Assembly (NCBI RefSeq): GCF_049243625.1
Contig: NZ_CP046975.1
Direction: 5' to 3' (one strand)
DNA from: Corynebacterium amycolatum
GTDB lineage: Bacteria; Actinomycetota; Actinomycetes; Mycobacteriales; Mycobacteriaceae
DNA length: 32,000 nucleotides
Below the pieces are notes generated by a model. That model saw only the letters and a program-made list of their open reading frames with translations, did not search any database and was not told the origin of the DNA. This document shows, in pieces, positions 1 through 32,000 of the stretch (position 1 is the stretch's first letter; the number at the start of each line of letters is the position of its first letter). Position numbers and translations under genes: made by a program.

Positions 1-462
1 TCCTGCAGCGATGATGATGTTGTCGGCTGTGATGTCGACAATTTCCTCGCCGATGCCAGTGCGAATAGTGCGGGGGCCGACGAACGTTGCGTGGCGGTCG
101 TAGACATCGATATTGGGAGTCTCGTCCCCGCGGCGGTATGCCTCGCCGCCGTCGGCAATCTGGTCGACTCGCTGGGCGAAAACGCGATCCTGGATTTGCT
201 TGAGATCAACGGAGCTGAAGGTGCCGTGCACGCCCAGGCGGCTGGCCTCGCGGATGTTGCGGGCGGCATCAGCGGCCAGAACGAACATCTTGGTGGGAAT
301 GCACCCAACGTTGAGGCAAGTACCGCCGAAACGTCCTTCCTCCACCAGAGCGATACGGACATTGTCGTAGTCCGGGGCTGGAATGGAATTGCCGGACCCT
401 GTTCCGATAATGATGACGTCGTAGTGGCGTGGGGTAGTCTCAGGCGAATTCTCAGTGGTCAC
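1..462 (-). CDS. mtr: mycothione (mycothiol disulfide) reductase, N-terminal 154 codons; the 3' end runs off the left edge of the window
   Basis: Absent from the ORF track because it has no stop in the window. Minus-strand translation from GTG (460-462) gives VTTENSPETTPRHYDVIIIGTGSGNSIPAPDYDNVRIALVEEGRFGGTCLNVGCIPTKMFV... This shows a GxGxG FAD fold and the CLNVGC redox-active disulfide of pyridine-nucleotide disulfide reductases. AGGAG lies 5 nt upstream of the GTG. The neighbouring hydrolase and mqo fit the known mtr locus. Confidence 0.85.
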   Translation of the reverse strand, partial: MTTENSPETTPRHYDVIIIGTGSGNSIPAPDYDNVRIALVEEGRFGGTCLNVGCIPTKMFVLAADAARNIREASRLGVHGTFSSVDLKQIQDRVFAQRVDQIADGGEAYRRGDETPNIDVYDRHATFVGPRTIRTGIGEEIVDITADNIIIAAG

Positions 463-483
463 AAGTACTCCTAGCATTCTGGT

Positions 484-495
484 CAAACTAGTTTG
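484..495. promoter_or_regulatory. perfect 12-bp palindrome CAAACTAGTTTG at the predicted mtr transcription start; possible operator
   Basis: Read directly from the sequence. It lies 22-33 nt upstream of the mtr start codon and immediately downstream of the -10 element. Confidence 0.3.
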
Positions 496-496
496 G

Positions 497-525
497 TTCA
501 ACCGTACTGAATGCTGATTTATTCC
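497..525 (-). promoter_or_regulatory. SigH/SigR-type ECF sigma promoter for mtr (GGAAT-N18-GTTGAA)
   Basis: The minus strand reads ctcGGAATaaatcagcattcagtacgGTTGAAcc. GGAAT is at 521-525, the spacer is exactly 18 nt, and GTTGAA is at 497-502. This equals the GGAAT-N18-GTT consensus of the thiol-stress ECF sigma factors. It sits 35-63 nt upstream of the mtr GTG. Confidence 0.55.
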
Positions 526-531
526 GAGCTC

Positions 532-1623
532 CTATTTTGAGCTGCCTCCCGGCTTGACCGTGGCGAGGAACTGGAAGGTCTCATCAAAAGCGCGATCTAG
601 TGCTTCGGGTTCCGAGAGATACACGTCATGGAGCGCACCCGGAATCGCGACGTTGCGAGCCTGCGGGCCCAGGTGGGCAGTGGCATCGGCAATTTGTTCA
701 GTGTTGAGAACAGAGTCAACGCGACTGAGCTCCGGGATGTAGTCGGAACCGAGAAGGTAGTTGTCCGAGTGGAGGACGAGCGTCGGCACGCCGGTGTCGA
801 TACCGTGGCTAACACGTTGCTGGCCGACGATGATGGCATTGAGCCAACGCCAGTTCTTGTCATGGCCAGCCAGCGGCTTGAAAGTGCGGTTGTACTCCCA
901 GCGTCCCTGGTGGTCGGCGCTAATGGATTTGCCATAGCCGCCCGCAGACTGCACCGGAATAAGATTGTTGGGGCGAATCCGCGACATAACGCGAGCCACT
1001 AGCGAGTACACGGGAGCCTTTGCCCGGGAAACGTGCAGAGTCAGCCACGGTGAGTTCAAGACGGCAGCCGTGACGGAAATATTGAGTGCTTGCGAGCAAT
1101 GGCCGCCTGTGCTTCGTAGCCAATCGAGCCAGAGAACGGCAATGAGACCGCCGGTGGAGTGCGCATTAACAGTGACAGTTGTATGACCAGCGTGGTCTAA
1201 CACCGCGAGTGCGCCGTTGAGATCCTCGAAGTAATTCGTTAAATCGCTGCAGCCATGCCAAGTCTGCCCCGGTTGGTGAGCGCGCCCGCACTTGCGCAGG
1301 TCAATGGCGTAAAATGCGTACCCTTCGGAGTGGTAACGCTCTGCCACGTGCCTTTGGAAGAAGTAGTCCGACATCCCGTGGATCCAAAGAACTGCCGGAC
1401 GCGCTTGGAAGTCGCTTGCCGACGAGTCGGGGCAGTAGCGCACCAAAACCGCGCGTATCGACCCCTCGCCGTCGGGGTCCTGGCCGAGTTCGATGACATG
1501 TTGGCTGTAGCCCTCGCCTAGGTTATCGGGGTTAAAGGCGGGGGTAGTGAAATCGGGAATATCGGTAGTCACAGGGTCAAGCCTAGCGCCGATTACCGGG
1601 GGTAGTGGGAATGTGTGCCACAA
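532..1623 (-). CDS. alpha/beta-fold hydrolase (lysophospholipase / monoacylglycerol-lipase-like)
   Basis: 363-aa ORF. An HG oxyanion motif (LWIHGMSDYF) and a nucleophile elbow (NAHSTGG, i.e. GxSxG-type) are visible. Its position between mtr and mqo matches the conserved hydrolase of that locus. The start codon is not verified. Confidence 0.8.
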   Translation of the reverse strand: MWHTFPLPPVIGARLDPVTTDIPDFTTPAFNPDNLGEGYSQHVIELGQDPDGEGSIRAVLVRYCPDSSASDFQARPAVLWIHGMSDYFFQRHVAERYHSEGYAFYAIDLRKCGRAHQPGQTWHGCSDLTNYFEDLNGALAVLDHAGHTTVTVNAHSTGGLIAVLWLDWLRSTGGHCSQALNISVTAAVLNSPWLTLHVSRAKAPVYSLVARVMSRIRPNNLIPVQSAGGYGKSISADHQGRWEYNRTFKPLAGHDKNWRWLNAIIVGQQRVSHGIDTGVPTLVLHSDNYLLGSDYIPELSRVDSVLNTEQIADATAHLGPQARNVAIPGALHDVYLSEPEALDRAFDETFQFLATVKPGGSSK

Positions 1624-1737
1624 TAGATTATGGACTGAGACGGTAGCTCTCTTTTGCGTCTTTAGTTGTGTGTGCGCGCATGTGAGCGAGCGCTAGTTTG
1701 AATCACTAATCAAGTTAGTAAGGATGTTGACAGCAAA

Positions 1738-3234
1738 ATGGCTGATAACAAGCTTCCTGCTTCCAGTGGCGACGAGGTAGATGTCGTCCTCATCGGTGCA
1801 GGTGTAATGAGTGCGACGCTGGGTGTGCTGCTCAAGGAGCTCGAGCCATCCTGGTCACAGGTTCTGTTCGAGCGTCTCGATCAGCCCGCCAAGGAGTCTT
1901 CCTCCCCGTGGAACAACGCTGGTACCGGCCACTCTGCTCTGTGCGAGCTGAACTACACGCCGGAGAAGAACGGCAAGGTCGATGTCACCAAGGCTAAGAC
2001 CATTAATGAGCAGTTCCAGGTTTCCCGCCAGCTGTGGACCTCGCTGATTGAAAACGGCACCCTGACTGACCCGAAGGAGTTCATCAACCCGGTTGACCAC
2101 ACCACCTTCGCTCAGGGACCGGAGCAGATGGCGTTCATGCGTCGTCGCTACGAGGCACTTGAGAAGGAGCCGTTGTTCCACGGTCAGGAGCTCATTGAGG
2201 ATCCGGACCGTTTCGCTGAGTACCTTCCGCTGATGTCGGAGGGGCGTGACTTCTCCAAGCCGGTTTCCGCTATTCGTAACCCGAATGGTACGGACGTTAA
2301 CTTCGGTGCACTGACCAAGCAGTACCTGGCCGCACTGTCCGATATGGGTACTGAGATTCGCTACGGACACGAGGTCACCGGTCTGAAGCGCGACGGTTCC
2401 AAGTGGATTGTCACGGTGAAGAACCTGCACACCAAGGACGTTCGCACCCTGGTTGCCAACTTCGTCTTCGTCGGTGCCGGCGGTGACGCGCTGCCGCTGC
2501 TGCAGAAGGCTCGTATTAACGAGATTCGTGGTTTCGGTGGCTTCCCAGTCTCCGGCCAGTGGCTGCGCTGCACCAACGAGGAAGTTATTGCCCAGCATGA
2601 CGCCAAGGTCTACGGTAAGGCTTCCGTCGGCACGCCGCCGATGTCGGTTCCGCACCTGGACACCCGTGTTATCGACGGCAAGCGTGGCCTGCTCTTTGGT
2701 CCGTACGCCGGTTGGAACATGAAGTTCCTGAAGAACGGTAACAACCTGGACCTGATTAAGTCTCTGCGTCCGGCCAACCTGCCGTCCATGATGGGTGTTG
2801 GTGTCCAGGAGATGGGGCTGACCAAGTACCTGATTACTGAGGTTCTGAAGGACTTCGACGCACGTATCGAGTCCCTGCGTGAGTACGTCCCGAACGCTCG
2901 CCCAGAGGACTGGGAGCTGATTGTCGCTGGTCAGCGAGTTCAGGTCATTAAGCCGATGAAGGCTCCGGTCTTCGGTACCCTCGAGTTCGGTACCGCGGTC
3001 ATCAACTCGTGGGACGGCACCATTGCCGGCCTGATGGGTGCCTCCCCGGGTGCGTCCATCGCCCCGGCCGTGATGATCAGCCTGATTGAGCGCTGCTTCG
3101 GTCGCCACATGGGCAAGTGGGCTCCGAAGCTAAAGGAGCTCGTCCCGTCCTACGGCACGCACCTGGCTGATGACCCGGCTCTGTTCAAGGAGGTCTGGGA
3201 GGCTTCCCAGAAGACCCTGAAGTTGGAGCGCTAA
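1738..3234 (+). CDS. mqo: malate:quinone oxidoreductase
   Basis: 498-aa ORF. The N-terminal FAD motif is VDVVLIGAGVMSATLG. Strings characteristic of Mqo are present: SSPWNNAGTGHSALCELNYTP, FPVSGQWLRC, KASVGTPPMSVPHLDTR, GASPGASIAP. AAGGA lies upstream of the ATG. Confidence 0.95.
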   Translation: MADNKLPASSGDEVDVVLIGAGVMSATLGVLLKELEPSWSQVLFERLDQPAKESSSPWNNAGTGHSALCELNYTPEKNGKVDVTKAKTINEQFQVSRQLWTSLIENGTLTDPKEFINPVDHTTFAQGPEQMAFMRRRYEALEKEPLFHGQELIEDPDRFAEYLPLMSEGRDFSKPVSAIRNPNGTDVNFGALTKQYLAALSDMGTEIRYGHEVTGLKRDGSKWIVTVKNLHTKDVRTLVANFVFVGAGGDALPLLQKARINEIRGFGGFPVSGQWLRCTNEEVIAQHDAKVYGKASVGTPPMSVPHLDTRVIDGKRGLLFGPYAGWNMKFLKNGNNLDLIKSLRPANLPSMMGVGVQEMGLTKYLITEVLKDFDARIESLREYVPNARPEDWELIVAGQRVQVIKPMKAPVFGTLEFGTAVINSWDGTIAGLMGASPGASIAPAVMISLIERCFGRHMGKWAPKLKELVPSYGTHLADDPALFKEVWEASQKTLKLER

Positions 3235-3278
3235 GCACTCCGCTGAAGAGCTTCAAAGAGTTCAATTAAGCCAACATT

Positions 3279-3319
3279 TTCTACCCCGCTGTGAGCCATC
3301 CGCTCGCAGTGGGGTAGAA
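3279..3319 (+). terminator. stem-loop downstream of mqo (weak intrinsic terminator or RNA-stabilising hairpin)
   Basis: ttctaccccgctg ... cagtggggtagaa. The stem has 8 bp plus 3 bp with one mismatch and a loop of about 15 nt. It is followed only by ctgtgttt, a poor U-tract. Confidence 0.35.
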
Positions 3320-3321
3320 CT

Positions 3322-4479
3322 GTGTTTATGGAAAAAATCACGTCAGCTACCACTGCACAAACAGAGCCCACTTTTCCTTTTACTGCGATTGTCGGGCAGC
3401 AGCGACTACAGCTTGCGTTGATTCTGACCGCTCTATCCCCGGAGATAGGTGGCGTGGTAATCCGCGGTGAGAAGGGCACAGCCAAGACCACTACGGTCCG
3501 CGCGTTGGCACCATTTCTCAGCGGATCGTTGGTGAACCTGCCACTCGGCGCTACGGAAGATCGAGTCGTGGGCTCCATCGATGTGGAGACCGTCCTGACG
3601 ACCGGACACGCGCAGTTCAATCCGGGCCTACTCAGCGCTGCTGACGGTGGCATTCTCTATGTCGACGAGATTAATCTGCTGCCGGATCACCTCGTTGACT
3701 CAGTGCTCGATGCCGCAGCCACCGGTCGCGTGGTTGTTGAACGCGACGGCATCTCGCACTCCGCCACCTCCAGGTTCGTGTTGGTCGGCACGATGAACCC
3801 GGAAGAGGGCGAATTGCGTCCCCAACTTCTCGACCGCTTTGGTCTCGCCATCGACGTCACCGCCTCCAAGGATCCGGCCGTCCGCGCGGAGATCGTCGCC
3901 CGTCGACTCGACTTTGACGCCAATCCGGAGAGCTTTGTCACGCGGTTCGCCACCGACGACGAGGCACTACACGCTCGCATCGATCGCGCACGCACACTGC
4001 TTGACGACGTCGAATTGACTCCCAGCATTCTCGGTCAAATTGCCACCGTGTGCGCTGCTTTTGATGTGGACGGGATGCGAGCCGACATCGTCATTGCACG
4101 TACCGCCCGCGCTCACGCTGCATGGCGAGTAGCTGGGGACGAGTCAGCGCAGCCACAACCGGGCAATCCAATTGAGATCACTGCGGAAGACATTAAGGTA
4201 GCTGCAGAAATGGCACTGCCGCACCGTCGTCGCCGTGACCCCTTTGATGAACCAGGATTGGACCAGGAGCAGCTCGATGATGCTCTGCAGGATGCAGAGG
4301 AGCAGTTCCGAGATGACCAGAATCAGTCAGAGTCGGATCCGGAATCGTATCCAGAGCCCGAGGCTGATCAGGTCTCCCAGTTCGACTCCAACTCCGAACC
4401 TCAGGAGCCACAACAGTCGAATTCCGCGGGATTGAAGGGAGGTCGCGCCGCTGAAGGCGCCCCCTTTCGCCGTTCGTAA
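3322..4479 (+). CDS. ChlI/ChlD-type AAA+ chelatase subunit, N-terminal part (AAA+ module plus acidic linker); appears to be the 5' half of a frameshifted single gene spanning 3322-5263
   Basis: The Walker A region is [11 protein letters not shown]. The Walker B region is [20 protein letters not shown] is typical of BchI/ChlI/ChlD. The C-terminal D/E/Q/P-rich linker resembles that of ChlD. The ORF ends 13 nt after a C5 run. The start may instead be the ATG at 3328. Confidence 0.8.
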
Positions 4480-4585
4480 AATCAGTGTCGACGGCGTCGG
4501 CCAAGGAGATTCCGGCCGTCGCTCCAAGGCCATTGGTCCCCGGGGCAGCACCATTGGCGCCGAACGTGGCGGTCATGGTCTCCAC

Positions 4586-5263
4586 GTGCCGGCGACAGTG
4601 CTGGCCGCGGCCAATCGTGGTGCCCGCATGGGCAACTCCATGATCCCTCTGAAACCGGAAGACGTTCACGGCGCCATCCGACAGGGAACTGAGTCCAATC
4701 TGGTCGTCTTCGTTGTGGACACCTCGGGTTCTATGGCCGCGCGCGACCGTCTGGCAGCCGTCACCGGCGCCGTCACTTCGCTGCTGCGTGATGCCTACCA
4801 GAGCCGCGACAAAGTCGCTGTCATTACTTTCCGCGGGAACAGTGCCGAATTGGTTTTACCACCGACCAAGTCTATTGACACCGCAGTACGTCGCCTCGCA
4901 GATGTCCGCACTGGGGGCCGAACCCCATTGGCTGAAGGATTGCTGAAGGCACACGAAGTGGTGGTGCGGGAAGCGCACCGGGAGCCCACGCGCCGCGCAA
5001 TTATGGTGTTGCTCTCCGATGGCCGAGCAACAGGTAAAAATGGGCTGCAGCAGGCGAGGGCCGTGGCCGCAAAGATCCGTCGTCAAGCGTTGGCGGCGAC
5101 GGTGGTTATCGACTGTGAGCGCGCTCGCGTGCGGCTGGGGTTGGCACAGGAAATGAGTGTGGAGTTGGGTGCCACCTGCATAAACCTCTCAGAACTCAAT
5201 GCCGAAGCCGTGGCGGGTGTGGTCCATGCCTATCATCGAGACCATGGCACAAGGAAAGCTTGA
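4586..5263 (+). CDS. von Willebrand factor A (vWA/MIDAS) domain, ChlD C-terminal-like; probable 3' half of the frameshifted gene (this frame is open from 4436)
   Basis: The MIDAS motif VVFVVDTSGSMAA and the later SDGRAT are typical of vWA domains in ChlD/BchD/CobT. The same frame reads on upstream of the listed GTG as ...[46 protein letters not shown]. Confidence 0.75.
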   Translation: MPATVLAAANRGARMGNSMIPLKPEDVHGAIRQGTESNLVVFVVDTSGSMAARDRLAAVTGAVTSLLRDAYQSRDKVAVITFRGNSAELVLPPTKSIDTAVRRLADVRTGGRTPLAEGLLKAHEVVVREAHREPTRRAIMVLLSDGRATGKNGLQQARAVAAKIRRQALAATVVIDCERARVRLGLAQEMSVELGATCINLSELNAEAVAGVVHAYHRDHGTRKA

Positions 5264-5864
5264 CCCCAAATCAATTCCCAATGATGGACTGACCACCAGG
5301 CAGCGTCGCATGATTCCGATTACCGCCGTGCATACGGGCCCAGGTAAAGGCAAGTCCACCGCGGCATTCGGGATGGCGATGCGCGCGTGGAATCAGGGGA
5401 TGAATATTGGTGTCTTCCAGTTTGTGAAATCGGCAAAGTGGAAGGTTGGCGAGGAAGCTGTCATGCGTCGGCTCGGCGAGCTGCACGACGACACGGGGGA
5501 GGGCGGCCCGGTCGAATGGCACAAGATGGGCGAAGGCTGGTCCTGGTCGCGTAAGCAGGGCACCGAGGAGGATCATGCCGCAGCTGCTGCCGAGGGATGG
5601 CAGGAGATCAAGCGGCGCCTGGAAAATGAGGTGCACGATTTCTACGTCCTCGACGAGTTCACCTACCCAATCAAGTGGGGTTGGATTGATGTCGACGATG
5701 TGGTGGAGACATTGAGGAATCGTCCCGGCCGCCAGCATGTGGTGATGACTGGCCGCGATGCGGATTCGAAGCTGGTGGAGGTCGCGGATCTGGTGACGGA
5801 GATGACCAAGATTAAGCATCCGATGGATGTCGGGCGTAAGGGACAAAAGGGCATCGAGTGGTAG
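5244..5864 (+). CDS. cobO: cob(I)yrinic acid a,c-diamide adenosyltransferase
   Basis: The P-loop VHTGPGKGKSTAAFG is followed by QFVK and DEFTYP, the CobO/BtuR pattern. I chose the ATG at 5244 (MAQGKLDPKSIPNDGLTTRQRR) rather than 5199, because that N-terminus looks like mycobacterial CobO. Confidence 0.9.
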   Translation: MAQGKLDPKSIPNDGLTTRQRRMIPITAVHTGPGKGKSTAAFGMAMRAWNQGMNIGVFQFVKSAKWKVGEEAVMRRLGELHDDTGEGGPVEWHKMGEGWSWSRKQGTEEDHAAAAAEGWQEIKRRLENEVHDFYVLDEFTYPIKWGWIDVDDVVETLRNRPGRQHVVMTGRDADSKLVEVADLVTEMTKIKHPMDVGRKGQKGIEW

Positions 5865-7234
5865 CGCCTGGAATTGTCGTTGCGGCGACGGCCTCGGGCA
5901 CGGGCAAGACCACAATTTCCACTGGTCTTATGCGTGCACTGTCGCGCCGCCACGCGGTGGCACCATTCAAAGTCGGGCCGGATTATATTGACCCCGGCTA
6001 TCACGGGGTAGCGGCTGGTCGTCCCGGGCGCAATCTGGATTCCTTCATGTGCTCGCCTGAGATGATTGGGCCGCTCTACGCACACGGAGCTGCCGACAGC
6101 GATATTGCGGTGGTCGAAGGTGTTATGGGGCTTTTCGACGGCCGCATTGGTGACGACCCGCTATCGGTGGAGGGGTCGACGGCCGAGATTGCCTCGCTGC
6201 TGGGACTGCCGGTGGTGTTGGTTATTGATGCCCGGCATATGTCGCAGTCGGCGGCGGCTGTTGTTCACGGTTTCTCCACGCTTCGCACTGATGTCCGTGT
6301 CAGTGGCGTGATTATTAATCAGGTGGGCAGCCCGCGGCATGCGGACATCATTACCCGTTCTGTGGAGGCCATGGGTGTCGAGGTGCTCGGCGCGATTCCG
6401 CGAGTGACTGATATTGAGGTGCCCAGTAGGCATTTGGGGCTGGTCACTGCAGTCGAGCAGGGTGAGCAGCTAGAAGCGGTCATTGAATCGATGGCCAACT
6501 TGGTGGAGACGTACATCGACATCGACCGGATTGTCCAGCTTGCCCGGCAGCCCTATCCAGCTGAGCCATGGGACCCCGCACAGTTCGTTGCACCGCTGGC
6601 TACTCAGCGCCGCGTGCGCGTGGCGGTCGCGGCGGGTCCTGCGTTCTCGTTTACCTATGCAGAGCACCGTGAGCTATTGCGGGCTGCTGGAGCCGAGGTC
6701 GTGGATTTTGACCCATTGGTTGACGAACTGCCGGAAGCCGAAGGCTACATCGTGCCCGGTGGATTCCCGGAAGAGCATGCCGACGCGCTATCTATTCGCG
6801 ATGACATTCGCCGCGATTTACGTCAGGCTGCCGACGATGGTGCGCTGATTCACGGCGAATGCGCGGGGCTGCTCTGGCTGCTTGAAGATCTCGGTGGGCG
6901 CCGTATGTGCGGCATCATCCCGGGGCGAGCGCACATGGCACGGTTGAAGTTGGGGTACCGCGAGGCTGTGGCTCTGACTGATTCTGCATTGTGCCCGGTA
7001 GGTACGCGCGTACGCGGTCACGAGTTCCACAAGACAGCGCTCACTGATGACACCGCAAGTGTCGCTGCTGCGGCCGGGTGGCAACCCGCCTGGGGTTGGC
7101 GTGGATATCAAGGCGAGACAGTTCGCGACGGCTTCGTTTCCGAGTCTGGGCGGATTCATGCCGGTTACCTGCATGTTCATCCGGCGGGTGCGCCGGGCAA
7201 CGTCAGTCGCTTTGTTGCTTCGTGCGCCGGGTAA
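5858..7234 (+). CDS. cobB: cobyrinate a,c-diamide synthase (glutamine amidotransferase)
   Basis: The N-terminal ATP-binding motif is AATASGTGKTT. The C-terminal GATase-like region is IHGECAGLLWL ... RGHEFH. The GTG start overlaps the cobO stop (GTGGTAG), indicating translational coupling. Confidence 0.9.
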   Translation: MVAPGIVVAATASGTGKTTISTGLMRALSRRHAVAPFKVGPDYIDPGYHGVAAGRPGRNLDSFMCSPEMIGPLYAHGAADSDIAVVEGVMGLFDGRIGDDPLSVEGSTAEIASLLGLPVVLVIDARHMSQSAAAVVHGFSTLRTDVRVSGVIINQVGSPRHADIITRSVEAMGVEVLGAIPRVTDIEVPSRHLGLVTAVEQGEQLEAVIESMANLVETYIDIDRIVQLARQPYPAEPWDPAQFVAPLATQRRVRVAVAAGPAFSFTYAEHRELLRAAGAEVVDFDPLVDELPEAEGYIVPGGFPEEHADALSIRDDIRRDLRQAADDGALIHGECAGLLWLLEDLGGRRMCGIIPGRAHMARLKLGYREAVALTDSALCPVGTRVRGHEFHKTALTDDTASVAAAAGWQPAWGWRGYQGETVRDGFVSESGRIHAGYLHVHPAGAPGNVSRFVASCAG

Positions 7235-7244
7235 AGTATTAGCT

Positions 7245-8336
7245 ATGAGTTTGCTTCTCAAAGACTACGGTGTGTTGGTGATTGGCGGTTCCACGGCTGC
7301 AGAGCGCGTGATTCCTCGGTTGTTGGACTCTGGCGCTGACGTCACTGTGTGTGAGGGTGGGGAAGTAACAACTGCGATTGAGGCCTGGGCTGCAGACGGC
7401 CGTATTACTTTGACCCGCACTGGTTTTACCGAGGCGATGAGCTGGGGCAAGGCTCTCATGGTCTGCTGTGACGAGTCGTTGCTGCGTGAGGTGACACTCG
7501 AGGGACACCGCCGAGGTATTCTCGTCGACGATGAAACCGGGACATCCAGCCCGCTTACTCCTGCGGCGCTGACCGGCCGTCGCGCGTCGCGCGCAGGTGA
7601 CCTGGCAGGTCAGGTCGCACTCGTAGGCGGTGGCCCGGGCGATCCTGGTCTGATTACCGTTGAGGGGCGTCGCCTGCTCCGGCTTGCCGACGTCGTCGTC
7701 GCAGACCACCTCGGTCCACTGTCGCTGCTCGGTGACTTGGAGCCGGATGTCGAGATCATTGATGCCGGCAAGCTTCCTTACGGTCGCGCCATGGCTCAGG
7801 AGCGCATCAATGAACTGCTAGTTCATCGTGCCCGCGAGGGCTACTTTGTGGTCCGGCTCAAAGGTGGCGATCCGTACATCTTCGGCCGCGGTTTTGAAGA
7901 GCTTCACGAGCTGCAGAAGGCAGGGGTACCGGTTCGAGTTGTGCCGGGTATCACCTCGGCACTGGCGGTACCGGGGACGATTGGCATCCCAGTTACCATG
8001 CGTGGCGTCAACCACGAATTCACTGTCGTGTCCGGTCACGTCCCACCGGGGCACAAGACTTCGCTAGTCAATTGGGATGCGCTTGGCCGCATGCACGGCA
8101 CTATTGCCATCATTATGGGAGTTAAGAACGGGCCGAAGATTGCCGAGGCTCTGATGAAGGCCGGCCGCAGCCCGAAGACTCCGGCTGCAGTCATCCAGGA
8201 CGGCACGCTGCCGAATCAGAAGTCGCTACGCTGCACGCTCGGTGAACTGGGTGAAAAGATGGTCGAAGAAGGAATCAAGCCGCCCGCAGTTATCGTCATC
8301 GGTGAAGTCGCCGGTCTGGATGAGGGCGATGAGTAA
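7245..8336 (+). CDS. cysG: siroheme synthase-like / uroporphyrinogen-III C-methyltransferase (N-terminal precorrin-2 dehydrogenase-like domain plus SUMT domain)
   Basis: The N-terminus VLVIGGSTAAERVIPRLLDSGADVTV is a Rossmann fold. The SUMT motifs are VALVGGGPGDPGLITVEG and VVRLKGGDPYIFGRGFEE. I chose the ATG at 7245, because the ORF-track start at 7047 would overlap cobB by 188 nt. Confidence 0.85.
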   Translation: MSLLLKDYGVLVIGGSTAAERVIPRLLDSGADVTVCEGGEVTTAIEAWAADGRITLTRTGFTEAMSWGKALMVCCDESLLREVTLEGHRRGILVDDETGTSSPLTPAALTGRRASRAGDLAGQVALVGGGPGDPGLITVEGRRLLRLADVVVADHLGPLSLLGDLEPDVEIIDAGKLPYGRAMAQERINELLVHRAREGYFVVRLKGGDPYIFGRGFEELHELQKAGVPVRVVPGITSALAVPGTIGIPVTMRGVNHEFTVVSGHVPPGHKTSLVNWDALGRMHGTIAIIMGVKNGPKIAEALMKAGRSPKTPAAVIQDGTLPNQKSLRCTLGELGEKMVEEGIKPPAVIVIGEVAGLDEGDE

Positions 8337-8610
8337 GAGCAACAAGTCGAGCAACAACAAGTCGAAGAAGCGTGAGCCAGAGCAGCAAAAGGCAGGGCTT
8401 GTTACCCGACTGCTTGCCGACGACCAGCTGCGTAGCGCCATCTGGATGGGCGCTGCGACCTTCCTCGTGTTCTACCTCGGAGCCATGATCATCTTCCGCC
8501 TCCTTCTCCTCGGCGGAGAAGGCTCGCGATACGACAGCATTTTCATCGCCGTCATTGCGCTCATTGCTGCCATTGTGGCAGGCCGGAAGCGCTACAACGA
8601 CGACATTTAG
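8329..8610 (+). CDS. small membrane protein, 93 aa, with a K/S/N-rich N-terminus and two predicted TM helices
   Basis: MSKSNKSSNNKSKKREPEQQK... is followed by two hydrophobic stretches (AIWMGAATFLVFYLGAMIIFRLLLL and IFIAVIALIAAIVAG). The ATG overlaps the cysG stop (gATGAGTAA). The ATG at 8320 is an alternative start. No family was recognised. Confidence 0.5.
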   Translation: MSKSNKSSNNKSKKREPEQQKAGLVTRLLADDQLRSAIWMGAATFLVFYLGAMIIFRLLLLGGEGSRYDSIFIAVIALIAAIVAGRKRYNDDI

Positions 8611-9344
8611 TTTTCCGGGACGCGGAAGATGAGGGCGCCGTCGTCAAGCGAGACGTTGTATCCTGCGGCGCGCGCGATGTCGACGGCCTCTGTGGGGGCG
8701 GTCGGTGCTGTGTCGGAAAGGGCGATGGCACGGGCAAATAGGCCCTTGTAGTGCTTGTTGAAGTGGCTGACGATTTTGCCCTCGGCGGTGAGCACGGTCA
8801 TCGTTGTCGCGGTCTTGACTTTGCCCAAATTGGCGTAGGTGCCGGAACGAAGGTCGATGAGGAAGTCGACATCATTGAGAGCCTCGGTGATGGCGGTGCC
8901 CCAGCGGCGCTTCATCGTGGGAGCTGCGTCGGCAGGCTGATCCGCGAAGGGGAGCTTGACCGTGCCAGAGAGACGGTAGCGGGGGATGAGGTCGTCCCCG
9001 CCAATGACGCCGAAGAGCGCTGATCCGATGGCGAGTCGAGCACGGCCGGTTTCCGGCAGGTCGCTGGGGGAGAGTGCGTCGTAGAGAACCCCCGTATAGC
9101 GCTCGAGAGCCGGCATGGTCGGCGACTCTAGGAGTGCAGCATTAGCTGTGACTTCGTCAGCGAGACGTGGCCCCAGTTTCAGTGTTTCCATCGCGGCTTC
9201 CCTGTTCGCACTTAACGCCACGAGATCGGCTGCAATGTGCTCGCGGATGGAGTTGAGGGAGCCGAAGCTCAGCGAGGAAAAGTCCACTGCGGGATGGCTG
9301 CCACCAGTGGCTTTGGTTTCAGATGGGGGTAGGACTACGAGCAT
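8607..9344 (-). CDS. yaaA: YaaA-family (UPF0246/DUF328) peroxide-stress protein
   Basis: The N-terminus [11 protein letters not shown] matches the family signature (M-hydrophobic-SP/PS-x-K). The length of about 245 aa fits. The ORF stays open up to 9368, so 9368 and 9353 are alternative starts. Confidence 0.75.
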
Positions 9345-9404
9345 GGGCACCATAGTAATGCCCCGCATGTTGCGAAGAATGATCGACGGGTAAAATCAGC
9401 ATTC

Positions 9405-11177
9405 ATGATTACGCGAATGTCCCAGCTGTTCCTACGCACACTGCGCGAGGATCCTGCTGACGCCGAGGTCCCTAGCCACAAGCTGCTCGTCCGTGCCGGC
9501 TACATCCGGCGAACTGCCCCTGGTGTGTACTCCTGGCTGCCCCTGGGCTTGAAGGTTCTGCGCAACGTAGAGAAGGTTGTGCGCGAGGAGATGGAAGGCA
9601 TTGGCGCACAGGAGCTGGCATTCCCTGCACTGCTCCCGCGTGAACCGTACGAGGCGACGAATCGGTGGACCGAATATGGCCCCGAGCTGTTCCGTCTGAA
9701 GGATCGCAAGGGCGCGGACTACCTGCTGGGGCCGACGCACGAAGAGATGTTCGCGCTGGCTGTCAAGGATCTTTTCAGCTCCTACAAGGATTTCCCGACA
9801 ACGCTGTTCCAGATTCAGACCAAGTACCGCGACGAGGCCCGCCCGCGCGCGGGTATTCTGCGTGGCCGCGAGTTCGTGATGAAGGACTCCTACTCCTTCG
9901 ACATGGACGACGAGGGGCTGGCGAATTCTTATCAGCTGCACCGCGGTGCGTACCAGCGAATTTTTGACCGGCTGGGCATTAAGTACGAAATCTGCCACGC
10001 CACCTCCGGCGCTATGGGCGGTTCGGCCTCCGAGGAGTTCCTGGCTGTTAGCGAAAATGGCGAAGACTCCTTCGTAGTCTCCACCGACGGTGAGTACGCC
10101 GCCAACGTTGAAGCCGTGAGAATCCCGGCAGTCGAACCGCAGCCGATTGAGGGGCAGCCGGAGGCGAAGGTTTACGAGTCTCCGAACTGCACCACCATTG
10201 CAGCGCTTGTTGATTGGGCCAATGGCGCGGACCTCGGATGCGAGGTCACCGCTGCCGATACTTTGAAGTGCGTTCTCGTCGCCGTCGACCCGAAGAAGGT
10301 CGATAAGGAGGGCAACGCCCTGCCGGAACAGCTCACCGCAATCCTGGTTCCCGGTGACCGTGAGGTCGATGAAAAGCGTCTCGAAGTCGCATTTGAACCG
10401 GGTGAGGTGCGCTTGCTGGAGGACAAGGACTTCGCAGCCAATGACTTCCTGATTAAGGGCTACGTCGGCCCGCAGGGGCTCGCTGATCACGGCGTGAAGG
10501 TCCTAGCTGACCCACGCGTAGCGGAGGGCACGAATTGGATTGTGGGCGCCAACGAGGAGGGTAAGCACATCGTCGGTGTGGTCGCCGGTCGCGACTTCCA
10601 GATCGACGGCATTTGCGATGTCGCCGAGGTTCGCGACGGCGATCCGGCACCGGAGGAACACGGCACACTGAAGATTGAGCGAGGCATTGAGATTGGCCAC
10701 ATCTTCCAGTTGGGCCGCAAGTACACCAACGCCTTTGAAATTGACATCCTCGATGTCAACGGTAAGCGTGCTCGTCCGACGATGGGGTCCTACGGCATTG
10801 GTGTGTCCCGTCTGGTTGCTGTCCTCGCAGAACAGCAGTTGGATGAAAAGGGCCTCAAGTGGCCAGTTGCCGCAGCACCGTACAAGGTTCACATCGCTGT
10901 GGCCGGTAAGAACGCCGAAGCAGCTGAGGCCGCTGAACGTCTGGCGGAAGACCTCAGTCAGCAGGGCATTGAGGTGCTTTTCGACGACCGTCCGAAGGTC
11001 AGCCCCGGTGTGAAGTTCAAGGACGCTGAGTTGCTGGGTACGCCGTTTGTGGTCATCTTTGGCCGTGGCTACGCGGACGGCAAGGTGGAGCTGCGTAACC
11101 GCCTGACCAACGAGACCGACGAGGTCGCCGCTGACGGCATTGCAGATCACGTCGCGGAGTTGGTTCGCAAGGCTTAG
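9405..11177 (+). CDS. proS: proline--tRNA ligase (bacterial type with INS editing domain)
   Basis: 590-aa ORF. Class II motifs are visible: [47 protein letters not shown], and [11 protein letters not shown] at the C-terminal end of the catalytic core. Confidence 0.97.
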
Positions 11178-12208
11178 AGTCCCGGCAGCGGCTCCAAGTT
11201 GTTGCCACCTAGCGCTGCCACTCCGGCGGCAGCCACGCCAGCTGCCTGCAGTGCGAACATACGTATCCGAGGGTTATTGGCAGCGAGCAATACGTCTTCC
11301 CACGCCTGGGCGCAATAGCGCTCCAACGCAATCATGTAATCGACGGGTGCCGTGTCCGGTGAAGGAGCATCTTCCGGCATATAGCCAGGTGCGCTCTTCG
11401 GCACCTCAACGTCGGAATCCTCCAAAATTAGCCGGGCACGATCGCGCAAAATACGGTGGCGCTCGCCACGAGCCAAAAGAGCAGTAGTGGTATCGCCTCC
11501 GACACGTGGTGCGGCGACGCCAACACCGTAAATCATCATGTATTCGGCTTGCAGTGCCTTAGTCATCTGTTCTCCGGCACCCGAGATTTCATCCCTGTCA
11601 CTGGGAATCAATGGGACAATCTCCTCCCACTTAGCGCCCGCAGCACGCAGAGCGAGGACTATACCGCCATCGACAGCCGTGGCAAGGCGCGCAGTGTGCT
11701 CCTCCCGCAATGCAGTGCGTGAATCCAGAGCCTTCGTCAGTACTGGACTATTTCGCGAGTCCGTGAGCAGTAACTTCGCATCGACACCGGCAGCCAGGGA
11801 TCCTGGGACTGCGACGTCCGAGCCGCATTCATCGACAGGTTTACCGTCCTTGCGGGTACCGCAGGCGCGTGTGATTTCCTTATCCAGTTCGGTGACCTGC
11901 GCGGAGCGCACAGCTGCGAGGTCAGGATCGGCGTCGGTAAGCGAATGTGCATCGCGCGCCGCCAGTGCGTGGAGAACCTCAATGGCGTAATCCGGGCGTG
12001 GTGCCACCAGATGCGAGCACGCGGAGAGCGCGGGAAGTGATCCCACGGCGAGGGCAGCAGCGAGGAAGCCACGGCGCGAGAGAGTGCGAGTGCGACGCGA
12101 TGCGGAAGCAAAACTGGGGGCGGGAGGTTCAACAATCACCTCACTATGGTGCCACGGCGGGCGGCACTTTGTATCAATGCGGTGCGTGGCAAGTGCCCAG
12201 GTGCGCAA
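11174..12208 (-). CDS. Tat-signal lipoprotein with a duplicated ferritin-like (DUF4439-like) domain
   Basis: The twin-arginine motif [13 protein letters not shown] is followed by the lipobox LSAC. The body is Ala-rich with two similar halves ([16 protein letters not shown]..., [15 protein letters not shown]...) resembling DUF4439. The start is uncertain; a GTG at 12139 would give a more normal signal peptide. Confidence 0.6.
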
Positions 12209-12240
12209 TTCCTAGCACTTGACCTGTAGACTCTACGACT

Positions 12241-12813
12241 ATGGCGATACCCGCACCCGAGAAAATTGAACAGTTTGTGAGCCCGGCGCTCGCACAAATC
12301 GGCCTGGCTGTGGAAGATGTCAAGGTCGTTCGCGCCGGCGCAAAGTCACAGGTCATTGTGTTGGTTGACGCAGATGAGCGTCCTGACCTCGATGTTCTGG
12401 AACAGGCCACGCATGAAGTATCTTCCGCTCTGGATGCCGCGGAGGCACGTGGCGAAGCCGACTTCGGCGCTCAGGGCTACACCTTGGAAGTTTCCACTCC
12501 TGGTATTGACGCACCGCTGACGCAGCCACGACACTGGCGCCGTAACCGTGGTCGCATTGCGGAAATTTCGCTTGCCGACGGTTCCGCGATTGCAGCCCGC
12601 ATTGGTGCGCTGTCGCCGGATGAAGAATCCATCATTCTCGTTACCTCTAAAGGGCCAAAGGGGCGGTTGAAGGCTGTTGGTCAGCGTGTCCAATTAACCA
12701 ATGTGGCCCGTGCAGTGGTACAAGTTGAATTCTCTAATCCGCCCGCAGCCGAGAAAGATTTTGCGGGACTAGACTATGACGATGCCTTGACCAGGCTGGA
12801 GGATAACAAGTGA
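12241..12813 (+). CDS. rimP: ribosome maturation factor RimP
   Basis: 190-aa ORF directly upstream of nusA and overlapping it. YTLEVSTPGIDAPLTQPRHWRRNRGR is the RimP signature region. Confidence 0.9.
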   Translation: MAIPAPEKIEQFVSPALAQIGLAVEDVKVVRAGAKSQVIVLVDADERPDLDVLEQATHEVSSALDAAEARGEADFGAQGYTLEVSTPGIDAPLTQPRHWRRNRGRIAEISLADGSAIAARIGALSPDEESIILVTSKGPKGRLKAVGQRVQLTNVARAVVQVEFSNPPAAEKDFAGLDYDDALTRLEDNK

Positions 12814-13796
12814 AGATTGAATTAGCTGCCCTGCGAACCTTGGAAAGGGAAAAGGGTATTCCTGTCGACGAAATGCTGGGACTGGTCGCCCGGGCATTGC
12901 GTGAAAGTTACCGTAATACCACCGCACCGGCACAGTATGCGCGCGTCGAAATCGACCGTGAGACCGGTGACGTCATAGTCTTTGCTCAGGAGCGAGACGA
13001 CGAGGGCAATCTCATCTCCGAATGGGACGATACTCCGGAGGACTTTGAGCGTACCGCTGCATTCGCTGTTCGTCAGACCATCCTTTCGCGTCTGCGGGAT
13101 GCGGAAAGCGACAAGGTTCTCGACGAATACGCAGACCTGTCTAACCAGGTCATTTCCGGCGTGGTCCAGCGCGATGTCTATGCCAATGAAAAGGGCATTG
13201 TCGTCGTCCACATCGGTTCGGAGGCCAATGGTCGCGACGGTATTCTGATGCCGGCTGAGCAGCTGCCAGGTGAGGAACTCAAGCACGGTGACCGCATCAA
13301 GTGCTACGTCGTCGGTGTGAACAAGACACCGCGGGGTGTCGCGATTCACCTGTCACGCACGCACCCGGAGCTCATTCGTAAGCTCTTCGAACTTGAAGTT
13401 CCGGAAGTTGCCGATGGGGCAGTGGAATTGATTTCGATTGCACGCGAGGCTGGTCACCGCACCAAGGTTGCTGTACGTCCCACGGTCAAGGGGCTCAACG
13501 CTAAGGGCGCCTGCATTGGGCCGCGCGGTCAGCGTGTGAGCTCGATTATGAATGAGCTCAAGGGCGAGAAGATTGACATCATCGACTACGACGAGGATCC
13601 GGCGAAGTTCGTTGGTAACTCGCTGGCGCCAGCCAAGGTCGTTAGTGTCAAGATTTTAGACATGGATGAGCGCCGTGCACATGTTGTGGTGCCCGACTAC
13701 CAGCTCTCGCTTGCTATCGGCAAGGAGGGACAGAATGCCCGTCTGGCGGCTCGTCTGACCGGCTGGCGAATCGATATCCACTCCGACGCGGAGTAG
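12810..13796 (+). CDS. nusA: transcription termination/antitermination factor NusA
   Basis: 328 aa. The S1 region is [20 protein letters not shown]. The KH domains include [16 protein letters not shown] and [23 protein letters not shown]. The GTG start overlaps the rimP stop (GTGA). Confidence 0.95.
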
Positions 13797-13829
13797 ACGC
13801 AACGTCAGCGTCCCAGCGGTTGCGAAAGT

Positions 13830-13870
13830 GGCGGGAAAGTGCCTAGGGGGTTGGCACTTTTCCGCCTTTT
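13830..13870 (+). terminator. intrinsic terminator-like hairpin between nusA and ylxR
   Basis: GGCGGGAAAGTGCC (13830-13843) pairs with GGCACTTTTCCGCC (13853-13866), giving 14 bp with one G.U pair and a 9-nt loop. It is followed by TTTTcgggtt. Confidence 0.55.
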
Positions 13871-13967
13871 CGGGTTATGCTGGGAAGTGGCCAAACGACA
13901 AGGCGTGATTTTTCTATGCGAATTTTCGCGCTGAATTTCTTAGCAGGAAGGTGGGTGCGTCAGGAGT

Positions 13968-14360
13968 ATGACGGCTTCGCGGGTGACAAACCCGAATTCG
14001 ACAACTCATACACCTGCACCCACACGTACCTGTATTGCAACTAAGCAGCGTCGCAATTGCTCGGAGCTGCTGCGCATTGTCGCTACCACCCGTTCAGATG
14101 GCTCAGTAGCCGTCGTTGCTGATCCGCGTCGTCGGATGCAGGGACGAGGTGCCTGGATTACCCCAACACTAAAAGCTTGGGAGATCGCCGACAAGCGCCG
14201 TGCATTTGGCCGCGCACTGAAGGTATCTACGCAGGTAGATGCGTTTCCGGTTAAACAGTTTATCGCCACGCACTACGAAGCGGCGGAGGTTTTCGCCCCC
14301 GCTGGCGATGTGCGTGTCGCTAAGCAGGGAGGCAGGAAAAATGACAACAGAAAGACCTGA
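13968..14360 (+). CDS. ylxR: YlxR/DUF448-family RNA-binding protein
   Basis: It occupies the conserved position between nusA and infB. The family core is RTCIATKQRRNCSELLRIV ... GRGAWI. The start codon is uncertain. Confidence 0.7.
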   Translation: MTASRVTNPNSTTHTPAPTRTCIATKQRRNCSELLRIVATTRSDGSVAVVADPRRRMQGRGAWITPTLKAWEIADKRRAFGRALKVSTQVDAFPVKQFIATHYEAAEVFAPAGDVRVAKQGGRKNDNRKT

Positions 14361-14489
14361 ACACTGATGAGCACACGATGAAGCATCAGCGATGAACGGC
14401 AATAGATAAGAGGGAGCCCTGCAGGCGCTCTCGGTGCGTGGACGAATCCGCCATCGGGCGCTGCTCGGCCCCCACTAGTGAGGAGAGCA

Positions 14490-17387
14490 GTGTCCGGAAA
14501 GCTACGTGTCCATGAGCTCGCTAAGCAGCTCGGGGTCACCAGCAAGGAACTACTCGCCGAGCTGAAGGCTCAGGGCGAGTTTGTTAAGACCGCTTCTTCG
14601 ACGGTGGAACCACCCGTCGTCAGGAAGATGAAGAAGGTCTACGAAGAGAAGAATGCTGGTGCAGGTGCTGACGCGTCTGCACAGACCCCAGCTACGAAGG
14701 CTGCAGCTAAGCCTGCTGCTAAGTCGGGTGCCAAGCCAGCAGCTAAGCCAGGCGCTAAGCCGGCTGCACCAGCGGCGGCAAAGCCGGGTGCCAAGCCAGC
14801 AGCAAAGCCAGGCGCTAAGCCGGCTGCACCAGCGGCGGCAAAGCCAGGTGCCAAGCCAGCAGCAAAGCCAGGCGCTAAGCCGGCTGCACCAGCGGCGGCA
14901 AAGCCAGGTGCCAAGCCAGCAGCAAAGCCAGGCGCTAAGCCGGCTGCACCAGCGGCGGCAAAGCCAGGTGCCAAGCCAGCAGCACCGTCCCGTTCGCCGA
15001 AGCCGGGACAGGAAATGCCACGCCCGCCGAAGCCTGCTGGCCCGAAGCCGGGGCCGAAGCCAGGCGCACGCGCACCGCGTGTGGCGAACAACCCATTCTC
15101 GACCGGCGGATCTTCCCGTCCGGCACCGCGGCCGTCCAACATGCCGCGTCCGCAGGGCGGTCCTGGCCGTCCGGGGCCGAAGCCGGGTGGACGCCAGGGT
15201 GGTCCTCGCCCGCAGGGCGGAAACGGCCGTCCGGGGCCGAAGCCAGGAGCACGTCAGGGTGGCCCGCGTCCACAAGGTGGACAGGGCCGCGGTAATAAGC
15301 CGGGCGGCAATCGCCCGACTCCGGCGATGATGCCTTCGCACCCGAACCCGGGACAGATGCCTGCAAAGGCAAGCCGCGGTGGCGGCGGCGGCTTCGGCGG
15401 CCGTGGTCGCGGCCCGGGTGGTCCGGGTGGTGGACCGCGCGGTGGTCGCGGCGGACGTCGCGGTGGAACTGCAGGTGCATTCGGGCGGCCAGGAGGCGCC
15501 CCGCGTCGCGGACGCAAGTCGAAGCGTCAGAAGCGCAACGAGTACGAGGCGATGCAGGCACCATCCGTGGTGGGTGGCGTCAAGCTGCCTAACGGTAAGG
15601 GCAAGACCATTCGCCTCGCACGCGGCGCATCGTTGTCTGACTTCGCTGAGAAGATCAATGCCGATGCCGCAGCACTGGTTCAGGCATTGTTCAACCTCGG
15701 TGAAATGGTTACGGCAACTGCATCGGTATCCGACGAGACCCTGCAGCTGCTCGGCGACGAGATGGACTACAAGGTCCAGGTTGTTTCGCCAGAGGATGAG
15801 GACCGCGAACTGCTTGAATCCTTCGACCTCCAATTCGGTGAGGATGAAGGCGACGATGAGGACCTGGAACAACGCCCGCCAGTGGTAACTGTGATGGGTC
15901 ACGTCGACCACGGTAAGACGCGCCTGTTGGACACGATTCGTAAGGCCAACGTTGGTGGCCACGAGTCCGGTGGTATTACCCAGCACATCGGTGCCTACCA
16001 GGTGCCGGTGGAGCTCGACGGCGAGAAGCGCAAGGTTACCTTCTTGGATACCCCTGGTCACGAGGCGTTTACCGCCATGCGTGCTCGTGGTGCCAAGTCG
16101 ACCGATATCGCGATTCTGGTTGTTGCAGCTGATGACGGCGTCATGCCGCAGACGGTTGAGGCTATTAACCACGCCAAGGCCGCTGATGTGCCGATTGTCG
16201 TTGCAGTCAACAAGATTGATAAGGAAACTGCAGATCCGCAGAAGATTCGTGGTCAGCTGACTGAATACGGTCTCACTGACGAAGAGTGGGGCGGCGACAC
16301 TATGTTCGTCGATATTTCCGCTAAGCAGGGCCTCAACATCGATCAGCTTCTCGAAGCAGTGCTGTTGACTGCCGACGCTTCGTTGGATTTGCGCGCCAAC
16401 CCGGATATGGACGCTCAGGGTGTCGCCATCGAGGCTCACCTTGACCGCGGCCGTGGTCCGGTGGCAACCGTTATCGTTCAGCGCGGTACGTTGCGCGTCG
16501 GTGACTCCATCGTTGTCGGTGACGCATATGGTCGTGTTCGCCGCATGGTCGATGAGTACGGCAACGACGTCGATGAGGCCGGTCCCTCCCGTCCGGTTCA
16601 GGTGCTCGGCCTGACCTCCGTGCCGGGTGCTGGTGACAACCTCCTGGTTGTTGACGAGGATCGTACGGCCCGCCAGATTGCAGACCGCCGCGACGCACGT
16701 CGTCGTAATGCACTGCAGGCACGTCGTCGCAAGCGCGTCTCCCTGGAGAACCTGGACGAGATCCTGAAGGAGACCAACACCCTCAACCTGATCCTGAAGG
16801 GCGACAACGCCGGTACCGTCGAGGCACTGGAAGAAGCCTTGCTCAAGATTGAGGTCGACGACGAGGTCGCACTGAACATCATCGACCGTGGTGTCGGTGC
16901 TGTTACTCAGACCAACGTCACGCTGGCTGCTGCGTCTGACGCCGTCATCATCGGCTTCAACGTTCGCTCCGAGGGCAAGGCCACCGAGGTTGCCAACGCT
17001 GAGGGCGTTGACATCCGCTACTACACGGTGATTTACCGTGCTATCGAGGATGTCGAGGCTGCTCTGAAGGGCATGCTCAAGCCGGTCTACGAGGAGAAGG
17101 AGATTGGTCGTGCAGAGATTCGCGCCATCTTCAAGTCCTCCGCAGTTGGCCTCATCGCCGGCTGTATGGTCGAGTCCGGCAAGGTCCGCCGCAACGCGAA
17201 GGCTCGCCTGGTTCGTGACGGCAACGTCATTACGGATTCGGCGACTATCGAGTCGCTGAAGCGAGAGAAGGACGATGCTACCGAGGTGGCAGCCGGTTAC
17301 GAGTGCGGTATGGTGCTGTCTTACCCGGACATCCAGGTGGACGACGTTATCGAGGTCTACGAGATGGTCGAGGTTCCGCGCACGTAG
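14490..17387 (+). CDS. infB: translation initiation factor IF-2
   Basis: GTG at 14490 is preceded by GAGGAG 4 nt upstream. The N-terminus [22 protein letters not shown] is typical of actinobacterial IF-2. The G-domain motifs are [13 protein letters not shown] and NKID. The N-terminal region is long, Ala/Pro/Lys-rich and Gly/Arg-rich. Confidence 0.97.
14721..14983 (+). repeat. 60-bp in-frame tandem repeat, about 4.4 copies, inside infB (encodes [20 protein letters not shown])
   Basis: Units 14821-14880 and 14881-14940 are identical. Unit 14761-14820 differs by one synonymous base (G at 14786). Unit 14941-14983 is a 43-nt partial copy. Unit 14721-14760 is a 38/40 partial copy. Confidence 0.95.
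15157..15291 (+). repeat. second, diverged 60-bp in-frame duplication inside infB ([20 protein letters not shown])
   Basis: 15157-15216 and 15217-15276 align with several substitutions, followed by a partial third unit. Read directly from the sequence. Confidence 0.7.
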
Positions 17388-17419
17388 CAACGTAGGCTAA
17401 ACACTGCGTGAACTTTGAT

Positions 17420-17448
17420 AAGGCGCTCCCTTCGGGGAGCGCCTTTTT
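17420..17448 (+). terminator. strong intrinsic terminator after infB
   Basis: AAGGCGCTCCC - TTCG - GGGAGCGCCTT forms a perfect 11-bp stem with a UUCG tetraloop. It runs into a T5 tract, 33 nt after the infB stop. Confidence 0.85.
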
Positions 17449-17452
17449 GCGT

Positions 17453-18136
17453 ATGGTGCTCGTTATGGGCTTAAAAACTAATCTCTTTGCGCTCTCGGAT
17501 GAGCTGCCGCGAACGAATATTTTGAGTTATCCTCCTGCGAGCGCAGAGGAGACTCTTGCGCAATTGGACAAGATTTGGCCAGGGAAGTTCGCCTTTGATT
17601 CCGAAGTAACCATTGAGGATGGTCATAATTGGTACTTCCACGCGGTAGCGTTTGGGCCAACGCTGCTTTTCGGGACCGACGACGTATACGACCTAATTGA
17701 GGACGCAGCGTTGGCGAATGATCCGCGTGCAAGTTGGTCACTATGCATCAATAGTGTTGTCGATTCGTGCCACTATACGACTCCCACCAGAGAATTAGGG
17801 GCAAGCTGCGAAGACTATGATTTTGACATGCAGCGGTTTTTCAGCTCGGGAAGATTGTTGGATTTCGAGGTACCGTTCGCTAACGGTGAACACGTCGAGG
17901 TACTACATCCGACGGATGTGGCTGAATGGGAACAAACCCATGGCAGCGTAGCGCCCAAGGATAAAAACGGTGAGGTAAGTTATCTTTTTCATCCGCTGGA
18001 GCTAGGTAATGCTGCGGTTAAATGGATTTTCGGTATCGAGGGAGAAACACCATTGCAGGACAGCGTGATGGATTCACTGCCTGACTGTTCTCATGTTAAT
18101 GGGTTACCGATGTACAACTTCGTGGAGCGCCGTTAA
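17453..18136 (+). CDS. hypothetical protein, about 227 aa, acidic and soluble; no family recognised; orphan gene inserted between infB and rbfA
   Basis: This is the only long ORF in a roughly 50% GC segment, where a chance ORF of more than 220 codons is very unlikely. The ORF-track start at 17408 lies inside the infB terminator, so the ATG at 17453 or 17465 is preferred. No clear SD sequence and no recognisable motifs. Confidence 0.5.
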   Translation: MVLVMGLKTNLFALSDELPRTNILSYPPASAEETLAQLDKIWPGKFAFDSEVTIEDGHNWYFHAVAFGPTLLFGTDDVYDLIEDAALANDPRASWSLCINSVVDSCHYTTPTRELGASCEDYDFDMQRFFSSGRLLDFEVPFANGEHVEVLHPTDVAEWEQTHGSVAPKDKNGEVSYLFHPLELGNAAVKWIFGIEGETPLQDSVMDSLPDCSHVNGLPMYNFVERR

Positions 18137-18591
18137 GAGCATACGGGTAGGCCGTTAGCTGTAGGCAAAGATTCTGAGCTGCTCCCTGGCGTGACTTTTC
18201 CGACCGTTGAATTGGTGTGGGGCAGCGGGCTTTGCTTTTGAGGAGACCACGTTTCAGCTGCGCAATTCCGTGGTAGCGACCCCAAGCCGTCGATGACATC
18301 GATGATGGCGGCAGTGTTGTCGTGATGATTAATAGGCTATTAACAAAGGGCGAGCGTGCGGCGAAGCAAGTGGCTGCACCCGGTAGACGGGCTTAGGCGA
18401 AGTCGCGAAAAATGCGGTTCGAAGTTGAGTAGTGTTTTGCGTGTTAGTATTAGCAGTCCTTTGTATTGAACCGTTTTTGCCGGATCCCAAATGGGTCTTT
18501 GTCAGCGAAGGGGCACTTCAGGCCTCACGCTATATGGGGTCTAGCTACGAATGGTTGCGCACAGATATAGATAGATAGGGAGTAGCCGAAA

Positions 18592-19023
18592 ATGGCAGAT
18601 CCAGCACGCGCGCGCAGGCTGTCCAAGCGTATTCAGGAGATTGTCGCCAGCGCAATCGAGCGTGAGATTAAGGACCGGCGTCTGGAGTTTGTGACTATCA
18701 CCGACTGCCGCGTCACCGGCGATTTGCACGACGCCACAGTCTTTTACACTGTGCGCGGACGTACACTCGACGAGGAACCGGACTACGAGTCGGCAGCAGC
18801 AGCGCTGGAAAAGGCAAAGGGGCAGCTGCGTTCCCTAGTCGGTCGTGGCACCGGTGTGCGCTACACACCGACGCTGGCTTTTGAGGTTGACACGGTGCCG
18901 GAGATCTCCGCGCACCTTGAGGAGCTGCTTGATAAGACTCGCGCGCGCGACGCGGAATTGGCTGAGCAGGCCAGAAACGCAAAGCCCGCAGGCGATGCCA
19001 ACCCATACCGCGACGAGGAGTAA
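18592..19023 (+). CDS. rbfA: ribosome-binding factor A
   Basis: 143 aa. [49 protein letters not shown] is the RbfA KH-like core. GGGAG lies 10 nt upstream. Confidence 0.95.
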
Positions 19024-19065
19024 AACTCTCCACCGGCCACATCTATCGATGAAAGGGGCACCCAC

Positions 19066-20127
19066 GTGACCACTTCTCCGCAGGCTCAGGAGCAGGCAGC
19101 TCACCAGCTTTCCCAGGCGATTAATCGCCGCATGTCCAAGCCGATTCAGCAGATGCAGGATATGCTTGCCGACGCTAAGAAAGTCGGCGTCATTGCCCAT
19201 GTTCACCCTGATGCGGATGCGATTGGTGCCGCATCTGCGATGGTCATGGCACTTGTACAGCGTGGCATTTCGGCTGTCGCCAGCTACGGTGAGAGCGATT
19301 TGCCTGCCAAGTCGCTGCTGACCATCCCCGGATGGGAACGCTTCGTCGAGTACACGGACCTGGATGAAGACATTGACACGTGGGTGACTGTCGACTGCGC
19401 AAGCCCGGGGCGTCTCGGTGCGCTCGAAGATCGCGTGATGGCCTCCGATCGCGTTATCAATGTTGACCATCACGCGACCAACACTCGCTTTGGGTCCGTC
19501 AACATGATTGATGAACTCGCAGAGTCCTCGACCATGGTGCTCCTGGACTTCTTTGGGGTCTGGGGTATCAAGCTGACCACGCCGATGGCTCATGCTCTCT
19601 ACGCCGGGCTGTTGACGGATACCGCGTCGTTCCAGTTCGGCCGTTCTCGCATGCACACTGCAGCGGCGCGCCTGCTGGATAAGGGGCTCGATCCGCGCAC
19701 GATTGGTGCACAGCTGCTGGAAGAGCATCCGTTTGCCTACCTGCCGTTCCTGGGCACGGTGCTTTCCACCGCGACATTGGTGCCCGAGTGGGGCGACGGC
19801 GCAGGCCTAATCCACGTCGTCATTGAGTACGACCAGACCGCCGAAGTTGGCCACGATGAGATTGAATCCGTCGTGGACATTGTGCGTACGACCAATGCGG
19901 CCGATGTCTGTGCGGTACTTAAGGAGTATGAGCCAGGCCAGTGGGCGGTCTCGCTGCGTTCTCGCGAGCTTGTCGATGTCTCCCAGGTCGCCCTGGAAAT
20001 TGGCGGCGGTGGCCACGAGCGCGCAGCCGGCCTGACTCGCGAGTGCAGCAAGGATGAGCTGTTGCAAGCCATCCTGGACACCAGCGATGTCGCAGCCCAG
20101 GCACGCCGAGGCACAAGCGAGGCCTAG
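19066..20127 (+). CDS. nrnA: DHH/DHHA1-family phosphoesterase (NrnA/CnpB-like nanoRNase and pAp or c-di-AMP phosphodiesterase)
   Basis: The DHH motifs are HVHPDADAIGAA, VDHH and LLTDTASF. The DHHA1 motif is GGGHERAAG. It occupies the conserved position after rbfA. Confidence 0.85.
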   Translation: MTTSPQAQEQAAHQLSQAINRRMSKPIQQMQDMLADAKKVGVIAHVHPDADAIGAASAMVMALVQRGISAVASYGESDLPAKSLLTIPGWERFVEYTDLDEDIDTWVTVDCASPGRLGALEDRVMASDRVINVDHHATNTRFGSVNMIDELAESSTMVLLDFFGVWGIKLTTPMAHALYAGLLTDTASFQFGRSRMHTAAARLLDKGLDPRTIGAQLLEEHPFAYLPFLGTVLSTATLVPEWGDGAGLIHVVIEYDQTAEVGHDEIESVVDIVRTTNAADVCAVLKEYEPGQWAVSLRSRELVDVSQVALEIGGGGHERAAGLTRECSKDELLQAILDTSDVAAQARRGTSEA

Positions 20128-20131
20128 GGGA

Positions 20132-21508
20132 TTGTCGGACTCGCGAGAAACTCAGGAGCGCACTGAGATTGAGCAAACTGGCATAGAGCGAACCGGGCAC
20201 AGTGCGAAGTCAGATGTCAGCCTTCGCGCAATCGTTTCGCTGGCGCTGCCAGCGTTGGGCGTTCTTGCTGCGCCCGCACTCTATGTGCTGCTGGATACGG
20301 CTGTCATCGGTCGGCTCGGAGCCGTCCAGCTTGCGGCGCTTGCTGCTGGTTCGACGGTATTTTCCGTGGTAACTACGCAGCTTACTTTCTTGGCTTACGG
20401 CACGACTGCCCGATCAGCGCGAGCCTTTGGCAGGGGCAACGTGGACGAGGCGGTCGAAGAGGGGGTGCAAGCGACGTGGGTCGCCATCTTTGTGGGCCTT
20501 AGCCTCTTTGCCATCATCGTGGGGTTGGCACCGGTATTTACCGGTTGGTTAGCTCCTCATCCGGAGGTCGCTCATGATGCCGGGCAATGGTTGCGAGTTG
20601 CTGCTTTCGCCATTCCGCTGACGTTGATTGCGCAGGCTGGAAATGGTTGGTTACGAGGTATCCAAAACACCCGCTCGCCGCTGCTATTTGTGCTCTCAGG
20701 CCTTGTTCCGGCCGCCATTGTGATTGTGCCTCTAGTCCGCGCCTTCGGTCTCGAGGGCTCTGCAATGGCCGTCCTTTTCGGCGAATTGATTACCGGCGGG
20801 CTGTTCCTCCGCAGTCTTTTCAAGGAGTGCTCTAACCGCAAGCTCTCCATGCGCCCGAATGGCGCCATTATCAAAAGCCAGCTGGTCCTCGGTCGCGATC
20901 TCATCGTTCGCTCCTTGTCCTTCCAGGTAGCGTTCCTCTCTGCCGCCGCGGTTGCTGGCCGCGTTGGGCCGACCACGCTAGGTGGGCACCAGGTCATGCT
21001 GCAACTGTGGAATCTGATCTCGTTGGTGCTCGACTCGCTAGCGATTGCTGCACAGACGCTCGTCGGTGCAGCGTTGGGCGGTAGCTCCACGGCCGTTGCC
21101 CGCTGGACTGGCAAGCGAGTTACTGTCTGGTCAAGCGTCATTGCTCTCGGCCTAGCGGCCGTCTTCGCAGTGGGTAATGCCAATATCGTCCGCATTTTTA
21201 CCGACTCCATAGGCGTGATTGACGCAGTCACCGCCGGACCATGGTGGATTCTTGTCGCAATGATTCCTATCGGCGGTGTCGTCTTCGCGCTCGATGGCGT
21301 GTTGCTCGGCGCCGGCGATGCAGCCTTCCTCCGTAACGCCACCGTTAGCGCGGTCCTGTGCGGATTCCTCCCGCCGGTCTGGCTGGCTCAGGCATTTGGT
21401 TGGGGGCTGACCGGCGTATGGTGTGGTCTCTTGGCATTCATGATTCTGCGACTCATCTTTGTCGCTACCCGTTTCCGTGGAGAGAAATGGTACGGCATCA
21501 GCGCATGA
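20132..21508 (+). CDS. dinF: MATE-family efflux transporter (DinF-like)
   Basis: About 12 hydrophobic segments. The typical N-terminus is LALPALGVLAAPALYVLLDTAVIGRLG. The start is uncertain: TTG at 20132 begins just after the nrnA stop, while the in-frame ATGs at 20054 and 20087 would overlap nrnA by 41-74 nt. Confidence 0.8.
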   Translation: MSDSRETQERTEIEQTGIERTGHSAKSDVSLRAIVSLALPALGVLAAPALYVLLDTAVIGRLGAVQLAALAAGSTVFSVVTTQLTFLAYGTTARSARAFGRGNVDEAVEEGVQATWVAIFVGLSLFAIIVGLAPVFTGWLAPHPEVAHDAGQWLRVAAFAIPLTLIAQAGNGWLRGIQNTRSPLLFVLSGLVPAAIVIVPLVRAFGLEGSAMAVLFGELITGGLFLRSLFKECSNRKLSMRPNGAIIKSQLVLGRDLIVRSLSFQVAFLSAAAVAGRVGPTTLGGHQVMLQLWNLISLVLDSLAIAAQTLVGAALGGSSTAVARWTGKRVTVWSSVIALGLAAVFAVGNANIVRIFTDSIGVIDAVTAGPWWILVAMIPIGGVVFALDGVLLGAGDAAFLRNATVSAVLCGFLPPVWLAQAFGWGLTGVWCGLLAFMILRLIFVATRFRGEKWYGISA

Positions 21509-22200
21509 GTGTGCTTGCCGACGTTCAGGAGTACCTGGCCGGGCATTTACCCGCCGGTAGCCGGCTGGTCATTGACTCCAATGCCGAGCGTCCTTTTAGT
21601 GATGCGGAATTGCAGCAGCTCCGTAGTGCTGAATTGAGGCTGTCTGATAGTGCAGCACCTGCTCGAATCCGTGATTTCACCCGAGGACGCCTCGCTGCAC
21701 ATGAGGCGTTGCAACGGCTAGGAGAGTCTGCCCCAGGTGGGATTGGCGTGTCGACCACTGGAGCGCCGCTGTGGCCGCGAGGAGTCGTGGGGTCAATTAG
21801 CCACTGCGACGGGGCCGTGGCAGCTGTGTCCGCGAGCGCTGAACAGCTGCAGGGGATTGGCATCGATGTCGAGGTCGAGCAGACTCTAGAGTTAGGAATC
21901 ATCGATGCAGTCTTGCGCACTGACGAAGCTCGCCTGGATCCGCTGGTGCAATTTAGCGCCAAGGAATCAGTGTACAAACTCTGGGAGCCGATAGTCGGGC
22001 AGTGGCTAGACTTCGACGAAGTTTCCGTGCAACCGAGGAAGAGACGGATAGCAGCGCGAGGTTTTTCCCGAGGACTCGCAGGCGGACCTCTACAGCTAAC
22101 ATTTCACCGTGAGATTCCCGACGCCTTCCGCGGAGTAAAGGGCTTCTGGGCCCGCGGCGCAGGCGTCGTTGCCACCGCGGTGTGGCTCGAGCAGTGTTAA
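21505..22200 (+). CDS. pptT: 4'-phosphopantetheinyl transferase (Sfp/EntD type, PptT-like)
   Basis: WPRGVVGSISHCDGAVAAV and GIGIDVE are the PPTase metal and CoA motifs, with FSAKESVYK further downstream. The ATG overlaps the dinF stop (ATGA). It is adjacent to truB, as is M. tuberculosis pptT. Confidence 0.8.
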   Translation: MSVLADVQEYLAGHLPAGSRLVIDSNAERPFSDAELQQLRSAELRLSDSAAPARIRDFTRGRLAAHEALQRLGESAPGGIGVSTTGAPLWPRGVVGSISHCDGAVAAVSASAEQLQGIGIDVEVEQTLELGIIDAVLRTDEARLDPLVQFSAKESVYKLWEPIVGQWLDFDEVSVQPRKRRIAARGFSRGLAGGPLQLTFHREIPDAFRGVKGFWARGAGVVATAVWLEQC

Positions 22201-22216
22201 AAGCCTTGAGAAGTAG

Positions 22217-23203
22217 TTACAGCGTGGCCGGGCGTACCACGAAGACCGTCTTGGCCCGTTTGCCGGATTCTGTGAGCAGCGCCGGGACCTTTCCCGTCGG
22301 AGACACCGCCGCATAGACTCCAGGTTTTCCGATTGGCTCCAGCCACTTGCCCTGAGCCAAATCAGCCGCCTGCTGTTCAGTTATTTCGCGGGAATCAAAG
22401 CAACGCAGGCAGGCCGCGTCCAGACTCATCGGCAGCAAGGAAGCGGCGCGCTCCGGAAGGGGGCGTCGCATCTCAGCAATTTCTGGATTGGCGGTGTCGA
22501 ATTGCTCGGCTTTCGCTGTGAGCTCGTCGATAGTCAATGCTTCTTCAATAGTGAAAACGCCGGCGGCAGTACGTCGCAGAGCGGTGAGATGACCACCGAC
22601 TCCCAGTGCATCCCCCAAGTCACGAGCTAAGGCGCGGATGAAAGTGCCAGCAGAGCAGTCGACCTCCACGTCGATATCGATGCACTCCCCGGGACGGGAA
22701 GGATTGGAGTCGTGGCGGATGTCCAGAACCTCATAGCGGGTGATTGTCACCGGGCGCGCTGGGATATCGACCTTCTCGCCACGGCGGATGCGCTCGTAGG
22801 CGCGGACACCGTCAATCTTCACTGCGGATGCCGCCGCAGGTTTTTGCATGATCGTGCCGGTGAACTTCGCAATTTCCTCTCGAACCATTTCATCGGTCAC
22901 CGATGCCGCTGACGATTCGGAGAGCAACTCGCCTTCGGCGTCGTCGGTAAGTGTGGCAGCGCCGAGCCGAATGGTGGCTTGGTAGGACTTCGTGTCCGCG
23001 TGGACATGGGGTAGGAAACGCGTGCCGCGGCCGATGCCGAGGACGAGCACACCGGTGGCCATTGGGTCGAGGGTGCCGGAGTGGCCGACCTTCTTGGTGC
23101 GGAAGATTCGACGGAGTTTGCCCACTACATCGTGGCTTGTCCAGCCTTGGGGCTTGTCGACGATGACAATGCCGGAGTCTGCAATCGGATCGAAGTCGGT
23201 CAT
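22217..23203 (-). CDS. truB: tRNA pseudouridine(55) synthase
   Basis: [47 protein letters not shown] contains the catalytic Asp motif (GTLDP). Confidence 0.95.
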
Positions 23204-23267
23204 AGACGCAATCCTATGTTGCGCTATATGCGGTGTGTTAAACGGTGACCAGTTACACTAGCTCTTT

Positions 23268-24263
23268 GTGGAGATTTGGTATGGCTTGGACAATGCACCC
23301 GAAGACCTGGGGGACACGGTCGTAACCATCGGAGTGTTCGATGGTATTCATCTAGGGCATAAGCGCCTGATAGCTGCTGCGGTCAGTGACGCTCGCGCTC
23401 GTGGCGTGAAGTCGCTGTTGATGACTTTCGACCCCAACCCCGTAGCGCTGTTTGCCCCGGATAAGGTGCCGCCGGCACTGTCCACCGTGTCCCGTCGTGC
23501 CGAGCTGGCAGAAGCGGAGGGAATTGATGCCATGCTCGTCGTGCCCTTCGACAAGAACTTCTCCAGCATCCCCCCAGAAGACTTTGTACGCACCGTTATC
23601 CGCGACAAGCTGAATGCACAGGCCGTCTTTGTTGGCCAGAACTTCACCTATGGGCAGAAGGCCGCAGGTACTGCCGAGACTATGCCGGAGCACGGCCGTA
23701 AGTGTGGGGTCGACGTCACCATCGTCGACCTCCTCGACGTCACTGCCGCGGATTCGACCGAACGCGTTTCGTCGACACGTATTCGCGGTTTGCTTGCCGA
23801 CGGAGCGGTGTCCGCAGCCGCCTCGTGTCTCGGGTACTTCTACCGTGTCGATGGTGACGTTATTCCCGGTCAGGGGCGTGGGGGAGCGCAGCTGGGTTTT
23901 CCGACCGCCAATATTGACTTCGCTGAGGGCTTGGCAGTCCCGGCTGATGGTGTCTACGCGGCATGGTTTACGGCTCAGCCGACGGCAGCCCGCCCGGAGC
24001 CGGACCCGAAGGGCGATATCGAGTTTGGGGTGCGCTACCCAGCAGCCGTGTCGGTGGGCACTAATGTGACCTTTGGAGACACTGATCGAACGGTCGAGGC
24101 CTACGTGATTGACCGTCACGCGGACCTCTACGGCATCGCCGGGCAGGTTGAGTTTGTCGATCGGATTCGCGGAATGGAGAAGTTCGACTCGGTCGAGGAG
24201 CTCATTGACCGGATGAACCAGGACGTAGTAGACACCGAGGCCATTTTGGCAAAGACCGATTAG
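23268..24263 (+). CDS. ribF: bifunctional riboflavin kinase / FMN adenylyltransferase
   Basis: The FAD synthetase module begins TIGVFDGIHLGHKRL. The riboflavin kinase module includes GRGGAQLGFPTANI ... VEAYVIDRHADLYG ... RGMEKF. The start codon is GTG. Confidence 0.95.
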   Translation: MEIWYGLDNAPEDLGDTVVTIGVFDGIHLGHKRLIAAAVSDARARGVKSLLMTFDPNPVALFAPDKVPPALSTVSRRAELAEAEGIDAMLVVPFDKNFSSIPPEDFVRTVIRDKLNAQAVFVGQNFTYGQKAAGTAETMPEHGRKCGVDVTIVDLLDVTAADSTERVSSTRIRGLLADGAVSAAASCLGYFYRVDGDVIPGQGRGGAQLGFPTANIDFAEGLAVPADGVYAAWFTAQPTAARPEPDPKGDIEFGVRYPAAVSVGTNVTFGDTDRTVEAYVIDRHADLYGIAGQVEFVDRIRGMEKFDSVEELIDRMNQDVVDTEAILAKTD

Positions 24264-24404
24264 CTGTTAAAGTAAAACGTCGGCTGTGACTGCGGTCCAC
24301 AAGTAGTTGCGAGGAACCAGCTGCCAGACGCTGTTTGGTTCCGGGAAAGCCGAGAATGTGGACTGAAAAAACGACCATAATTTGATTCAAGGAGTTAGAT
24401 TTAC

Positions 24405-24674
24405 ATGGCTTTGAACACTGCAGAAAAGGCTGAGATTCTCAAGGAGTTCGGCCTGCACGAGACCGACACCGGTTCCCCGGAGGCTCAGGTTGCACTGCTG
24501 ACCGCTCGTATTCGTCAGCTGACCGAGCACCTGAAGTTCCACAAGCACGATCACCACTCTCGTCGTGGTCTGCTGCTGCTGGTCGGTCGCCGCAAGGGCC
24601 TGCTGCAGTACCTGCAGGACAATGACGTTGAGCGCTACCGTAAGCTGATCGAGCGCCTTGGTCTGCGCCGCTAA
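24405..24674 (+). CDS. rpsO: 30S ribosomal protein S15
   Basis: 89 aa. [49 protein letters not shown] matches S15. AAGGAG lies upstream. Confidence 0.97.
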
Positions 24675-24750
24675 GGTTTCCCTTAAGGTCCTGTTTGTCA
24701 GAGCGTCATTGGTGTAAGTTGCTCTGTTAATTCAAGGCTTTTAAGCTTTT

Positions 24751-24801
24751 AGACCCGCCGTTTGGATTTCCATTGAATGGAAGCTCACGGCGGGTCTTTT
24801 T
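24751..24801 (+). terminator. intrinsic terminator after rpsO
   Basis: AGACCCGCCG (24751-24760) pairs with CGGCGGGTCT (24788-24797). An inner stem TTCCAT-tga-ATGGAA is also present, followed by a T5 tract. A smaller hairpin CAGAGC...GCTCTG lies at 24699-24726. Confidence 0.7.
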
Positions 24802-24827
24802 GGTCACTTGTCGTTGTGGTATTCACT

Positions 24828-24986
24828 CATCGATGCGCTGTAGCGTGGCCACAAGTGAATACCTCATCGACATGTGGAGGGGGCTGATCGACAGCGTGCG
24901 CATAAGTGTCGGGGCACCATCGATAAGACACGGTAATTCGTCGACAAGACACGGTAATCCATCGATGAGTGAAGAGAAGTCATCGA
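24828..24986. repeat. array of seven CATCGA(T/C)-type boxes (TCGA cores at 24830, 24867, 24888, 24920, 24941, 24962, 24983), including an 18-nt direct repeat TCGAyAAGACACGGTAAT x2
   Basis: Read directly from the sequence. Core-to-core spacings are 37, 21, 32, 21, 21 and 21 bp. Two further boxes lie at 25124 (weak) and 25144. The array is in non-coding DNA between the rpsO terminator and pnp. Confidence 0.6.
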
Positions 24987-25092
24987 TAAGTGCCCCCGCT
25001 CCGCAAACTCCTAGAACCCCGCGTAGGTGCAAGAACCCAGATGGCAGTGAGAGATCTCCGATCCGTCCAATACGAGAACTTTCTGCGTTAGC

Positions 25093-25101
25093 TGGTAGAA
25101 T
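25093..25101 (+). promoter_or_regulatory. candidate extended -10 promoter element for pnp (TGgTAGAAT)
   Basis: TGG-TAGAAT matches the TGn-TAnAAT extended -10 typical of corynebacterial sigma-A promoters. It lies 79 nt upstream of the pnp ATG and downstream of the rpsO terminator. No good -35 element. Confidence 0.35.
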
Positions 25102-25179
25102 GCGTGACGCAAACGAAGTTCATTCGATCTTTTACAGGCGACATCGATGATCGCCGCTATTTCTAGGAGTAAGAAACCT

Positions 25180-27447
25180 ATGGCCAACAGCAAGGCTGTT
25201 GAATTTTTCTTTGATGAGGATTTCGGTATTACCGAGGCCGTTGCTACCATCGACAATGGTGATTTCGGCACCCGCACCATTCGCTTTGAAACGGGTCAGC
25301 TGGCTCGTCAGGCCGATGGTTCGGTGACCACCTACCTGGACGAGGAGACCATGCTCCTGTCCACCGTCACCGCTTCCAACCAGCCCCGCGAGGGCTTTGA
25401 CTTCTTCCCGCTGACCGTCGACGTTGAAGAGCGTATGTACGCTGCGGGCAAGATTCCGGGTTCGTTCTTCCGCCGTGAGGGCCGCCCGTCCACCGACGCC
25501 ATCCTGGCATGTCGTCTGATTGACCGTCCGCTGCGCCCGACCTTCGTCAAGGGCCTGCGCAACGAGGTACAGGTTGTCGTCACCGTCATGTCCTGGGATC
25601 CGAAGGATTGCTACGACGTCGTCGCAATCAACGGCGCGTCAGCTGCAACTCAGCTTTCCGGGCTGCCGGTTTCCGGCGCTGTCGGTGGTGTCCGCATCGC
25701 GCTTGTCGCCGATGACAAGCATCCGGAGGGTGCATGGGTCGCTTTCCCGACCGAGGAGCAGCACGAGCAGGCTCTGTTCGAGATGGTCGTCGCTGGCCGC
25801 ATCGTCACCCGTAAGCGTCGCGGTAAGAACGTCGAAGATGTCGCCATCATGATGGTGGAGGCCGGAGCAGGGGAGACCGTCGTCAAGCGTATTTCTGACG
25901 GCGCACCGGCACCGACTGAGGACATCGTCGCCGCGGGCCTCGAGGCTGCAAAGCCGCACATCAAGGTTCTGTGTGAGGCACAGAAGGGGCTGGCTGAGCG
26001 CGCAGCGAAGGAAACGCAGGAGTTCCCGCTGTTCCCGGCATACAGCGATGAGATTTTTGATGCAGTCGAGAAGAAGTCTGCTAAGAAGCTGGCCAAGCTG
26101 CTCACCATCCCGGGTAAGCAGGATCGAGATGACGCCACCAACGAGTACATGGAGGACGTCGAGGGGCAGCTGCTGGAGCGCTTCGTCTCCGATGATGTCG
26201 ACGAGCAGGCTGCATCTAAGCAGATTCGCGCTGCATACAACGCAGTGATGAAGCAGATTGTCCGTGAGAAGATTCTGGCTGAGGGCTTCCGCATCGATGG
26301 TCGCGGTGTTACCGACATTCGTGACCTGGGCGTTGAGGTCGGCTTGATTCCGCGTGCCCACGGCTCTTCGCTGTTTGAGCGCGGCGAGACCCAGATTCTG
26401 GGTGTCACCACTTTGGACATGCTGAAGATGGAACAGCAGATTGACTCGCTGACCCCGGTTACTTCCAAGCGCTACATCCATCACTACAACTTCCCGCCGT
26501 ACTCCACCGGCGAGACCGGTCGTGTTGGCTCTCCGAAGCGCCGCGAGATTGGTCACGGGGCACTGGCTGAGCGCGCTCTGCTGCCGGTCGTGCCGTCCCG
26601 TGAGGAGTTCCCGTATACCATTCGCCAGGTCTCCGAGGCCCTTGGATCTAATGGTTCGACGTCCATGGGTTCGGTCTGTGCTTCGACTCTGTCGCTGTAC
26701 AACGCCGGTGTGCCGCTGAAGGCTCCGGTTGCCGGTATCGCCATGGGCCTGGTTTCCGGCGAGGTTGACGGTGAGAACCGCTTCGTCGCGCTGACCGATA
26801 TCCTCGGTGCCGAGGACGCATTCGGTGACATGGACTTCAAGGTCGCTGGTACTGCGGACTTCATTACCGCACTGCAGCTGGACACCAAGCTCGACGGTAT
26901 TCCGTCGAAGGTTCTGGCCGATGCCCTGTCCCAGGCTCGTGACGCACGTCTGGCCATCCTGTCCACCATGGCCGAGGTCATCGAGTCTCCGGACGAGATG
27001 AGCGGTCTTGCTCCGAAGATCACCACCGTTAAGGTTCCGGCGTCCAAGATCGGTGAGCTCATCGGCCCGAAGGGCAAGACAATCAACGGCATCACCGAGG
27101 AAACCGGTGCTGATATCTCCATCGAGGACGATGGCACCGTATTTGTCTCGGCAACTTCCGGTAAGGCTGCGGACGCTGCAATTGAGCAGATTAATGCAAT
27201 CGCTAACCCGCAACTGCCGAAGGTGGGCGAGCGCTACCTGGGAACTGTCGTGAAGACTGTCGCTTTCGGTGCTTTCGTCTCCCTGACTCCGGGCCGTGAC
27301 GGTCTGATTCACATTTCCAAGCTCGGTGGCGACAAGCGCATCGAGAAGGTTGAGGATGTCATCAATGTCGGCGACAAGATTCAGGTCGAAATCGCTGATA
27401 TCGACAACCGCGGCAAGATTTCGTTGGTTCCAGTCGAGGACGACTAA
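25180..27447 (+). CDS. pnp: polyribonucleotide nucleotidyltransferase (PNPase / GpsI)
   Basis: ATG at 25180 has AGGAG 10 nt upstream. [28 protein letters not shown] is the typical N-terminus. Two RNase PH domains are present, followed by KH ([17 protein letters not shown]) and S1 ([15 protein letters not shown]) domains. Confidence 0.97.
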
Positions 27448-27502
27448 TGCTTGGCGACGGAGGATGTGCTGTATGTAGCCTCCGACAACGCGAGTAGCGA
27501 TG

Positions 27503-27545
27503 GCGCGGTTAGGTCACAAATTGACCTAACCGCGCTTTTTGTTTT
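27503..27545 (+). terminator. strong intrinsic terminator after pnp
   Basis: GCGCGGTTAGGTCA - caaat - TGACCTAACCGCGC forms a perfect 14-bp stem, followed by TTTTTGTTTT. Confidence 0.85.
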
Positions 27546-27605
27546 GGGTTAATCTCGGGTTTCGAAGGGATTAATTTTCGAACCCACGTGGAAGGTGATT
27601 TGCGC

Positions 27606-28562
27606 ATGCAACTTGTCGCGCACGATCATGAATTCATCGACATTTCCGCCGGTGACTACGTCGCAAGTATTTCCCAGTTCGGTGGTGGCCCGAGATCACT
27701 GGAGTACTGTGGTCTGCCACTGCTGACAGACTATCCCAAGGGATTCAATCCACCGTTGTCCGCAGGTACGCTCCTGGCTCCGTGGCCGAACAGGGTCGCT
27801 GACGGAGTGTTTATCTTCGGTGGGGAAGTCCATCGGTTAGATATTTCGGAGCCGTCCCGGGCGAATGCTATTCACGGGTTTGTTGCAGATCGCATTTGGA
27901 CCGTGGTCGATGCTGATGACAGCAGCGTCACCTTGCATGTGGAAGTTGAGCCGCAGTCGGGCTGGCCTTGGGAACTCGGTATGACCGTGCGTTGGCAAGT
28001 CACCGCTACAGACGGCCTATCGGCTGAGTTCACAGTGCATAATCGCAGCGATAGGGAGTGCCCGTTTGGTCTGGGCTGGCATCCTTACCTAAGCGCTTTG
28101 GGCGCTGATTTCGACAGTTGCACACTTCGGTTGCCCGTTGATAAAAACCTGCCACTGGAACCAATTCGAAACCTGCCCGCTGGCCCAGCGGTGCCAGCGG
28201 AGACAGTGATTCCCAGCCTTCGAGAGGGAGTATCTCTGGATGGACTGTGGCTGGATCACTGCTTCCTTGCTGCCGAGGAAACAGCCGAGAATGGCTCACC
28301 GCGCCGTCGTGAAGCGCATTTGGTTGGACCAAATGGCAAGGGTGCTGTGCTCTGGGCCGATGATGAATTCCGGTTCTTCCAGGTCTATGTTGCCGACGCT
28401 GGACGACGAGAAGGATTCCCTGGGCACGGGAATGCGATTGCGGTGGAACCAATGACATGTCCGCCAGATGCGCTCCGCTCCGGAACCGGGTTGCTGCGAC
28501 TTCAGGCTGGAGAGACAAAAACTCTTGCCATGGGACTGCGCGCGGAGACGGGCGGAAAATAG
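27606..28562 (+). CDS. aldose 1-epimerase family protein (probable galactose mutarotase)
   Basis: LLAPWPNRVADG ... NAIHGFV ... GWHPYL are aldose-epimerase family motifs. ATG at 27606 is preceded by GAAGG. GTG at 27588 is an alternative start. Confidence 0.8.
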   Translation: MQLVAHDHEFIDISAGDYVASISQFGGGPRSLEYCGLPLLTDYPKGFNPPLSAGTLLAPWPNRVADGVFIFGGEVHRLDISEPSRANAIHGFVADRIWTVVDADDSSVTLHVEVEPQSGWPWELGMTVRWQVTATDGLSAEFTVHNRSDRECPFGLGWHPYLSALGADFDSCTLRLPVDKNLPLEPIRNLPAGPAVPAETVIPSLREGVSLDGLWLDHCFLAAEETAENGSPRRREAHLVGPNGKGAVLWADDEFRFFQVYVADAGRREGFPGHGNAIAVEPMTCPPDALRSGTGLLRLQAGETKTLAMGLRAETGGK

Positions 28563-28844
28563 TTTTACTCAGCTCAGAGGACTGCAGCCCCCTCAACTGG
28601 GTTAAATCCGTCTTAATTAATTCACCTTGAATTAAGAAAGGAAACTACACTAGGGGACGAATGTAAAAGAATAGGTCTTCCTTTTGTGCAGGGTAGTGGC
28701 GATTTGCCCCTACGGTTTGCGGTAGGTCTAGCCACTTTCATGGCCATTGTTGGGCGTGCGCCATATCAGGTGCCGAAATAAGGGAAATCCCTATTCGTGC
28801 ATTTTCTGAATACGTATCAACCGCCTAACCGCAAGGAGGCCGTC

Positions 28845-30506
28845 GTGATAGTGGCGCAATCAGCCTTAAGACTCGACGCGACATGGGTGGATTACTCCAT
28901 CGTTGCTCTGTACTTCCTATTCGTCCTCGGTATTGGCTGGGCTGCACGAGCCAAAGTGTCCAGCTCCATTGACTTTTTCCTCTCGGGGCGCTCACTGCCG
29001 GCTTGGGTGACGGGGTTGGCGTTCATCTCAGCCAATCTCGGTGCCGTGGAAATCGTGGGCATGTCCGCAAATGGTGTGCAATACGGTTTCCAGACCATGC
29101 ACTACTTCTGGATTGGTGCCGTCCCAGCCATGGTGTTTTTGGGCATTGTCATGATGCCCTTCTACTATGGCTCCAAGGTTCGCTCAGTTCCGGAGTTCAT
29201 GCTGCGTCGTTTTGGTCCCGGTGCACACCTGGTCAATGCAATCTCTTTCGCTATCGCGCAGCTGCTGATTGCAGGCATTAACCTTCTGCTTCTGGCCAAA
29301 GTGGTCAATGCGCTACTCGGCTGGCCGCTGTGGCTGACGTTGGTAGTCGCCGCAGTCATCGTGCTGTCCTACATCACGCTGGGCGGACTGTCCGCAGCAA
29401 TCTACAACGAGGTACTTCAGTTCTTCGTGATTGTCGCAGCTCTGTTGCCACTGACTCTGATCGGCCTGCACAGCGTCGGCGGATGGTCCGGGCTGAAGGA
29501 AAAAGTTGCCACTGAATCGCACTTCCACACTTGGCCGGGCACGGATATTTCCGGTTTTGATAACCCCGTGATTTCCGTCATTGGACTGGTCTTTGGCCTC
29601 GGCTTCGTGCTGTCGTTTGGCTACTGGACAACCAACTTCGTGGAAGTTCAGCGCTCCATGGCCGCCGACTCACTGTCGGCCGCCCGCAAGACTCCAATCA
29701 TCGGTGCTTTCCCGAAGATGTTCATCCCGTTCATCGTCGTGCTGCCGGGCATGATCGCCGGCGCCACCGTCGCACCCATCATGGATCAGACCGCCAAGCC
29801 TAACGACGCAATTCTGTACCTAATGAGAGATCTGCTTCCCAACGGCCTGCTGGGCATCGCTATTGCAGGGCTGCTAGCAGCTTTTATGGCAGGTATGGCG
29901 GCGAATATTTCCGCGTTCAATACAGTCTTTAGCTACGACATTTGGCAGACCTACGTCGTGAAGAATCGAGCAGATGATTACTACCTCAAGGTTGGCCGTA
30001 TCGCTACCATTGGCGCGACCGGCATCGCAGTGTTCACCGCACTGATTGCCGATAATTTCGGCAATGTCATGGACTACTTGCAGACTCTATTCGGCTTCTT
30101 CAACGCACCGTTGTTCGCTACCTTCCTTATCGGTATGTTCTGGAAGCGCATGACGCCGACAGCAGGTTGGACGTCTCTGCTTGCAGGAACGGGCGCTGCA
30201 ATCTTGTACTGGTACATCTCCGAGTTCACGTCGGCAAGCGCAACTATCTTTGAGCTACCGGGGCAGGGCACTGCGTTCGCTGCCGCCTCCGTGGCATTCG
30301 TCGTCGATATTGTGGTGGCCGTCGTCGTTTCTCTCATGACAAGGCCGAAACCCGATGAGGAGCTGGTCGGTTTCGTCAAATCCGTCACCCCAAAGGCTCA
30401 CTTCACAGACGCTGCTGAGGCAGAGCTGCCATTGCTACAGCGAACTGTTCCGCTGGGTATCTTGTGCCTGGTGATGGCCGTAGTTCTCAACATCGTTTTC
30501 GCATAG
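28845..30506 (+). CDS. sodium:solute symporter (SSS/SGLT family); substrate possibly galactose or another sugar, judged from context
   Basis: About 13-14 TM segments. The SSS N-terminal signature is DFFLSGRSLPAWVTGLAFISANLGAVEIVG. GTG at 28845 has AAGGAGG 5 nt upstream, which I prefer over the ORF-track start at 28797. Confidence 0.85.
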   Translation: MIVAQSALRLDATWVDYSIVALYFLFVLGIGWAARAKVSSSIDFFLSGRSLPAWVTGLAFISANLGAVEIVGMSANGVQYGFQTMHYFWIGAVPAMVFLGIVMMPFYYGSKVRSVPEFMLRRFGPGAHLVNAISFAIAQLLIAGINLLLLAKVVNALLGWPLWLTLVVAAVIVLSYITLGGLSAAIYNEVLQFFVIVAALLPLTLIGLHSVGGWSGLKEKVATESHFHTWPGTDISGFDNPVISVIGLVFGLGFVLSFGYWTTNFVEVQRSMAADSLSAARKTPIIGAFPKMFIPFIVVLPGMIAGATVAPIMDQTAKPNDAILYLMRDLLPNGLLGIAIAGLLAAFMAGMAANISAFNTVFSYDIWQTYVVKNRADDYYLKVGRIATIGATGIAVFTALIADNFGNVMDYLQTLFGFFNAPLFATFLIGMFWKRMTPTAGWTSLLAGTGAAILYWYISEFTSASATIFELPGQGTAFAAASVAFVVDIVVAVVVSLMTRPKPDEELVGFVKSVTPKAHFTDAAEAELPLLQRTVPLGILCLVMAVVLNIVFA

Positions 30507-30522
30507 GAGCTAGTGAGAAATC

Positions 30523-30804
30523 ATGTCACGGACGCAAAACAACTCAACTGTAAAAGCGACTGTCAGCGCCGGTAAAAAGAAAGCAGGTGCCTTTGACATT
30601 CGCAACGTCATTGGGGCGATGCTTGGTCTTTACGGCATCATTTTGCTGCTATCGTGGTTGTTCCTCGATCCTGGGGTCAACCCTGAGACCAATGTTGCCA
30701 AAGAGCCGACGTATAACCTGTACAGCGGAATAGCCCTGCTCCTCTTTGCAATCGTTTTCTATGCCTGGGCAAAACTACGCCCAACGGTTGTCGAAGAATC
30801 ATAA
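30523..30804 (+). CDS. small 2-TM membrane protein, 93 aa, located between the SSS transporter and galT
   Basis: AGGAG lies 12 nt upstream of the ATG, overlapping the transporter stop. A basic N-terminus is followed by two hydrophobic helices (VIGAMLGLYGIILLLSWLFL and LYSGIALLLFAIVFYAWA). No family was recognised. Confidence 0.55.
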   Translation: MSRTQNNSTVKATVSAGKKKAGAFDIRNVIGAMLGLYGIILLLSWLFLDPGVNPETNVAKEPTYNLYSGIALLLFAIVFYAWAKLRPTVVEES

Positions 30805-30813
30805 GGAGGATAA

Positions 30814-32000
30814 ATGACAACCGACGACCAGCACTCTCACGCTTTTTCGGTAACGCGCACTACGCTTGCCGACGGTCGCGAGCTAATCTACTTCGACGAT
30901 GAACCGGACTATGTCTCGGGCAAGAAGACCCGAAAATTAACCGACGAACGTGATTTGCCACAGGCGATTACAGAGTCGGAGCTGCGCCAAGATCCGCTGA
31001 CAGGTGATTGGTACTGCTACGCGGCACACCGCATGAACCGCACCTTTATGCCTCCTGCTGGCGAGAACCCCTTAGCTCCGACGCTGCCGGGACAACTTCC
31101 CACAGAGGTGCCTGCCAGCGACTACGACGTGGTGGTTTTTGAAAACCGATTCCCATCGCTTTCTATGCACATGGAAGTTCCGGATGACTTTGCTCAGACT
31201 GTCGACGGCGCCGAGATTTTCCCGCGGAAGCCGGCCTTGGCTCGGTGTGAGGTTGTCTGCTTTACCCCGAATGTTTCGGACTCCTTCCGGGATCTGACTT
31301 TCACTCGTGCTCGCACCGTTATTGAAGCGTGGGCGCACCGCACTGCGGAACTCAGCAAGCTCGAAGGTGTGCGGTTGGTGTTCCCCTTTGAAAACAGGGG
31401 CAAGGAAATTGGGGTAACACTGCAGCATCCCCATGGGCAGATTTACTCCTACCCCTATCTGCCATCTCGTGCGGCGGCCATCGCTGCACGCGCGAAGGCT
31501 CACTTTGAAACCACCGGCCGCGACCTTTTTGATGATGTCCTGGAGGCCGAAAAGGCTTCAGGTCGACGAATCATCGCAGAAGGGGAGTACTTCACCGCAT
31601 TCGTCCCAGCTGCAGCTAAGTGGCCAGTCGAAGTCATGCTGATGGCAAATCGCGCTGTCGGTGACTTCCAGGAGCTGACCGATGCGGAAAAGGACGAACT
31701 GGCAGCAATGTATCTTGACCTGCTGCGACGTATTGACCGATTCTTCCCCGGCATCGATAAAACGCCGTACATCGCTGCCTGGAACCAAGCTCCGGTAGGC
31801 GAGGATCACCAGTTTGGGCGCCTCCATTTGCAGCTCTATTCCATGATGCGCTCTGCAGGACGCATGAAATTCCTCGCTGGTTCAGAGTCCGGGCAAGGAG
31901 CCTGGATTTCGGATACAACACCAGAGGCAATCGCTGACCGCTTCCGGGAGCTTGGCCAGACTCGCTGGCTGCGCACTCGTCCCCATAAGCAGGCCGTATC
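30814..32000 (+). CDS. galT: galactose-1-phosphate uridylyltransferase; partial, with the 3' end beyond the window
   Basis: Absent from the ORF track because it has no stop in the window. ATG at 30814 has AAGGAGG 4 nt upstream. The translation contains FENRFPS, the active-site GVTLQHPHGQIYSYPYLP (HxH motif), and RMKFLAGSESG near the end. The frame is still open at 32000. Confidence 0.9.
   Translation, partial: MTTDDQHSHAFSVTRTTLADGRELIYFDDEPDYVSGKKTRKLTDERDLPQAITESELRQDPLTGDWYCYAAHRMNRTFMPPAGENPLAPTLPGQLPTEVPASDYDVVVFENRFPSLSMHMEVPDDFAQTVDGAEIFPRKPALARCEVVCFTPNVSDSFRDLTFTRARTVIEAWAHRTAELSKLEGVRLVFPFENRGKEIGVTLQHPHGQIYSYPYLPSRAAAIAARAKAHFETTGRDLFDDVLEAEKASGRRIIAEGEYFTAFVPAAAKWPVEVMLMANRAVGDFQELTDAEKDELAAMYLDLLRRIDRFFPGIDKTPYIAAWNQAPVGEDHQFGRLHLQLYSMMRSAGRMKFLAGSESGQGAWISDTTPEAIADRFRELGQTRWLRTRPHKQAV

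What the first reader, a model, noticed from the sequence alone, without database searches (positions are those of the whole stretch)
24828..24986. Helically phased array of CATCGA(Y) boxes in the rpsO-pnp spacer
The spacer between the rpsO stop and the pnp start is 505 bp. After the rpsO terminator it carries seven boxes of consensus yCATCGAyr, with TCGA cores at 24830, 24867, 24888, 24920, 24941, 24962 and 24983. Two more lie next to the pnp SD sequence, at 25124 (weak) and 25144.

**Phasing.** Spacings between the six central cores are 21, 32, 21, 21 and 21 bp. These correspond to 2, 3, 2, 2 and 2 helical turns, so all six lie on one face of the DNA.

**Longer repeats.** Two adjacent units share a longer repeat (TCGATAAGACACGGTAAT / TCGACAAGACACGGTAAT, 17/18 identical). 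Other units share ATAAGTG in phase.

**Enrichment.** By eye, ATCGAT occurs only about a dozen times in the remaining 32 kb, mostly as Ile-Asp codons. The local enrichment is therefore tens-fold.

**Palindromic boxes.** Several boxes are themselves 8-10-bp palindromes (tCATCGATGc, CATCGATG).

**Interpretation.** This pattern is what cooperative, one-face binding of a dimeric DNA-binding protein looks like, for example a regulator filament, an iteron-like site or a centromere-like site. I know of no described corynebacterial regulator with this motif. Both strands are stop-free across the array. Each yields a 7-residue periodic pseudo-peptide (LIDxxxx on the minus strand), which explains the two ORF-track entries here better than real coding does. 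An alternative reading is an RNA-level element of a long pnp leader, since PNPase autoregulates through its leader in other bacteria.
Basis: seen in the sequence. Interest (0 to 1): 0.7.

Follow-up and report, generated by a model that had tools for sequence, protein, structure and literature searches.

The report
Species-specific 21-bp repeat before pnp
The evenly spaced CATCGA boxes between the S15 and PNPase genes are real, but they look like a 21-bp tandem repeat found only in Corynebacterium amycolatum, not a protein-docking array; the one box next to the PNPase start is the loop of an RNA hairpin conserved across the genus.

Summary
**Observation: confirmed.** All nine TCGA cores, the 21/32/21/21/21 spacings, the 17/18 unit pair and the local enrichment are as described.

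**Interpretation: mostly not supported.**
- The window is Corynebacterium amycolatum.
- The array is present in all 23 C. amycolatum-complex spacers. It is absent from the nearest species, C. lactis (224-bp spacer), and from nine other Corynebacteriaceae.
- Its core is a 21-bp tandem repeat. One strain has four copies of the near-identical unit instead of two.
- Outside that core, spacings shift between strains (20/31 against 21/32).
- Box positions vary as often as the DNA between them (4/49 against 16/142).
- The tract varies about as much as third codon positions.
- No compensatory RNA changes were seen, and both strands fold equally well.
- One-base indels rule out coding.
- The unit was found at no locus other than this spacer.

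The "helical phasing" is therefore most simply a by-product of slippage of a 21-bp unit.

**The box at 25144 is different.** It is the invariant CAYCGAYGA loop of a 5-bp hairpin that precedes the pnp ribosome-binding site in all 11 Corynebacteriaceae examined. Its stem covaries. Rfam has no match to it. These species lack the Actino-pnp motif found in 73 other actinobacterial loci.

**Any function** of the array is more likely at the RNA level, in read-through transcripts. This is unproven.

The parts
24405..24674 (+). rpsO (ribosomal protein S15) coding sequence
   Evidence: 89-aa ORF. Pfam Ribosomal_S15 is recorded for the identical protein in 10 genomes.
24751..24802 (+). rpsO intrinsic terminator: 11-bp G+C-rich stem followed by a T-run
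   Evidence: Inverted repeat I3, 24751-24761 / 24787-24797, 100% complementary. The T-run is read directly from the sequence. The stem is conserved in strains and the T-run length varies.
24805..24876 (+). Long imperfect inverted repeat (23-nt arms, 87% complementary). Box 1 (24828) lies in its apical part and box 2 (24865) in its 3' arm.
   Evidence: I1. Predicted as a hairpin in every strain haplotype. Scores only 8.9-11.9 bits against Actino-pnp models, so it is not a member of that family.
24828..24987 (+). Array of seven yCATCGAyr boxes, starting at 24828, 24865, 24886, 24918, 24939, 24960 and 24981
   Evidence: Present in all 23 C. amycolatum-complex spacers and absent in other species.
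24917..24990 (+). Core 21-bp tandem repeat (minisatellite). Units begin at 24920, 24941, 24962 and 24983. The two central units are 17/18 identical.
   Evidence: TRF period 21. The repeat finder families D1 and D2. Strain CP066023.1 (L085) carries a 42-bp insertion equal to two extra units.
24876..25002 (+). G-run / C-run inverted repeats (GGAGGGGG...CCCCCGCUCC; GGGGCAC...GUGCCCC) that close the predicted array hairpin
   Evidence: MFE structures. The runs vary in length among strains through 1-5-bp indels.
25007..25016 (+). ACTCCTAGAA, a perfect 10-nt complement of the pnp ribosome-binding region (candidate anti-SD)
   Evidence: Inverted repeat I6, 25007-25016 / 25161-25170, 100% complementary. 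Paired in the MFE. Invariant in the strain alignments.
25061..25135 (+). Hypervariable segment containing the pnp-proximal promoter (-10 TAGAAT at 25096-25101 with TGG upstream) and the weak box at 25124
   Evidence: 23/75 columns are variable, in two main allele types. It holds the only good TAnnnT in the spacer after the terminator. The equivalent TGnTAnnAT lies at the same distance from the hairpin in the other Corynebacterium species.
25137..25155 (+). Conserved pnp 5'-UTR hairpin GGCGA-CAUCGAUGA-UCGCC. The box at 25144 is its loop.
   Evidence: In 11 Corynebacteriaceae species, 55/55 stem cells are paired, 2 pairs show double (compensatory) changes, 6 species have a G.U closing pair, and the loop is CAYCGAYGA throughout. 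The region 25136-25181 has 0/46 variable sites.
25165..25169 (+). pnp Shine-Dalgarno sequence AGGAG
   Evidence: Read from the sequence. Conserved in relatives.
25180..27447 (+). pnp (polynucleotide phosphorylase) coding sequence
   Evidence: ORF. 99% identical to C. amycolatum PNPase, with RNase_PH/PNPase/KH/S1 domains.

Best explanation
The array is a lineage-specific repeat tract. It lies in a stretch of roughly 280 bp (about 24800-25085) that has no counterpart in the 224-bp spacer of C. lactis, between the rpsO terminator and the genus-conserved pnp promoter.

**How it arose.** Its regular core is a 21-bp minisatellite made and remodelled by replication slippage. Because the unit is 21 bp, successive boxes fall two helical turns apart automatically, so the phasing is a by-product and not a design feature.

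**What it does.** The tract is not a dedicated protein-binding array and evolves at about the neutral rate.

**Possible RNA effect (inferred, not shown).** Any effect would be on rpsO-to-pnp read-through RNA. There the self-complementary CAUCGAUG boxes and the flanking G/C runs are predicted to pair into two long imperfect hairpins. These are followed by an anti-SD that can occlude the pnp ribosome-binding site.

**The box at 25144 is a different object.** It is the loop of a conserved RNA hairpin in the pnp 5'-UTR, which is transcribed from the proximal promoter.
For: **Tandem-repeat nature.** TRF gives period 21 and the repeat finder gives 21-bp-spaced copies at 100%, 78% and 72% identity to the reference copy. 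One of 23 strains has two extra identical units.

**Lineage-specific.**
- Present in all 23 C. amycolatum-complex sequences.
- Absent in C. lactis, whose PNPase is 89-90% identical and whose spacer is 224 bp.
- Absent in nine further Corynebacteriaceae.

**Phasing not maintained.** Spacings are 20/31 or 20/32 in other strains, against 21/32 here.

**No box-specific constraint.** Variable positions are 4/49 in boxes and 16/142 outside, p = 0.79.

**Near-neutral rate.** In the same 15 sequences, the tract has 17 variable sites in 198 bp. Third codon positions have about 10/89 variable in rpsO and 7/73 in pnp.

**Not dispersed.** The 18-nt unit is found in metagenomes only at this locus, in 4 contigs; the other 12 hits are unrelated singletons. 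There is no blastn match in plasmids or phages.

**Not coding.** One-base indels lie within both ORFs and there is no Pfam hit.

**Box at 25144.** It is the loop of the covarying hairpin.
Against: - The tract is retained in every member of the species complex sampled.
- The box core equals, and is complementary to, the 9-nt loop of the conserved hairpin. The best duplex is -12.1 kcal/mol, P = 0.012 against shuffles.
- A perfect 10-nt anti-SD lies just downstream. By my estimate it would arise by chance about 0.003 times.
- The region folds better than shuffles, with z = -3.2 to -3.9.
- The 32-bp spacing in this strain is also close to three helical turns.
- The conservation test has low power: 14 distinct haplotypes and about 10% divergence. 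Weak selection on the boxes cannot be excluded.
- Only the 18-nt unit was tested for dispersal, and no complete C. amycolatum genome could be scanned.
Confidence: 0.55

Rival explanations
1. The tract is a functional RNA leader of rpsO-pnp read-through transcripts, or of transcripts from a distal promoter. The boxes pair with each other to form long imperfect duplexes that serve as RNase III or PNPase entry sites, as in E. coli and Streptomyces. The anti-SD (25007-25016) silences pnp translation on these transcripts. Boxes complementary to the CAUCGAUGA loop may also interact with the conserved 5'-UTR hairpin.
For: - Two long hairpins are predicted in every haplotype, including the 4-unit allele, with z = -3.2 to -3.9.
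- There is a perfect 10-nt anti-SD, invariant in the strain alignments.
- Box-to-loop complementarity has P = 0.012.
- One substitution (24873 U to G, in two sequences, L090 and L098) converts a U.U mismatch in hairpin I1 into a U.G pair.
- An intergenic hairpin cleaved by RNase III controls pnp in E. coli and S. coelicolor (PMC5872136, PMC10126417).
- Another long-spacer species, C. sp. H128, also has a 21-nt-arm hairpin whose apical region carries an 8/9 complement of its own loop.
Against: - There are no compensatory changes. Of the 13 substitutions that fall in predicted pairs, 7 break the pair, 5 keep it through a one-sided change, and one position (24803) is multi-allelic.
- The minus strand folds equally well, z = -3.40, so the stability reflects DNA-level symmetry and not strand-specific selection.
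- The tract evolves at about the neutral rate.
- It is absent in the sister species, and in species where pnp is not even adjacent to rpsO.
- The loop-complement signal is not significant in H128 (P = 0.15) and is absent in C. endometrii.
- The tract lies upstream of the only clear pnp promoter, so whether it is transcribed depends on unmeasured terminator read-through.
Confidence: 0.27
2. One reading: the boxes are helically phased DNA sites for cooperative binding of a (dimeric) regulator upstream of the pnp promoter.
For: - Six cores in this strain lie at multiples of about 10.5 bp.
- Three boxes are 8-bp palindromes.
- The array sits about -280 to -118 from the predicted promoter.
- TCGA cores vary at only 1 of 28 positions (one search list). 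This is not significant.
Against: - The phasing follows trivially from the 21-bp unit.
- The two spacings that are not 21-bp repeats of the core differ between strains, and box 1 is 37 bp (3.5 turns) from box 2.
- Boxes are no more conserved than their spacers.
- The array is absent from all relatives.
- Most boxes are direct repeats in one orientation.
- There is no regulator gene nearby; the neighbours are truB, ribF and an aldose epimerase.
- There is no other box cluster in the 32-kb window or in 890 kb of fetched DNA.
- Copy number varies without any apparent constraint.
Confidence: 0.12
3. The inverted repeat at 24803-24878, which contains boxes 1 and 2, is a degenerate copy of the Actino-pnp RNA motif (RF01688). 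The array boxes echo that motif's invariant CUUCGAUCGA strand.
For: - By eye, UCGUUGUGG resembles UCGGUAGUGG and CCUCAUCGA resembles CUUCGAUCGA.
- It was the top hit of my 8-sequence model within the 601-bp spacer search: 11.9 bits, E = 0.014.
- It has the same position and strand as the motif in other actinobacteria.
Against: - Rfam gives no hit, even at E <= 10.
- With the 73-sequence model it scores 8.9 bits and ranks 13th among background hits in the window, E = 3.7.
- No Corynebacterium locus matches.
Confidence: 0.03
4. One of the overlapping ORFs encodes a real heptad-repeat peptide (LIDxxxx).
For: Both strands are stop-free across the array.
Against: - One-base and five-base indels among strains fall inside both ORFs (24879; the C-run after 24992).
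- There is no Pfam match.
- The ORFs are a by-product of a 21-bp (7-codon) repeat.
Confidence: 0.01

Closest known systems
Intergenic minisatellites / VNTR loci of Mycobacteriales (for example MIRU-VNTR loci)
   Same: - Short units repeated head to tail in an intergenic spacer of an operon-like gene pair.
- Degenerate older copies lie next to near-identical young ones.
- Copy number differs between strains (2 against 4 copies of the near-identical unit).
- It is a single locus, not dispersed.
   Different: - The unit is 21 bp. From my own knowledge, MIRUs are much longer (tens of bp up to about 100 bp) and form a dispersed family that often carries small ORFs.
- Here the unit is unique to one spacer, and the polymorphism seen so far is 1 strain in 23.
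rpsO-pnp intergenic leader of E. coli and Streptomyces coelicolor (RNase III-cleaved hairpin; PNPase autoregulation)
   Same: The layout matches: rpsO, terminator, long imperfect hairpin(s), an intergenic promoter, then pnp. Read-through plus a pnp-specific promoter is the described transcription pattern (PMC5872136, PMC10126417). The tract here is predicted to form long imperfect duplexes.
   Different: - There is no sequence or covariance-model similarity.
- There is no covariation.
- The predicted hairpins lie upstream of the only recognisable pnp promoter.
- Cleavage and autoregulation have not been tested in Corynebacterium.
Actino-pnp RNA motif (Rfam RF01688; Weinberg et al. 2010, PMC2864571)
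   Same: It is a cis element upstream of pnp in Actinobacteria, with an invariant UCGAUCGA-containing strand. It was found in 73 of 73 non-Corynebacterium loci that include the upstream region.
   Different: - It is not detectable in any Corynebacteriaceae locus or in this window.
- The Corynebacteriaceae carry a much smaller element instead: a 5-bp stem with a 9-nt loop, CAYCGAYGA, next to the SD.
Iterons, centromere-like repeats and response-regulator direct-repeat arrays
   Same: Several direct repeats lie at a spacing that is a multiple of the helical repeat.
   Different: - There is no replication or partition gene, and no regulator gene, nearby.
- The sites are not conserved beyond the spacers, and the spacing is not conserved.
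- The array is not found in relatives.

Membership tests
Tandem-repeat minisatellite (VNTR) | Head-to-tail copies of one unit | tested here: met
   TRF reports period 21, 2.4 copies and 79% matches. The repeat finder reports copies at 21-bp spacing with 100%, 78% and 72% identity to the reference copy.
Tandem-repeat minisatellite (VNTR) | Copy-number polymorphism between strains | tested here: met
   L085 (CP066023.1) has a 42-bp insertion equal to two extra units. The other 22 sequences have two AAGACACGGTAA-type units, one of them with a substitution in L121.
Dispersed repeat / MITE | Same unit at many genomic loci | tested here: not met
   The metagenome scan for TCGAYAAGACACGGTAAT found only the rpsO-pnp spacer, in 4 contigs; the other 12 hits were unrelated singletons. 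There are no plasmid or phage matches. No whole C. amycolatum genome was scanned.
Operator / iteron-type array for a DNA-binding protein | Sites more conserved than the DNA between them | tested here: not met
   4/49 box positions are variable against 16/142 non-box positions, Fisher p = 0.79, in 23 sequences. The test has low power.
Operator / iteron-type array for a DNA-binding protein | Spacing (helical phase) maintained | tested here: not met
   Boxes 2-3-4 are spaced 21/32 here but 20/32 or 20/31 in other strains. Only the tandem core keeps 21.
Operator / iteron-type array for a DNA-binding protein | Conserved in related species, or the same motif at other targets | tested here: not met
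   The array is absent in C. lactis and nine other Corynebacteriaceae. There is no other cluster in the window or in 890 kb of loci. A full-genome scan was not possible.
Operator / iteron-type array for a DNA-binding protein | Cognate binding protein | not testable with these tools
   This needs EMSA, pull-down or ChIP. No regulator gene is adjacent.
Actino-pnp RNA (RF01688) | Covariance-model score at or above the gathering threshold (47.7 bits) | tested here: not met
   There is no Rfam hit at E <= 10. My own models give 11.9 bits (R1) and 8.9 bits at rank 13 (R2). True members score 46-76 bits.
RNase III-processed rpsO-pnp intergenic hairpin (E. coli / Streptomyces type) | Conserved long imperfect hairpin between the rpsO terminator and pnp | tested here: inconclusive
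   Hairpins are predicted in all haplotypes, z about -3 to -4. But there is no covariation and the opposite strand folds equally well.
RNase III-processed rpsO-pnp intergenic hairpin (E. coli / Streptomyces type) | RNase III cleavage and PNPase-dependent autoregulation | not testable with these tools
   This needs an rnc or pnp mutant and 5'-end mapping.
Corynebacteriaceae pnp 5'-UTR hairpin (applies to the box at 25144 only) | 5-bp stem kept by covariation, an invariant 9-nt loop CAYCGAYGA, and a position just 5' of the pnp SD | tested here: met
   In 11 species, 55/55 cells are paired, 2 pairs show double changes, the covariation score is 0.364 with 0/500 shuffles reaching it, and slid controls give 16-58% paired. 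G.U closing pairs in 6 species make the structure strand-specific.
Protein-coding repeat | Reading frame preserved among strains | tested here: not met
   One-base deletion at 24879 and a C-run of variable length (+1, +5) lie inside both ORFs. There is no Pfam hit.

The most novel reading that the evidence does not exclude
The small hairpin with the invariant CAYCGAYGA loop would be the Corynebacteriaceae replacement for the Actino-pnp motif, that is, the site through which PNPase (or RNase III or another factor) controls its own mRNA. C. amycolatum would then have evolved an upstream array of sequences identical, and so complementary, to that loop. In read-through transcripts these would pair with or compete for the hairpin and, together with the anti-SD, set a second lineage-specific layer of PNPase control whose strength is tuned by repeat copy number.
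Probability: 0.12. Interest if true: 0.6.

Novelty: new member of a known kind. Interest (0 to 1): 0.27.

Why it matters
**The array itself matters little.** It is a species-specific minisatellite. It could serve as a strain-typing marker for C. amycolatum, an opportunistic skin bacterium. It is also a caution that a 21-bp tandem repeat mimics helical phasing.

**The by-product is of more interest.** All Corynebacteriaceae examined lack the Actino-pnp leader motif and carry a tiny covarying hairpin with an invariant loop next to the pnp ribosome-binding site. Rfam has no match to it. This gives a concrete, testable candidate for how PNPase expression is controlled in this genus, which includes C. 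glutamicum and C. diphtheriae.

Tried and rejected
1. **Actino-pnp homology of hairpin 24803-24878.** It looked suggestive by eye and with an 8-sequence model (11.9 bits, E = 0.014). I rejected it with a 73-sequence model run over the whole window (8.9 bits, rank 13).
2. **Array derived by duplication of the 5'-UTR hairpin region.** Local alignment finds only the shared 9-mer. Its score is reached by 85 of 500 shuffles, and the flanks show no similarity.
3. **Loop-complement ('kissing') covariation across species.** It is significant only in C. amycolatum (P = 0.012), not in H128 (P = 0.15), and absent in C. endometrii.
4. **RNA covariation within the array.** None was found. Strand asymmetry of folding: none.
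5. **A second genomic copy of the motif.** The 12-mer GACATCGATGAT recurs at 18295 in the spacer upstream of rbfA. It varies among strains and is not notably structured, so it is probably chance.
6. **Mobile-element origin.** There is no plasmid or phage similarity and the unit is not dispersed.
7. **Coding.** There is no Pfam hit and there are frame-breaking indels.
8. **Known Rfam families.** There is none in the spacer.
9. **Literature.** Nothing was found on a Corynebacterium pnp leader or on C. amycolatum repeats.
10. **Known corynebacterial operator motifs.** I compared GlxR, Rex, LexA, ArgR and others from memory only. None fits, and none was tested.

Full report

Yes. rpsO is 24405-24674 and pnp starts at ATG 25180, with AGGAG at 25165-25169, so the spacer is 505 bp.

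- Tandem Repeats Finder gives a 21-bp period at 24917-24966.
- The repeat finder gives copies at 21-bp spacing with 100%, 78% and 72% identity to the reference copy, plus several inverted repeats.
- ATCGAT occurs 5 times in the spacer and 13 times in the other 31.5 kb.
- No other 160-bp window has more than two CATCGA.

CATCGAY is generally over-represented in the window, with 45 matches against 11.7 expected. By inspection the 12-mer GACATCGATGAT reads in frame as GAC-ATC-GAT-GAT (Asp-Ile-Asp-Asp), so codon usage is the likely reason. The local cluster is still exceptional.

**2. Organism and relatives**

The PNPase is 99% identical to Corynebacterium amycolatum proteins. I collected 23 spacers of the C. 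amycolatum complex, 14 of them distinct. They came from genomes carrying the identical S15 or near-identical PNPases, and from four metagenome contigs. All 23 carry the array.

- The nearest species, C. lactis (PNPase 89-90% identical), has a 224-bp spacer with no array.
- Nine more Corynebacteriaceae also lack it: C. meitnerae, C. uropygiale, C. phoceense, C. endometrii, C. simulans, sp. H128, two MAG or isolate lineages at 71% PNPase identity, and one multispecies cluster.
- In C. phoceense and C. simulans, two genes separate rpsO from pnp.

**3. What the array is**

The core (24917-24990) is a 21-bp tandem repeat.
- The two central units are 17/18 identical.
- Strain CP066023.1 (L085) has a 42-bp insertion that is exactly two further units.
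- The outer units are older, degenerate copies.

A 21-bp unit places successive boxes two helical turns apart automatically. That leaves only two spacings that could give independent evidence for phasing.
- Box 1 to box 2 is 37 bp, or 3.5 turns, so it is out of phase.
- Box 3 to box 4 is 32 bp.

These outer spacings are not maintained. Other strains have 20 and 31 or 32 bp, because of 1-bp indels in G-runs.

Constraint on the boxes is not detectable.
- Box positions vary as often as the DNA between them: 4/49 against 16/142, p = 0.79.
- In the same 15 sequences the tract has 17 variable sites in 198 bp. Third codon positions have about 10/89 variable in rpsO and 7/73 in pnp. The tract therefore varies about as much as third codon positions.
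- By contrast, 25136-25181 (hairpin, SD and the start of pnp) has 0/46 variable sites.

Other points:
- The 18-nt unit is not dispersed. A metagenome scan found it only at this locus, and there is no plasmid or phage similarity.
- The overlapping ORFs are not genes. One-base and five-base indels fall inside them and there is no Pfam match.
- Five of the seven boxes are same-orientation direct copies, not palindromes.

**4. RNA-level tests**

The spacer RNA folds better than shuffles: z = -3.9 for 24800-25190 and -3.15 for 24800-25010. It folds into two long imperfect hairpins, because the boxes and the G/C runs are mutually complementary. This architecture is predicted for every haplotype.

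The evidence against a selected RNA structure is as follows.
- The opposite strand folds just as well, z = -3.40.
- No substitution is compensated. Of the 13 substitutions that fall in predicted pairs, 7 break the pair, 5 keep it through a one-sided change, and one position (24803) is multi-allelic.

The evidence in favour is limited.
- A perfect 10-nt complement of the ribosome-binding region lies at 25007-25016. By my estimate it would arise by chance about 0.003 times. It is invariant in the strain alignments.
- The boxes equal, and so complement, the loop of the downstream hairpin (best duplex P = 0.012).

The only convincing -10 element after the terminator is TGG-TAGAAT at 25096-25101. 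It is conserved in position in all relatives. The array is therefore upstream of the proximal pnp promoter, and would be RNA only in read-through transcripts. A weak TTGCTC-17-TAAGCT match at 24719-24747, noted by eye, might also drive transcription across it.

**5. The SD-proximal box is a different object**

GGCGA-CAUCGAUGA-UCGCC (25137-25155) is a hairpin present in all 11 Corynebacteriaceae species examined, at a fixed distance from the promoter and the SD.
- All 55 stem cells are paired.
- Two pairs show compensatory double changes.
- Six species close the stem with G.U, which makes the structure strand-specific and hence RNA.
- The loop is CAYCGAYGA throughout.
- 0 of 500 shuffles reach the observed covariation score, and slid controls give 16-58% paired.

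Rfam has no match to it. The motif is absent upstream of pnp in 73 non-Corynebacterium actinobacterial loci. All 73 of those loci carry the Actino-pnp motif RF01688 at 46-76 bits, and no Corynebacteriaceae locus does. So this family appears to have replaced Actino-pnp with a minimal hairpin.

**6. Leads that failed**

- The first inverted repeat (24803-24878) resembles Actino-pnp by eye and scored 11.9 bits with a small model. It fell to 8.9 bits and rank 13 with a 73-sequence model.
- The array is not a detectable duplication of the hairpin region.
- The loop-complement idea does not generalise to other long-spacer species.
- A second copy of GACATCGATGAT upstream of rbfA (18295) varies among strains and is probably chance.

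**7. Verdict**

The best-supported explanation (about 0.55) is a C. amycolatum-specific, slippage-generated 21-bp minisatellite in a lineage-specific stretch between the rpsO terminator and the pnp promoter. Its apparent helical phasing is a by-product of unit length.

A functional RNA leader remains possible (about 0.27). It would act in read-through transcripts, through long duplexes plus an anti-SD, by analogy with the RNase III-controlled rpsO-pnp leaders of E. coli and S. coelicolor (PMC5872136, PMC10126417).

The phased DNA-binding-site model is the least supported of the functional readings (about 0.12).

The most useful by-product is the conserved Corynebacteriaceae pnp 5'-UTR hairpin.

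Noticed in passing
window 25137-25155; L091 2456-2474; L001, L002, L003, L040, L006, L011, L110-L113 (coordinates): There is a small RNA hairpin, a 5-bp covarying stem with an invariant 9-nt loop CAYCGAYGA, just 5' of the pnp SD in all 11 Corynebacteriaceae examined. Rfam has no match to it. These species lack the Actino-pnp motif that 73 other actinobacterial loci carry. It is a candidate genus-specific pnp regulatory element.
   Followed up: yes
window 25007-25016 and 25161-25170: A perfect 10-nt complementarity (ACTCCTAGAA / TTCTAGGAGT) links a site upstream of the pnp promoter with the pnp ribosome-binding region. It is a candidate anti-SD that would act only in read-through transcripts. 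It is invariant in the strain alignments, so there is no covariation evidence.
   Followed up: partly
window 25061-25135: This segment, around the -35 and -10 elements and the start of the pnp 5'-UTR, is hypervariable: 23/75 columns vary, in two main allele types with many linked differences. The -10 TAGAAT is kept. This is far above the variable fraction at third codon positions in the flanking genes and suggests recombination between diverged alleles.
   Followed up: partly
window 18284-18310: GCCGTCGATGACATCGATGATGGCGGC lies in the 455-bp non-coding spacer upstream of rbfA. It contains the same 12-mer, GACATCGATGAT, as the pnp hairpin, flanked by a G+C inverted repeat. It varies among strains (GATGGT, ATCGGT) and is not significantly structured, so it is probably coincidence.
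   Followed up: partly
window about 18145-18240 (L127, L128, L130, L132 compared with the others): There is an indel polymorphism of about 96 bp in the spacer between the DUF6928-like gene and rbfA among C. amycolatum-complex strains.
   Followed up: no
window 24342-24461: There is a sub-threshold match to the ribosomal S15 leader (RF00114): 26 bits against a gathering score of 39.5, E = 0.0013. It spans the rpsO 5'-UTR and start codon. Similar GCGGTTCGCAGCAGT...GGACTGAAA sequences precede rpsO in the relatives, so it is likely a diverged S15 autoregulatory leader.
   Followed up: no
L110 1-1200 and L112 1-1200: In C. phoceense and C. simulans, two genes (a DUF4288 gene and an oppositely oriented Rce1-like CPBP protease) lie between rpsO and pnp. 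pnp nevertheless keeps the same promoter, hairpin and SD module.
   Followed up: no
L006 about 2740-3000 and L011 about 2730-3000: In two deep-branching Corynebacteriaceae (7-707, AOP40-9SA-29), the PNPase ORF appears to begin about 270 nt upstream of the conserved N-terminus. It would encode a Lys/Ala/Pro-rich (AKKAPAKK-type) N-terminal extension directly after the hairpin.
   Followed up: no
L003 2714-2793 and 2961-2971: The independently long (about 430 bp) rpsO-pnp spacer of Corynebacterium sp. H128 has its own hairpin with 21-nt arms. The apical region of that hairpin carries UAAUCGGUG, an 8/9 complement of that species' loop CACCGAUGA. It parallels C. amycolatum box 1 but is not statistically significant (P = 0.15).
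   Followed up: partly
window 24719-24747: TTGCTC-17 nt-TAAGCT is a possible promoter, noted by eye, whose transcripts would start inside the 5' arm of the rpsO terminator. Such transcripts would escape termination and carry the array as a leader. The consensus scan did not report it.
   Followed up: no
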